This document shows, piece by piece, positions 1 to 64,000 of a DNA stretch of 64,000 nt; the first letter of the stretch is position 1; each line of letters opens with the position of its first letter. Source of the DNA: an uncultured delta proteobacterium (GTDB lineage Bacteria > Myxococcota_A > Polyangia > Polyangiales > Polyangiaceae); contig CAWAIF010000003.1 in NCBI GenBank assembly GCA_963782055.1, positions 5,504,001 through 5,568,000 on the forward strand. Reading direction: 5' to 3'. A model generated the notes under the pieces. The model saw only the letters and a program-made list of their open reading frames with translations. It was not told the origin of the DNA and did no database searches. Both the position numbers and the translations under genes were made by a program.

Positions 1-693
1 CTGCGACACCACGGCCGAGACCGTGCCGGTGAAGACGGCGAAGGTGCTCAGGCCCACGAAGATCAGTAGCAAGCTCACCACGCGACCGCCGAGCGTCAGC
101 GGGGGATCCGGCGTCGGCTGGGTGGCGAAGATGGAGTACAGGCTGAACCAGAACGCCTGACCGAAGGTGTGGAGCTCCGGGTTGTCCTGCCCCTCGAAGG
201 CGAGCAGCGCCGCGGTGGCGGTGACCGCGGTCAGGCCGATCGCCGCGGCCAGACCGAACGCGCGGCTGGCGGTGTTGCGCCGCGGGATCCCCGGGATGGC
301 CGGGAGCCGGCGCATGCTGGCGACCATCGTGGGCACGCGCAGGAGCCGGAGCAGGCGCGTCGCCGGGTAGGCGGCCGCCAGCCCGGGGGCGACCGAGGCG
401 ACCGCCACCAGGTCCGACCAGTGCTCGCGCAGGAAGCGCCCGGTGGTTGAGGAAGCGCGCCAGCGCAGGGCGAGCTCCACGGCGAACACGGCGGCGAAGC
501 CCACCGAGAGCCGGCGGAGCAGCCCGCCCGCGGTGGAGGCCTCGCCCACGGCGATCTCGGTCACCGTGAGGCCCACCCACGCGACAATCAGGCCCACGGT
601 CGCGAGGTGAAAGGCCGGCCGGGACACGAGCCTGCGCGCGCGGGAGGGGCGCGCCCCGTCGCCTTCGATGCGCGGCTGCTTCGCGGGCGCCAC
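1..693 (-). CDS. Ion channel / ion transporter protein (voltage-sensor-like N-terminus plus pore module), 5' part only; runs off the window edge
   Basis: Own translation from GTG 693: several TM helices, S4-like RLLRLLRV, then a pore region FEGQDNPELHTFGQAFWFSLYSIFATQP-PLTLGGRVVSLLLIFVGLSTFAVFTGTVS. Absent from the ORF track because it is open at the edge. Confidence 0.65.
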   Translation of the reverse strand, partial: MAPAKQPRIEGDGARPSRARRLVSRPAFHLATVGLIVAWVGLTVTEIAVGEASTAGGLLRRLSVGFAAVFAVELALRWRASSTTGRFLREHWSDLVAVASVAPGLAAAYPATRLLRLLRVPTMVASMRRLPAIPGIPRRNTASRAFGLAAAIGLTAVTATAALLAFEGQDNPELHTFGQAFWFSLYSIFATQPTPDPPLTLGGRVVSLLLIFVGLSTFAVFTGTVSAVVSQ

Positions 694-782
694 GGTCTGG
701 CTATCGCATCGACCCGGGAGAAAGGAAAGACCCGAAGGCCGGGAACATGCCGTGGGGGGCAGAGCGTAGGAGGAGGACGAGA

Positions 783-2123
783 ATGGAAGAGCGGCTCGCT
801 TCGAAGCCCGGTGCCTGGCAACGCATGCGCCCCGCGCTGGGGGTCTCGTTTGCCGTGATTGGACTGAGCGCGGCGGCGTTCGGCCTGGCGGCGGGGGTCC
901 GGACGTTCGCGGGGGCGGCCCTGCCCATCTCCACCCTCGGGTCCCTCCTCTCGCTCGCGGCCGTGGCGCTCGTGGCGCGCCGCGGCCGGAAGGGGCTCGC
1001 CCTCGCCGCCGGCAGCGTCACGCTCCTGGCGTGGGTCCCGGTGCTCGTCCTCGGCGCGCTCCGGGCGCTGTCCGCGCCCATCGCCACCACCGAGGTGATG
1101 TGCGGCATGGCGCAGCTCGGCCTCCTCGTGCTGGTGCCGCTCGGGGTGATGGTCGCCTGGACGATCCTCGCCCCCGTCGCGACGGTGACCGCGCTGGTGG
1201 GGCGGCGGGGGCGACTCCTCGTGGAGGCGGTCGCGGTCGCCGTCACCGCCGCCGGGATGGCGGTCGCGTTCCTCGGCGTGGCCGCGTCGCGGTGGCCAGC
1301 ACCGGACGCCTACCTCTCCACCTTGCGGACGGTGCCTCTCGCGCAGGGCAGCCAGGCCGTCGGCCCGTGGGCGGTCGACTACGGCGGGCGCGCCGCGCGC
1401 GAGCCCATCCGCGATCCGGACTACACCTGCGACCTGACGGTGCAGCGCCGGTCGCGCAGCCGCACCGTCTCGGTGCTCGCGGGACGCGCGCCGTGCCCGC
1501 GCCTGTATGCGCACGTGGAGGCCCCCGCGGCGAGCGGCGAGGGCGGCGCGCGCGACCTCCTGGTGATCGACGGCAACCCGACGCCGCCGCCGGAGGACCG
1601 CGCGTCCTTCGTCACGGTGGGCGACGACGTGCTGGGCCAGCAGGACCTCGCCCCGTCCGACGTGCCGCACGCCCTCGGGCCGCCGCGCGGGTGGGTCGCG
1701 GGCGGCGTGGCCGGCGCGCTGGTCGCCCTCGCCGCGCTCCTCGCCGCGTGGCGCGTCCGCCGCCGCGCTCGATCGCTGCAGAATGCACGCGATGCGGTGC
1801 ACGCCGGCGACGGCTGGGTGACGCTCCGGGCGCCCGCGGCGGGCGGCGTGGACGGCCCCGGCACCGACGGTGCGCCCCGTCACGTGCCGGCGCTGGTGGG
1901 CATGCCCGCAGGCCCGGTGATGGTGGTCGCGCGCCGCGGGGGCGGCGCCACCGCCTACCGCGATGACGGGCGGGTGGACGTGGTGCTCGCGGGCGCCGGC
2001 ACGAAAGCGGAGGCCCTCGCCGGCGTGGCGTCCATGCGCCTCGGGCTGGCCGCCTTCGCCATCGCCGCCGTGCTCCTCACACAGGCCGTGCTGTGGGCCG
2101 CCCGGCTGCGCGGCCTGATGTGA
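783..2123 (+). CDS. Hypothetical multi-pass membrane protein
   Basis: ORF 747..2123 with several hydrophobic segments; AGGAGG precedes ATG 783; no family recognised. Confidence 0.6.
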   Translation: MEERLASKPGAWQRMRPALGVSFAVIGLSAAAFGLAAGVRTFAGAALPISTLGSLLSLAAVALVARRGRKGLALAAGSVTLLAWVPVLVLGALRALSAPIATTEVMCGMAQLGLLVLVPLGVMVAWTILAPVATVTALVGRRGRLLVEAVAVAVTAAGMAVAFLGVAASRWPAPDAYLSTLRTVPLAQGSQAVGPWAVDYGGRAAREPIRDPDYTCDLTVQRRSRSRTVSVLAGRAPCPRLYAHVEAPAASGEGGARDLLVIDGNPTPPPEDRASFVTVGDDVLGQQDLAPSDVPHALGPPRGWVAGGVAGALVALAALLAAWRVRRRARSLQNARDAVHAGDGWVTLRAPAAGGVDGPGTDGAPRHVPALVGMPAGPVMVVARRGGGATAYRDDGRVDVVLAGAGTKAEALAGVASMRLGLAAFAIAAVLLTQAVLWAARLRGLM

Positions 2124-2342
2124 ACGGGCGTCGGCGCGAGGTGTGACGATCCGGCCGCAGAACGGCCCGGCGGGGTGTGGCGGCGCGCCGGTCGCGGCCC
2201 GAAATCCGCCGCACATCCGGCGGCTTGTGAAGAACGGCGCGGCCTGTCCGTCCATCCAATCGGCGCGGCCTGTCGCTTGCAACGCCGCTCTTTCCCGCCG
2301 CCGACTGGGCGCAGGCACCCTTTTGTGACATAAGAGGAACCG

Positions 2343-2924
2343 ATGTCGTCTCTTTCCCTACCGCGCCTCTTCACCCCGGCGAAGGTACTGGGCGTCCTGG
2401 TCGCCCTGGCAGCGACCATCCCCACGGCGACCGCGTCGGCGAGCACGCCGACGTTCGGCGCGTACGACGTGCCGACGGTCTTCTTCATCAACAAGAGCGA
2501 CGATCACAACCGCGTCGACTACGCCATCCACCTGACCGATCACTGCGCTCCCAAGGACGACGACGCCGTCTTCCCGTACTGGCGCGAGTTCGAGCACGCG
2601 CCCCCGGTCCGCATCCACACGCTGGGACTGTTCGAGTACGCCGCCTACGGCTTCGCCGACCAGCACATGCTCCACCGCACCCTCACCGGCGGCGAGCAGT
2701 TCATGAAGCTCAAGCAGTTCGACCGCGGCATCTTCATCGTCACCAAGAAGGAAGCGGATGGGAAGTGCAGCGCGAAGGCGTACGCCACCATCGGCGGCGT
2801 CGAGGGCGCGCAGCTGGACAGCATCTACGTGAAGCTCGCCGGCGCGCTCAGCGTGGACTACGTCGAGGTCCACGGGAAGAACCCGCAGACCGGCGCGGCG
2901 ATCGAAGAGCGCCTGAAGCGCTGA
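2343..2924 (+). CDS. Secreted protein, DUF4833-like
   Basis: Signal peptide, VFFINKSDDHNRVDY motif and C-terminal VDYVEVHGKNPQTG..IEERL; GAGGAA RBS. Confidence 0.6.
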   Translation: MSSLSLPRLFTPAKVLGVLVALAATIPTATASASTPTFGAYDVPTVFFINKSDDHNRVDYAIHLTDHCAPKDDDAVFPYWREFEHAPPVRIHTLGLFEYAAYGFADQHMLHRTLTGGEQFMKLKQFDRGIFIVTKKEADGKCSAKAYATIGGVEGAQLDSIYVKLAGALSVDYVEVHGKNPQTGAAIEERLKR

Positions 2925-2943
2925 GCAAGCAAGCGCCGGCCAC

Positions 2944-3483
2944 TCACCCGGCGGCGGCGTCGCGGATGGAGGAGTCCGGCGCGACGTCATCGCCCTCACC
3001 GTCGGAGGCCTCACCCCCGACGACCTTCATCCACATCGCGCTCTGCTCGCCGGTGTAGACGAGAGTCTCGCCCTGGAAGAAGCGGAACTCGTAGCGGGCG
3101 AACACCGACTTCTCGCTCCGGCGGATCTGGGTGACCTTGCCCTCCAGCACGAGCGGCTGATCCGTGCGCGCCAGGGCGCGGAACTTGGCGTCGTAGATGC
3201 GGCCGCCGTAGCCAATCCAGCCGTCGGCGTGCTTGAGGCCGAGCACGTAGTACGCGTGGACGAAGCCGACCATGCCCGTCATGTGGACCATCAGCCCGCC
3301 GGAGACGTGGCGGGGGTGACGGACCGGATGCGCCCGCTGCTCACGCGTCAGCGGCAGGTCGTCGTGCGTCGCCATGCGCACGCGCACGACGTGATTTTCG
3401 GCGTCGATCTCCAGGATCTCGTCGATGAGCAGGCCCCCTGGTCCGTAAGGGCAATCGGCGACGAACTCGGGGTCCAGCGGCAT
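2944..3483 (-). CDS. Hotdog-fold FabA/FabZ-like dehydratase
   Basis: PYGPGGLLIDEILEID...HP..HPRHVSGGLMVH...AKFRA resembles the FabZ/FabA pattern. Confidence 0.6.
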   Translation of the reverse strand: MPLDPEFVADCPYGPGGLLIDEILEIDAENHVVRVRMATHDDLPLTREQRAHPVRHPRHVSGGLMVHMTGMVGFVHAYYVLGLKHADGWIGYGGRIYDAKFRALARTDQPLVLEGKVTQIRRSEKSVFARYEFRFFQGETLVYTGEQSAMWMKVVGGEASDGEGDDVAPDSSIRDAAAG

Positions 3484-3567
3484 GGCGGGGGTGTGTACCA
3501 CACCTCCTCCCGGCGCGCGCATCGGGGGATGCCCCGGACCGTCAGCACGCTTGCGGTTCGACGAGTC

Positions 3568-4740
3568 TCACTCCCCGGTCGGCGCCTCGCGGTCCAGCTC
3601 GCCCAGGAGCAGCGCCATGAAGTGCACAAGGTTGGCCTGATCGCGCAGGCTGGGCTTGCCGTGCAGCTCCACGTGCTGGATGGCCGGCGAGACCAGCGCG
3701 TCCTGCACCGTCCCGGGTGGAGCATCCACCGCGAGCCAGCGCGTCTCCGACGCCGGGATGACGGTGTCGCCCGCGCCGTGGAGCAGGTACACGTGCGCGC
3801 GCAGGCCGCCGATGTTGCCGTGCGGCGAGACGCGCTTCATGCGGTCGGCCGCCTTGGTGATGGCCGCGAGGAGCTTCGGCCCGAGCACGTCCTCGCGGTG
3901 GTCGAAGACCAGCTCCATGGTGGCCTTGCCCGCCGGGGAGAGCCTCTGCGCCACCTTCCGCGCGTCGTCGAACTTCTCGTGCAGCCAGTCGCGGACCGCC
4001 TCCCGCGCCACCGCCACGTCTCTGTCGGGGAAGAAGAGCTGGATGTAGCTGTAGACCAGCACCACCGCGCCGTAGTCGTGGGCCTTGATGTGGAACTGGG
4101 TGCCGTCCGGCTCGGCGATGGTGGAGCTCACGAAGAAGCGCGACACCCTCGCGAGATCGTCGTGCGCGCCGACGGCGACCACGAAGTCGATCGCCGGGGC
4201 GAACTGCGGGTTGGAGGCGGCGAGCAGGGCGAGGCCCCCGGAGAAGCTCAGGCCCAGCACGCCCACGGCGGTGCGGTGCACGCGATCGCGCAGCTTCATC
4301 GCGGCGCGGCCGATGGTCACCGCGCTGCGCATGTCGACGCGGTAATCGGCCAGGTCGTCGAGCTGCGGGGTGAGGACCACCACGCCCGCCGAGGCGATGG
4401 TCCTCGCGAAGCGCTTCAGGCGCGGCTCCTCGATGCCCAGGTTGTGGATGCCATGGGAGATGACCAGCCCGGGGGGGTCGCTCACGCCTACCGGCAGGTA
4501 GTAGCGGGCGGGCATGGGGCCCTCCGGCGTGTCGACTGTCGTCTCCTCGGTCACGACGTCGTGGGCGCCGAAGGCGGCGAAGCCGGAGGGCCTGGTGTCC
4601 CCGGCCTCGAAGCGCAGCAGCAGGGCCGCGGCGCGGGCGTGCTGGCAGCCCGGCTGGACCGCGAAGAGGGAGAGCACCACGAGGAGGAGGAGCGCGCGCA
4701 GGCCCCTCTTGCGCTTGGGCTTGCGGCCTGGCGTGGGCAT
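3568..4740 (-). CDS. Exported alpha/beta hydrolase
   Basis: Signal/TM segment, HG oxyanion motif, GLSFSGG nucleophile elbow, HGAGDTVIP, C-terminal His. Confidence 0.7.
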   Translation of the reverse strand: MPTPGRKPKRKRGLRALLLLVVLSLFAVQPGCQHARAAALLLRFEAGDTRPSGFAAFGAHDVVTEETTVDTPEGPMPARYYLPVGVSDPPGLVISHGIHNLGIEEPRLKRFARTIASAGVVVLTPQLDDLADYRVDMRSAVTIGRAAMKLRDRVHRTAVGVLGLSFSGGLALLAASNPQFAPAIDFVVAVGAHDDLARVSRFFVSSTIAEPDGTQFHIKAHDYGAVVLVYSYIQLFFPDRDVAVAREAVRDWLHEKFDDARKVAQRLSPAGKATMELVFDHREDVLGPKLLAAITKAADRMKRVSPHGNIGGLRAHVYLLHGAGDTVIPASETRWLAVDAPPGTVQDALVSPAIQHVELHGKPSLRDQANLVHFMALLLGELDREAPTGE

Positions 4741-4883
4741 CGGCAAGAGGATAGCACCGGCGCCGGAGCCGGCGGCTCATGCAAGGGGTGCGGCACCACG
4801 AAGGGGGTGCAGGCGGCCGCCGCACGTCACCACGGCGGACCCGCGGCGCGCTTTCGGCACGAAAGATGAAATGCCCCTGGGGC

Positions 4884-5279
4884 ATGAGCCCCACCATCCG
4901 GAAGTACATGACGAGCTCACCTCACTCGATCGGGCGCGACCAGACGCTGGCCACGGCGCATGAGATGATGCGCACCCACGACATCCGGCACCTGCCCGTG
5001 CTGGAGGGCGGCAAGCTCGTGGGCGTCGTGACCCAGCGCGACCTGCACCTCGTCGAGACGCTGCGCGACGTGGACCCCGACCAGGTGACGGTCGAGGACG
5101 CCATGAGCACGCAGGTCTACGCCGTGGAGCAGGACACACCGCTCGAGGAGGTGGTCTCCAACATGGCCGAGCACCGCTATGGCTCGGTCGTCGTGATGCA
5201 CGGACAGAAGGTCGTCGGCATCTTCACGACCACCGATGCCTGCAGGGCGCTCGCCGTGCTGCTCCACGAGCGGCGCTGA
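4884..5279 (+). CDS. CBS-domain pair protein
   Basis: Two CBS repeats: MRTHDIRHLPV..GKLVGVVTQRDL and VVGIFTTTDA. Confidence 0.85.
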   Translation: MSPTIRKYMTSSPHSIGRDQTLATAHEMMRTHDIRHLPVLEGGKLVGVVTQRDLHLVETLRDVDPDQVTVEDAMSTQVYAVEQDTPLEEVVSNMAEHRYGSVVVMHGQKVVGIFTTTDACRALAVLLHERR

Positions 5280-5288
5280 GGGCGTCGC

Positions 5289-5822
5289 TCAGTATCCGCC
5301 CGACGGCGCCATCGCGACCACCGCGACGATGGCGATGGCGACGACGATGGCCCCGAGGACCACGCCGATGATCGTCGTCACGGCCTGGATGAGGAACGCC
5401 GAGCCGAGCTTCTGCATGGCCTGCATCATGTGCTCGATGTCGTTGCCCTGGGTGTTGACCACGGCGGACAGCGACTTGGCGACGCCGAGGAGGGTCACAC
5501 CGACGACGATGCCGACGATGCCGATCACCAGGTAGGCGATGAGCCCCGGGTTGAGGAAGAAGAGCATCCCCGAGAGCGTGTACAGGGCGCCGATGATGAC
5601 CGAGATGATCCCCCACAGGCGCGTGCGCCCCGCCGTCTTGGCGATGATGCCGTTCTCCAGGTCGTTGAACTCGTACTGCCCGTAGCCGTAGCCGCCACCG
5701 AAGCCGGCCTGCGGGTACCCGGGCTGCGGCCCGTAACCCTGCTGCTGCTGCTGGCCGTACCCACCCGGCTGCTGCTGTCCGTAGCCTCCTCCGCCCGGCG
5801 GCGGCTGCCATCCACCCTGCAT
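5289..5822 (-). CDS. Membrane protein with G/Y/Q/P-rich N-terminus (DUF5362-like)
   Basis: MQGGWQPPPGGGGYGQQQ low-complexity head, then YEFNDLEN and three TM helices; GGGAGA RBS. Confidence 0.6.
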   Translation of the reverse strand: MQGGWQPPPGGGGYGQQQPGGYGQQQQQGYGPQPGYPQAGFGGGYGYGQYEFNDLENGIIAKTAGRTRLWGIISVIIGALYTLSGMLFFLNPGLIAYLVIGIVGIVVGVTLLGVAKSLSAVVNTQGNDIEHMMQAMQKLGSAFLIQAVTTIIGVVLGAIVVAIAIVAVVAMAPSGGY

Positions 5823-5931
5823 CGCTGTCTCCCTTCCCGCGGCTTGATCGCCGGCACCCGGGGCCTCCCCGAGCAGCGCCCATACTAGCCTCGGCGGGGG
5901 GCGCACGGCGGCTTGATTGAGCCCGCATCCC

Positions 5932-6921
5932 CTACTTACATACCGAGAGGTCGGGCAGGGTGCACTTCGCGGCCTGGCACGTCGCCGGGTACAGGCATGT
6001 CGCGCCAGTCTGTCCGCCGCACGGCTGGCCATCGGCGGCGATGGTGCTGCACGTGCCCGCGCTGGCGAGCGTCGAGCACTGCGCGCCGCCGGAGCACTCG
6101 GTGAGGGCGCCGGTCTTGGCGTCGTAGCCGCAAGCCTGCCCGGGCGGAGCGAGGGCAATCTTGGCGCACTTGGAGGTCACCGTGTTGCAGAAGAGGCCCA
6201 GGGAGAAGCTGCAAACCGAGCCGCCCTGCGCCGAGCACGGGGCGCCCTCCGCCGCGGGCTGCGCGCAGTTGCCCTGATCGCAGACGAGGTCCAGCCGGCA
6301 GGGCGCGGCGAGGTTGTCGCACGAGGCGTTCAGCGCGCCGGGCTGGACGCACGTCCCGTTCGGGGAGCAGCGGAGGCCGTACTCGCAGGGGGCGCCGGTG
6401 CAGTCCTGGCCGAGGGCGACGCGCGCCACGCAGGTGCCGCAGCCGCTGGAGGCGCCGGGCTCGCAGCCGGTGCTCTGGCACTGGGCGTCGACGCCGCAGG
6501 CGTTGCCGTCCGCCACGGCCCCGGGTGACGCGCGGCATGCGTCGGGCGGCACGCCGCCGAGATCGTCGGCGCAGCTCTCCGCCGCGGTGGCCGCGGCGCA
6601 CGCGTCGAGGCTCGCCGCGGTCGCGCTGGCGCCGGGGAGCCCCTGGCCGAGCTGACAGGCGAGGGTGCGGCGCGCGACGCACGTGGCCATGTCGCCGTGG
6701 AGGTCCGAGAGGATGAAGGGGGAGCACTTCTGGATCTCGCCACAGATGGCCTTGGCCATGTCGGCGCAGGGCTGCGCGGCGGCGCCATCCGGCGGGGCGG
6801 CGTCGGCCTGGCTGTCGGCCCCCGCGTCCTCGCCGGGCTGCGAGCCTCCGTCCCCCCCGCACCCGACGAGGGCGGCGGCCGCGAGGACCGCCACCCACGC
6901 CGGCGCGCGCAGCGGGCTCAG
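5932..6921 (-). CDS. Cysteine-rich lipoprotein
   Basis: Lipobox LVGC, DAG linker and repeated CxxxxxCxxxLxC units. Start uncertain: CTG 6921 overlapping the upstream TGA, or GTG 6894. Confidence 0.7.
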   Translation of the reverse strand: MSPLRAPAWVAVLAAAALVGCGGDGGSQPGEDAGADSQADAAPPDGAAAQPCADMAKAICGEIQKCSPFILSDLHGDMATCVARRTLACQLGQGLPGASATAASLDACAAATAAESCADDLGGVPPDACRASPGAVADGNACGVDAQCQSTGCEPGASSGCGTCVARVALGQDCTGAPCEYGLRCSPNGTCVQPGALNASCDNLAAPCRLDLVCDQGNCAQPAAEGAPCSAQGGSVCSFSLGLFCNTVTSKCAKIALAPPGQACGYDAKTGALTECSGGAQCSTLASAGTCSTIAADGQPCGGQTGATCLYPATCQAAKCTLPDLSVCK

Positions 6922-8240
6922 TTGGGCGGCGGGTACTCGCACCGCCCGTTGGTGCACGGCACGTTGTTGCAACAGTCGGAGGACTGGGAGCACGTCTGGC
7001 CGTAGAAGGCGCAGCCGCCGTCGGTGCCGCCATCCGTGGCGTTGGGCTCGCAGGTGCCCTTGCCGTTCTGCAGGTAGCAGTGGCCGCCCGCGCAGCAGTC
7101 GGAGTCGGTCGTGCAGGGGCCCTGGGTGGGCACGCACGGGCCGGGGTAGCAGGTGAAGCCGCCGTCGCCGTCGGACACGCACGGGTTGAGGTTGCAGCAG
7201 TCGGCGCTGGAGGCGCACGCGCCGCCGTCGGCGGGGATGCAGCCCGCGTCACCCGCGTAGCTGCACCGCGGCACGCCCAGGTTGTCCTGGTGGCAGGTGT
7301 CGTCCTTCTGGACGTTGCCGCTGCAGCAGTTGTCCGTCGCGTTGCACTGGTTGGTCTTCAGGCGGCAGATGTCCCCGTTGGGCTTGCAGCCGCTCGGGTT
7401 GCTGCACACGCCGATCGGGTCGTTGGGGTTCGCCTTGTTGCACTGGACCTTGGGGTTGCCCTGGCTGCAGCAGTCGGCCGCGGTCGCGCAGGTGTCGCCG
7501 ACGGGGCGGCACCCGCTCGCCGGCTGGCAGATGAGCACGCCGGTGTTGCCGTAGGGCGCGCAGGAGCGGCTGCAGCAGCTCCCGCCGCACATGGGCACGC
7601 CGCTGTCCTGGAGGATGACGCCGCCGTCGGCGCCGATGCCGCCGCACACCACGCCGTCCACCATGCTGCACTGCGCGCCGATGCTCTGGGGCTGGCCGCA
7701 CACGCCGAACTGGGCGTTCGGCTGCTTGTTGCACAGGCCGCCGCAGCAGTCGGAGCCCTTGGTGCAGACGTCGCCGTTCTGCCCGCAGTACGAGGGCTGC
7801 GAGCAGACGCCGTTGGTGCACCACGTCGAGCAGCACTCGCTCCCGCTCTTGCAGGCGTTGCCCAGCGTCTTGCAGGTGTTGTTGAGCGGCGTGCAGGTGC
7901 CGCCGTCGCCGCAGGTGCCGCCGCAGCAATCGGTGTTGCTGGCGCAAGCCTGGTTGTCGCTGACGCACGGGGCGGGCTGGCAGGAGCCGTTGGCGCAGTT
8001 GCCGCTGCAGCACTCGGCGTTGCCGGAGCACTTCCCTCCGAGGCCCTGGCCGCCGTCGCAGTTCCAGTTGCCGTCGTTGCCGCCGCCGTCCGGTAGCGTG
8101 CTGCCGTCATTGCCGGCGCCGTCCCCCATGGTGCCGTCGGCGCTGCCGTCGGCGATTCCGCCGCTGTCATCACCCCCACAGGCGAGGGGCAACATCGCGA
8201 ACGGTAGGAGAAACAGGCAGAGGACGAGCAGCCGCTTCAT
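6918..8240 (-). CDS. Cysteine-rich lipoprotein with ten tandem C-C-CC-C-C modules
   Basis: MKRLLVLC...LPLAC lipobox, GGAGG RBS, DGG-rich linker and ten CC-containing modules. Confidence 0.82.
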   Translation of the reverse strand: MKRLLVLCLFLLPFAMLPLACGGDDSGGIADGSADGTMGDGAGNDGSTLPDGGGNDGNWNCDGGQGLGGKCSGNAECCSGNCANGSCQPAPCVSDNQACASNTDCCGGTCGDGGTCTPLNNTCKTLGNACKSGSECCSTWCTNGVCSQPSYCGQNGDVCTKGSDCCGGLCNKQPNAQFGVCGQPQSIGAQCSMVDGVVCGGIGADGGVILQDSGVPMCGGSCCSRSCAPYGNTGVLICQPASGCRPVGDTCATAADCCSQGNPKVQCNKANPNDPIGVCSNPSGCKPNGDICRLKTNQCNATDNCCSGNVQKDDTCHQDNLGVPRCSYAGDAGCIPADGGACASSADCCNLNPCVSDGDGGFTCYPGPCVPTQGPCTTDSDCCAGGHCYLQNGKGTCEPNATDGGTDGGCAFYGQTCSQSSDCCNNVPCTNGRCEYPPPN

Positions 8241-8387
8241 AGAGTCCACCTCCAGGTTGTCGCTGCGGGCGCAAGAAGCGTTCCCGCCCGCATCCTGCGG
8301 GTATTTCGCGGGCCCAGGTGGCCGGGCCCCGCGCAGCTGGGTTGCCCCGCGACCATGACCTGGCAACACGACTGACCACCGGCAGGA

Positions 8388-9599
8388 TCAGCCGGCGTAG
8401 CCCTCTTCCCCGTGCTGCGTGGTGTCGAGACCCTCGCGCTCGTCCCCCTGCGTGACGCGCAGGCCGACCGTCTTGTCGATCAGCTTGAGCACCACGAAGG
8501 TGACCACCACGGCGTAGGCGCCCACGGCCAGGCAGCCCAGCGCCTGCACGCCCAGCTGGTGGAGGCCGCCGTCGGCGCCGGCGTCGTTGAGCGCCTTCTG
8601 CGCGAAGACGCCGGTGAGCAGCGCGCCGGTGAGGCCGCCCACGCCGTGCACGCCGAAGGCGTCCAGCGTGTCGTCGTAGCCGAACTTGTATTTTGCAAGC
8701 ACCGCGAGGTAGCAGACGCCGCTCGCCGCGACGCCGATGACCAGCGCGGCCCACGGCGCGACGAACCCCGCCGCTGGCGTGATGGCGACGAGCCCGGCGA
8801 CGAGCCCCGACGCCACGCCGAGCGCCGTCGGCTTCTGCCGGTGTACCCACTCGATGACGAGCCAGCCGAGCGCGCCGCCGGCGGCGCCGAGGTGCGTGGT
8901 GACGAAGGCGAGCGCCGCGAGCAATCCGCTGCTGAGCGCGCTCCCCGCGTTGAAGCCGAACCACCCGAACCAGAGGATGCCCGCGCCGGTCAGCGTCATC
9001 GTCAGGTTGTGCGGCAGCGGCCGCTCCTGCGGGTACTTGAGGCGTCGCCCCAGCACCAGCGCGCAGACCAGGGCGGAGATGCCCGCCGTCAGGTGCACCA
9101 CCGTGCCGCCGGCGAAGTCCAGCGCGTGGCGCTGCGCGAGCCAGCCGTCCGGCGCCCACACCCAGTGCGCCACCGGGTCGTAGACCAGGGTGGACCAGAG
9201 CAGGATGAAGAGCACGTACGCCGAGAACTTCATGCGCTCGGCGAAGGCGCCGGAGATGAGCGCCGGCGTGATCACCGCGAACATCATCTGGAAGGCGACG
9301 AAGGCGAGCGCCGGCACGCTCCCCTGCTGCGCCTGGGCGAGGCCGCGCAGGCCCAGGAACTCCAGCCCGCCGACCAGGCCGCCGTGCGTCTTGCCGAAGG
9401 ACAGGGTGTAGCCGATGAGCATCCACTGCACGCTGATGACCGGGATCGCCGTCATCGAGTGCATGATGGTGGACAGCACGTTCTTGCGCCGGACCATGCC
9501 GCCGTAGAAGAGCGCCAGCGCGGGCGTCATGAGCAGCACGAGCGCGGCGGAGACGAGGAGCCAGGCGGTGTCGCCTGCGCTGATCGGGGGTTGGCTCAC
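8388..9599 (-). CDS. amtB: Ammonium transporter (Amt family)
   Basis: FQMMFAVITPALISGAFAER, DFAGGTVVH, PHNL..GAGILWFGWFGFNAGS, DDTLDAFGVHG, EREGLD.TQHGE motifs; GTG 9599. Confidence 0.95.
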   Translation of the reverse strand: MSQPPISAGDTAWLLVSAALVLLMTPALALFYGGMVRRKNVLSTIMHSMTAIPVISVQWMLIGYTLSFGKTHGGLVGGLEFLGLRGLAQAQQGSVPALAFVAFQMMFAVITPALISGAFAERMKFSAYVLFILLWSTLVYDPVAHWVWAPDGWLAQRHALDFAGGTVVHLTAGISALVCALVLGRRLKYPQERPLPHNLTMTLTGAGILWFGWFGFNAGSALSSGLLAALAFVTTHLGAAGGALGWLVIEWVHRQKPTALGVASGLVAGLVAITPAAGFVAPWAALVIGVAASGVCYLAVLAKYKFGYDDTLDAFGVHGVGGLTGALLTGVFAQKALNDAGADGGLHQLGVQALGCLAVGAYAVVVTFVVLKLIDKTVGLRVTQGDEREGLDTTQHGEEGYAG

Positions 9600-9657
9600 G
9601 GAACATGGGGGTACACCGCCCCGTGTTTCGTCCGCGTTTCGGCGTATGCTGCCGCGG

Positions 9658-10458
9658 ATGAGCCGCGTCTCGGCCGTCCGGGCGTTCTCCTTCGCGTCCA
9701 CGCTCTCCCCGAAGGAGCTCGCGCCGGTGCTGGAGGAGAGCGGCGGCACGGTGCGCGTGGCCAAGACGCAGGTCGTCGCCGAGTGCCCGGGCCCGAGCTG
9801 GATCATCGCCTACGACTTCGGCGCGATCACCTTCGTCGGCGTCACCGACGAGGTGCGCGAACGCGTGATGGCCTCCATCCAGGAGCGCATCCGACCGGAG
9901 GCGCACCCGCCCATGGAGGAGCAGATCCTCATCGAGGCGTCGGAGGAGGAGAAGCCGGGCGTGCGCTTCGACCGCGTGGTGGTCAAGGAGGTCGACCGCA
10001 AGCTGGTGGAGCTGGTGTCGCTGGTCACCGCCCAGTCGGCGGCGATGGAGTACTACGAGGAGGACGTCGACCTCATCCTGGCGGGGCTGAAGGACGTCTC
10101 GGAGGGCCTCGCCGAGACGGGCAAGCTGAGGGCCGGAGTGAGGGAGCTGCTGCGCTTCGTCGGCAGCGGCATGTCCACGCACAACCAGGTCGTCTACACC
10201 CTCGCCCTGCTCGACACCCCCGCCCTCGCCTGGGAGGACGAAACCCTCGACCGCATCTACCAGGGCCTGCGCGCGCAGCTGGAGATCGCCGACCGCTACC
10301 GCGCCCTCGATCACAAGCTGAACATGATCCAGAACAACTTCGAGCTGCTGGTGAACCTCACCCAGGAGCGCCGGAGCTGGTGGGTGGAGGTCGCCGTCGC
10401 GGTGCTCGTGGGGCTCGAGGTGCTCCTGTTCGTGTACGAGATCTTCTGGAAGCGGTGA
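9658..10458 (+). CDS. RMD1/DUF155 family protein
   Basis: YDFGAITF, AQSAAMEYYEE, LLDTPALAWED, LEIADRYRALDHKL and a C-terminal TM helix. Confidence 0.8.
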   Translation: MSRVSAVRAFSFASTLSPKELAPVLEESGGTVRVAKTQVVAECPGPSWIIAYDFGAITFVGVTDEVRERVMASIQERIRPEAHPPMEEQILIEASEEEKPGVRFDRVVVKEVDRKLVELVSLVTAQSAAMEYYEEDVDLILAGLKDVSEGLAETGKLRAGVRELLRFVGSGMSTHNQVVYTLALLDTPALAWEDETLDRIYQGLRAQLEIADRYRALDHKLNMIQNNFELLVNLTQERRSWWVEVAVAVLVGLEVLLFVYEIFWKR

Positions 10459-10478
10459 AGCGCCGTCAGCGGCGACAA

Positions 10479-11816
10479 TCAGGGCGCCGTGCAGCCAACG
10501 CGCGCCATTCGCAGGTCGTTCGCCTCGGTGACCCAGCCCACGACGAGGTTGGCGACGAGCGCCAGCGGCGCGCTGCCGAGCGCCGCGGCGGCGGAGCGCA
10601 CGTTCTCCGTCGGCACCAGCGCGGTCGCGCCGGAGAGTCGGCCGCGTAGTCTGCCCTCGCCGTCGAGCCACACCAGGTTGACGCCGGCGCCCGTGCTGAT
10701 GACGCGGGCGGCGGCGACGAGGTGCGCCTCCTGGCCGAACGACTGCCAGAGCACGGCGGCCTTGTCCACGGCGAGCTCTTGCAGCGTCAGCGGGACGAGG
10801 GCGGGGAAGCTGTCCGGGTCGAAGGTGGTGACGTTCGTGTCGTCCACCAGCGAGGCGCGCATCCCGAGGGGGATGTTGGTGTTCTGGACGTCGCCGCTGA
10901 GGTAGCCGAGGGCGTTCTTGCCTCCTGGCAGGGGAGCGGCGAACGGCGCGGCGATGTGCGCGCCGCCCTCGAGGGAGAGCGTGCGTTCGCCCGCGTCGCT
11001 GCCCGCGAGGTCGGTGGCGAGGGCGACGGTGTCGCCCACTCCCTGCTGCGGCGCGCTCAGAATCTCCGCGCGCTTTCCCGCGCGGTCGAGCATGATGGAT
11101 CCGCCCTCGAACGTCGGCGGGTTGGGCAGGCGGTAGATGATGGGCAGGGGGACGTTGGAGCCGGGATCGGTGAAGCTCACTGTTCCCGCGTGAACCGGGT
11201 AGTCGCCGTCGAGGTAGGAGACGGCGACGAAGAACGTCTGGCTCGCCAGGTCGATCGGGGCCGCGACCACGACGAAGTCGGCGAGCGTCGACGGGAGCGC
11301 GGGCGTGGTGTCGATGGTGATGAAGCCGGTATCGGTCTTGGCCGCGTCAGGCAGGAACGACGCCATCAACTTGCTGCCGCTGGTCGTGTCGACGAGCGAG
11401 GTCAAGAAGCCGCCTTCGAACCCGACGAACGACCCCCACTGCGCGTTCGCCGGTGCGACCGTCGTCGTCACCGCCATGAAGGAGGTGAGGCCCCCGTCGA
11501 CGTCGTAGAAGAAGGGCGCCCTGCTCGCGCTCCCCCGCACGGCGACGCGCAGACCCGAGGCGCTCGCGTGGACGGCCATCCGGTCGCCGAAATCGGGGTC
11601 GTTCACGATCAGGTGCGGTACGCCGTCCATGGCGCACTTCATCTCCACCGACGCCGAGCCGTCGGCCGCGTCGGCCGCGTCGAGACCCACGTCCGCGGCG
11701 ACGTCGTCGCCCGCGTCGCCTCCGGACCCGCGGAGATCGTCGAGCGGCGTGATGAGGGAGCAGGCGCCGAGGGTCGCCGCTGCGGCGGCGGCCAGCATGA
11801 TCCTTTTCGTGCTCAT
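10479..11816 (-). CDS. Hypothetical lipoprotein
   Basis: MSTKRIMLAAAAAATLGAC lipobox, DAG/DAA linker, beta-rich body; AAGGAG RBS. Confidence 0.7.
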   Translation of the reverse strand: MSTKRIMLAAAAAATLGACSLITPLDDLRGSGGDAGDDVAADVGLDAADAADGSASVEMKCAMDGVPHLIVNDPDFGDRMAVHASASGLRVAVRGSASRAPFFYDVDGGLTSFMAVTTTVAPANAQWGSFVGFEGGFLTSLVDTTSGSKLMASFLPDAAKTDTGFITIDTTPALPSTLADFVVVAAPIDLASQTFFVAVSYLDGDYPVHAGTVSFTDPGSNVPLPIIYRLPNPPTFEGGSIMLDRAGKRAEILSAPQQGVGDTVALATDLAGSDAGERTLSLEGGAHIAAPFAAPLPGGKNALGYLSGDVQNTNIPLGMRASLVDDTNVTTFDPDSFPALVPLTLQELAVDKAAVLWQSFGQEAHLVAAARVISTGAGVNLVWLDGEGRLRGRLSGATALVPTENVRSAAAALGSAPLALVANLVVGWVTEANDLRMARVGCTAP

Positions 11817-11894
11817 CTCCTTGCCCGCCTCAGACGATGGTACGGCCCGTGCGCCCAGACGCAACGCAGAACGTCCGCCCGGTTGGCCCGACCG

Positions 11895-12126
11895 TCAGCT
11901 CGCCGCTCCCAGGGCTTCCAGCACCGCCATGCGCACGCTCACGCCGTAGGCGACCTGGTCGAGCACCACCGAGCGGGGACCGTCCGCCACCTCGCTCGTC
12001 AACTCCACGCCACGGTTGATGGGCCCGAGGTGCATCACGATGGCGTCGTGCTTCGCGGCGCGGACGTTTCTTCGCGTTGACGCCGAAGAAACGGCTGTAG
12101 TCGCGCAGGCTGGGCACGTAGCCACC
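11895..12126 (-). pseudogene. pyrB: Duplicated 3' fragment of pyrB (frameshifted)
   Basis: 11908-12126 aligns to 13394-13611 with a 1-nt insertion (CGTTTC vs CGTTC), HPGP changed to HLGP and a different C-terminus (ALGAAS vs ALGTTDG). Confidence 0.9.
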
Positions 12127-12378
12127 TACGAGGAGGACGTCGACCTCATCCTGGCGGGGCTGAAGGACGTCTCGGAGGGGCTCGCCGAGACGGGCAAGCT
12201 GGGGGCCGGAGTGAGGGAGCTGCTGCGCTTCGTCGGCAGCGGCATGTCCACGCACAACCAGGTCGTCTGCACCCTCGCCCTGCTCGACACCCCCGCCCTC
12301 GCCTGGGAGGACGAGACCCTCGACCGCATCTACCAGGGCCTGCGCGCGCAGCTGGAGATCGCCGACCGCTACCGCGCC
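12126..12378 (+). pseudogene. Duplicated internal fragment of the RMD1-family gene
   Basis: 253 bp copy of 10053-10305 with four substitutions seen by eye; lacks its own start and the C-terminal part. Confidence 0.9.
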
Positions 12379-12404
12379 ACAGTCGACATGCTAGAGCCGG
12401 TTAC

Positions 12405-13368
12405 CGTTCGATGTTCGACCGTTTCATGAACGATTTCAGGCCATCGAGGCGATCAGCCGCTGGGCGTTCTTCAGCATCGCGCGGATCTTCGGGTCGACGC
12501 GGCCGGAGCGTGGGGACAGAGCGCGCAGCGTCAGGGTCCCGCCGATGACGCCTTCGAGGACCGGAACGAGCGACCGACCCTCGTCGCCCAGGCCGATGGG
12601 GTGCCACGGGCAGAAGACGATCCCCACGTGGGCCTCGGCGAGACCGACGAGCATCGGCAGGTTGGCGGTGCGCAGCCAGGGCGCGCTCCTGACCGAGCCG
12701 CCGTGCCGGAGCGGCAGGTCCTGGTCGTGGAGACCGGGGCCGCTCCATTGCAGCAGCGTGTGCCCGCCGAGGTCCTCGAGCGACTCGGGGCGGCCGTGCT
12801 TCGCGAGGTACGCCCGGGTGGCCCACAAGCCCGTCGGGCTACGCGCGACCACGTGCGAGAACCACTCGTGCTGGTCCGGCGGCGGGCCGAAGTGGAACAT
12901 CAGGTCGAAGGGCTCGCGGACGCGGGAGAGCGGATCGTCCGACTCGGTGACCGCGACGTCGAGGTCCGGGTGCAGCGCCCGCAGGCCCAGCAGCGCGCGG
13001 CTGCGCAGCGGGACGGGCAAGCCGACCGGCACGACGAGGTGGAGGACGCCGCGCGCCTCGTCGCGCGTGGCGCGCGCCTGCTCGCGCAGCGCCCGGGCGC
13101 CCTGCAGCAGCGGCCCCGCGCGCGCGACGACGGTCTCCCCGGCCGGCGTGAGCTCGATACCCGACGCGACCCGCCGCAGCAGCGGCACGCCGAGGTCCTT
13201 CGCCAGCCGCTCGACGTGCCGGCGCATGGCGCTGCGCGTGACCCGGTGCGCCGCCGCCGCTCGCTGGACGGAGCCGTGCTCGGCCACCCAGATCAACGCC
13301 TCGAGGTCGGAGAATTCCATGACGCCCATCGTGGCACCAAGCGGCCATCGATGGTCGAAAGTCGAACG
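12405..13368. repeat. Imperfect 16-bp inverted repeat pair bracketing the LysR gene
   Basis: CGTTCGATGTTCGACC (12405-12420) vs reverse complement of GGTCGAAAGTCGAACG (13353-13368): 14/16 identical. Confidence 0.6.
12436..13329 (-). CDS. LysR-family transcriptional regulator
   Basis: N-terminal HTH (VAEHGSVQRAA...VERLAKDLGVPLLRR...LTPAGE) plus substrate-binding domain; start 13329 or 13320. Confidence 0.9.
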   Translation of the reverse strand: MGVMEFSDLEALIWVAEHGSVQRAAAAHRVTRSAMRRHVERLAKDLGVPLLRRVASGIELTPAGETVVARAGPLLQGARALREQARATRDEARGVLHLVVPVGLPVPLRSRALLGLRALHPDLDVAVTESDDPLSRVREPFDLMFHFGPPPDQHEWFSHVVARSPTGLWATRAYLAKHGRPESLEDLGGHTLLQWSGPGLHDQDLPLRHGGSVRSAPWLRTANLPMLVGLAEAHVGIVFCPWHPIGLGDEGRSLVPVLEGVIGGTLTLRALSPRSGRVDPKIRAMLKNAQRLIASMA

Positions 13369-13377
13369 AGCCGAGGT

Positions 13378-14282
13378 TCAGCCGTCCGTCGTGCCCAGCG
13401 CCTCCAGCACCGCCATGCGCACGCTCACGCCGTAGGCGACCTGGTCGAGCACCACCGAGCGGGGACCGTCCGCCACGTCGCTGGAGAGCTCCACGCCACG
13501 GTTGATGGGCCCGGGGTGCATCACGATGGCGTCGTGCTTCGCGGCGCGGACGTTCTTCGCGTTGACGCCGAAGAAGCGGCTGTAGTCGCGCAGGCTGGGC
13601 ACGTAGCCGCCGTTCATCCGCTCCTGCTGCAGGCGCAGCACCATCACCACGTCGGCGCCTTCCATCGCCGGCTCCACACGGTCGTAGACCAGCGCGCCCA
13701 TCGCCTCCACGCCGCGCGGGATGAGGCTGCGGGGGCCGGCGACGCGCACCGTCGCGCCCAGCTTCCCGAGGGCGAAGAGGTCGGAGCGGGCCACGCGGCT
13801 GTGCAGGATGTCGCCCACGATGGTGACGGTGAGCCCCTCGACGCGTTTCTTGTGCCGGCGGATGGTGCCGCAGTCGAGCAGGGCCTGCGTCGGGTGCTCG
13901 TGCGTGCCGTCTCCCGCGTTGACCACGCGCGCCTTCACCTGCCGCGCGATCATGCGTGGCGCGCCGCTCGAGGCGTGCCGCAGCACCAGCACCGCCGGGC
14001 CCATGGCGTCCAGGTTGCGCGCGGTGTCCAGCAGCGTCTCGCCCTTCTTGGAGGAGGAGAAGGACTCCGACACGTTGACCACGTCCGCGGAGAGGCGCTT
14101 GGCGGCGATCTCGAAGGAGGTCCGCGTGCGCGTGGACGGCTCCATGAAGAGGTTGACCACCGTCTTGCCCAGGAGCGTCGGTCGCTTCTCGTTGCCGGTG
14201 GCGAAGAGCGCGTCGGCGCGATCGAGCAGCGCGACGAGGACGTCCACCTCCAGCGGCTCGATGCCCAGCAGACCGCCCGGCA

Positions 14283-14283
<1 letters not shown>
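13378..14283 (-). CDS. pyrB: Aspartate carbamoyltransferase catalytic subunit
   Basis: [52 protein letters not shown]. Confidence 0.96.
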
Positions 14284-15578
<1,295 letters not shown>

Positions 15579-15746
15579 GCGCCGGAGGGTAGCAGAGCTA
15601 CCCTCGAGCCTGATCGGCGTGTCGCGCGGGTGTGGTCATTTCCGCACGCCTGCCGGGGGAGATGGGGCGCAGGCGTAGGTACGCGGGGCCCGCGAGCGCT
15701 GTGCCCACCTTGCGATGGGTGGCACCAGCGTTGCTAGGCACGAGCC

Positions 15747-16628
15747 ATGCGCTTCTCTTGCTTGCCTCTCCTCGTCGGGGGGGCCCTCGCGTGCGCGGCG
15801 TGCACGCCGGACGTTCCCTACCGGTATACCGGCGTGACCCCGGCGCCCCGGCCCATCGCGTGGGCGGGGCGCGGGACCGGAGCCGGCGACATCCACGCGA
15901 CCGGCTCGCTCGCGACCGGCGCGATCGTCACCAACTACAGCCCGCAGATCCACGACACCGCGCTGTACGTCCCTCGCACCTCCGCCGAGGCGGCGGTCAC
16001 CTACGAGGCCGTTCGGGGCCTGGAGATCGGCGTCCGGGCGAACCTGGCGCTGCGGCGCTGGTCCGACGCGACGGCGATAGGCACCCCGCCCATGCCCGGC
16101 AACGCCGCCACGTGGGGCGTCGGCCCGGAGATCCGCGTCTGGTTTCCCCTCGACGACCGGAAGAGGTTCGGCATCGGGCTCGCGGGGAACCTGCAGATCC
16201 AGCAGGTGCCCTGGGTGCGCTTCGCCAGGCAGCCGTGCGTCCCGGCGCCGGACAAGTGCTTCAGCGACTCCACGCCCGACGGGCGGGTCACCTACGCGCT
16301 GGACGAGACGGGCACCGACACCGACTTCGTCTTCAACGCGGGCATCTACCCGAGCGTGAACCTGCACCCCTCGGGGCGCTACGGGCGCATCTTCCTCTAC
16401 GCCGGCGTCGCCGAGGGCTTCTCCAACGACGGCTTCGCGACGCAGTCGCGCAGCGGGAGCACCATCTCCACCGACATCGTGCCGATGGTGGGCCTCGGCT
16501 ACGGCTTCGACTACGAGGCGCTGCACGTCTCGCTGATGACCTTCGCGCCCCTGCGCACGAGCCCCGTCGGCTACCTGCCCGGCGCGGTGCTCACGCTCGG
16601 GATGAACCTGCCGACGCGGGGCCGATAG
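15747..16628 (+). CDS. Hypothetical lipoprotein, possibly an outer-membrane beta-barrel
   Basis: Lipobox-like CAAC and alternating aromatic/Gly beta-strand patterns (GVGPEIRVWF, GLGYGFDY). Confidence 0.6.
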   Translation: MRFSCLPLLVGGALACAACTPDVPYRYTGVTPAPRPIAWAGRGTGAGDIHATGSLATGAIVTNYSPQIHDTALYVPRTSAEAAVTYEAVRGLEIGVRANLALRRWSDATAIGTPPMPGNAATWGVGPEIRVWFPLDDRKRFGIGLAGNLQIQQVPWVRFARQPCVPAPDKCFSDSTPDGRVTYALDETGTDTDFVFNAGIYPSVNLHPSGRYGRIFLYAGVAEGFSNDGFATQSRSGSTISTDIVPMVGLGYGFDYEALHVSLMTFAPLRTSPVGYLPGAVLTLGMNLPTRGR

Positions 16629-16694
16629 CCCCCGGGGCTCCCGGCAGGTTCGATCTCGTCGTCGCCCCCGATCGGGCGCATACTGCGGCCCTCG

Positions 16695-18443
16695 ATGAAC
16701 TTCCGTCTGACCACCGTCCGCGCGAAGCTGACCGCGCTCGTGGCGTTCTCCGCCATCGTGACGCTGGCCTCGCTGCCGGTGCTCTCGTGGATCATGGACC
16801 GCCAGATCGTCGATCAGGTCGACGAGCGCGTGCCGGCCGCCGTGCACGGCTTCGGCGTGGAGATGGACGACGACCTGCGCAACATGCGCACGGTCGTGCT
16901 GGAGCTGTCCTCCCAGCCGGAGGTGCAGACCGCGCTCCGGGACAAGAAGGCGAAGGACCTGGAGCGGCTCGGGGCCATCTTCCACAAGGCCTACCCGCGC
17001 ATCGACTTCGACTTCTTCGACGCGGAGGACGCCTCGCTCGCGCAGATCGAGGTGTACCACCCGCCGGCGAGCGCCAAGCTCATCCCGGAGCTGGCGAGCC
17101 TCGGACCCAACGCGGTGCTGCAGACGGTGACGGCGAAGGGCTGCGAGACCGGGGCCGACGCGTACCCCGCCTTCGTCGCGGCGGAGCGCATGCCCGGCAT
17201 CGGCATCGTCATGGCGTGCCTGCCGCTGGACAACGACTACCTCACCGAGGTCCAGGACCGGATGGGGGTGGAGCTCGCCTTCATCACGCCGGACGGGACC
17301 GCCCTGGGTCACACCAACGTCTTCCCGACGGCGGGGATGGCGCAGGCGGCGGCCACCCCCACGCTCGTCAGGATCGGCAAGCGCGACTGGGCGCTGGAGC
17401 GCTTCACCCCGCCGACGATGAAGGGCGCGGAGGGCAACTACGGCGCGATCGTCGCGCTGGACGTGACCGACATCCGCGACGTCGTCCGCAGGAACCTGAT
17501 GTTCGCCGTGGCGGTGCTCGCCGCCGCCACCCTCATCTCCATGCTGCTCGGCGCGCGCCTCGCCGGCGTCATGTCGCGCGCCCTCTCGCGCGTCAACGCC
17601 GCGCTCAAGAAGCTGGAGAACCAGGAGTACGTCCACGTGGACATGATCCACACCGGCGACGAGCTGGAGGACCTGGCCACCGGCTTCAACACGATGGTCG
17701 ACGGCCTGAAGGAGCGCGACAAGCTGCGCTCCACCTTCGGCAAGTACATGACGCAGACGGTGATGGAGCACCTGATGAGCGGGAAGGTGCAGCTCGGCGG
17801 CGAGACCCTGACCGTCACCGTGCTCTTCTCCGACATCCGCAGCTTCACCACCATCTCGGAGGAGATGAACGACCCGCAGGCGCTCGTCGGCCTGCTCAAC
17901 GAGTACTTCACCGAGATGGTCGGCATCGTCATCCAGGAGGACGGCGTGGTCGACAAGTACATCGGCGACGCCATCATGGCGGTCTTCGGGGCGCCGGTCG
18001 GCAAGCACGACGACGCCGAGCGCGCCGTCCGCGCCGCGGTGCGCATGCGCGTCGCCCTCGCCCACCTGAACGAGCGGCTGAAGAAGCGCGGCATCAAGCC
18101 GCTGCGCACCGGGATCGGCATCCACACCGGGCAGGTGGTGGCGGGGAACATCGGCAGCGAGGCGCGCATGGAGTACACCGTCATCGGCGACGCGGTGAAC
18201 GTCGCCTCCCGCCTGGAGAGCAACACGAAGGAGCTCGGCGTGGACGTGCTCATCAGCGGGAGCACCTACGAGGTGGTGAAGGACATGTGCGTCGCCGAGC
18301 CCATCCGGGAGATCCACGTGAAGGGGCGCGTGGAGCCGGTGATGACCTACGAGCTGAAGGGCCTGAAGGAGGAGCCGCCCCCGCCGAAGAGCACGCCGTC
18401 GCAGCGGGCCAAGCCGATCTCCGACCCCGAGCCCGCCACCTGA
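16695..18443 (+). CDS. Membrane-bound class III adenylate cyclase (periplasmic sensor, HAMP, cyclase)
   Basis: Two TM helices, HAMP (GDELEDLATGFNTMV), VLFSDIRSFT, DKYIGDAIMA, EYTVIGDAVNVASRLE. Confidence 0.92.
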   Translation: MNFRLTTVRAKLTALVAFSAIVTLASLPVLSWIMDRQIVDQVDERVPAAVHGFGVEMDDDLRNMRTVVLELSSQPEVQTALRDKKAKDLERLGAIFHKAYPRIDFDFFDAEDASLAQIEVYHPPASAKLIPELASLGPNAVLQTVTAKGCETGADAYPAFVAAERMPGIGIVMACLPLDNDYLTEVQDRMGVELAFITPDGTALGHTNVFPTAGMAQAAATPTLVRIGKRDWALERFTPPTMKGAEGNYGAIVALDVTDIRDVVRRNLMFAVAVLAAATLISMLLGARLAGVMSRALSRVNAALKKLENQEYVHVDMIHTGDELEDLATGFNTMVDGLKERDKLRSTFGKYMTQTVMEHLMSGKVQLGGETLTVTVLFSDIRSFTTISEEMNDPQALVGLLNEYFTEMVGIVIQEDGVVDKYIGDAIMAVFGAPVGKHDDAERAVRAAVRMRVALAHLNERLKKRGIKPLRTGIGIHTGQVVAGNIGSEARMEYTVIGDAVNVASRLESNTKELGVDVLISGSTYEVVKDMCVAEPIREIHVKGRVEPVMTYELKGLKEEPPPPKSTPSQRAKPISDPEPAT

Positions 18444-18474
18444 GCCGGGGGTTCGCCCGGGCGAGGGTCGAGGC

Positions 18475-20235
18475 TCACACCGTGTGGATGTGGAACCCGC
18501 AGTGGGTGGCGGGGGTGCGACCCTGCAGCTCGCAGAGGACCTCCTCCGGGAGCGGGAACCAGCGCAGCGCCTCCACGTCCTTCGGCAGCGGCGGGTCGGC
18601 GGTGGGGTCCCAGCCCAAGAACTCGCCCTCCGCCTGCTCCACGATGCGCGCCGCCTCCTCGAGGTAGCCCGGCAGCGCCCACTCCGGCTCGGTCTCGTGG
18701 CGGGAGCGGTACTCCAGCTTGCCGGAGCGGTAGGAGAGATCGGCGAGGCGCTTGGTCGGCTCCGGACGCGCCTTGCGTGGGCGCCACTGCGCCGTCGCGA
18801 GGTCGAAGCGGTAGTGCGGCAGCAGCTTGTAGCCGTGACGCGCGACGAAGTGCACCGCGTCGAGCACGAACTGGAACACCGTCTCGGAGATGAAGTAGTT
18901 GAAGTTGACGCGCACCCACCCGGGCTTGACGCCCTCCGACCCGGCGAGGATCGCGCAGGCGAACTGCCGCGACGTGGTGAGGTCGATCCCCAGCAGGCGG
19001 TGGCCGTAGGGGCCGGCGCACGAGCAGCCGCCGCGCGCCTGGATGCCGAAGAGATCGTTCAGCAGGGAGACGACGAAGTTGTGGTGGAGCGCGCCCTCGC
19101 CGTGGAGCACCACGAAGGAGACGATGGAGAGGCGCCACGCGTGCTTGTTGCCCAGGATGCGGATGTTGGGGTTCTGGCCCCACGACTCGACGGCGCGGTG
19201 GATGTACGACTCCTCCTTCTGCCGGATGAGATCGACGCCGACGGCGTCCTTGAGCTGGAACACCAGACCCGCGCGGATGGACTCCAGGATGGCGGGGGTG
19301 CCACCCTCCTCGCGGTGCACCGGGTCGCTCAGGTACCGGTGCTCGCCGGCGCTGACGTAGGCGACGGTGCCCCCGCCGGGGAGCGAGGGCACGCGGTTCT
19401 TGAGCAGGTGCCGCTTGACGACGAGCACGCCGGGCGTGCCCGGCCCGCCGATGAACTTGTGCGGCGAGAGGAAGACGGCGTCCTTGTAGGCGAGGTGGGC
19501 GTCCTCGCCCTCGCCCACCGGGTTCATCTCCATCTTCACGTACGGGCCGGCCGCGGCGAAGTCCCAGAAGGCGAGGGCGCCGTGCTTGTGGAGCAGCGTG
19601 GAGATGGCGAGCGTGTTGGAGCCGATGCCGGTGACGTTGGACGCCGCGGAGAAGCTGCCGATCTTGAGGGGGCGGTCCGCGTAGGCGACGAGCTCGCGCT
19701 CCAGGTCGGCGAGATCGATGTGGCCGTCGGCGTCCTCGTCGATGACCACCACGTCGGCGATGGACTCGCGCCACGGCAGCTCGTTGGAGTGGTGCTCGTA
19801 CGGACCGATGAAGATGACCGGTCGCTCGGCGTCGGGGATGTGCCCGGAGAGACCGTAGCGGGAGTCCAGATCCGCCGGCACGCGCAGGTTGAGGATGTCG
19901 ACCAGCTTGTTGATGGCGCTGGTGGCGCCGGAGCCGCAGAAGATGACGAAGTCGTCCGGGCCGCCGCCGACGGCGTCGTGGACGACCTTGCGCGCGTCCT
20001 CGCGGAAGCGCGTCGTCTGCATGCCCGTCTGCGAGGTCTCGGTGTGGGTGTTGGCGTAGAAGGGCATGACCTCCTGACGCATGTAGTCCTCGATGAAGGC
20101 GAGCGAGCGACCGGACGCGGTGTAGTCGGCGTAGGTGACGCGGCGGGGGCCGTACGCCCCGGACAGGACCTGGTCGTCGCCGATGATGGCGTTGCGGATG
20201 GTCTCGATGAGGCGCTCGCGGGGACCGGTGGGCAT
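18475..20235 (-). CDS. Class V PLP-dependent aminotransferase / cysteine desulfurase-like enzyme
   Basis: YADYTASGR, YANTH, GSGATSAIN, PYEHHSN, SPHKFIGGPG, RGGCSCAGPYGH; start 20235 or 20250. Confidence 0.85.
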   Translation of the reverse strand: MPTGPRERLIETIRNAIIGDDQVLSGAYGPRRVTYADYTASGRSLAFIEDYMRQEVMPFYANTHTETSQTGMQTTRFREDARKVVHDAVGGGPDDFVIFCGSGATSAINKLVDILNLRVPADLDSRYGLSGHIPDAERPVIFIGPYEHHSNELPWRESIADVVVIDEDADGHIDLADLERELVAYADRPLKIGSFSAASNVTGIGSNTLAISTLLHKHGALAFWDFAAAGPYVKMEMNPVGEGEDAHLAYKDAVFLSPHKFIGGPGTPGVLVVKRHLLKNRVPSLPGGGTVAYVSAGEHRYLSDPVHREEGGTPAILESIRAGLVFQLKDAVGVDLIRQKEESYIHRAVESWGQNPNIRILGNKHAWRLSIVSFVVLHGEGALHHNFVVSLLNDLFGIQARGGCSCAGPYGHRLLGIDLTTSRQFACAILAGSEGVKPGWVRVNFNYFISETVFQFVLDAVHFVARHGYKLLPHYRFDLATAQWRPRKARPEPTKRLADLSYRSGKLEYRSRHETEPEWALPGYLEEAARIVEQAEGEFLGWDPTADPPLPKDVEALRWFPLPEEVLCELQGRTPATHCGFHIHTV

Positions 20236-20269
20236 GGCGCTGCAAAGCATACTCCTGTACGTGTTGGGT

Positions 20270-20450
20270 TGCCTCCCCGGTCAAGAGCCGGTGAGGTAGT
20301 CGCGGCCGGTCCGGGAGGAGCGCCCAGCGTCCTCCGTGCCTAGAGCACCTCGAGGGGACACTGCGCCCTCCCGGACCGCGTCGGGATGCAACGTCCGACC
20401 GGAAGTCGCGCCACGAGCGCCAGTAACAGGAGCGATGAGTGCATCTCGGC
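20270..20450 (+). ncRNA. Putative IS110 bridge RNA (5' hairpin, target-binding loop, donor-binding loop)
   Basis: Stems 20308-20318/20367-20377 (perfect 11 bp) and 20381-20390/20440-20449 enclose internal loops whose sequences match the target (AGCGTCCTC, CGAGGGGA) and the donor junction (ACCGGAAGTC, ACAGGA); transcript ends are estimates. Confidence 0.78.
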
Positions 20451-20475
20451 TGGCCGTTTCGAAAGGAGGTCCGTC

Positions 20476-21732
20476 GTGGATGAAGGCAAATTGTTCGTGG
20501 GCATCGATTGGGGCACGGGCACCCACCAGGTGTGCGTGCTCGACAGCGACCGCAAGGTCATCGACCAGCGGCAGGTGGAGCACGACGGCGAAGCCATCGC
20601 CGCGATGGCCGACCGGCTGCTGACGCTGGCGCACGGTGACGCGACCAGGCTGGCCGTGGGCATCGAGACGCCGTGGAGCGCGGTCGCCGAGGCGCTGCTC
20701 GAGCGCGGCATTCATGTATTTTACATCAACCCCAAGCAGCTCGATCGCTTCCGCGATCGGCACACCGCCTCCGGCGCCAAGGACGACCGGCGCGACGCCT
20801 TCGTCATCGCGGACTCGTTGCGGACCGACGCCCACGCCTTCCACCAGATCAAGGTCGGCGACCCGCGCCTGGTGGAGCTGCGGGAGCTGTCGCGCATGAA
20901 CGACGAGCTACGGAAGGACGTACACGCGCTCGCCGGCCGTCTCCACGCGCAGATGGTCCGCGTCTTCCCGCAGGTCCTCGAGCTCGGCTCCGTCTACACC
21001 GACCTTTGGCTGCTGGCCTTGCTGAGCCGTGCGCCGACGCCGGAGCAGCTCAAGGAGCTGAGCCTCGCGAAGGTCCGCGTGGTGCTCACCACCCACCAGG
21101 TCCGCAAGTGGACGCCCGAGCAGGTGTGCGCGACGTTGCGCAAGAAGCCGCTGACGGTGGCGCCCGGCGTCATGACCGCGGCGGCCGCACACGTCCGCGC
21201 GTTGCTGCCGCGACTGCTGCTGCTTCACCAGCAGATGCGCGAGACGCGCGCCGCGATGCGCGGGCTGCTCGACGACCTCGCCAAGCCCTCCGAGGAGCCA
21301 GACAAAAATGAGCATCGTGACGTGACCATCCTTCGATCCTTGCCGGGCGTCGGAATGATTGTCGCCGCCACGATGCTCACCGAGGCGCCTGAAGCGCTCG
21401 CCGCTCGAGACTATCACCGGTTGCGCCTGCTCTGTGGGACTGCGCCGGTGACCCGACAGAGCGGAAAGTCGTGGTCCGCCTCGATGCGCCGCGCCTGCAG
21501 CCGCCGGCTGCGGGCGGCCGTCTTCCACATGACCAACACCCTCATCGCCCACGACCCCCGCGCCAAGGCGCTGTACGCGGCGCACCGCGGTCGCGGGCAC
21601 ACCCGAGGGCACGCGCTCCGAGCCGTCGCAGACCGCGCGCTGGCCATGCTGGTGGCGATGCTCCGCGACGGCAGGGTGTACGACCCGAGCCGCCGCGGCG
21701 TACCCGCCGCGCCTGTTGCCGCATCTTCCTGA
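20476..21732 (+). CDS. IS110-family DEDD transposase/recombinase
   Basis: FVGIDWG, GIETP and KDDRRDA (DEDD RuvC-like); LRSLPGVG...GTAPVTRQSGK C-terminal domain; AAGGAGG RBS before GTG 20476. Confidence 0.93.
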   Translation: MDEGKLFVGIDWGTGTHQVCVLDSDRKVIDQRQVEHDGEAIAAMADRLLTLAHGDATRLAVGIETPWSAVAEALLERGIHVFYINPKQLDRFRDRHTASGAKDDRRDAFVIADSLRTDAHAFHQIKVGDPRLVELRELSRMNDELRKDVHALAGRLHAQMVRVFPQVLELGSVYTDLWLLALLSRAPTPEQLKELSLAKVRVVLTTHQVRKWTPEQVCATLRKKPLTVAPGVMTAAAAHVRALLPRLLLLHQQMRETRAAMRGLLDDLAKPSEEPDKNEHRDVTILRSLPGVGMIVAATMLTEAPEALAARDYHRLRLLCGTAPVTRQSGKSWSASMRRACSRRLRAAVFHMTNTLIAHDPRAKALYAAHRGRGHTRGHALRAVADRALAMLVAMLRDGRVYDPSRRGVPAAPVAASS

Positions 21733-21743
21733 CGAAATCGGGC

Positions 21744-21749
21744 TTGCCA
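21744..21749 (+). promoter_or_regulatory. Outward-facing -35-like hexamer at the IS110 right end
   Basis: TTGCCA; after circularisation it lies 17 bp from TACGTG (20258-20263, a weak -10 match). Confidence 0.45.
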
Positions 21750-21801
21750 ACACACCGGAAGTCCCCTCGCCGGCTCGCCGCTCACCGGGCATACTCGCGC
21801 C

Positions 21802-22497
21802 ATGCGCCGCGCCGTCCTCCCGCTCCTGTTCGCCGTGGCCGTGGCCGCGTGCCATGGCTCCAGCACCGACTCCACGCCGGCCCCCCCCGCGAGCGCGAGC
21901 GCGCCTGCGCCGGGCGAGACAGCCCCGCCGCCGTCCGCCACGGCCGCGCTCGCGCCGCCCCCCCTGGCGTCGGCCTCCGCCGCCGACACCTCGGCTGTGG
22001 GCGCCGCGGCCGGCGCGACCGGCGCTGTGGGCGCCGCGGCCGGCGCGACCGCCCACGCGGGCGCGCCCACGACGACCGCCGCGGCCCCCTCGGCGCCGCT
22101 CGTGCCGGGGACCGGGTCGCACTTCGAGGGCAAGCACTTCACCCTCGACGTGCCCGCGCCGGCCGGGTGCGCGAAGGGCCAGCCGTGCTCCTTCGTGGCG
22201 AAGCTCACCGCCACCGGCGCGTTCCACGTCAACAAGGAGTACCCCTACAAGCTGACGATGACCGCCGTGCCCGGGGTGGAGTTCCTCGGCAACGACGTCG
22301 CCGCCCGCACGGTCTTCTCCAAGCACGGCGGCGACTTCACCGTCTCCGGCGAGAAGTCCGGGACGATGGTGGTGCGCTACCAGCCGAAGGTGTCCGGCCC
22401 CGTCAACTTCACCGGCACGCTCAAGCTGAGTGTGTGCAACGCCAGCACGTGCCTGATGGACCAGGCGCCCGTGAAGGCGTCGGTCCCCGTCCGTTGA
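21802..22497 (+). CDS. Hypothetical lipoprotein (Ala/Pro linker plus beta-sandwich, DsbD-N-like)
   Basis: MRRAVL...VAAC lipobox; FHVNKEYPYKL...LKLSVCNASTC. Confidence 0.7.
   Translation: MRRAVLPLLFAVAVAACHGSSTDSTPAPPASASAPAPGETAPPPSATAALAPPPLASASAADTSAVGAAAGATGAVGAAAGATAHAGAPTTTAAAPSAPLVPGTGSHFEGKHFTLDVPAPAGCAKGQPCSFVAKLTATGAFHVNKEYPYKLTMTAVPGVEFLGNDVAARTVFSKHGGDFTVSGEKSGTMVVRYQPKVSGPVNFTGTLKLSVCNASTCLMDQAPVKASVPVR
21994..22050 (+). repeat. Intragenic tandem repeat (27-nt identical unit, 30-nt period, two copies)
   Basis: GCTGTGGGCGCCGCGGCCGGCGCGACC at 21994 and 22024. Confidence 0.85.
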
Positions 22498-23069
22498 GCC
22501 TCCGCCGCACCGCGAACGTCGCCCTCGTCGCCGACCGCGAGCACTACGACGAGCTCGTGATGGGCGTGGTGGTCAAGGCCCGCACGCAGGTGTGGATCGC
22601 GACGGCCAACCTGAAGGAGATGATGCTGGAGGCGCCCATCGGCACCACGGCGCGCGCGCGCGGACGCTACATGTCGGTGCTGGAGGTGTTCCGCGATCTC
22701 GTCGCCCGCGGCGTGGACGTGCGCATCCTGCACGCGTCGCCGCCCTCGGGCCCCTTCCGGCGGTCGCTCGCGCGCTTCACGCCGGGGGCGCGCCGCCGGG
22801 GCTTCCAGATGCGCATGTGCCCGCGCGTGCACCTCAAGGTGATCGCGGTGGACGGCGCGTCGCTCTACCTCGGCAGCGCCAACTTCACGGGCGCAGGCCT
22901 GGGCGCGAAGGGCGACGGCCGGCGCAACTTCGAGATGGGGGTGCTCACCGACGACGACGTGCTGCTCGACACCGCGCAGGCGCGCTTCGACCGCATCTGG
23001 TCGGGGAAGGAGTGCGCCGGGTGCAAGCTGCGCCGCCTGTGCCCCAAGCCGATCGACACGCTGAAGTGA
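22494..23069 (+). CDS. Phospholipase D-like protein with a single HKD motif
   Basis: VHLKVIAVD...YLGSANFT...NFEMG; TTG start overlapping the upstream TGA; C-terminal CAGCKLRRLCP. Confidence 0.82.
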   Translation: MSLRRTANVALVADREHYDELVMGVVVKARTQVWIATANLKEMMLEAPIGTTARARGRYMSVLEVFRDLVARGVDVRILHASPPSGPFRRSLARFTPGARRRGFQMRMCPRVHLKVIAVDGASLYLGSANFTGAGLGAKGDGRRNFEMGVLTDDDVLLDTAQARFDRIWSGKECAGCKLRRLCPKPIDTLK

Positions 23070-23091
23070 CGCGGCGGCGCGAAGGCGTCAG

Positions 23092-23886
23092 TCAGTTCGC
23101 CGCCCAGGAGCGCATCGCCGACTCGAGCGCCCAGCGCGCGACCACCGCCGTGCGCCCCTGCCGGCGCTTGACGAAGGTGGTGTACTTGCGCTTGGCGAAG
23201 AGCCACGTCATGGGGAAGAAGGTTCGGGTGTACGTCTCGCCGGGGAAGGCGCTCTCAAAATCGGTGCGCGCCCAGTCGGCGCTGAAGCTGGTGTAGGCGT
23301 CGGGCGTGGCGAGGTTGGGGTTGTAGCGGTCGACGGTGGTGTAGTCGGGCGACCACTTCATCGTCGCCATCCACTCGAAGTGGTCCATCTCCGCCCAGGT
23401 GCCCTGGTGCTCCACGCCGAAGGCGTGGGCGGGGACGCCCAGATCCTCCACGTAGTGGAGCAGGATGCCGAGCAGGAAGAAGGCGCGGGCGTGCAGGCCC
23501 CAGCGGTAGTCCTCGTCCGCCCAGGCCCACAGGCGCTCGGGGTGCTTGCAGGCGGCGTTGGTACCCTCCACCTCCGCGCGGATCGCCTCCAGGTCGGCGT
23601 CGCCGGTGGGGAGCTCGTGCACCTCGCTGTTGGCGCCGCGCAGGATCTCGTCCCTGTACGCGAGCACCTCCGGGTAGCTCGTGCCGACGTGCTGGATGGC
23701 GTACTCGGTCAGGTAGGAGTGCGTGGCGTGGGTGGGGTTGTGGTGCTGACTGTCCCACGCCTGCTGATCCGCCTCGGTGAACTCCGGGTCGATGTCTTCC
23801 CCGCTGGGGTCTGCGCCGGCAGCCATGGCGCAGGCGCTCAGTCCGAAGACGAAGAGGAGGAACCAGACCAGGCGGCTGAGCTTCAT
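23092..23886 (-). CDS. Zinc-dependent phospholipase C / S1-P1-fold-like exported protein
   Basis: LSAC lipobox, W...H.TH N-terminal ligands, LLHYVEDLGVPAH, DHFE. Confidence 0.62.
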   Translation of the reverse strand: MKLSRLVWFLLFVFGLSACAMAAGADPSGEDIDPEFTEADQQAWDSQHHNPTHATHSYLTEYAIQHVGTSYPEVLAYRDEILRGANSEVHELPTGDADLEAIRAEVEGTNAACKHPERLWAWADEDYRWGLHARAFFLLGILLHYVEDLGVPAHAFGVEHQGTWAEMDHFEWMATMKWSPDYTTVDRYNPNLATPDAYTSFSADWARTDFESAFPGETYTRTFFPMTWLFAKRKYTTFVKRRQGRTAVVARWALESAMRSWAAN

Positions 23887-24032
23887 GGCCGGGAAACCTA
23901 CATCGTCGTACAGGGTATGCAAGTGGAATCTTGTCGCCTACATGTGGCAGATACGCGAGCGCCTATCACGTTGAAATCATTAGATCTCACCCCGCGCCCG
24001 GCCCCCCCCTCCCCTCACCTGCCCGTCCCGAT

Positions 24033-24064
24033 CGTCGGAGTGCAAGGATGCTTCCACTCCGACG
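24033..24064. repeat. Intergenic palindrome (REP-like hairpin)
   Basis: CGTCGGAGTG (24033-24042) / CACTCCGACG (24055-24064) form a perfect 10-bp stem, flanked by C-rich and G-rich tracts. Confidence 0.6.
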
Positions 24065-24131
24065 GGTGGGTGCGGTTCGGGGCTGGGGGGCGGGCGGGGC
24101 GGTTGCGGGCGGGGCGGTTGGCCTCGGGGTG

Positions 24132-25703
24132 CTAGCCCGGGATCAGGCGGCGGAGCTCCGCCTCATCGCCCCGTTGCATCGCGGCCTCCGTCCTCAGGCT
24201 GACGTCGTCGCGCATGACGGTGGCGACGGCGAGCGTCCGGTCGCCCTGCCGGTAGGCGACCGCGCAGTCGCGGGCGGAGGGATCCCCCGCGATGTCCACC
24301 CGGTCCCAGGCCGCCGCGTGCCCCACGTACGCCACGGGCACGTCGTAGTGCTGGCTCCAGAAGAAGGGGACGGTGTCGAAGCGCACGTCCTGGCCGAGGA
24401 TGCTGCGCGCCGCCGTCTGGCCCTGCCGCTCGGCCACCACCCAGTGCTCGATCCGCAGTCGCCCACCGCGCGGGTCGGGGTAGCTGGCGATGTCGCCCGC
24501 GGCCCACACCCCCGCGACGCTGGCGCGCAGCTGCGCGTCGACGACCACGCCGCGCTCCACCTTGATGCCCGCCTCCTCGGCCAGCGTCAGGTCGGGGCGC
24601 ACGCCGACGCCCATCACCACCAGGTCGGCCGCGATCGCCTCGCCGCCGGCGAGCGTCACCTGGGTCTGGTCGATCGCGATGGGCTTGTCCTCCAGGTGGA
24701 AGACCACGCCGTGCTCCTCGTGCAGGGCGCGGATCATGTCGCCGAGCTCCTTGCCGAGCACCCGCTCCAGCGGGCGCGACTCCGGCGCGACCACGTGGAC
24801 CTCCAGGCCTCGCGCGCGCAGCGACGCGGCGACCTCCAGGCCGATGAAGCTGGCGCCCGCGACGACCGCGCGCTTCGCGCCCGCCACCTTCGCCAGGATG
24901 GCGTGGGTGTCGGCCAGCGAGCGCAGGACGAAGACGTGCGGCAGGTCCGCGCCCGGGATGGGCAGGCGCACCGGCTCCGCGCCCGTCGCCAGCAGCAGCG
25001 CGTCGTAGGAGAGCGAGCCGCCGTCGGACAGGAAGACCATGCGCGAGGACGGGTCGAGGCGAGTGACGCGCACGCCGAGCAACAGGTCGATGCGGTGCGC
25101 GGCGTAGAAGTCCCGCGGCCGCAGGGGGATCCACTCCTCCGGCGCGGTGCCCGCGAGGTAGTCCTTGGAGAGGTTGGGGCGATCCACCGGGCCATCGGCG
25201 TCCTCGCCGATGAGGCGGACCGAACCGTCGAAGCCCTCGCGGCGGAGCATCTCGGCGGCGGCGGCGCCTGCCGCGCCGGCGCCCACGATGACGACGCGCG
25301 ACGGGAGGCCGGAGCCGGGCGTCCCCACCGGCGCGTTGCCGCCCGGCCGGTCGGAGAAGGCGTCCTTCTTGCGCAGCACGACCAGCCGGTCCGCGCGCTG
25401 CTCCACCTCCCAGCACGGCACCGCGTTCAGCCCGGGGGCGGCGAGGGCGGCGCCCGTCTCCAGGCTGAAGCAGGCGTGGTGCCACGGGCAGCGTACGGTG
25501 TCGCCGACGACGAGCCCCTCGCCCAGAGGACCGCCGTAATGCGTGCAGGTTGCACCTATCGCGAAGACCCGCTCCCCGCGGCGAGCGACCAGCACCGACT
25601 CGCCGCCGGCGTGCCCCACGAGCGAGCCGCCGTCGGGCACGTCCGCCGCCAGGATTCCCTGCTCAAGATCCGGCCCGGTGAGCTGGCCCTCTCCGCTTCC
25701 CAT
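24132..25703 (-). CDS. Rieske [2Fe-2S] plus FAD-dependent pyridine nucleotide-disulfide oxidoreductase fusion (AIFM3-like)
   Basis: CTHYG...RCPWHHACF, IVGAGAAG, DRPNLSK, AAGDIA, RIEHWVVAERQG, VPFFWSQHYD. Confidence 0.9.
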   Translation of the reverse strand: MGSGEGQLTGPDLEQGILAADVPDGGSLVGHAGGESVLVARRGERVFAIGATCTHYGGPLGEGLVVGDTVRCPWHHACFSLETGAALAAPGLNAVPCWEVEQRADRLVVLRKKDAFSDRPGGNAPVGTPGSGLPSRVVIVGAGAAGAAAAEMLRREGFDGSVRLIGEDADGPVDRPNLSKDYLAGTAPEEWIPLRPRDFYAAHRIDLLLGVRVTRLDPSSRMVFLSDGGSLSYDALLLATGAEPVRLPIPGADLPHVFVLRSLADTHAILAKVAGAKRAVVAGASFIGLEVAASLRARGLEVHVVAPESRPLERVLGKELGDMIRALHEEHGVVFHLEDKPIAIDQTQVTLAGGEAIAADLVVMGVGVRPDLTLAEEAGIKVERGVVVDAQLRASVAGVWAAGDIASYPDPRGGRLRIEHWVVAERQGQTAARSILGQDVRFDTVPFFWSQHYDVPVAYVGHAAAWDRVDIAGDPSARDCAVAYRQGDRTLAVATVMRDDVSLRTEAAMQRGDEAELRRLIPG

Positions 25704-25871
25704 GGTCCCGAGCATACGTGGGGCACCGACCATGTCACGCGCGCCGTCACACTCACCCATCGCCCTCGCGGCGGGCGGTCGCTGAAGACCAGCCTCGTCC
25801 AGCGTCGGGGAGGTCGCGCGCGCGGGGAGGCGAAGTGACTGCGCGCCCCTGCTGAGGGACAATGGCCCGGC

Positions 25872-26924
25872 GTGGATCCGGACCCCATCGCCGAGCTGCG
25901 AGAGCGGCAGGCCAAGCTCGAGAAGGAGAACGCGAGGCAGCGAGCGATCACGCGCGGGGTCCTCGCGGCGGTGGCGGCGGCCGCGGTGGGGATCGTCCTG
26001 TACCGGTACACCCACCCGGCGGCGCCGCCCCGCGGCGCGGCGGCGGCAGGCTCCGGCGTCACGCCCGCGCCCACGCGCTCGTCCCTCGCACCAGCCGCGA
26101 CCGGGGCGCCCGCGCCCGCGTGGACGAGGGTGGCGCTGCCGCGCGCTGCGTCCCTCGACGCCGTCAGCTCGGGGGCGGATGCCACCTTCGCCGTCGGCGA
26201 GGCCGGGACCATCCTGCGCGCGCCGGCCGGCGGCCCGTGGGCGGTGCAGGCCTCCGGAACGAGCGCGGATCTGCACGGCGTCGCGCAGCAGGCGGGGCGC
26301 GCCGTGGCGGTGGGCGATCACGGCACCGTCCTCGAGCTCTCCGGTTCTGCGTGGAAGCCGGCGGCGCGGATCGCCGACGTGGCCCTGCGCGCGGTGGCCT
26401 ACTCCTCCTACGGCGTCATCGCGGTGGGCGACGGCGGCACCATCCTCATCGATCTGGACGGCAGCTGGCGGCGCGACGACAGCGGCACCACCGCCGACCT
26501 CTTCGGCGTCTGCGCCGGCCTGCGCGAGGCCTACGTCGTCGGCGCGGGAGGCACCGTCCTGCGCCGCGAGGGCTTCGTGTGGAAGCGTGTCCCGGTCCCG
26601 ACGCAGGCCGACCTGCTCGGCGTGGCGTGCGACGACGCCAGGGCGACCGCCGTCGGGCGCGGCGGCGTGGTGGTGCGGCGCGACGCGCCCTCGTCCCCCT
26701 TCAAGGTGGTGGCGAGCGGCGCCGGGCGGGACCTCGAGGCGGTCTCCTCCCCGTCCTACACGCCGAGCTATCTCGCGGTCGGCGCGGGCGGTCTGGTGGT
26801 GCGCGCGGTCGCCGACTACCGGCCCGTCGCCGGCGCGGTGCAGGGCGACCTTCACGCCGTCGTCGAGGGGCCGACGGGCACCTTCGCCGCGGGCGATCAG
26901 GGCCTCTTCCGTCCTGCGCGCTGA
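25872..26924 (+). CDS. Membrane-anchored beta-propeller (BNR/YCF48-like repeats)
   Basis: One TM helix, then repeated L.gV....AVG..GT(I/V)L......W units. Confidence 0.72.
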   Translation: MDPDPIAELRERQAKLEKENARQRAITRGVLAAVAAAAVGIVLYRYTHPAAPPRGAAAAGSGVTPAPTRSSLAPAATGAPAPAWTRVALPRAASLDAVSSGADATFAVGEAGTILRAPAGGPWAVQASGTSADLHGVAQQAGRAVAVGDHGTVLELSGSAWKPAARIADVALRAVAYSSYGVIAVGDGGTILIDLDGSWRRDDSGTTADLFGVCAGLREAYVVGAGGTVLRREGFVWKRVPVPTQADLLGVACDDARATAVGRGGVVVRRDAPSSPFKVVASGAGRDLEAVSSPSYTPSYLAVGAGGLVVRAVADYRPVAGAVQGDLHAVVEGPTGTFAAGDQGLFRPAR

Positions 26925-27051
26925 AGAACCGTCCAGGAGTCGCGATCGCGCGACGAAGTCTCGCGTCACTGGCGAGGAGGGGGCGGCGCGCGCCGCCCCC
27001 GCGACAACCTTTTGAGACGCGCCGCGAGACCTGGGGTGCTAGCATGCCCGC

Positions 27052-27894
27052 ATGTTTCCGCCTCGCCGTGCATTCCTTCTCTTGGTGTCCCTGCTCGCGG
27101 CCCTCGCCTGCGGGTGCGGAGCGCGCGCCGGTCTGGACGACCCCGACGCCATCATCCCGCCGGACATGGACAGCGGCCTTCCGGACAACATCGCGCCGCC
27201 GCCCAACAGCTGCGGCAACGGCACGTGCGACGGCCAGGACACCTGCACCAACTGCCCGGGCGACTGCGGCTTCTGCCAGACGTGCGGCGACGGCACCTGC
27301 CAGGCAGACGAGAACTGCAACGCCTGCCCGCAGGACTGCGGCGCGTGCCCCAAGTGCGGTGACGGCTTCTGCTCCGGCGCGGAGAACTGCTCCACGTGCG
27401 CGCCCGACTGCGGCAAGTGCGCGAGCTGCGGCGACGGCACCTGCAACGGCACGACGGAGGACTGCTTCACCTGCCCCGACGACTGCGGCAAGTGCCAGGG
27501 CTGCGGGGACGGCACCTGCTCCAACGGGGAAAACTGCAGCTCGTGCCCGCACGACTGCGGCGTGTGCGCGGTGTGCGGCAACAACAAGTGCGAGAAGTAC
27601 GAGACGTGCGCCAACTGCCCGGACGACTGCGGCCAGTGCACGACCAACTCCTGCTTCCAGGCCTTCACCTGCTCGATCAAGTGCATCGACACCAAGACCA
27701 AGCCGCCCAACGTCAGCCTGTCCTGCCTGGCCAACTGCGTGGCCCTGGGCTGCCCGAACACGCAGTTCTTCCTGGACCAGGCGGTGAACTGCGCCATCGG
27801 GGCCGCCTTCGGGCAGTGCGGCGGGGACTTCAACTGCATCAGCAAGGCGTGCGGAACCGAGATCGCCGCGTGCCTCGGCTCGACCTGCCCCTGA
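27052..27894 (+). CDS. Cysteine-rich lipoprotein with six CG(D/N)xxC repeats
   Basis: LACGC lipobox; ~24-aa repeat CGDGxCxxxExCxxCPxDCGxCxx. Confidence 0.8.
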   Translation: MFPPRRAFLLLVSLLAALACGCGARAGLDDPDAIIPPDMDSGLPDNIAPPPNSCGNGTCDGQDTCTNCPGDCGFCQTCGDGTCQADENCNACPQDCGACPKCGDGFCSGAENCSTCAPDCGKCASCGDGTCNGTTEDCFTCPDDCGKCQGCGDGTCSNGENCSSCPHDCGVCAVCGNNKCEKYETCANCPDDCGQCTTNSCFQAFTCSIKCIDTKTKPPNVSLSCLANCVALGCPNTQFFLDQAVNCAIGAAFGQCGGDFNCISKACGTEIAACLGSTCP

Positions 27895-27908
27895 GGCGTC
27901 GACCCCGC

Positions 27909-28403
27909 TCAGCGGACGCAGCGGACGTAATACTTCCCGGTGTCTCCCAGCGCGGCGACGCTCCCCGAGCTGAAGTCGACGACGAGCACCTGGCTGGTGC
28001 TACCGACGTAGCTGACGGACACGAAGGACCCCGGCGGCGTCCCGACGAAGGCGTTGGGATCGATGAAGCGGTCGGACTCCTTCTGCGCGAGCGGGTCGTA
28101 CTCCGCGTGCGGGTTCTCGTCGACGAGCGTCAGCAGCTCCTTGTACGTGGGCACCCGCCACGGGCTGGTGGGGTTCCCGACGTTGAGCTGGTCGCAGTAC
28201 GCGACGGCGCCGCTGACGTCCACGAGCTTGCTCGCGTCCACACGGCGCTGCCACGTGAGCCCGGTCTTGGTGTCGTGGATGGTCTGATCGTTGATGTTGA
28301 AGGTCTGGTAGTGGCCAGGCGGCGCGCTCGCGATGGCCGGCGAGACGGCGAGCGCGGAGAGCGCGGCGGCGGCGACGACGGGGAGAGCTCGGCGCGCGCT
28401 CAT
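27909..28403 (-). CDS. DUF1566 (Lcl C-terminal) domain secreted protein
   Basis: DTKTGLTWQR, A..YC..L...WRVPT.KELLTL, YVRCVR; ATG 28403 overlaps the upstream stop. Confidence 0.82.
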   Translation of the reverse strand: MSARRALPVVAAAALSALAVSPAIASAPPGHYQTFNINDQTIHDTKTGLTWQRRVDASKLVDVSGAVAYCDQLNVGNPTSPWRVPTYKELLTLVDENPHAEYDPLAQKESDRFIDPNAFVGTPPGSFVSVSYVGSTSQVLVVDFSSGSVAALGDTGKYYVRCVR

Positions 28404-29098
28404 TGGGCCCTCACGCACTCGACGTAGGCGCTCGTGCTCTTCTGCTCGTCCTGCTGCTGGTCCAGGCCCGCGTTGGCGAAGTTGACCATCCAGAAGGAGG
28501 GCGGGATGGCCTTGACGGGACGCACGACCGAAGCCGTCCAGTAAACACCGGCCGTCAGGGCGATCGGCGTCTGCACGTACGCCGCGCCCGCGTCGTTCAC
28601 GCCCCGGTTGTCGAGCAGGGTGATCAGCTCGATGCGGGTGGGCACCCGCCACTTGGTGCCGGCGTCGGCGCCGAGATCGTCGCAGAAGCCCTTCGCCGCC
28701 GCGAAGCTCTTGACGGGCGACTGCGAGCCCACCTGCCGCCAGAAGAGCTTGGTCACGTTGTCGAAGACCAGCCCTGCGTCGATCAACCCCGCGTTCTCGA
28801 AGTGGAGCGGGTACGCGGTCGCGTCCCACGCCGCGCCGGCGTCGAAGGGCGGGTTGGGCATCGGCCAGGCAGCCCAGCTCGTCGCCTCGGCCACGCCGTC
28901 GGGCAGCACGAAGGAGCCAGAGTCGTCGGCGTCGACGGTGGCGATCACGTCGACGCCGCCCTCGTCGCAGCCGGTGCCGGTGCAGTCGGGGGAGGCGTCC
29001 ACCTTCTCGTAGCGGTCGAGCCCCAGCACCTGCTGGCACGCCGGGAAGGCGGCGAGCAGGAGCGCAGCCCCGGCGGCGACGACCCACCTAGAACGCAC
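28400..29098 (-). CDS. DUF1566 domain lipoprotein
   Basis: FPAC lipobox, DNVTKLFWRQ, WRVPTRIELITL, YWTAS, YVECVR. Confidence 0.82.
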   Translation of the reverse strand: MRSRWVVAAGAALLLAAFPACQQVLGLDRYEKVDASPDCTGTGCDEGGVDVIATVDADDSGSFVLPDGVAEATSWAAWPMPNPPFDAGAAWDATAYPLHFENAGLIDAGLVFDNVTKLFWRQVGSQSPVKSFAAAKGFCDDLGADAGTKWRVPTRIELITLLDNRGVNDAGAAYVQTPIALTAGVYWTASVVRPVKAIPPSFWMVNFANAGLDQQQDEQKSTSAYVECVRAQ

Positions 29099-30098
29099 CG
29101 TGCACCCCCAGCCACCCGGCGCCGACCTCCGGGGCGACGAAGGCCCCGCGCGGCTGCTCCACCACGGTCGTGGACTTCTTCGTCGTCACGATACCGATGA
29201 TCACCATCACCACGCCCGCGCCCGCCCCGATGAACCCGACCGTGGAGACGGCTGCCAGCGCGCGCGCGGCGTCGAGCTGATCCCACTGGTCCGGCGTGCA
29301 CTGATCCTGCGGGCAGTTCAGGCCGTTGCTCTTGGACACGGCGGCGAGACCGGCGCTCGCGCCGACGACCAGGCCGACCCCACCCACGACGAGGCCGGCA
29401 ATCGTCAGGCCGGAGACGCCGCCCCCCTTGTGGACCACCACCGGCGGCCCGCCCGCCGGCGGGGGCTTCGCCTTCTCCGGCGCGGCCGGCGGCGCGAGGG
29501 TGATCTGCCGGTTCTGCGACTCCGACAGGTCCACTGTCGTCGTCACCGTCTCGCCACCCTCCACGCGCGCGGTGATGAGATGCTTGCCCGGGTTGGCCTT
29601 GCGCGGCTCGTCCAGCGCTGCCCGCGGGACGTCCACGCCGTCGATGGTGACGACGGGGACGGCGCCGGGCTGGAGGCCGATCAGGTCGATCTTCAGCGCC
29701 GCGAGGCGCGGCCCGAGCTTCTGCGCCAGCTTCGCCGCGGCGACGCGCGCGTCGGCCGAGCGCTGCGTCTCGTCGCTCGCCACCGGGATGCGCGCGATGC
29801 CCAGACACACCTCGCGGGCCTCCACCAGCATGCCGAGCTGCACCTCCACCTCTGCCAGCTCCATGCCGGTGATGGGGGTCTGCCCGAGCGCGTGGGCCTT
29901 CTGCAGCTTCTCCAGCGCGCCCTTCAGATCGCCCTTCGCGCGGAGCTCCTTGCCCTCCTTGTAGAGGGCGCGCGCGGTCGCGAAGTCCTGGGCGGTCGGC
30001 TCGGCGGCCGAGGCGGGCGGCGCGGCGAGCGCGGGCCCGAGAGCACCGAGCGCACACGCCACGACGAGGGCGCGTGCGCTACCGGATGTCATCGTCAC
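29088..30098 (-). CDS. Exported TPR plus PEGA-like protein with hydrophobic C-terminus
   Basis: Signal peptide, ARALYKEG..A TPR helices, VTIDG...NPGKHLITA, two Gly-rich hydrophobic helices, terminal GVHGAF. Confidence 0.75.
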   Translation of the reverse strand: MTMTSGSARALVVACALGALGPALAAPPASAAEPTAQDFATARALYKEGKELRAKGDLKGALEKLQKAHALGQTPITGMELAEVEVQLGMLVEAREVCLGIARIPVASDETQRSADARVAAAKLAQKLGPRLAALKIDLIGLQPGAVPVVTIDGVDVPRAALDEPRKANPGKHLITARVEGGETVTTTVDLSESQNRQITLAPPAAPEKAKPPPAGGPPVVVHKGGGVSGLTIAGLVVGGVGLVVGASAGLAAVSKSNGLNCPQDQCTPDQWDQLDAARALAAVSTVGFIGAGAGVVMVIIGIVTTKKSTTVVEQPRGAFVAPEVGAGWLGVHGAF

Positions 30099-31488
30099 TC
30101 CCGGTGCTGACCGGCGGCGCCGTGGCGGTGGGCTTCGTCGACGGGTGTGGCGCGGCGGACGCGCTCGCCGTGGTCGCGACGTGGGTGTGCACCACCACGT
30201 GGTGATGTGTCGGCGCGGGCGCTTCGGTGGCTGTGGCCGACGGCGCCGGTGTCAGCGAGACCAGCGGGGCGATCGGCGTGATGACCGTCGTCTCGGGCGC
30301 GGCCGGTGTGCCGGACGCGGTGTCGCCGGACGAGGCGGCGGGCTGGCCCGGGTCCGCCAGGGCGCGGTCGGGCGTGCCCTTGCGCGCGAAGGCGGCGATC
30401 GCCAGGCCGCCGCCGATGCCCAGCGCGATGAGGCCGGCGACGACGAGGGCGCGGCTCCGGCCAGGAGGAGGCTTGGTGGTGGCGACGCCGCCGTACGTGA
30501 GCACCCGCGCGTCGTGGGCGCTGACCGGCGGCACCGACGGCATGGGGTCCACCGCCGTCCTGGCGAGCGCCATCGCGTCCAGCGACGGCGGCGCGCTGGA
30601 GGGGGCGGAGATCGCCATCGCCGGGACCTGACCGGTGGCGGCGACCGTCAGCGCGTCGGCCATCTCCTTCGCGTTCTGGAAGCGGTCCTTCGCGTCGCGC
30701 GCGCACGCCCGCCCGAACCACTCGTCCACCGCGGCGGGGATGTTGGCGTTGAGGGTGCTCGGCTTGGGCAGCGGCTCGTTGTGGATCTTGAGGGCGAGGC
30801 CGCCGACGGTCTCGGCGTCGAAGGGCTTGATGCCGGTCATCGCCTCGAAGGCGACCACGCCGACGGACCAGAGGTCGGTGCGGTGATCGATGTCCTTGGA
30901 GCCGAGGAGCTGCTCGGGGCTCATGTAGTACGGCGAGCCGACGAGCGAGCCGGTCTTGGTGTCGCCGTCCAGCCGCTGCACGTCGGCGCCCTTGGCGATG
31001 CCGAAGTCCAGGAGCTTGACGAACAGGTCCCCGTCGCCCGCGTCGCACAGGAAGATGTTCTGCGGCTTGATGTCGCGGTGGACAATCCCGCTCTCGTGCG
31101 CGCGGACCAGCGCGCGGGAGAGCTGGGTGACGACGGCCGAGACCTCCCGCACGGGCATGCGGCCGTGAGCCTCCAGACGGCCGGCGAGATCCTGGCCCTC
31201 CAGCAGCTCCATCACGATGAAGGGGATGCCGTCCTCCATCACGCCGTGGTCGAGCATCTGCACGACGTGCGGGCTCTTCACCTGCGACGCCGCCGCCGCC
31301 TCACGCTCGAAGCGGGCAATCGCCTCGCTGTTGTCGGCGAGCTCGTCGGCGATGAACTTGACGACGACCTGCGTGTGTAGGGCAAGGTGCTCCGCGAGCC
31401 AGACACTGCCCATCCCACCGGCGCCGAGGGGCCGGACCAGCCGGAGCTTCGGCGTGACCATGAGGCCGGCAGTGAGTTGGTTGGGCAC
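30079..31488 (-). CDS. Hanks-type Ser/Thr protein kinase, membrane-anchored
   Basis: GAGGMGSV, VVVK, HRDIKPQN, DFG, YMSPE, DLWSVG, then TM helix and Pro/Thr tail. Confidence 0.95.
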   Translation of the reverse strand: MPNQLTAGLMVTPKLRLVRPLGAGGMGSVWLAEHLALHTQVVVKFIADELADNSEAIARFEREAAAASQVKSPHVVQMLDHGVMEDGIPFIVMELLEGQDLAGRLEAHGRMPVREVSAVVTQLSRALVRAHESGIVHRDIKPQNIFLCDAGDGDLFVKLLDFGIAKGADVQRLDGDTKTGSLVGSPYYMSPEQLLGSKDIDHRTDLWSVGVVAFEAMTGIKPFDAETVGGLALKIHNEPLPKPSTLNANIPAAVDEWFGRACARDAKDRFQNAKEMADALTVAATGQVPAMAISAPSSAPPSLDAMALARTAVDPMPSVPPVSAHDARVLTYGGVATTKPPPGRSRALVVAGLIALGIGGGLAIAAFARKGTPDRALADPGQPAASSGDTASGTPAAPETTVITPIAPLVSLTPAPSATATEAPAPTHHHVVVHTHVATTASASAAPHPSTKPTATAPPVSTGSDDDIR

Positions 31489-31670
31489 TCCGCGTCGCTC
31501 CTGCACCCCGTGTGCCCGCCGAGACGCCGAGCGGCGGCCGCCGGCGAGCGGACCGGGCTCGCACAAGAATGCGTGAGTCGAGAAGCGGTGGCAAGGGCGC
31601 GCTGCGGGCCTCGACCCGGACCGGCCCGCAGCTTGCTTTGAGAGTATACTCCTCGATCTGGGAGTGCTTC

Positions 31671-32735
31671 ATGTTCAAGATCCTGCGCGCTTACCTCCTC
31701 GCCTCGTTGCCACTCTGTGCCATCGCCTGCAGCGCCGCCGGGTCTCCGCAGGATGGGAGCGGGCCCACCACCAACACCCCCAGTGAGGACGCTGGCGCCC
31801 CCGATGCGCCGATCGGGAGCTTCAACGGCAACGAGAGCTACTGGCCGAAGGTGGTGCTCGTGAACGCCATGGTGAACGGGTCCTCGCTGCTCGGCGACCC
31901 GGCGATCCGCGTGTGCATCCCCGGCTACAACCACGCGCTGCCGGACGACGCGCCCATGCCGGAGTCGAGCTACGCGGGGGTGGAGCGCGGGCGCGGGGCG
32001 GACCTGGGAACCATCACCGGCCTGCACGGCGACACCATCATCGACATCTTCTCCGCGAAGGACCTCAAGACCGACGGCGCCTTCACCACCTCGCGCCTGA
32101 GCTGCGACGCCATCGCCTGCGCCCCGAGCTCCGGCGGCGAGTGCCTCAAGCACGTCGAGCTGCACGTCGACTTCGCCGGCGGGCCGAACCTGGTGGTCGT
32201 CCGCGACGACCCCAACACACCGGGAGACATCACCGCCTCCGTTGCCCCGCTCGCGGCGGCGTACGAGGGCCAGGAGAACGAGCTCACGGTGCAGGTGGCG
32301 GACTTCTCCGGCTGGGCTGCGTCGCGCGGGGCCGCGCGCGTGCGGGTGCGGATGGGCACCAGCGCCGACGACGGCCTCGTCACCGACACGCTGAACCCCG
32401 ACACCGTCACGCCGGACACGCCCGTCAAGATGCCCCTCCCCGCCACGGCGGACTTCTCCACCGAGTCCCTCGTCTTCGAGGCGATGGATGCCAACGACCG
32501 GGTAGCGGACGCCTTCTCCCAGCCGCTCGCGTCGGTGGCCTACCTCTCCGATCCGGGCAGCGCCCCGTCGGTGCTCTTCGGTCACCGGAGCAACTGCGCG
32601 CTCATCCTCGTGGGCGATCCGACCAACGCCGGCGCAGTGACGAAGGACCCCTACGACCCGCTCTTCGACGGCGCACCGCTCCACGCCATCGCTGTGCCCT
32701 ACTCGCCGGCGTCGCCCAGGCCCGCCAGCCCATGA
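31671..32735 (+). CDS. Hypothetical lipoprotein (paralogue 1)
   Basis: AIAC lipobox; shares motifs with the next gene. Confidence 0.72.
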   Translation: MFKILRAYLLASLPLCAIACSAAGSPQDGSGPTTNTPSEDAGAPDAPIGSFNGNESYWPKVVLVNAMVNGSSLLGDPAIRVCIPGYNHALPDDAPMPESSYAGVERGRGADLGTITGLHGDTIIDIFSAKDLKTDGAFTTSRLSCDAIACAPSSGGECLKHVELHVDFAGGPNLVVVRDDPNTPGDITASVAPLAAAYEGQENELTVQVADFSGWAASRGAARVRVRMGTSADDGLVTDTLNPDTVTPDTPVKMPLPATADFSTESLVFEAMDANDRVADAFSQPLASVAYLSDPGSAPSVLFGHRSNCALILVGDPTNAGAVTKDPYDPLFDGAPLHAIAVPYSPASPRPASP

Positions 32736-33760
32736 CTGACCGCCTGCTTCTCGGCGCCGGGAGCGTCGCCGCCGCCTGTGTGCTCTGGCTGGCGAGCGGG
32801 ACCATCACGGCGTGCAGCGCCCTGGCCGTCGCCGGCGACGCAGGCCAGAACGACAGGGACGCCGCGAAACAGCAGCCCGACGCCGCCATCGTCAACCAGG
32901 GCGCGCCGCGCTTCGTCGTCGTCAACGGACTGGTAGACGGCGGCGCGAAGGCGCTGAACGACGTTCGCCTCTGCTTCAGCGATCGCCCCGACGACTACCC
33001 CGTGCCCGACGATCCGGCGCAGCCCATGCCGCTCAGCAGCTACCCGGGCATCGCGCGCGGGCGCGGGCTCGACCTCGGACCGATCAGCACCACCGCCACC
33101 AGCGTGCAGGTGTTCGACGCCAAGTCCATCAAGGCGGACGTCAAGGGCGGCGACGCGCAGTTCCGGCAGACGTGCGGGCAGCTCGCGGGCGACCCGAGCT
33201 CGTACGTCGAGCTGACGCAGCCGGAGGCCCCGGGCCCGCACAACCTCCTCGTCCTGCAGGACGACGCGGGGCAGAGCTCCGGCGTCAGCCTCCGGCTCGG
33301 GCAGCTCACGACGCAGGCCGTCGCCCCGGCGGACGACGCGGGGGCGACGGGGGCCCTCTACGGCACCTTCTCCGTCTACGCGGCGTGGGGCGAGGGCGGC
33401 ACCTTCGACGTGAGCATGATCCCCGGGGATGCGGGCACGGTGAGCCTGAGCTCCGCGCTCGGCTCCGCCGCGCCGTCGACGGTCGCGCCCATCCCCATCA
33501 CCTCTCCCTACGACCAGACGTCGCTGCGCTTCGAGTCGAGCGAGCCCGCGGTCACGCCGCGCACGCTGGAGCAGACCCTGGCGGAGACGCAGATCCTCTC
33601 CGACCCGACCACCGCGCCCTCCGAGCTCTACGGGCGGCGGGCCGACTTCGCCTTCGTCGTGGTGGGCGACCCCGCCAGCTCGGCCATCGGCGACGCCGGC
33701 GCGGATCCCTCCTTCGACGGCAAGGCGATGCACATCCTGGTGGTCCCCTTCTATCCATGA
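32732..33760 (+). CDS. Hypothetical lipoprotein (paralogue 2)
   Basis: ATGA overlap; ITAC lipobox; motifs shared with 31671..32735. Confidence 0.72.
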   Translation: MTDRLLLGAGSVAAACVLWLASGTITACSALAVAGDAGQNDRDAAKQQPDAAIVNQGAPRFVVVNGLVDGGAKALNDVRLCFSDRPDDYPVPDDPAQPMPLSSYPGIARGRGLDLGPISTTATSVQVFDAKSIKADVKGGDAQFRQTCGQLAGDPSSYVELTQPEAPGPHNLLVLQDDAGQSSGVSLRLGQLTTQAVAPADDAGATGALYGTFSVYAAWGEGGTFDVSMIPGDAGTVSLSSALGSAAPSTVAPIPITSPYDQTSLRFESSEPAVTPRTLEQTLAETQILSDPTTAPSELYGRRADFAFVVVGDPASSAIGDAGADPSFDGKAMHILVVPFYP

Positions 33761-33827
33761 CTTTCCGCCGCCCCGGCGCGCCTTCGTCGTGGCGGAAGGG
33801 CCCGCGCTGATCTCAGATCGCCTCCCC

Positions 33828-34373
33828 GTGCCTCGCCTCTGCGTCTTCTGCGGATCCCGCGTCGGGGTCCGCCCTTCGTACCTCGCGGCCGCGCGGGAGC
33901 TGGGCTCTGCCCTGGCGCGCCGCCGCCTCGGTCTCGTCTACGGCGGGGCGAGCGTGGGGCTCATGGGCGCGCTGGCCGACGCCGTGCTCGCCGACGCGGG
34001 CGAGGTGATCGGCGTGATCCCGCAGGGCGTCTTCACCCGGGAGGTCGCTCACACCGCGCTGACCGAGCTGCACGTCGTCCCCAGCATGCACGCGCGCAAG
34101 GCGCTGATGGCGCAGAAGAGCGACGCCTTCCTCGCCCTGCCCGGCGGCCTGGGCACCTTCGACGAGCTGTTCGAGATCCTCACCTGGAAGCAGATCGGCC
34201 TGCACGCCAAGCCCATCGGCCTGCTGGACGTGGACGGCTACTTCGGCGCGCTCGGCGGGATGCTCGAGCAGGCCGTGGTGGAGGGCTTCAGCGAGCCCGT
34301 CCCCATCGCCGTCGTGGACAGCTCCGTCGAGCGGGTGCTGGACGTCCTCCTCGGCGAGCGGCCGCGTCAGTAG
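33828..34373 (+). CDS. LOG-family phosphoribohydrolase (TIGR00730-like)
   Basis: [33 protein letters not shown]. Confidence 0.9.
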
Positions 34374-34885
34374 CCTGGGACGCAGTCGTAGAGCTGGCGC
34401 GAGGCCACCAGGACCGGCGGCGTGCCGTCGGTGGCGCGCTCGAAGGTGATCCAGACGCGGAGGAAGAGCCTGGACGGCTCGCCGAGGGTCTTCAGCTTGG
34501 CGCCCACGTCCACGCCGGTCCACACCGTGATGTCCGGTCCGGTGACGTGCGCGAGCGTCGCGTGAGGTGCGGCGTCCAGCGCGGCCTCGGTGTCGGCGGT
34601 GGCGGCGACCATGAGCAGGCCGGAGTCCGCGGGGGTGTGCGTCTGGAAGTCGAAGAACTGCCAGACGGGCAGCTCGCCGCTGATGCACGCGCCCTCGAAG
34701 GTGAAGGTGGCGACGTCGTTCTCGCCGGCGTCGCCCGCGTCGACCCGCACCGGCGTGGCGTCGGCGAGGAAGGAGGCGTCGTGGCTCGGGGAGGCGGCGT
34801 CGGTGCCGCCCAGCGGCGGCGGCCTCTCGTCGGAGCAGGCGGCCGCGCCCGCGAGCAGCGCCAGCGGCCACAGGAGGCGACGCAT
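34367..34885 (-). CDS. Hypothetical lipoprotein
   Basis: [17 protein letters not shown] lipobox and DAG linker. Confidence 0.68.
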
Positions 34886-34902
34886 ACCGACAGGATAGCG
34901 GC

Positions 34903-36351
34903 TCACGCCACGAATCGCACGGGCGCCCCGAGCGCGACGGCGTGGAAGCGCGACAGGTCGCCGGCAGCGATCACCGCCAGGACCGGGTAGCCGCCGGTCG
35001 TCGGGCCGTCGGGGCCCAGGACGATGGGCTGCCCGCCTGCGGGGATCTCGATGGCGCCCGGGACCATCGGCGCGCTGGGTCCCGAATCCGCGCGGCCCTC
35101 GGCGTCACGACGGGCGACGCGGCCGCCTCCGAGGCGCGTGCCCGCGCGATCGCTCGAGGGGTCGACGGTCCAGTGCGTCGCGAGGAAGCGCTCCAGCGCG
35201 TCCGGCGGGAAGGCGCCCGCGTCCGGTCCGGGGATCACCCGGATCGTCCGGCGCTCGTCACTCGCCGGTGCGGAGAGCGCGGCGGAGGGCGGCGCTTCTC
35301 CCGCGGCGAGCGCGTCCCCCTCGCGCAGCGCGCGGCCGTCGAGGCCGCCCAGCCCGGCGACCAGGAGGGTGCTGCGGCTGCCCAGCACCAGCGGCGCGTC
35401 CACGCCACCGGCGACCGCCAGATAGCGCGCCCGCACCCCGCGGGCGGGCTCGACGGCGTAGCGATCACCTGCGTGTAGACTGCATGCATCTCCGGACGCG
35501 GTGGCGACGCGCGCCTCGCTCGTCGCGCGCAGCACCAGGCGGCCGAGCACCTCCACGGCCGCCGCGCCTGGCGGGTTGCCCACCGCGGCGTTGGCCGCGG
35601 CGAGCGCCTGCGGCACCAGCGCACCGCCGGCGGGCACGCCCTCGTGCGCGTGCCCCGGACGGCCGAGGTCCTGCACAGTGCACAGGCCGAGCGCCTTCTC
35701 CACACGCAGGACCGGGTCGGGCGCCGGAGCGCGCGGACGCGGTGCCTCGGCGGGCGCGACGTCGCCCTGGACGAAGCGGAGGTGATCGCCCGCCCGGAGC
35801 AGCGCGCCACGCTCCGGATCGAAGAGCGGCGGCCCCAGCGCCCGCCCGAGGAGATGCCACCCGCCCGCGCTGGCGAAGGGGTAGACGCCGGTGTACGCGC
35901 CGGCGACGCCGATGGCGCCCGCCGGCACGCGCGCACGCGGCGCGGCACGGCGCGGCAGGCGCAGCGGCCCCGGCACGTCACCCAGGTACGCGAAGCCGGG
36001 CAGGAAGCCCATCATCCGCACCTCGTAGTCGGCGCTCGCGTGCAGGCGCGCGGCGTCCCCGGCGCTCATGCCGGCGGCGGCGGCGACCGCCGCGAGATCC
36101 TCGCCGTCGTAGCGCGCCACGATCTCCACCCGGCGAGGCGCGGTCGGCGGCGCGCGCAGCGCGCTCAGCGCGGCGACGGCGTCGTCGTCGACCGCCGGCA
36201 CCCCTTCGAAGATCACGCCGACGTGCGCCTCGGTGACGACGGCGTCCACCACGCCCGGCCACGCGCGCACGGCCTCGCGCAGGGCGGCGGCGGAGGTGCC
36301 GGGCGGGCAATCGATGCGCACCGCGCGGTCGCCCAGCGGCCGGACCGTCAT
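34903..36351 (-). CDS. pxpBC: 5-oxoprolinase subunits B and C fusion (carboxyltransferase / allophanate hydrolase-like)
   Basis: [32 protein letters not shown], then [24 protein letters not shown]. Confidence 0.85.
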
Positions 36352-37052
36352 GCGGGCCCGCGTGCCAGGCCGTCGAGCGCGGCGCGCACCGCCCGAACCA
36401 CCGCCAGCGCGCCCGCCGTGTCGCCGTGGACGCACACGGTGTCCACGTCCGTCGCGATCGCGACGGCGCGCGCGGCGGCGGCGGCGGGGTCCTCGATCAT
36501 CGCGCCGGGCTGCCCGCGGGGGACGAGCGAGCCGTCGGGGAGCACCCCGCGATCGGCGAAGCCCTCCCGCGCGTAGGCGAGGCCGAGCTCGGTGCACGCC
36601 TCGCGCAGCGCGCCGGAAGGCGGACCGATGACCGTCCCCTCCCAGCCCAGCGCCTCGGTGATGGCGCGCAGCGCCGCCCGCGCCACCGCGGGATCGCGTC
36701 CGGCGGCGTGGTAGAGCGCGCCGTGCAGCTTGACGTAGGGCACCGCCACCTTCTCCCGTCGCGCCACCGAGGCGAGGGCGTGGCACTGCTCGGCGACCGC
36801 AGCCTCCAGCGCCTGCGGCGTCAGATCCATCGGCCGCCGCCCGAAGCCCTCGCGGTCCGGATACGAGGGGTGCGCCCCCACCGCCGTCCCGACTTGTTTG
36901 CAGATTACAACTACACGCCGCATGGACTTCTCGTCGCCCGCGTGCCCGCCGCAGGCCACGTTCACCACGTGGGCGAGGGCGTAGAGCTCCTCTGGCTCGC
37001 CGGGCATCTCGCCCGCGTCGACGTTCAGAAAGGGCGCCGCGCGTAGGGTCAC
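36348..37052 (-). CDS. pxpA: 5-oxoprolinase subunit A (LamB/YcsF)
   Basis: LNVDAGE, NVACGGHAGD, GAHPSYPDREGFGRR, YVKLHGALY, TVCVHGD. Confidence 0.92.
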   Translation of the reverse strand: MTLRAAPFLNVDAGEMPGEPEELYALAHVVNVACGGHAGDEKSMRRVVVICKQVGTAVGAHPSYPDREGFGRRPMDLTPQALEAAVAEQCHALASVARREKVAVPYVKLHGALYHAAGRDPAVARAALRAITEALGWEGTVIGPPSGALREACTELGLAYAREGFADRGVLPDGSLVPRGQPGAMIEDPAAAAARAVAIATDVDTVCVHGDTAGALAVVRAVRAALDGLARGPA

Positions 37053-37069
37053 GCGGGTACAATACGCCG
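37053..37069. promoter_or_regulatory. Bidirectional leaderless promoter (overlapping -10 hexamers)
   Basis: Plus strand TACAAT (37058-37063)+6 nt+ATG 37070; minus strand TATTGT (37064-37059)+6 nt+GTG 37052. Confidence 0.65.
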
Positions 37070-37792
37070 ATGCGCGCGTACCTCGTAGCTTCGGCACTCC
37101 TTCTGTTCGCCTGCTCCTCGTCCAGCCCGACCAGCCCCGACGATGGCGGCACGGCCGGAGACGCGGGCGGCGGCGGCGACACGGGCGCGACGGACGACGG
37201 CGGCGGCGCTGACGCCGGCCTCTACCTGCCGGCGGGCTACACCCTCGTCCCCTTCCTCTCCGACACCGCGACGACGCACACCTTCGGCCAGGCCGACCAG
37301 GTCATCGACGCCAGCAAGGATTACGTCGGCGTCCTGGACACCGACGCCGGCCGCATCGTGATGCAGCTTCTCTCGAAGGACGCCCCCATCTCCTGCAACT
37401 CCTTCGTCTTCCTGACGCTGCACCACTTCTACGACGGCATCGCCTTCCATCGCGTCATCGACAACTTCATGGCGCAGACGGGCGACCCGAACACCATCTC
37501 CGGCGCGCCGGCCACGTGGGGGACCGGGGGACCGGGCTACTACTTCGGCCTGGAGGTCACCCCCAGCCTGAACTTCGACGGCCCGGGTGTCGTGGGCATG
37601 GCGCGGACGAGCGACCCCAACACCAACGGCTCGCAGTTCTTCATCACCTTCGTCGCCTACCCCTCGCTCGACCAGCAGTACACCGTGTGGGCCAAGGTCA
37701 CCGAGGGCCTGGACGTGCTCCCCAACATCGTCCGAGGCCAGCCGCCGCCCACGCCGACCCGCATCGTCGACGCGTACATCGGGGTGAAGTAG
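37070..37792 (+). CDS. Cyclophilin-type peptidyl-prolyl isomerase, lipoprotein
   Basis: LFAC lipobox; FYDGIAFHRVIDNFMAQTGDP, GTGGPGY, NGSQFFIT. Confidence 0.93.
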   Translation: MRAYLVASALLLFACSSSSPTSPDDGGTAGDAGGGGDTGATDDGGGADAGLYLPAGYTLVPFLSDTATTHTFGQADQVIDASKDYVGVLDTDAGRIVMQLLSKDAPISCNSFVFLTLHHFYDGIAFHRVIDNFMAQTGDPNTISGAPATWGTGGPGYYFGLEVTPSLNFDGPGVVGMARTSDPNTNGSQFFITFVAYPSLDQQYTVWAKVTEGLDVLPNIVRGQPPPTPTRIVDAYIGVK

Positions 37793-37798
37793 CCCCGA

Positions 37799-38110
37799 CT
37801 ACTGCTGCACCCCGCACTTGCCGCCGTTGCACGTGATCGTCACGTTGATGGTGAAGCACGGCCCCATGTCGCACTGCCCGCACTTCGCCTTCTTGTCGGC
37901 GAAGTCCTTCTGGTAGCTCGCCAGGTCCTTCTTGTTGATCGCGCCCGTCGCGGTATCGCACTCGCAGCACCCGGTGCCCTCGACGATGCCGACGCAGTCG
38001 TCCGGCGTGCTGCAGTCCTGGTTGTAGTCGCTCGCCTTGACGACATCCGAGCCGCAGGCGGCCAGAAGGACGAAGCAAGCACCGACCAGAGCGGACAAAG
38101 CCTTGCGCAT
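37799..38110 (-). CDS. Small cysteine-rich lipoprotein
   Basis: MRKALS...LAAC lipobox followed by many Cys. Confidence 0.65.
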   Translation of the reverse strand: MRKALSALVGACFVLLAACGSDVVKASDYNQDCSTPDDCVGIVEGTGCCECDTATGAINKKDLASYQKDFADKKAKCGQCDMGPCFTINVTITCNGGKCGVQQ

Positions 38111-38214
38111 GCCGGCATTCGACCACGTTTCGCAGGTGGAATCAGCCGCGAAACCACGACGCGTTGCGGCGCATCCCATGGCGGAGTAGATCCGCGCACA
38201 CGGAGCTGAGACCC

Positions 38215-40587
<2,373 letters not shown>

Positions 40588-40622
40588 GCCTCACCGCCTC
40601 ACCCCCGGCCTCACCCCCCCGC

Positions 40623-40651
40623 CCCCCCTCTCCCTACGAGGGAGAGGGGGG
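40623..40651. repeat. Intra-operon 13-bp hairpin (REP-like)
   Basis: CCCCCCTCTCCCT-ACG-AGGGAGAGGGGGG between fadN and fadA, no poly-T tail; preceded by three GCCTCACC copies. Confidence 0.65.
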
Positions 40652-40737
40652 AGAAGAAGGAGACGGAGACGGAGAGGGAGACGGGGCGGTTCGCTGACTG
40701 ACGGGTCGTGGTTACGTTTGGACGTTGGAGAAATGTC

Positions 40738-41901
<1,164 letters not shown>

Positions 41902-41960
41902 CTCCGCGCCGCTCGCCGTCGGACGGACGGCTCGACTCCCCGCGCGCGGGCCGCCTGCCC

Positions 41961-42941
41961 TCAAGGCTTGGCGGGGCGACTGACGGAGTAGATGAGCGAG
42001 AGCGTGCTCGCGGTGTCCAGGTTCTGCTTTCCTGCGATGGGCACGCTGTTGTACTTCGCCGAGAAGCCGGCGGCGACGGAGAAGCCCGCGCCGACGTTCG
42101 CCGCGAGCATCGCGTCGAGGTTGACGCGCGTGCGGACGAGGCTCAGGGCGACGCGGTCCACCTGATCCGCCGCGTAGCCGGGCGGCACTTCGGGCAGACC
42201 GTCCCCGGAGCCGGCGAACCCCTGGAGGAACTCCAGGCCGGTGGTGAGGACGACCTCCTTGTTGAACGAGTGCTGGAAGCCGACGTACGCGCGCGCCGAG
42301 TGCATCGTGTTGTCGACGATGATGACGTAGGGCAGCCCCGCGGGGTCGGTCAACACCCCGCCGGAGCCTTGTTGCTCGATGCCGTAGCGGTCGGTGTAGT
42401 TGAGGTCGTATTCGAAGTCGTAGCCGAGCTCGCCCCACAGCTTGGTCATCGGCTTGTTGACGAAGAGGAGCTTGACGCCCGGATCCACGTTGAAGCGGAA
42501 CATGGTGCCCTGGAAGGCGTCGTGGGTGCCCGTGAGCTGCAGGAAGGCGCTGAAGTTCCGCGTGAAGTAGCGCTCGTAGCGGAGCTTGCCTTGCAGGTTG
42601 CGGACGGTGTCCTTCCAGCCACCGCCGGTGTCGCTGGTCGAGTAGTTGCCGATGAGGGCGGCGCCGAAACCCTCGTTGCCGGCGCGCAGGTCGAGCTTCG
42701 CGCCCCCCGTGGCGGCGAAGAGGCGCGAGTTGCCTGTAGCGAGCTGCGCGCCCAGGTTGGCGGCGGCGGTGAGGAAGTCGGTCGAGGGCTTGGTGGGCTC
42801 CGGCGCGGCGGGGGTCTTCGGCGCGGTCACGACCGTCCCGACGTCCGCCGGCGGCGCTCCCGTCGGACCGCCACCCTGCGCGTAGACGGGCGTCGCGATC
42901 AGATTGGCCACGACGAACGTGGCAGTCGCAATTCGCTTCAT
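41961..42941 (-). CDS. Outer-membrane beta-barrel, DUF481-like
   Basis: Signal peptide, ATGNS, RYERYF, amphipathic strands, C-terminal DTASTLSLIY. Confidence 0.7.
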   Translation of the reverse strand: MKRIATATFVVANLIATPVYAQGGGPTGAPPADVGTVVTAPKTPAAPEPTKPSTDFLTAAANLGAQLATGNSRLFAATGGAKLDLRAGNEGFGAALIGNYSTSDTGGGWKDTVRNLQGKLRYERYFTRNFSAFLQLTGTHDAFQGTMFRFNVDPGVKLLFVNKPMTKLWGELGYDFEYDLNYTDRYGIEQQGSGGVLTDPAGLPYVIIVDNTMHSARAYVGFQHSFNKEVVLTTGLEFLQGFAGSGDGLPEVPPGYAADQVDRVALSLVRTRVNLDAMLAANVGAGFSVAAGFSAKYNSVPIAGKQNLDTASTLSLIYSVSRPAKP

Positions 42942-43116
42942 GACGTTCGCCCTCCCGGCGGATGCTTCCCTCGCCGTCTACGCAACAGGCGTGCCACCCC
43001 GCGTCGGGGCTCGGAGGAGGCCGTGGCGACGTGACCGTCGCCTGCGGCGCGCGCGTCGATTGCGACGTCATGAATGAGCTGCGGCGTGCGTGGGCTGGCG
43101 CGGCGGCGGGGAGGCC

Positions 43117-44136
43117 TCAGAAGCTCCCGCGCACCCCGGCGTAGCTCGGACCCACCGCCAGTGACGCCGACGCGTGCCCCGGCGCGCGCGGGCCGGTGAT
43201 GCTCAGCACGAAGAGCGTCGCTCCCGCGGCGATCCCGATGAACCCGAGCACCAGCCCGAAGTCCGCCACCCCCTGCTGCGTGCGGCCGGAGGAGACCTCG
43301 TCCGCCTTCGACGCCGGACACGGCGCCGTCCCGCACGCGGTCTTCAGACCGTTGTAGGTGGACGTCGCCATCGCGCCGGCGATGGTGAAGGTGAGGAGCC
43401 CGGCGGCGCCAACGCCGCCGGCCACGTAGGCCCACGGCCGGAGGAAGGCGCGGGTGCGCGGGCCGCCGGTGTCGGTGGCCACCGCGCCTGGTGCCGCGCC
43501 GCCGCCGCCCTCGGTCGGGGCCTCGGCGACGCCCTCGGCGCCGGCGTCCATGTCGACGGTCAGGTCGTGCCCGGCCGCCACCGTGACCGTCTTGCGGACC
43601 GGCAGCACACCCGGGGTGATGACCTCCACGTCCACCGAGCCGGGGTTGACCGGCACCGGATCGTGCCAGCCGGCGCGCACGATGGGGCTGCCGGCGACAC
43701 GGAGGGTGGAGGAGCCGTTGGGGTGCGTCACGTTGACGTGAAGGAAGCCGATCTTCGGCTTGATGGCGTCGCGCTCGGCGCCGGCGGCCTGCGCCGCCTT
43801 GCCGTAGCGGCCGTCCTCGTGCTCGTGCTCCTTGGCGTCGGCGGCGGTGCGATCGAACTCCACGTACGCGGCGACGAGGTGCCCGGTCTGCTGCAGACAG
43901 CGCGCGATGTACAGGCGCGTGTTGGGGCTGGCCACGATCTCGATGGACGCCCGGAACTCCTCCAGCGCCTCGGTGTAGTGGGCGCCGTCGTAGAGCTTCT
44001 TCGCCTTGACGAAGTGCGTCTGCGCCTGATCGCGCTGCACCGCGGTGGCCTGCGCAGGGTCGACGCCGGTGGCGTGGGCGAGCCCGGGCACGGCGATGGC
44101 GACGGCGATGGCGAGGAGACAGGCGGTGCGGCGCAT
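43117..44136 (-). CDS. Exported TPR plus PEGA-like protein with hydrophobic C-terminus
   Basis: Signal peptide, TPR helices (ALEEFRAS...SPNTRLYIARC), PVNPG, two hydrophobic helices, terminal GVRGSF. Confidence 0.75.
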   Translation of the reverse strand: MRRTACLLAIAVAIAVPGLAHATGVDPAQATAVQRDQAQTHFVKAKKLYDGAHYTEALEEFRASIEIVASPNTRLYIARCLQQTGHLVAAYVEFDRTAADAKEHEHEDGRYGKAAQAAGAERDAIKPKIGFLHVNVTHPNGSSTLRVAGSPIVRAGWHDPVPVNPGSVDVEVITPGVLPVRKTVTVAAGHDLTVDMDAGAEGVAEAPTEGGGGAAPGAVATDTGGPRTRAFLRPWAYVAGGVGAAGLLTFTIAGAMATSTYNGLKTACGTAPCPASKADEVSSGRTQQGVADFGLVLGFIGIAAGATLFVLSITGPRAPGHASASLAVGPSYAGVRGSF

Positions 44137-44137
44137 C

Positions 44138-45940
44138 TCAGATGCCCTCCGGATCGTAGGTGGCCTTGGGCCGCGGCTTCCTCTTGACGGTGGGGGCGGC
44201 GGTGTCCGGCGGCGGGGGGGCGGCGCTCGCCGACGCCGAATCGTCGGCGGCGGCGCTGGCGCTGTCCTCGGGGGCCGCGCCGGCGCTGTCCTCCGGCGCC
44301 GCCGTCGTGGCGGTGGGCGGGGCGGTGACGGCGACGGTGGCGGTGTGCGGCGCGGTGGCCGTATGGCGGGCGGTGGCGTGCGTCGGCTTCTTCGGCGACG
44401 CTGGCTTGGTGGAGACGACCAGCGCGCGGATGCCCGCGCCGGCGAGCAGGAGGAGGCAGAGCACCCCCACCACCATCAGGATGCGGCGGCCGCGCTGCGC
44501 GCCGAGGCCTGGCGGCGGCGCCGACTGGGCGTCCGGCGCGGAGGCGACGCGCTGCGCGCCCCGCGCCGGCGTGGCGATCGCCGGCGTGGCGATCGCCGGC
44601 GCGGCGAGCGGGGAGGCGGCCACGGGCACGGGCGGCTTCACCGACTCCACCAGCGCGTCGGAGTCCAGGGAGATGGGCTCGGCCTCGAAGGACGACGGCG
44701 GCAGCACGTCGGCGATGCTCGCCACCAGGTCCGCCGGGGGCGGCACGATGCCCGGCACCGGCGCCGGCTCGTCGGTCGCCGAGGGCGCCTCCTTCACGCG
44801 CGGCGCCGGCGTGAGGTCGAGCGGGGGCGCCTGCGGGCGCGGCGCAGGCGGCGGGCCCATCTGCGGCACGCGCGGCGCCTTGGGCACCTCCGGGACCGCC
44901 ACCGGACCGGGTCGCGGCGTGGGCGGGCGCGACGACGGGCGGATGCCGTCGAGCACGCGCGCGGTGCCCGGCGGCACCGAGGGACGCACCGAGGAGCGGC
45001 GCGCGCCCGTCTCCTGCGTCTCCGGCAGGGCGAAGGCCACCCGCCGGGCGAGCACCTTCTCGCCGGCGTACTTGTCGACCGTGGCCGCCACGCGCGGGGG
45101 CATGGCGAGCTTGGAGCGCACCACCAGGCGCACCGCGGCGGCCATCTCCGCGGCGCTGGCGTAGCGGGCGGCGGGGTCGCGCGAGAGCGCGCGCTCGGCC
45201 ACGCCGGCGAGCGGCCCGGCCCAGGACGCGTCGGCGGGGACCGACGCCTTCGGCACGAGCGCCGTGCGGGTGCGCGACTCGCGCGTGGCCTTCGGAAAGA
45301 GGGGGCGGCGCGCCAGCGTCTCCCAGAGGAGCACGCCCACGGCGAAGAGATCGGCGCGGACGTCGGGATCCCCACCGGCGATGACCTCCGGCGCGGCGTA
45401 GGCGAGCACGTCCGCGCCGCCGATCGTCAGGCCGGCCTTGCCGTGGTACGCGCGCACCAGCCGCGTCACGCCGTCGTAGCCGACGATGACGTTGCCCGCG
45501 GTCATCTCCCCGTGGAAGAGCGGCGGCGCCGTCGTGTGCAGCGCGGAGAGCGCCGCGAGCACGTCCACCACCACCCGCACGCCCACCTCCAGCTGCATGG
45601 GCTTCTGGAGGGAGGCGGCGCGCAGCTCGGCGAGCGACTCGCCCTCGACGAACTCGGCCACGACCACCAGCTCGGGGCCGCTCTTGTCGACGTCACGCAC
45701 CGCCGCCACGTTGGGGTGGCGCAGCGTCATGGAGCGGCGGGCGCCGTCCTCGACGGACGCGATCGCCGCGGTCGTCAGCCCCGACTTGGGGCCGATGCGC
45801 TCGACGACCACCAGCTCGACGCCTGTCGGACCGAAGGCGTGCGCGACCGAGGTCGGCACCTTCCGTCCGGGGATCTCGCGCACCGTGGCGATCCGGGAGA
45901 ACGTCTCCTGGGGTGCGAGAGGTGTAGCGGTGTCCTGCAC
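44138..45940 (-). CDS. Degenerate Ser/Thr kinase-like protein (probable pseudokinase) with Pro-rich linker and TM helix
   Basis: LRHPNV, EFVEGESL, YAAPE and DLFAVGVLLWE are kept, but the catalytic loop is HGEMTAGN and DFG is missing; start GTG 45940 or ATG 45949. Confidence 0.78.
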   Translation of the reverse strand: MQDTATPLAPQETFSRIATVREIPGRKVPTSVAHAFGPTGVELVVVERIGPKSGLTTAAIASVEDGARRSMTLRHPNVAAVRDVDKSGPELVVVAEFVEGESLAELRAASLQKPMQLEVGVRVVVDVLAALSALHTTAPPLFHGEMTAGNVIVGYDGVTRLVRAYHGKAGLTIGGADVLAYAAPEVIAGGDPDVRADLFAVGVLLWETLARRPLFPKATRESRTRTALVPKASVPADASWAGPLAGVAERALSRDPAARYASAAEMAAAVRLVVRSKLAMPPRVAATVDKYAGEKVLARRVAFALPETQETGARRSSVRPSVPPGTARVLDGIRPSSRPPTPRPGPVAVPEVPKAPRVPQMGPPPAPRPQAPPLDLTPAPRVKEAPSATDEPAPVPGIVPPPADLVASIADVLPPSSFEAEPISLDSDALVESVKPPVPVAASPLAAPAIATPAIATPARGAQRVASAPDAQSAPPPGLGAQRGRRILMVVGVLCLLLLAGAGIRALVVSTKPASPKKPTHATARHTATAPHTATVAVTAPPTATTAAPEDSAGAAPEDSASAAADDSASASAAPPPPDTAAPTVKRKPRPKATYDPEGI

Positions 45941-46001
45941 CCTCGACATTCTACACGATGAGCGGACGCCGTATACTTTACGGCCCCAGTTTGGGCCGTG
46001 C

Positions 46002-47501
46002 TCAATTTGCGGTGATGGCGATCCCGATTTGCTTGCGAAGCCGCGCGTAGCGGTCGCTCGTCACGAAGGTGAGCAGGTCGTCCATCCGCTCGTCCACGTG
46101 AGCCTTGTCCTCCAGCTCGATCACCTTCTGGGCGGCGCGCAGATCGTTGGCCAGCAGCACGCCGGCGCGGGCGGCGGTCCGGTCCACCGCGGTGGCCCAG
46201 CGCTGCAGGTTGGTGCGGCCGCCCTCCTCCACGAAGCGCAGGAAATGCCCGCGGAGGCGGTCGATGGCCACCGGCTCCAGGATGGGCTCGATCGCCTTGG
46301 CGATGGGCACCACCACCTGCTTGGCGCGCTCGTTGAGAGGGATGCCGGGGTTGCCGATGCTCAGGGCGGCCAGGAAGATGTCCTCCAGGTCGGCGATGTT
46401 CGGGATGAGCGCGCGCATGAACGCCTGCTCGCGGTGGTAGGTCAGGTGCTTGCCCGCGAGGAAGGCGAGCTCCGCGGCGCTGCGACCGGAGAGTGCCTGC
46501 TGCCCCAGCTTGGTGGCAGGCGGCATGGCCGGCACCATCTCCGCGGTGCCCTCGAAGTCGGGGTCGGGGTACAGGTGCGGGGGGTTCATGCCGAGGATCG
46601 CGGCGGCCCACGAGAAGCAGCGCACCGCCTGGATGGTGGAGGTGGCGGGGTCCTGCCGCTTCTCCGGGTCCAGCTTGGGGAGCTGCTTGTCGCGCCGCAG
46701 GGCGGAGAGGCGGCCGATGAGGACGGCCGGGCTGACGACCGCGAAGATCTCCCCCACGAGAGGCTCCTCGTCGGGGTGGAGCAAGAGGCGTGTCCACGCG
46801 TCGGCGGTCAGCGACGCCTTCGGCTGGATGAGCGCGGTCGGGCGGTGCTGGGTGAAGAGCGCGCGCTCGTTCTCCTGCTCCGCGCCGAGGAACACCAGCG
46901 CTTCGGCGACGCAGAACTGCCGGTCGAGATCCTTGGAGCGCTCGTAGACGCGGTAGAGCGCGTGGAGGCTCACCTCGTCGCGCGGGTCGTGGCGCAGCCG
47001 CCGCTGGAGCTCGATCGGATCGTCCTCCGGCACCTGCTTGGCGGGCGGCGCCACGTCGGAGAGGTCCACCTCCACCGAGACCTGCGAGCGCGCCTCCTCC
47101 AGCTGCTGCTGGAGCTCGGTGACCCGTGCCTCCAGGAACTGGATGCGCCGCTGCAGCGCGAGCGTCCGCTGATCGGTGGCGGGCTGGAGGGGCTGGAGCG
47201 AGGCGCGCGGCCCCTCCTTGTCCTCCTCGCTCTCGTACATCTCCTTGATGACGACCTGGTGCCGCGCCTCCCACGCGGCCTGAAGGGCCTGCTCCAGGCG
47301 GCGGAGGCGCTCCTTGTCCAGACCGAGCGATTCGGCCATGCGGTCGAGCTGCTGCCGCTCTTCCTGCGTGATGATGCCGTCCTCGATGACCTCGGCGAAG
47401 AGCTCCTCGTACATCATCTCCAGCTTGCCGAGGCGCAGGTTGCCCGTGACCTCGCCGCGCTCGAACGATTCTGCGTGCTCGAACTCCTGGGTTTCGCTCA
47501 T
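46002..47501 (-). CDS. Hypothetical protein: TerB-like N-terminus, coiled coil and myxobacterial TPR-protein-type C-terminal domain
   Basis: EDGIITQEERQQL...LGL; coiled coil; W..AVDRTAARAGVLLANDL...DLLTFVTSDRYARLRKQIGI recalls the C-terminus of AgmK-like proteins (from memory). Confidence 0.6.
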   Translation of the reverse strand: MSETQEFEHAESFERGEVTGNLRLGKLEMMYEELFAEVIEDGIITQEERQQLDRMAESLGLDKERLRRLEQALQAAWEARHQVVIKEMYESEEDKEGPRASLQPLQPATDQRTLALQRRIQFLEARVTELQQQLEEARSQVSVEVDLSDVAPPAKQVPEDDPIELQRRLRHDPRDEVSLHALYRVYERSKDLDRQFCVAEALVFLGAEQENERALFTQHRPTALIQPKASLTADAWTRLLLHPDEEPLVGEIFAVVSPAVLIGRLSALRRDKQLPKLDPEKRQDPATSTIQAVRCFSWAAAILGMNPPHLYPDPDFEGTAEMVPAMPPATKLGQQALSGRSAAELAFLAGKHLTYHREQAFMRALIPNIADLEDIFLAALSIGNPGIPLNERAKQVVVPIAKAIEPILEPVAIDRLRGHFLRFVEEGGRTNLQRWATAVDRTAARAGVLLANDLRAAQKVIELEDKAHVDERMDDLLTFVTSDRYARLRKQIGIAITAN

Positions 47502-47567
47502 GGGCGGAAGTGTCTCAGGCCCAAAAGGAGGGCACAAGCCCCGGCTTTTCCCCGTCCGGCACCCCGG

Positions 47568-47584
47568 GTTCACCTTGGCGTCAC
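47568..47584 (+). promoter_or_regulatory. PHO-box-like 11-bp-spaced direct repeat
   Basis: GTTCAC-CTTGG-CGTCAC just upstream of the PhoB-like gene. Confidence 0.45.
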
Positions 47585-47609
47585 ATTCCGCGCATAGCGT
47601 CATCCTTCG

Positions 47610-48299
47610 ATGGCGCGGATCCTGGTCATCGAGGACGAGAAGGACCTGCAGCAGGTCCTCGCCTACAACCTTCGCGCGGCGGGCCATGACGTGCTGACGG
47701 CCGGCGAGGGCGTCGAGGGCCTGCGGCTCGCGCGCGAGCACCGGCCGGACCTGGTGCTGCTCGACCTCATGCTCCCCGACATGCCGGGCACCGAGATTTG
47801 CCGCACCCTGAAGCGCGAGCCCGGCACGCACGACTGCGCGGTGGTGATGGTGACCGCCAAGGGCGAAGAGATCGATCGCGTCGTCGGCTTCGAGCTGGGC
47901 GCGGACGACTACGTGGTCAAGCCCTTCAGCGTGCGCGAGCTGTTGCTGCGCGTGCAGGCCATCCTGCGGCGGAGCTGGACCGACACGCCCGCGGCGCCCG
48001 TCTTCGAGTTCGGCTTCCTTCGCGTCGACCGGGACGCCCACCGCGTGTGGGTGCACGGCAAGGAGATCGAGCTCACCGCGCTGGAGTTCAAGCTCCTCTC
48101 CACGCTGCACGACAGGCGCAACCGGGTGCAGACGCGCGGCACGCTCCTGAGCGACGTCTGGGGCATCGACGCCGACATCACGACGCGCACGGTGGACACG
48201 CACGTCAAGCGCCTGCGCGAGAAGCTCGGGGACGCGGGCGACTACATCGAGACGGTGCGCGGAGTGGGCTACCGCTTCGCCGACGAGCCGCCGCGGTGA
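47610..48299 (+). CDS. OmpR/PhoB-family response regulator (PhoB-like)
   Basis: ILVIEDE, LLDLMLP, TAKGEEIDRVVGFELGADDYVVKPF, RTVDTHVKRLREKL, ETVRGVGYRF. Confidence 0.93.
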   Translation: MARILVIEDEKDLQQVLAYNLRAAGHDVLTAGEGVEGLRLAREHRPDLVLLDLMLPDMPGTEICRTLKREPGTHDCAVVMVTAKGEEIDRVVGFELGADDYVVKPFSVRELLLRVQAILRRSWTDTPAAPVFEFGFLRVDRDAHRVWVHGKEIELTALEFKLLSTLHDRRNRVQTRGTLLSDVWGIDADITTRTVDTHVKRLREKLGDAGDYIETVRGVGYRFADEPPR

Positions 48300-48309
48300 C
48301 CGGCGCGCG

Positions 48310-48648
48310 TCACGGCGCCGCCGTCACGTCGAAGTGGTAGGTGTCGCTCTCGCCGTCGACCGTCGTGAGGCTCACGCACAGGTGGTACGTGCGCGCCTCC
48401 TTCGGCGTGAAGGTGATCTGCCCCTCCCGCGCGACCGCGAAGCCGCTCGCCGCGTCGTCCCCGCACGCGATGAACCAGAAGGAGTCCTCCGGGACCTTGG
48501 TGAGGCGCACCTTGCCCAGCGCGTTGTACTCGTACGGCTTGCCGACCTGGGCTTTCGGGCTCGCGTCGTGGGTGATCGTGCCTTGCGGCATCTTGCGGCA
48601 ACCGCCGGCGAGGGCGAGGACCACGACCGCGAGCGCCACGCGCCTCAC
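48310..48648 (-). CDS. Small hypothetical lipoprotein
   Basis: GTG start overlapping the upstream TGA; LAGGC lipobox. Confidence 0.6.
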   Translation of the reverse strand: MRRVALAVVVLALAGGCRKMPQGTITHDASPKAQVGKPYEYNALGKVRLTKVPEDSFWFIACGDDAASGFAVAREGQITFTPKEARTYHLCVSLTTVDGESDTYHFDVTAAP

Positions 48649-49064
48649 GAGCCGAACCCCCGCACGATGGTGACCAGCGCGCTGACGACGTCGGGCTCGT
48701 CGGCCAGGTCGGGGTTGGGGGGCATGAGCGGGCTCTTCTTCACGCCGGGGCCTCCCTTCACGATGGCCGTCTGGATCTCGGCGTCGGCGGTCGCCTTCTG
48801 CCAGGCGTGATCGGTGAAGTCGCGCGGCTTCGGGTCGAGCGTGCCGGACGACGGGCCGTCGCCCTTGCCGGAGGAGCCGTGGCACATCATGCAGCGCTGA
48901 TCGAAGATGCGGCGCGCCTCCTGGTCGGCGGGGACGGCCGAGGCGGCGCCGACGATCGCCGTCGCGGGCGGCGACGTCGCCGCGGCGGTGGCGCCAGGAG
49001 GGGGCTCCCCCTGCGGCCTGCTGCAGGCGACGACCAGCCCGGCGGCGGCGAGGGCCGCCATCAC
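48645..49064 (-). CDS. Monoheme cytochrome c lipoprotein
   Basis: VVAC lipobox, CMMCHG..G.GDG, PRDFT, distal Met in LMPP. Confidence 0.85.
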   Translation of the reverse strand: MMAALAAAGLVVACSRPQGEPPPGATAAATSPPATAIVGAASAVPADQEARRIFDQRCMMCHGSSGKGDGPSSGTLDPKPRDFTDHAWQKATADAEIQTAIVKGGPGVKKSPLMPPNPDLADEPDVVSALVTIVRGFGS

Positions 49065-49071
49065 GAGGCGT

Positions 49072-49839
49072 TCAGGGCGCCGGCGGCGTCGCCGCATGCT
49101 CCACCGCCGAGGCCGTGGTGGCCGGAGGCGGGGGTGTGGTGGGGGCCGCGCCCGCGTGAGCGGCGTGGCCCTCCGGCGGGGGCGGCGGGGCCGCGTGCGT
49201 CGGGGCAGCCGTGGTGCCCGGGGCGGGGGCGTTCGTCGGCGCGGCGCCGCTGTTGGCCGGCGCGGTGTCGGTGGGGGTCGCGCTCTGCGTGGGCGCGGCG
49301 CTCTCGCCCGGGGCGGCGCTGCCTCCCGGGGCGGCGCTCCCGGCCGGCGCGGCCGACCCCTTCGGCGCGGCGGACCCCTTCGGCGCGGCGGACGTCGCGG
49401 CCTCGGTGGACCCCTCCGGCTTGATGGGGTTGACCCAGCTCCCCGGCGCCTGGTCGCCCGACTGGAGCTCCACGCGCGCGCCGCTCTGGGTGTCCAGCGC
49501 GGTGCGGTAGTTGGTGTCGTCCATCGTCAGGGCGAAGAAGACGCCGATGAAGGCGATCGCCGAGATCAGGATGAGGGAGTAGAACTTGTTGTCGTCCTTC
49601 AGGTGCATGAAGAACGTGCACACCAGCGACGCCTTCATCGAGGCGATGATCACCGCGACGGCCAGGTTGGCGCGGCCGAGCGGCACGTACGCCGCCGCCG
49701 AGGTGGTGACGGTCAGGACGATGAGCGCCAGGAACACCGCAATGTACATGCGGTAGCCGTGGACGTGGACGTGTACGGCGCCGTCGTCGTGGTGCGCGTG
49801 GTGCGCGTGCTGCTCCGGCTTCGTCGTGGTGGCGGCCAT
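49072..49839 (-). CDS. Cytochrome c oxidase subunit IV family protein with long Ala/Pro-rich tail
   Basis: His-rich N-terminus, IASMKASLVCTFFMHLK, then APxGSA repeats. Confidence 0.85.
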   Translation of the reverse strand: MAATTTKPEQHAHHAHHDDGAVHVHVHGYRMYIAVFLALIVLTVTTSAAAYVPLGRANLAVAVIIASMKASLVCTFFMHLKDDNKFYSLILISAIAFIGVFFALTMDDTNYRTALDTQSGARVELQSGDQAPGSWVNPIKPEGSTEAATSAAPKGSAAPKGSAAPAGSAAPGGSAAPGESAAPTQSATPTDTAPANSGAAPTNAPAPGTTAAPTHAAPPPPPEGHAAHAGAAPTTPPPPATTASAVEHAATPPAP

Positions 49840-49841
49840 GT

Positions 49842-50570
49842 TCAGACCTTGTCGATGAGGTACATCATCGGGAAGAGGTAGATCCAGACGAGGTCGACCA
49901 GGTGCCAGTAGAGCGCCGTGTTGTCGACCGCGGTGAAGTACTCCTTGGAGAAGTCCCCGCGCATGTTGCGGCGCAGGATCCAGAGCCAGACGCCGATCCC
50001 GACGATGACGTGCAGCGCGTGGATGCCCGTCATCACGAAGTACAGCGAGAAGAAGACGTGGGAGTGGGGCGGCAGCTCGCCGGCGTGGGAGTGCCCACCG
50101 ACGAGAGGCTGGAAGGTGAGGATGTCGCGCGGGGTGCCGAAGTAGCTCCCCGGCAGCAGCCCGTGCTCGAACTTCACCCGGTACTCGAAGAACTTCACGA
50201 CGAGGAAGGTGATGGCGCAGACGATGGTGATGACGATCCAGATGTTCGTCTCGCTCCGCTTGTTGAGCTGCGCGGAGCGCACCGCCAGGGCGGCCGTGAG
50301 GCTGGAGAAGAGCAGCACGCAGGTGTTGCTCGCGCCGATGACGCGGTTCAGCTCGTGGGAGCCCTCGGCGAAGGCGTCGGGGTACCAGGTGCGGAAGATC
50401 GCGTAGGCGACGAAGAGACCGCTGAAGAACAGCAGCTCCTGGGCGAGGAACGCCCACATCCCCATCTTGGCCGCGTCGAACTGCTGCGCGGGGGTGTCGA
50501 AGTGGTGCTGGAGCCACTTCTTGTCGTGACCGTGCTCGGCGTGCGCCGCGCCTTCTGTGCCCGTACTCAT
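49842..50570 (-). CDS. coxC: Cytochrome c oxidase subunit III
   Basis: GMWAFLAQELLFFSGLF, NT..LL.SS, TGIHALHV, LYWHLVDLVW. Confidence 0.93.
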   Translation of the reverse strand: MSTGTEGAAHAEHGHDKKWLQHHFDTPAQQFDAAKMGMWAFLAQELLFFSGLFVAYAIFRTWYPDAFAEGSHELNRVIGASNTCVLLFSSLTAALAVRSAQLNKRSETNIWIVITIVCAITFLVVKFFEYRVKFEHGLLPGSYFGTPRDILTFQPLVGGHSHAGELPPHSHVFFSLYFVMTGIHALHVIVGIGVWLWILRRNMRGDFSKEYFTAVDNTALYWHLVDLVWIYLFPMMYLIDKV

Positions 50571-50577
50571 GGGTGTC

Positions 50578-52227
<1,650 letters not shown>

Positions 52228-52267
52228 CTCGAGATGCTCCTTGGTACTGCCTATCCGCGGCCGCTCT

Positions 52268-53281
52268 CTACTTGAGCGTCTTCATGTAAGCGATGATCGC
52301 GTCGATCTGCTTGTCCGAGAGCTTGAAGGGCGGCATGACGGGGGTGAAGCCGGCGACCACCTTGGCGTTCGGGTTGGCGATGGACTCGTGGACGTAGTTC
52401 TCGTCGGCGATGGTCTGGCCCACGCCGCCGGAGAGGCCGGCGTTGAGCGTGACGCTGCTGCCGAACATGCCCTTCCACGTCGGCCCGGTCCCCTTGGAGC
52501 CGTCGGTGGTGTGGCAGGTGATGCAGGCGTTCTCCTTGTAGAGCTGCTTGCCCCACTGCGCGTCCGTCAGGCCGGCCGGCTTGGCGGGGCCCTCCTTCAT
52601 GCGCTTCTCGAACTCCTCCTCCGTGACGATGTGGATCATGCCCATCATCGCGGAGTGACCGCCGTGGGGCGCGCCCTCGAAGGCCGGCTCGGGGTAGCCG
52701 AGCGGGGCGCCGCAGTACTCCGCGCAGTAGACCGGCGTGTCGCCCAGCGAGGTGGGGGTGAACACCATCGTCGTGTACATGCCCGGCACGGCGTCCTTCT
52801 TGGTGCGCGCCCCCGGCACGTAGAAGGAGTGGATGACGTCCGCCGAGGAGATGACGAACTTCACCTGCTTGTTCACCGGCAGGTACAGCTGGCTGTTGGA
52901 GGCCTGCCCGTTCGGGTACGTGAAGGACCAGAACCACTTCTGCCCGCGCACCTGGATCTGCAGGGCGTCGTCGGAGGCGATCGTCTGGCCCAGGTAGGCT
53001 TTGAAGCCCACGTGGAACAGCCAGATGATGAAGAAGATCGGGATGACGGTCCACGCGATCTCCAGGCGCGGCAGGTGCGGCGTCTCGATGCGCTTGTCCC
53101 CCGGCTTCCGCTTGTTCTTCTTCACCCAGTAGAGCATCAGCCCGGTGATGACGATGGTGAAGAAGACGCTGAACCAGAAGAGGAAGTTGTAGAGCCAGTC
53201 GATCTGCGGCGCCTCCGACGTCATCGCGGGAGGCAGGTCGAAGGCGGCAGGCTTCGGTGAGAAAAGGAGGCTGCTGATCAT
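52268..53281 (-). CDS. coxB: Cytochrome c oxidase subunit II with C-terminal cytochrome c (caa3 type)
   Basis: [25 protein letters not shown]...HSAM, CITCH. Confidence 0.93.
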
Positions 53282-54210
53282 GCGCTTCTCGTGATGGGGT
53301 CGTCGCCCCCTGCGCCGGGTGCCGGCGAGGGTGCGTCCTTCTGCTTCTTCTTCTTCTTGCCGCGGTCTCGCGCCCAGAGGAGGGCGAGGAAGCCGCCGAA
53401 CACGACCAGCGTCACCGCTCCGGCGAGCTGCATGACGTGCATGGCAAAGAGCGAGTACTTACGGCCCTGCGGATCGTAGTGGTAGCAATACAGGATGATC
53501 TTATCGACCGTCGTGATCGACTTGCCCTGCGAGGCCTCCAGCAGGCCGAGGCGCATGTCGTTGGGCGAGTACTCGATGCCGTAGAGGTAACGGGCGATCT
53601 TCCCGTTCGGCTTCACCAGCATGATGGCCGAGGGGTGAGCGTACTGCCCCTGCGCCTCGTCGTAGTGGTACTTCCAGCCCACCGCCTTGGTCACTTCGTG
53701 GATCTGGTCGTCGTGGCCGACGAGGAAGTGCCAGCCCGCGGCGGCGCCGGGGCGACCGTAGCTGCCGATCAGCTCCTTCTTCTTGTCGGAGGCGACCTTC
53801 ACCGTGTCGCGCGGGTCGAAGCTCAGGGTGATGACCGTGAACTCCTTGCCGATGGTCCAGGGGATCTGCTTCAGGCCGTCGACCACCGCCTTCTGCACCA
53901 GGCTGCAGAGCACCGGGCACGAGTGGTAGGCGAGCACCAGCAGCACGGGGCGCTTGCCGTCGAAGAGGTCGCCCAGGCGCACGGCCTTGCCCGTGTCGTC
54001 CTGGAACATCGCGTCCATCGGGAGCTGGCCGTCGAGGTGCTCGTCGATGCCGATGTCGTTGAGCAGCGGCGGGACGTAGTTGTTGGCGCTCGCCGGGGTA
54101 GGCCCCCCGCCGACGGTGGGCACCTGGGCGTGCGCAGGCACGGAGAAGCCCAGGACGATCGCGACCGCGACCGCCATGAAGCTCCACCAGATTGCCCGCA
54201 CGTGAATCAT
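53278..54210 (-). CDS. SCO-family copper chaperone
   Basis: YHSCPVLC, SFDPRDT, YAHPSA, RYLYGI, LYCYHYDP and a C-terminal TM helix; start uncertain. Confidence 0.87.
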   Translation of the reverse strand: MIHVRAIWWSFMAVAVAIVLGFSVPAHAQVPTVGGGPTPASANNYVPPLLNDIGIDEHLDGQLPMDAMFQDDTGKAVRLGDLFDGKRPVLLVLAYHSCPVLCSLVQKAVVDGLKQIPWTIGKEFTVITLSFDPRDTVKVASDKKKELIGSYGRPGAAAGWHFLVGHDDQIHEVTKAVGWKYHYDEAQGQYAHPSAIMLVKPNGKIARYLYGIEYSPNDMRLGLLEASQGKSITTVDKIILYCYHYDPQGRKYSLFAMHVMQLAGAVTLVVFGGFLALLWARDRGKKKKKQKDAPSPAPGAGGDDPITRSA

Positions 54211-54214
54211 TCTT

Positions 54215-54781
54215 TCAGGGTCCTGCATCATGCGGCGGAGTGTGGGGCACGCCCCCCGCATCGACCACCGTCACCGTGGATTTTCCAGCGTCCGCCGCCA
54301 TCGGGGCGATCGTGTGCATCGGCGCGGCACCCGCGTCGGCCATCTCGGGCATCGCGCCCGCGTCCGCCGCCATCGTCCCGCCGTCGGTCATGAGCTCGCC
54401 GCCGTCGCCCATCTCCTCGGCGCCCCCGTCGGGCATGATCTGAGGCGGCAGGTGGACGTGGTGCTTGCGCTGCACCCACCCCTCGAGCGGGGCGATGTCG
54501 TCGGAGGGGCGCGGCTCGACGGCCTCGTCGTAGCCACGGCCCTTGGACGCGAGCTGCTGCATCGCCACGTCGATGGGCACCGGGCTCTGCGTGAGGTGCT
54601 TCTCCTCCTCCGCCCGCGTCCGATCGCGCTGCGTGGTGTCCGGGAGCAGCGTGTGCTCGTAGCTCTCGGTCATGTCCAGGTAGTACGAGCCCAGGATGAA
54701 CTTGACCGCCACGAGCAGGAAGATCGCCAGGAGGCCGATCGTGAACAGCATCCGGGTCTTGGGCTGGGTGTTTTCGACCAT
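54215..54781 (-). CDS. Single-TM protein, probable ActG-like accessory subunit
   Basis: Position after actF; one TM helix and VPIDVAM motif; DAG-rich tail. Confidence 0.55.
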   Translation of the reverse strand: MVENTQPKTRMLFTIGLLAIFLLVAVKFILGSYYLDMTESYEHTLLPDTTQRDRTRAEEEKHLTQSPVPIDVAMQQLASKGRGYDEAVEPRPSDDIAPLEGWVQRKHHVHLPPQIMPDGGAEEMGDGGELMTDGGTMAADAGAMPEMADAGAAPMHTIAPMAADAGKSTVTVVDAGGVPHTPPHDAGP

Positions 54782-54794
54782 CGGTCCGTCCGTC

Positions 54795-56444
54795 TCACGC
54801 GTTCTGGAAGTGCAGCGACCGGTCTAGCCGCGGGTCGCCGATGGGGATGATGGCCTGGCGCGTCATCGTCCAGAAGACGAGCGCGAGATACAGGCCAACG
54901 GGGCCCATCAGGCAGAAGAGGTCCATCCAGTGGATGCTGAACGTCGTCTGGTGCGGGACGTTCGGCATGACCAGCCAGTAGATGTCCACGATGTGCAGGC
55001 AGAGGAGCATGATCGCGCCCCACTTCAGCGTGCTCAGGTTGCGCTTGATGTTGCGCGACATGATGAAGACGAAGGGCACGAGGAAGTGGAGGAAGATGAT
55101 GAGCAGGCTGATCGTCTTCCAGGGGCCGACGTCCCACCGGTGGTGGAAGAAGGTCGTCTCCTCCGGGAGCGCCGCGTACCAGATGAGCATGAACTGCGAG
55201 AAGCAGACGTACGCCCAGAAGCACATGAAGCCGAAGAGCAGCTTGCCGAGGTCGTGGTAGTGCTCGACGTTCACCTCCTTGGTGAGGAGGTTGTCCTGGC
55301 GCATCGAGAGGAAGGTGAGGATGAGCAGGGCGTTGATGACCATCGCCGCGCCCGACCAGAAGGTCACCCCGAAGATCGTCGAGTACCAGGAGGGCTCGAG
55401 CGACATGATCCAGTCGAAGGCGGCGAAGGTCATCGAGAAGGCGAGGAGCACCAGGCCGGGCGCGGAGAAGCGCTGCAGCCTCTTGGTGACCATCGGGTCC
55501 TTGGAGCGATCCTGCCCCACGGAGGTGCGAAAGAGGAAGGTGCCGAGGAGGATCCACACCCCGAGGTAGATCACCATGCGGCCGTAGAAGAAGCCGCGAC
55601 GCAGCCACCACGTCTTCGACTTCATCACCTCTTCGTGGTGGACCTCCTCCGGGGAGGGACGGCGGTGGTGCACGGCGCCGCGAACGCCGAGGCCGCCGAG
55701 CGCCGCCGGGACGTGGTCCGCCCTGTTGGGCGGGAACCCGCGGCCCATGCCGCGGGGCTGGATGTCGTTGGCGGCGAGCTCGGCCGAGGAGGGAGTCTCG
55801 TCGGCGGCCGCCGTGGCGCGATCGGGTGAGGATGCGTCCAGCGCGGCGTGCTCGCTCTCGCCGGGCACCGTCAGGTTCGGCTCGGTGGTCTTCAGCCAGG
55901 CGCCGAAGAGGGTGTTGGACGTGAGGACGACCGGAATGATGAGCACGACCAGGATGGGCGTGGCGGCGGCGAAGCACTCGGCGGTGCGACGCACCGTCAC
56001 GCTCCAGCCCGCGGAGCTGAGGTGCTGGATGATGACCCAGAAGATGGCGCCGAGCGCGAAGGTCACCGCGACGAGGAAGCCGAACAGCCAGGCGTAGGCG
56101 AAGCGCACCGGGTCGCGCGCGTAGCCGGCGGCGGCGCCGACGAGGCCGACGGCCCCGATGCCCGCCCACACCTTCCACACGTTGGCCCACTTGTGGCTCG
56201 CCGGCAGGACGTAATCGTCCCCTTCCTTCTTCTTCTTCGGCTTCTCCGACTTGCCGCCTTCGCCCTTCTTGGCGGACTTCTCGGACTTGGCCTCCGACTT
56301 CTTCTCGCCCTTGGCCTCTTCCGACTTCTTCTCGGACTTGGCCTCCGACTTCTTCTCGGACTTGGCCTCCGACTTCTTCTCGGACTTGGCCTCGCCCTCG
56401 GCGGCGCCCTTCTTGGCCTTCTTCTCGTCTTTTTCGTCGCTCAC
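54795..56444 (-). CDS. actF: Alternative complex III subunit ActF
   Basis: WSVTVRR.AE, FDWIMSLEPSWYSTIFG, HYHDLGKLLFGF..FWAY..FSQFMLIWY..LPEE. Confidence 0.9.
   Translation of the reverse strand: MSDEKDEKKAKKGAAEGEAKSEKKSEAKSEKKSEAKSEKKSEEAKGEKKSEAKSEKSAKKGEGGKSEKPKKKKEGDDYVLPASHKWANVWKVWAGIGAVGLVGAAAGYARDPVRFAYAWLFGFLVAVTFALGAIFWVIIQHLSSAGWSVTVRRTAECFAAATPILVVLIIPVVLTSNTLFGAWLKTTEPNLTVPGESEHAALDASSPDRATAAADETPSSAELAANDIQPRGMGRGFPPNRADHVPAALGGLGVRGAVHHRRPSPEEVHHEEVMKSKTWWLRRGFFYGRMVIYLGVWILLGTFLFRTSVGQDRSKDPMVTKRLQRFSAPGLVLLAFSMTFAAFDWIMSLEPSWYSTIFGVTFWSGAAMVINALLILTFLSMRQDNLLTKEVNVEHYHDLGKLLFGFMCFWAYVCFSQFMLIWYAALPEETTFFHHRWDVGPWKTISLLIIFLHFLVPFVFIMSRNIKRNLSTLKWGAIMLLCLHIVDIYWLVMPNVPHQTTFSIHWMDLFCLMGPVGLYLALVFWTMTRQAIIPIGDPRLDRSLHFQNA
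56276..56393 (-). repeat. 24-nt tandem repeat encoding (EAKSEKKS)n in the ActF N-terminus
   Basis: About five copies of CTTCTCGGACTTGGCCTCCGACTT-like units. Confidence 0.85.
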
Positions 56445-57049
56445 GGCTTCTTCTCCGGGGCAACATTCGCCTGGCTGATCTGGAGCGCGCGGACGTACGC
56501 CACGATCGCCCAGCGGTCGTCGGTGGGGACCTGCGGGCCATACGCGGGCATGTTGCGCACGCCGTTCTCGATGGTCGCGAAGATCTGCCCGTCGGGCATG
56601 TGGCGGATCCGATCCTGGTGGTAGGTGGGCGGCTGCGTCATGCCGCGCTGGACCGCGAGGCCGTGGCCGTCGCCGTCCAGCCCGTGGCACACCGAGCAGT
56701 AGATCCCGAAGCGCTCCTTGCCGCGGGCGAGCATGCGGTCCATCCCGCCGAAGTGGTCGACCATCTCCTGCGGGATGGTGAGGACATAGCCCGTCTTGTC
56801 GGGCAGCCGCCCGTGGGCGATGCGCGGGTCGATTTCCTCCTCGCGGGCGATGGTGCCGGCGACCGGCTGGCGCATGTTGCGCTCGTCGGCAAAGAAGGTG
56901 TTCCCCTGCTGCATCGAGTACTTCGGCTGGTGGTACATGTTGCGGATCCAGGTGATCGGCGGCTTGTCCGATGTCTGGCCGCGACACGCGGCGAGCACGG
57001 AGGCGAACCCGATGGCCCCTCCGAGCACGAGCAGGTGGCGAGCGCTCAC
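56441..57049 (-). CDS. actE: Alternative complex III subunit ActE (monoheme c lipoprotein)
   Basis: LAACRG lipobox, M..QPK, PV.GTIAR, CSVCHG, MPAY, DRWAIVAYVRALQ. Confidence 0.9.
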   Translation of the reverse strand: MSARHLLVLGGAIGFASVLAACRGQTSDKPPITWIRNMYHQPKYSMQQGNTFFADERNMRQPVAGTIAREEEIDPRIAHGRLPDKTGYVLTIPQEMVDHFGGMDRMLARGKERFGIYCSVCHGLDGDGHGLAVQRGMTQPPTYHQDRIRHMPDGQIFATIENGVRNMPAYGPQVPTDDRWAIVAYVRALQISQANVAPEKKP

Positions 57050-57972
57050 GAGTGCGCCTCCTTCGCTTCCGCTTCCTCGACCTCGACCTCGTCCTCGACG
57101 AGCTCCACGGCCAGGGCGTGGGTCTTCTCGAGCAGGGCCCGGGTCTTGTCCATGTCGAACTTGGGGTCCTCCACCTCGATCGAGATGAAGAACTGGTCGT
57201 CGGTGGCGCTGCGGAAGCGCTCCGACTCGAAGAGCGGGTGGTTGTGGCGGGGCAGCTTGTTCATGCCGAGCATCGTCAGGATGGCGCCCCACGCGGAGGC
57301 GAGGACCATGAGCTCGAACATGATGGGGACCGACGACGGCAGGGAGAAGCCGGGCTTGTCGCCGATGGGGATGCGGTAGTCGACGCCACCCATCCACCAC
57401 ATCATCAGGTAGGCGCCGGTGACGCCGCAGAAGCCGGCGGCGAAGACGAAGAAGCCGAGCTTGCTGTCCTTGAGGCCCATCGCCGCGTCCATCCCGTGGA
57501 CCGGGAAGGGCGAGTGGGAGTCCCACTTGGTGTAGCCGGCGTCGCGCACCTTCTCGGCCGCGTGCAGGATCTTGGCGGAGGAGTCGTACTGGGCGAGCAG
57601 CAGGGCGGGACGCTTCTTCTTCGGACGCGCGGGGGGCGCATCCTCCTCGTCCTCGTCCTCCTCGTCCTCGTCGTCCTCGTCGTCCTCTTCGTCCTCGTCC
57701 TCTTCTTCTTCTTCTTCGCCGTCGTCGCCCTCGTCCTCGTGGCGCGCAGGGGCGGCGGACTTCTTCTCCTCCGCCTCCTCGGCGTCCGGCGCGGACTTGG
57801 CCTCCGACGCCTCGTCCTTCTTGGGCTCGTCCTTCGCGGACGCGTCCTTCTTGGACTCGGCCTTCGCGGACGCGTCCTTCTTGGACTCGGCCTTCTCCGG
57901 CTCGGCCTTCTCGGACGCGTCCTTCTTGGACTCGTCCTTCTCGGTCTCTTTGCTCTTGGGATCCTCAGCCAT
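57046..57972 (-). CDS. actD: Alternative complex III subunit ActD (DUF3341) with charged N-terminal extension
   Basis: HSPFPVHGMD.AMG, YRIPIGDKP, P..FEL.VL, DDQFFISIE; N-terminal KKDAS repeats and an acidic tract. Confidence 0.9.
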   Translation of the reverse strand: MAEDPKSKETEKDESKKDASEKAEPEKAESKKDASAKAESKKDASAKDEPKKDEASEAKSAPDAEEAEEKKSAAPARHEDEGDDGEEEEEEDEDEEDDEDDEDEEDEDEEDAPPARPKKKRPALLLAQYDSSAKILHAAEKVRDAGYTKWDSHSPFPVHGMDAAMGLKDSKLGFFVFAAGFCGVTGAYLMMWWMGGVDYRIPIGDKPGFSLPSSVPIMFELMVLASAWGAILTMLGMNKLPRHNHPLFESERFRSATDDQFFISIEVEDPKFDMDKTRALLEKTHALAVELVEDEVEVEEAEAKEAHS

Positions 57973-57975
57973 CGC

Positions 57976-59418
57976 TCACTCTCCAGGGGCCAGAGCCGCG
58001 TCGCCGGCGTGCGCGTGCTCTTCGGCGTGGTGCGATTCGTCGTGCGGGTTGGCCTGCGGCATGACGCCCTTGACCTCCGAGATGGCGACCATCGGCACCC
58101 AGCGAATGAACAGCAGGAAGCAGGTGAAGAAGAGGCCGAGCGTCCCGGTGAAGGTGCAGACGTCGAGCATCGTCGGGCGGTAGTAGCCCCAGGACGAGGG
58201 CAGGAAGTCGCGGTGCAGCGAGGTGACGATGAGCACGAAGCGCTCGAACCACATGCCGATGTTCACCGCGATGGAGATGACGAACATCACCGGGATGCTG
58301 GTGCGCAGCTTCTTGAACCAGAAGAGCTGCGGCGAGATCACGTTGCAGGTGATCATCGTCCAGTAGGCCCAGGCGTACGGGCCGAAGGCGCGGTTGAGGA
58401 AGGCGTACTTCTCGTACTCGTTGCCCGAGTACGCCGCGATGAAGAACTCCATGCCGTACGAGTAGCCAACCAGGCTGCCCGTCACGAGGATGATCTTGTT
58501 CATCAGCTCGAGGTGCTTGAGCGTGATGACCGACTTCATCCCGTAGACCGCGCGGGTGACGATCATCAGGGTCTGCACCATCGCGAAGCCGGAGAAGACG
58601 GCGCCGGCGACGAAGTACGGCGGGAAGATCGTCGTGTGCCAGCCGGGGAGCACCGCGGTGGCGAAGTCGAAGGAGACGACCGAGTGCACCGAGAGGACCA
58701 GCGGCGTGGAGAGGGCCGCCAGGATCAGGTACATGCGCTCGTAGTGCTGCCAGTGGCGGTTCGCGCCGCGCCAGCCGAGGGAGAGGAACCCGTAGACGGC
58801 GCGGCGGATCTTGCCGCGGCGGCCTGTCATGCCCATCGCGCGGTCGCGGAGCAGCGCCAGGTCCGGGATGAGGCCGGAGTACCAGAAGAGCAGCGAGACG
58901 GTGAAGTAGGTGCTGACCGCGAAGAGGTCCCAGATGAGCGGGCTCTTGAAGTTCGGCCAGATCCCCATCTGATTGGGGATCGGGAACATGTAGTACGCGT
59001 ACCAGACGCGCCCGACGTGGATGCCCGGGAAGAGCAAGGCGCAGATGACGGCGAAGATCGTCATCGCCTCCGCCGCGCGGTTGATGCCGGTGCGCCACTT
59101 CTGCCGGAAGATGAAGAGGACCGCGCTGATGAGCGTGCCGGCGTGACCGATACCGATCCACCAGACGAAGTTGGTGATGTCCCACGCCCAGTACACCGGC
59201 GCGTTGTTTCCCCAGACGCCGACGCCCTCCCAGAAGAGGTAGCCGATGGTCGTGAAGAGGATCCCGGTGAAGGTGGACGTGATCATGAAGGCGATCCACC
59301 AGTTGCGTGGCGCCTTCTTCTCCGTCACGCCGCAGACCGTGTCGCTCACCTCATGGAAGGACATGCCCTCCTTGGTGAGGTAGGTCTCTCCGATTGCCTT
59401 GATGGGACGATTGCTCAT
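57976..59418 (-). CDS. actC: Alternative complex III subunit ActC (NrfD/PsrC family)
   Basis: [62 protein letters not shown]. Confidence 0.95.
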
Positions 59419-59430
59419 CAGGCCGTCCTC

Positions 59431-62400
59431 CTACTCGTGCGAGGGGCCATGGCCCTCGCCCTCTCCGGGCGCCGCCGGGCCCTGGAGCTCTCGATTGGGA
59501 TTGCGGATCTTCCCGAGGTGATGCGTACGCGGCCGCGTGCCGACCTCCGCGAGGAGGGCGTAGCTGCGGTCGAGCTTGTACAGGTGCGTGACATCGTCCT
59601 TGGGGTTGTTGAGATCGCCGAAGACGATGGCGTCGGCCGGGCAGGTCTGCTGGCAGGCCGTCTTGATCTCGTTCGGCCGCATGGCGCGGTCCTCACGCCG
59701 GGCGGCGATCTTGGCTTCCTCGATGCGCTGCGTGCAGTAGGAGCACTTCTCCATGACGCCGCGCATGCGCACGGTGACGTTCGGGTTGAAGGCCATCTTC
59801 TCGGTCTCCGGCATGTCGCCGTACATCGAGCCGATGGCCGCGGGCACCGTGTAGCCGCGCCAGTTGAGGAAGTTGAAGCGGCGGACCTTGTAGGGGCAGT
59901 TGTTGCCGCAGTAGCGAGTGCCGATGCAGCGGTTGTACGTCATGTCGTTCAGGCCCTCGGCGCTGTGCGACGTGGCGTTGACCGGGCAGACGTTCTCGCA
60001 GGGGGCCTCCTCGCACTGCACGCAGGCGACGGGCTGGAAGGCGACCTCCGGGCTGGTCTCGTCGTCGCCGACGAAGTAGCGGTCGATGCGGAGCCAGTGC
60101 ATCTCGCGGCCGCGGTAGACCTGCGTCTTGCCCACGAAGGCGATGTTGTTCTCGGCGATGCACGCCACCACGCACGCGTTACAGCCGGTGCACGTGGTGA
60201 GGTCGATCGACATCCCCCACTTGTGGTCCTTGTACTGGATGGGATCCCACAGGGGCAGGGTCTTCGGCGTGGGCGAGCGGTACTTGGTGAAGCGCGGGTC
60301 GTCGCGGTACTGGGCGATGGTCGCGTCCAGCGCGAGGGGGCGCCCCTCCATCGAGTGGTGATCCTGCGTCTGGACGATGTGGTAGGTCGCGCCGGTCTTC
60401 TGGACCTTCACGCCGTCGGCCATCTGCATCGCCGCGGTGGTGCGCAGCGGGTAGGCGTCGAAGCCGGTGCCGTTGCCGTAGCGGCCGGCGGACTTGCGCC
60501 CCCAGCCGAGGGTGAGGCCGACGCTGTCGTCGGGGTGACCGGGCTGGATCCACACCGCGGCCTCGACCGGCTGCGCGCCGTCGCGGCTGATGGTGACCAT
60601 GTCGCCCGCCTGCAGCCCGAGGGCGGCGGCGGTCTTGGCCGAGAAGAGCGCGGCGTTGTCCCAGACGATCTTCGTCATGGGCTCGGGCAGCTCCTGCAGC
60701 CACGGGTTGTTGGCGTGGCGGCCGTCGTGCATCTTCGCGCAGGGCGTGAAGGTGACCTCCAGGTTGCCGTTGCCGATGGCCTTGGGCGCGGGCGCCTTCT
60801 TCAGGGCGCCGGCGACGTCGTCGAGGGTCGCGCGGGCGTCGAAGGTGACCGAGTTGCTGTCGATCACGAAGCCGCGGCGGAGCGCGGTGTCCCACGCGCC
60901 CTCGAAGCCGTGCGCGGAGGCGGCGGAGGAGCGGAAGGTGGTCTGCACCAGCTCGTGCCCGATGGGCTTCTCGCCGGCGAGGACCGCGAGCACCTCGATG
61001 GCGGTGCGGCCGTAGAACAGCGGCGCGATGAGCGGCTGCTGCAGCGACCACGTGCCGTCGATGGCGCGGGCGTCGCCCCAGCTCTCCAGGTCGTGCGCCA
61101 TGGGCACGTGCCAGGCGACCTTCTCGCCCGTCTCGTCGAAGTGCGACGCGACGTGGATCGACATGGCCGCCTTGCCGATGGCGTCGGCGATCTTCACGTC
61201 CGACGGGGCGTCGTAGACCGGGTTGCCGCCCAGGATGAGCAGCGTGTCGACCTTGCCCTGGGCGAGGTCGTCCGCGAGGACCTTGAGGTCGGCGGCGAGA
61301 TCGGGCGGCTCGGTGGTGTCGACCACCGGGGCGTAGGTCACCGTGCGGCCGACGTTGTCGAGCGCGGTGTTCATCGCGTGGACGAGGGCGTGGACGTGCG
61401 CGGGCTGCCGGCGGCCGGCGACGACGACGCACTGCCCCTTGTGGGCGATCAGCTCCTTGGCGATCTCCTTGATCCACTTCTCCGGCACGTTCGACTTGGC
61501 GCCGCCGACGGCGTCCTTCACGGCGCCGAGCTCGGCGCCCTGGGCGGCGAGCTCCGCGGCCAGGGCGCGCGCGTAGGTCTCGATGTCGTGCGCGGCGAGG
61601 CGCAGGCGGTGATCGGCGTTGGCGCCGGTGACGGTGTGCAGCGGCTCGACGACGAACAGACGCGACATGGTGTCGCGCGGGCGCAGGACCCGTCGACCAC
61701 GGGAGAACTGCTTCGTCGCGCGCAGCGCGCCTTGCTCCGTCTGCAGGAAGTCGGAGTCCAGCGAGAGGATGACGCGCGCGGCGCGGTAGTCGGGCAGCGG
61801 CGTGGTGGCCTGCCCGAAGGCGATGCGCGCGCCCTCGCGGGAGTTGGACTCGGAGACGGGGGCGTAGACGTGCACGCGGGCGTGCGGCAGACGGGCGCGC
61901 GCGGCCTCCAGCAGCCGCATCACCGTCGGCGAGACGGTGGGCTGCATGAGCACGCGGAACTTGGCCCCGCCGTCGGCGAGGGCGGCGCGCACCGCGCCGT
62001 CGAACGCCTTGTCGAAGGCCTCGAAGCTGGACTTCTTGCCCTTCTCGCGGACCATCGTCGAGCGATCGGCCGCGTACATGTCCATGATGGCGCCCTGCAT
62101 GAGCAGGTCGGCGGAGCCGAGGCTCGTCGGATGCTCCGGGTTGCCCTCCACCTTCGTCGGGCGGCCCTCGTGGCTCTCCACCAGCGCGCCGACCGCCTCG
62201 CCGCGGCGGTACACGACCGTCGCGTAGTGCATCGGCACGCCGGGGATCACGTACTCCGGTGCCTTGGTGTAGGGCAGGATGTGCTCCACCCCGCGGCGCA
62301 GGCAACCCTCGCTCATCAGCGCGGCGCCTGCGGCGCCGAGACCGAGGAAGCCGCGGCGCCCGAGGCGCGCCTTGGACTCCTCCGGCTTGGGCTTGATGAC

Positions 62401-62541
62401 GTCGCCCACGGCGCCAGGCTGGAACTCGAGCTCCGCGGCGGCCGCGGCGGCCTCCGGCTGGCGCTTCTCCTCCAGGCTCTTCCAGAAGACCTTGGCGCCG
62501 TCCTCCGGCGCCTGGAACTCACGCGGTTTGCGGCGGCTCAT
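59431..62541 (-). CDS. actB: Alternative complex III subunit ActB (molybdopterin-oxidoreductase-like plus Fe-S domain)
   Basis: FWKSLEE, Tat-like RRGFL, EGRPTKVEGNPEHP, ANNPWLQELP, CTGCNAC, CVQC...CENVCP, CIGTRYCGNNCP, CSYC. Confidence 0.94.
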   Translation of the reverse strand: MSRRKPREFQAPEDGAKVFWKSLEEKRQPEAAAAAAELEFQPGAVGDVIKPKPEESKARLGRRGFLGLGAAGAALMSEGCLRRGVEHILPYTKAPEYVIPGVPMHYATVVYRRGEAVGALVESHEGRPTKVEGNPEHPTSLGSADLLMQGAIMDMYAADRSTMVREKGKKSSFEAFDKAFDGAVRAALADGGAKFRVLMQPTVSPTVMRLLEAARARLPHARVHVYAPVSESNSREGARIAFGQATTPLPDYRAARVILSLDSDFLQTEQGALRATKQFSRGRRVLRPRDTMSRLFVVEPLHTVTGANADHRLRLAAHDIETYARALAAELAAQGAELGAVKDAVGGAKSNVPEKWIKEIAKELIAHKGQCVVVAGRRQPAHVHALVHAMNTALDNVGRTVTYAPVVDTTEPPDLAADLKVLADDLAQGKVDTLLILGGNPVYDAPSDVKIADAIGKAAMSIHVASHFDETGEKVAWHVPMAHDLESWGDARAIDGTWSLQQPLIAPLFYGRTAIEVLAVLAGEKPIGHELVQTTFRSSAASAHGFEGAWDTALRRGFVIDSNSVTFDARATLDDVAGALKKAPAPKAIGNGNLEVTFTPCAKMHDGRHANNPWLQELPEPMTKIVWDNAALFSAKTAAALGLQAGDMVTISRDGAQPVEAAVWIQPGHPDDSVGLTLGWGRKSAGRYGNGTGFDAYPLRTTAAMQMADGVKVQKTGATYHIVQTQDHHSMEGRPLALDATIAQYRDDPRFTKYRSPTPKTLPLWDPIQYKDHKWGMSIDLTTCTGCNACVVACIAENNIAFVGKTQVYRGREMHWLRIDRYFVGDDETSPEVAFQPVACVQCEEAPCENVCPVNATSHSAEGLNDMTYNRCIGTRYCGNNCPYKVRRFNFLNWRGYTVPAAIGSMYGDMPETEKMAFNPNVTVRMRGVMEKCSYCTQRIEEAKIAARREDRAMRPNEIKTACQQTCPADAIVFGDLNNPKDDVTHLYKLDRSYALLAEVGTRPRTHHLGKIRNPNRELQGPAAPGEGEGHGPSHE

Positions 62542-63167
62542 CGGTGACACCCCGAGCAGTACGTGGGGGGATGAACTTCGGGAGGCGTCCAGCCGGGCGG
62601 GGCCTGATCGCGCGTCCACGTCATGTTGGTGATCTGGTCCTTCGGTCGAAGGTTGGGCGTCGGGTTGCGGTGGCACTCCAGGCACCACTGCATCGCGATG
62701 GGCTGGTCCAGCCGGACGACGTCCATCTGGTCGATGCGGCCGTGGCACGTCACGCAACCGACGCCCACCGCGAGGTGGACGCTGTGGTTGAAGTAGACGT
62801 GCTCGGGCAGCTTGTGGACCTTGACCCACTTGACCGGCTTGCCCGTCTTCCAGCTCTCGCGGATGGGCTCCAGCTTCGCGCTCTTGGTTCTCACCACCGC
62901 GTGGCAGCCCATGCAGGTCTGCGTGGGCGGGATCATCGCGTGCGCCGACCGCTCGATCTGAGCGTGGCAGTAGCGACAGTCCATGCCCATCTGCCCGGCG
63001 TGCAGGCGGTGGCTGTAGGGGACGGGCTGCTCCGGCTCATAGCCGACCTGGAAATTCTTCGGCGAGAAGTAGTACCAGGGGATGCAGACGACGGCGACGA
63101 ACGCCACTGCGGACCCCAGGGTGCCGATGAGCGGCAGCTTGTTCAGGGAACGGGGGAAAATTTGCAT
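62538..63167 (-). CDS. actA: Alternative complex III subunit ActA (pentaheme cytochrome c)
   Basis: N-terminal TM helix, QPVPYSHRLH, five CxxCH motifs (CRYCH, CMGCH, CVTCH, CLECH, CSGCH). Confidence 0.95.
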   Translation of the reverse strand: MQIFPRSLNKLPLIGTLGSAVAFVAVVCIPWYYFSPKNFQVGYEPEQPVPYSHRLHAGQMGMDCRYCHAQIERSAHAMIPPTQTCMGCHAVVRTKSAKLEPIRESWKTGKPVKWVKVHKLPEHVYFNHSVHLAVGVGCVTCHGRIDQMDVVRLDQPIAMQWCLECHRNPTPNLRPKDQITNMTWTRDQAPPGWTPPEVHPPTYCSGCHR

Positions 63168-63529
63168 CGCTGCGTTGGCCTTGTTCGGGCGCGGGCCCCG
63201 AGAGGCACTCGAACGTCACGACGAGCCGCCCCAACGGATGGCGGAGCCGGTTTGCGGGGTCCGTTCACGCGGGCCACACGCCCCTGCTCGGACGCTGGAA
63301 TGCGGCCGCACTTATAAGAGAGCAGGGCGGCGCTATACAACCCCGTTGATGGTGCCCGACGCAGTTTCCTGGGTGCGTGTGTGCGAGCGCTTCCGGAGTC
63401 GCCAAATTCGCGAAATGGTTTCGCTCCCTCCATGCCAAAGGGACAGCGGGCGGGGCAGCAGCGCTCAACCCGAGCGCCCGGGCGCGTGGCGGAGGGCCCC
63501 GAGGAGGCGCGGCGCCGGGCGCGTTTTGC

Positions 63530-64000
63530 TCAGCGCGCCTTCGACTGCTGGATGATGCGCGCCGCCTCGGCGGCGTGCGTCGGGCAGGTGCGGGCGAGCT
63601 CGTCGACCTGGACCCACTCGCTCGGGCCCTTGGCGGGGCCTTCCTGGGTGGCGCGGGCCGGGAGCCGTCGCAGGACGGTGGCCGTGGAGACCACATAGTG
63701 ATGGCCCTTGGCGAAGTCCGCGCTGTCCGGCACGCGTGCGCGGATGGCCACCAGGATGCCGTCGTGAAACTCGAAGCTGGCCTGGTAGGGGTCCCGCGAG
63801 GCGGTGCCCTTCGGCTCCCAGGTCATCGCGTAGTCGGTGGGCGTGGCCTTGCTCGCGAAGGACCCCGGCGGCGTGAAGCGGGTGCGCACCTCTCCCGGCG
63901 TCATGCCGAGGCGCACGCCGTAGAAGTCGGGCACGGCCGACCCCTTGGTGCAGGCCGACCCGAGCGTCGCGAGGAGCGCCAGGCACAGCAGGAGCACCGC
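63530..64000 (-). CDS. Hypothetical lipoprotein (start probably beyond the window edge)
   Basis: LGSAC lipobox; FYGVRLGMTPGEVR motif. Confidence 0.55.
   Translation of the reverse strand, partial: AVLLLCLALLATLGSACTKGSAVPDFYGVRLGMTPGEVRTRFTPPGSFASKATPTDYAMTWEPKGTASRDPYQASFEFHDGILVAIRARVPDSADFAKGHHYVVSTATVLRRLPARATQEGPAKGPSEWVQVDELARTCPTHAAEAARIIQQSKAR

Follow-up and report, generated by a model that had tools for sequence, protein, structure and literature searches.

What is the 1.5-kb insertion in this stretch of a bacterial chromosome, and can the RNA that would guide its movement be read from a single copy? The locus lies in a 64,000-nt stretch of DNA (the window; positions 5,504,001-5,568,000, forward strand, contig CAWAIF010000003.1, assembly GCA_963782055.1) from an uncultured delta proteobacterium of the Polyangiaceae (Myxococcota_A; Polyangia; Polyangiales), with a genome of 7.58 Mb and 71.7% G+C. 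We conclude, with a probability of about 0.9, that window positions 20253-21764 are an intact insertion sequence of the IS110 group, comprising a bridge recombinase gene and, upstream of it in the left end, a gene for a bridge RNA. The element (~1.5 kb) lacks terminal inverted repeats and has TCC at both boundaries (20253-55 and 21762-64); it is assigned to the IS110 group because the RNA lies in its left end and its right end is only 29 nt long. A sequence-only reading of this DNA had located the TCC copies, guides, stems and hairpins, and every string it named was found at the position it gave. The features, all on the forward strand and numbered within the window, are as follows.

20246..20252, forward: left target, the 7 host nucleotides preceding the core; agreement with the left target guide is 5/7 (6/7 if a G-T wobble is counted) in the family register
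20253..20254, forward: left core copy in the TC reading, within the duplicated TCC (20254-55 in the CC reading)
20255..20475, forward: left end, 221 nt, encoding the predicted bridge RNA; begins CTGTAC, a start common to homologues
20261..20267, forward: GTGTTGG, left arm of a 7-bp subterminal inverted repeat (partner 21747-53)
20267..20301, forward: 5' stem-loop of the RNA, from the computed fold
20303..20455, forward: match to bridge RNA covariance model R1, 122 bits, with no second match in the window or elsewhere in the genome
20326..20334, forward: left target guide AGCGTCCTC, 7 nt plus core TC; one linker nucleotide (20335) comes next, the geometry of IS621
20336..20348, forward: target-loop inner hairpin, GTGC / GCAC, from the fold and homologue alignments
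20351..20359, forward: right target guide CGAGGGGA, extended by C at 20359 as its handshake base
20398..20407, forward: left donor guide ACCGGAAGTC
20408..20420, forward: donor-loop inner hairpin, GCGC / GCGC, from the fold and homologue alignments
20424..20432, forward: right donor guide TAACAGGA, extended by G at 20432 as its handshake base, a guide variant carried only by the window element and locus L025
20463..20469, forward: Shine-Dalgarno-like AAGGAGG, 6 nt upstream of the GTG start
20476..21732, forward: recombinase gene, 418 aa
21733..21761, forward: right end, 29 nt in the TC reading
21744..21749, forward: TTGCCA, a -35-like hexamer, putative half of a junction promoter
21747..21753, forward: CCAACAC, right arm of the 7-bp subterminal inverted repeat
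21762..21763, forward: right core copy in the TC reading (21763-64 in the CC reading)
21764..21769, forward: right target CCCTCG, host DNA, to which the right target guide is complementary throughout

The encoded protein matches PF01548 over residues 8-165 (1.1e-35; 123 bits against a cut-off of 29), the C-terminal Tnp domain PF02371 (6.4e-16) and the NCBIfam equivalog NF033542 (166.9 bits; cut-off 140). Used as a single query, it retrieved no PDB chain with phmmer at E up to 0.001 and no related locus from genome contigs, an alignment query being needed to reach relatives; a profile built from 22 homologues matches PDB chains of IS621 (8wt6, 1.3e-13) and then of ISCro4 (9t56, 1.9e-12), with the IS621 alignment lying mainly in the C-terminal domain. 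Residues D11, E64, D104 and D107 are invariant among the 22 homologues and align with D, E, D and D of IS621, and S329-G330 aligns with its S-G pair, given as catalytic residues S241-G242 in the paper numbering, from which the PDB chain is offset by 2 (PMC11208160; PMC11208158). The element had been called intact, and its predicted product bears this out, with an uninterrupted frame of full length (homologues, 401-425 aa) in which every catalytic residue is kept.

Each of the four loop guides includes the core. Target matches come from loop 1 and donor matches from loop 2; in both loops the 5' side has the sense of the bottom strand and the 3' side that of the top strand. All four matches listed in the sequence-only reading were recovered. 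The left target guide AGCGTCCTC (20326-34) agrees with AGCATACTC (20246-54) at 7/9 positions, and one of the two mismatches, a guide G opposite a bottom-strand T, may pair as a G-T wobble. The right target guide CGAGGGGA (20351-58) is the reverse complement of TCCCCTCG (21762-69; 8/8), the left donor guide is identical to 21754-63 (10/10), and ACAGGA (20426-31), within the right donor guide, is the reverse complement of TCCTGT (20253-58; 6/6). The 8-nt right target guide had been described as long; this length proved to be the family norm, nearly every member having 5 nt, the 2-nt core and handshake bases. Two extensions had been missed: the right junction agrees with the complement of the right target guide over 9 nt (21761-69), and the right donor guide plus one base (20426-32) shows complementarity to 7 nt at the left junction (20252-58). 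These extra bases of the right-hand guides fit the 'handshake' pattern described for IS621.

The guides also allow the element's standing in its own genome to be considered. It is present there in one copy, and the genome has a single PF01548 match. The 15-mer specified by the guides occurs once exactly and three times with one mismatch, and 17 genomic sites combine an exact core and right target with at most two left mismatches. The target so specified, like the insertion site of a relative in a congener (G003), lies in a 60-70-nt intergenic repeat present in about 20 or more copies in the host genome; the window copy itself is inserted outside any recognisable copy of this repeat, and its site has two mismatches to the left guide. 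We searched for the empty site in about 20 related species without finding it: the gene on the left flank is conserved, the intergenic DNA upstream of it cannot be aligned, and the gene on the right flank is not syntenic. In G003, other DNA, beginning with another reading frame, lies between the two flank genes, which are an aminotransferase and a lipoprotein gene.

A single copy despite matching free sites fits low or no present activity, and it is possible, though we think it unlikely, that the copy was inserted by means of its bridge RNA and is now immobile (through a weak promoter or host silencing, for example), its guide matches recording a past event. The 17 unoccupied sites, equal to or better than the occupied one and one of them perfect, point in this direction together with the single copy and single PF01548 match. 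So does the putative promoter: TTGACA with at most one mismatch recurs at the position of the -35-like hexamer in 32 of 47 distinct homologous right ends, but at the modelled junction of right and left ends this conserved -35 is followed by a weak -10-like hexamer (TACGTG), and no sigma-70-like promoter was found in the integrated element. The relative in G003 is, moreover, a truncated remnant without a recombinase gene. Against decay of the window copy stand its full-length frame and complete catalytic set, the continued match of all four guides, and the joint change of RNA guides and DNA ends within its lineage, described below. Three DNA metagenome runs of one study also yielded contigs of 151-391 nt inside the recombinase gene, with fragments 100% identical to the window, possibly from the same organism; none of these contigs crosses an element junction, and no RNA run was listed as containing the stretch. 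An intact element, whether or not its present-day activity is low, remains the reading preferred here. The 7-bp subterminal inverted repeat showed no significant covariation across the family (cognate 4.14 versus non-cognate 3.89, with 373 of 5,000 permutations reaching the observed value).

That the left end encodes a structured RNA is indicated first by its fold (-106.5 kcal/mol; z = -4.43; none of 200 shuffles equally stable), in which a 5' hairpin precedes two stem-enclosed loops (stems 20308-18/20367-77 and 20381-90/20440-49). The stems and inner hairpins are those previously proposed, and only the extent of the 5' hairpin, earlier placed at 20272-20296, was too short and becomes 20267-20301. 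RNAalifold, applied to a MAFFT alignment of nine homologues, gave 37 pairs, 21 of them with compensatory change. Covariance model R1, built from homologues, matches 83/87 sources in one homologue set and 80/82 in the other, ending 20-100 nt upstream of the recombinase match when loci are oriented to the gene. Across 67 distinct rows, 92% of cells pair, against 39-48% when the 3' partner is slid by 1-3 columns, and 26/37 base pairs show compensatory change (0/500 shuffles reach the observed values), these pair counts being biased towards the model since the alignments (A4, A6) were fitted to it. The folding and covariance modelling proposed with the sequence-only reading thus yielded a stable structure, kept upstream of nearly all related recombinase genes. 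No match to the RNA at E up to 1 was found among the 4227 families of Rfam 15, a set that may hold no bridge RNA model; the sole Rfam row over 19800-22200, a plant microRNA (E 0.98), was set aside as a chance match.

We examined whether the loop guides follow the DNA beside each element in two independent homologue sets, genome loci (33 distinct guide sets) and metagenome loci (37). Among genome loci the right guide matches its own flank at 4.67 of 5 positions, against 2.05 for the flanks of other elements, and the left guide at 6.64 of 9 against 4.61; the corresponding metagenome values are 4.68 against 1.61 and 6.89 against 4.46, and in every case 0/10,000 permutations reached the observed value. 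The 9-nt test of the left guide let the register move by 1 nt in either direction, equally for cognate and control pairs; a fixed-register 7-nt test was weak (3.03 versus 2.18), the signal becoming clear only once that shift was allowed. The window element, at 5/5 on the right and 7/9 on the left, is typical of the family, and comparison of the homologues' donor guides with their element ends likewise assigns loop 2 to the donor. The closest relatives behave similarly: the left guide matches its flank at 9/9 in G322/L025 (core TC) and in the G003 remnant (core CC), and locus L125, the only one above 55% identity in the metagenome scan (72%), scores 7/9 and 5/5 for left and right guides. Guide-target covariation had been suggested as a check on the single-copy decoding, and guides do track their own flanks in both sets; protein family, catalytic residues, RNA architecture, guide-flank matches and family-wide covariation all agree with the original IS110 and bridge RNA interpretation.

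These data bear on the function of the left-end structure. Its position directly upstream of a ribosome-binding site would suit a translation-regulating 5' leader, or it might serve as a DNA-level binding site for the recombinase, the loop-flank matches being by-products of site preference; we regard either as very improbable. Compensatory change in 26 of 37 pairs is expected of a folded single strand, and the unpaired loop segments vary and track their own flanks and ends in two independent sets, a property that neither a leader nor a protein-binding site needs; the same architecture is, by experiment, a guide RNA in IS621. Chance similarity in DNA of 71.7% G+C, with matches as short as 6-10 nt, has a negligible claim as the source of the four guide matches, since the 10-mer ACCGGAAGTC occurs only twice in the 64-kb window (20398-407 and 21754-63) against 0.17 expected (0/100 shuffles gave two or more), all four matches fall at the predicted loop positions and strands, and the covariation tests contradict it.

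With the guide RNA reading preferred, the core dinucleotide can be considered. Both TC and CC are readable because TCC is duplicated. The strand-exchange core is likely TC, as first proposed, but the homology on the right-end side reads CC, and the core may alternatively be CC. Within the subfamily, a CC core appears in 90/108 distinct guide/flank combinations, and only the window element and L025 have TC both in the left guide and in the flank together with an altered right donor guide. We tentatively suggest, at somewhat less than even odds, that the window element and the G322 relative form a sub-lineage in which the core shifted naturally from CC to TC, the left target guide (CC to TC) and right donor guide (GTACAGGG to GTAACAGGA) changing along with it and the right guide of the target loop keeping its old form. 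The idea that one inserted nucleotide 3' of the window element's right target guide restores the TC register was dropped, as the insertion is absent from the G322 relative.

The mechanism of the window element would, by inference from IS621, run as follows. The element would excise as a circle in which the right end is joined to the left end across the core, a junction that would place the right-end -35 box (21744-49) ahead of the left end and so allow transcription of an RNA of ~200 nt. The first internal loop of this RNA would hold the target and the second the donor junction, 20398-407 pairing with the right end and the core, and 20424-31 with the core and the left end. Strand exchange at the core dinucleotide, most likely TC, would then be carried out by a tetramer of the recombinase through its DEDD RuvC-like domain and catalytic Ser, and the one extra base 3' of each right-hand guide would fit the partner DNA afterwards, as a handshake.

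The guide role of this RNA architecture was shown experimentally for the bridge recombinase and bridge RNA of IS621 from E. coli (Durrant et al. 2024, PMC11208160; Hiraizumi et al. 2024, PMC11208158). The window element shares with IS621 a DEDD RuvC-like domain and a Tnp domain with catalytic Ser-Gly; an RNA encoded ahead of the gene in a long left end and made up of a 5' stem-loop and a pair of internal loops; the loop layout of linker, 9-nt guide, 1-nt linker, hairpin, 2-nt linker and right guide; a right donor guide that pairs discontiguously, handshake bases and a -35-like box in the right end; and, among its relatives, the targeting of a REP-like repeat. It differs in its larger recombinase (418 aa against 326 aa), its core (TC or CC against CT) and its G+C-rich host. 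The same sources give subterminal inverted repeats of 2-3 bp for the IS110 group, against 7 bp in the window element, and for IS1111 an RNA in a long right end with repeats of 7-17 bp, so that CCAACAC/GTGTTGG falls at the low end of the IS1111 range. IS1111 elements and their seekRNAs share the DEDD recombinase and RNA-guided choice of target and donor; membership of that group is ruled out by the 29-nt right end and the RNA in the left end. The engineered bridge recombinases ISCro4 and IS622 (bioRxiv 10.1101/2025.05.14.653916) belong to the same family and are distant in sequence. ISPpu9 and ISPpu10 of Pseudomonas putida are reported to target REP (PMC12288879; bioRxiv 10.64898/2026.03.19.712850), and the window guides likewise specify an intergenic repeat; the window copy differs in being single, outside a recognisable repeat and mismatched at two left-guide positions.

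The element is an ordinary new member of the IS110 family. Thousands of such orthologues have already been predicted in print, the protein family itself is named 'IS110 family RNA-guided transposase' in NF033542, and the known picture of the mechanism is unchanged. Its bridge RNA could nevertheless be decoded by eye from a single copy, in a reading that survives covariation tests. The subfamily to which it belongs is large and occurs widely among soil bacteria (5,756 proteins at E up to 1e-20 among 8,000 candidates scored), with the nearest named relatives in Polyangiaceae/Polyangiales MAGs and further loci in Polyangiaceae, Acidobacteriota, Rokubacteria, Alphaproteobacteria, Rhodothermales and others. 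Despite its sequence distance from IS621, the subfamily has the same RNA geometry. For tool builders, the element would add one candidate orthologue whose core is C-rich and whose recombinase is larger. If the proposed core shift is true, it would represent natural, coordinated re-programming of a 'fixed' core across RNA and DNA, and would mean that a 1-nt offset between the two sides of a loop is compatible with the register of strand exchange.

The element at 20253-21764 of the window belongs to the IS110 bridge recombinases, a known and very large kind, and the initial reading of it as an RNA-guided IS110 recombinase is supported by family models, catalytic residues, a conserved RNA and tests of guides against flanks. 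Its features and neighbors are as follows.

18475-20250, minus strand: left neighbor, class-V aminotransferase gene (likely start 20235 or 20250)
20246-54 (by count): left target string, AGCATACTC
20253-55 and 21762-64: TCC at both element boundaries
20261-67 (GTGTTGG) and 21747-53 (CCAACAC): 7-bp inverted repeat bracketing the donor segment
20267-20301: 5' hairpin in the RNA fold
20326-34: left target guide, AGCGTCCTC, a 7/9 match to the left target string
20351-58: right target guide, CGAGGGGA, reverse complement of 21762-69
20398-407 and 21754-63: ACCGGAAGTC, left donor guide and right end
20426-31: ACAGGA, reverse complement of 20253-58
20476-21732, plus strand: recombinase gene, GTG start 6 nt after AAGGAGG, 418 aa
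21744-49: TTGCCA, a -35-like hexamer
21802-22497: right neighbor, lipoprotein-like frame, with a signal peptide whose end resembles a lipobox (A-A-C)

The recombinase contains the domains PF01548 (DEDD_Tnp_IS110; 1.1e-35) and PF02371 (Transposase_20; 6.4e-16), exceeds the cut-off of the NCBIfam equivalog model NF033542, "IS110 family RNA-guided transposase" (166.9 bits; cut-off 140), and is full length compared with relatives of 401-425 aa; the closest protein among 5.8 billion clusters is 71% identical. A PDB search with the single sequence matched no chain; a profile of 22 homologues matched the IS621 transposase (8wt6, 1.3e-13) and ISCro4 (9t56), and in the profile alignment residues D11, E64, D104, D107 and S329-G330 align to the IS621 catalytic residues D11, E60, D102, D105 and S241-G242, as listed by Hiraizumi et al. 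(PMC11208158). Each of five related loci (L025 on G322:C590, L029, L030, L033 and L040) has one in-frame stop codon, TAG or TGA, in its six-frame recombinase match, which could mean that the copy is decayed or that the stop falls beyond the limits of the real gene.

Inspection of 20100-21900 recovered every string reported in the sequence-only reading, each in its place, and the 10-mer ACCGGAAGTC has exactly two copies in the 64-kb window, where 0.17 would be expected (two or more in 0 of 100 shuffles). Searching 401 genomes of the order by protein yielded 18 matches, spread over 14 genomes, the window's own match included. Genomes with more than one copy fix the element boundaries: two copies in G228 are identical across 1,774 nt and diverge beyond, and two in G161 share 98.8% identity across 1,682 nt. 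These copies, like most other homologues, start with CTGTAC on the left and end on the right in G-G-(G/A)-A-G-T, followed by CC. The window's ends fit this pattern (CTGTAC from 20255; GGAAGT up to 21762, then CC), and the comparison therefore supports the boundaries originally drawn. A family-wide test of subterminal inverted repeats such as CCAACAC/GTGTTGG was not significant. The two G228 copies (L038 and L041, on G228:C1) are 1,768 nt long; after the recombinase stop codon, some 250 nt of additional sequence precede the conserved right end, making their right end as a whole much longer than in the rest of the subfamily.

Folded as RNA, 20256-20460 reaches -106.5 kcal/mol (z = -4.43) and forms, as first described, two outer stems enclosing loops with a small inner hairpin in each; the 5' hairpin is also present, but is longer than originally noted. 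An RNAalifold consensus from the left ends of nine homologues, aligned with MAFFT, has 37 pairs, 21 with at least one compensatory double change. A covariance model from homologues had been proposed as a check on the RNA; such a model, R1, built from this alignment, has a match in 83 of 87 sources, which comprise 80 genome loci, six related-genome loci and the window. In a second set of 82 sources (80 metagenome loci, L025 and the window) it gave 81 matches, spread over 80 sources. At gene-oriented loci the match stops 20-100 nt upstream of the recombinase match, and of the six sources lacking a match, at least three have hardly any sequence, or none, in front of the gene. Across 67 distinct RNA rows 92% of cells pair, against 39-48% with the partner slid by 1-3 columns, and 26 of the 37 pairs show compensatory change, values reached in 0 of 500 shuffles; this alignment was fitted to R1 and hence leans towards the model, a bias from which the nine-homologue RNAalifold result is free. 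Columns 35-37 and 86-88 of the alignment form a predicted "helix" that simply reflects how the two target guides complement each other at the core. On one metagenome contig, L195, two identical R1 matches (413-562 and 2136-2285) lie 1,723 nt apart, perhaps marking element copies that are adjacent or in tandem.

Covariation of guides with targets, also proposed as a check, was assessed with the guide segments on the 5' and 3' sides of each loop, taken by alignment column for each RNA match. Left boundaries were set by exact CTGTAC, and right boundaries by the element's own left donor guide (at most one mismatch) followed by CC; rows that did not have both flanks, and duplicate guide sets, were removed before counting. 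Among 83 rows of the genome set, the left flank was available in 65, the right in 66 and both in 49, collapsing to 33 distinct guide sets; the metagenome set, which was not used to build anything, comprised 79 rows, of which 43 gave both flanks, leaving 37 distinct guide sets.

Target-guide matches to own flanks and to those of other elements. Left-guide figures are the best of three registers, controls treated alike.
Right guide, 5 nt, genome loci (33 sets): own flank 4.67/5; other elements' flanks 2.05; 0/10,000 permutations
Left guide, 9 nt, genome loci (33 sets): own flank 6.64/9; other elements' flanks 4.61; 0/10,000 permutations
Right guide, 5 nt, metagenome loci (37 sets): own flank 4.68/5; other elements' flanks 1.61; 0/10,000 permutations
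Left guide, 9 nt, metagenome loci (37 sets): own flank 6.89/9; other elements' flanks 4.46; 0/10,000 permutations

In both sets own flanks outscore those of others: the loops track each element's own flanks. A 7-nt left-guide test in one fixed register was weak (3.03 vs 2.18). The window's scores, 5/5 (right) and 7/9 (left), are ordinary for the family, and its 8-nt right guide, initially singled out as long, is the family norm. Donor guides hardly vary across the family (GTGGGGAGT and GTACAGGG) and match the conserved element ends.

PMC11208160 and PMC11208158 describe, for IS621, loops whose 3' side pairs over 4-7 nt with the top strand; the window's loops do likewise. The window also resembles IS621 as described there in that all four guides include the core; the right donor guide pairs discontiguously (GTAACAGGA opposite TCCTGT then AC, one RNA base unpaired); the linker after the left guide is 1 nt long and that before the right guide 2 nt; and the right-hand guides are followed on their 3' side by handshake bases fitting the partner DNA (C 20359 with G 21761; G 20432 with C 20252). 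The same papers describe a right end carrying a -35 box, with a promoter formed only in the circle. The window's TTGCCA occupies the position of TTGACA (at most one mismatch) in 32 of 47 distinct homologous right ends. The matching -10, TACGTG (20258-63, 17 nt off across the junction), is weak, and a search for a sigma-70-like promoter in the integrated form found none, so that a junction promoter can only be inferred.

The core is likely TC, as first proposed, and the competing reading is CC. CC stands in both guide and flank in 90 of 108 distinct guide/flank combinations, and homology reads CC in the window at the right-end side (AGT then CC) and in the right target guide (GGAC, family-wide). 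Support for TC comes from the combination of TC guide, TC flank and a right donor guide reading TCCTGT, found among the 108 in the window and L025 only. With TCC duplicated, either reading yields the same circle junction and empty site. Three relatives have the window's unusual left donor guide or one differing from it by 1 nt: ACCGGAAGT in locus L125 and in a remnant in the congener G003, and ATCGGAAGT in G322/L025. The protein of G322/L025 is 63% identical to the window's; its guides match its own flanks at 9/9 (left) and 4/5 (right), TC stands in guide and flank, and it shares the altered right donor guide. In L125 (protein 72% identical; guides 7/9 left, 5/5 right) the core is CC and the right donor guide is of family type. 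The G003 remnant, a truncated RNA gene (L023:1246-1418; G003:C330, about 22745-22917), keeps the left end and bridge RNA as far as the donor-loop hairpin, beyond which lies unrelated DNA with no recombinase gene; across 170 nt it shares 84% identity with the window, and it has a CC core and a left guide still matching its left flank at 9/9.

The element's own genome (7.58 Mb, three contigs, 71.7% G+C) holds one copy, one PF01548 match and one R1 match. The guide-specified 15-mer has one exact copy there (0.076 expected from composition) and three with one mismatch; 17 sites have core and right target exact and at most two left mismatches. The exact copy (G000:C3:1335334, minus strand) is unoccupied, in a context unlike the repeat described next. 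Several good sites fall in a 60-70-nt intergenic repeat of about 20 or more copies, and the G003 remnant lies in the same sequence context, so the lineage seems aimed at this repeat, probably its natural target. The repeat is G+C-rich, partly palindromic and REP-like (G000:C3:6871106-6871280; further copies, for example, near C3:1396541, 1712764, 376831 and 6860384), has near-perfect copies of the bridge-RNA-specified target in its 5' part, and has no copy inside the window. REP-like targets are usual for IS110. The window's copy occupies a two-mismatch site outside any recognisable repeat. That the better sites are all unoccupied points to low activity or recent arrival.

The flanking aminotransferase and lipoprotein-like genes are divergent, and the insertion probably cuts off at least one of them from its promoter. 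The region it splits is very short, about 40-55 nt without the element (20235-20252 plus 21765-21801). Genomes of related species yielded no clean empty site. About 20 of them keep the aminotransferase gene, but its upstream DNA could not be aligned and synteny does not extend to the right-hand gene. Three metagenome DNA runs from one study contain only short contigs, all inside the recombinase gene and 100% identical to the window, with none spanning a junction; no RNA run was found to contain this stretch.

We infer that the element may be transcribed, excised, circularized and presently active. NCBI's annotation model (NF033542) would already name its recombinase as an IS110 RNA-guided transposase. 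Mildly new are the coordinated CC-to-TC change that the window's sub-lineage appears to have undergone, the 7-bp subterminal repeat, and the retention of the same RNA geometry by a whole soil-bacterial subfamily distant from IS621.
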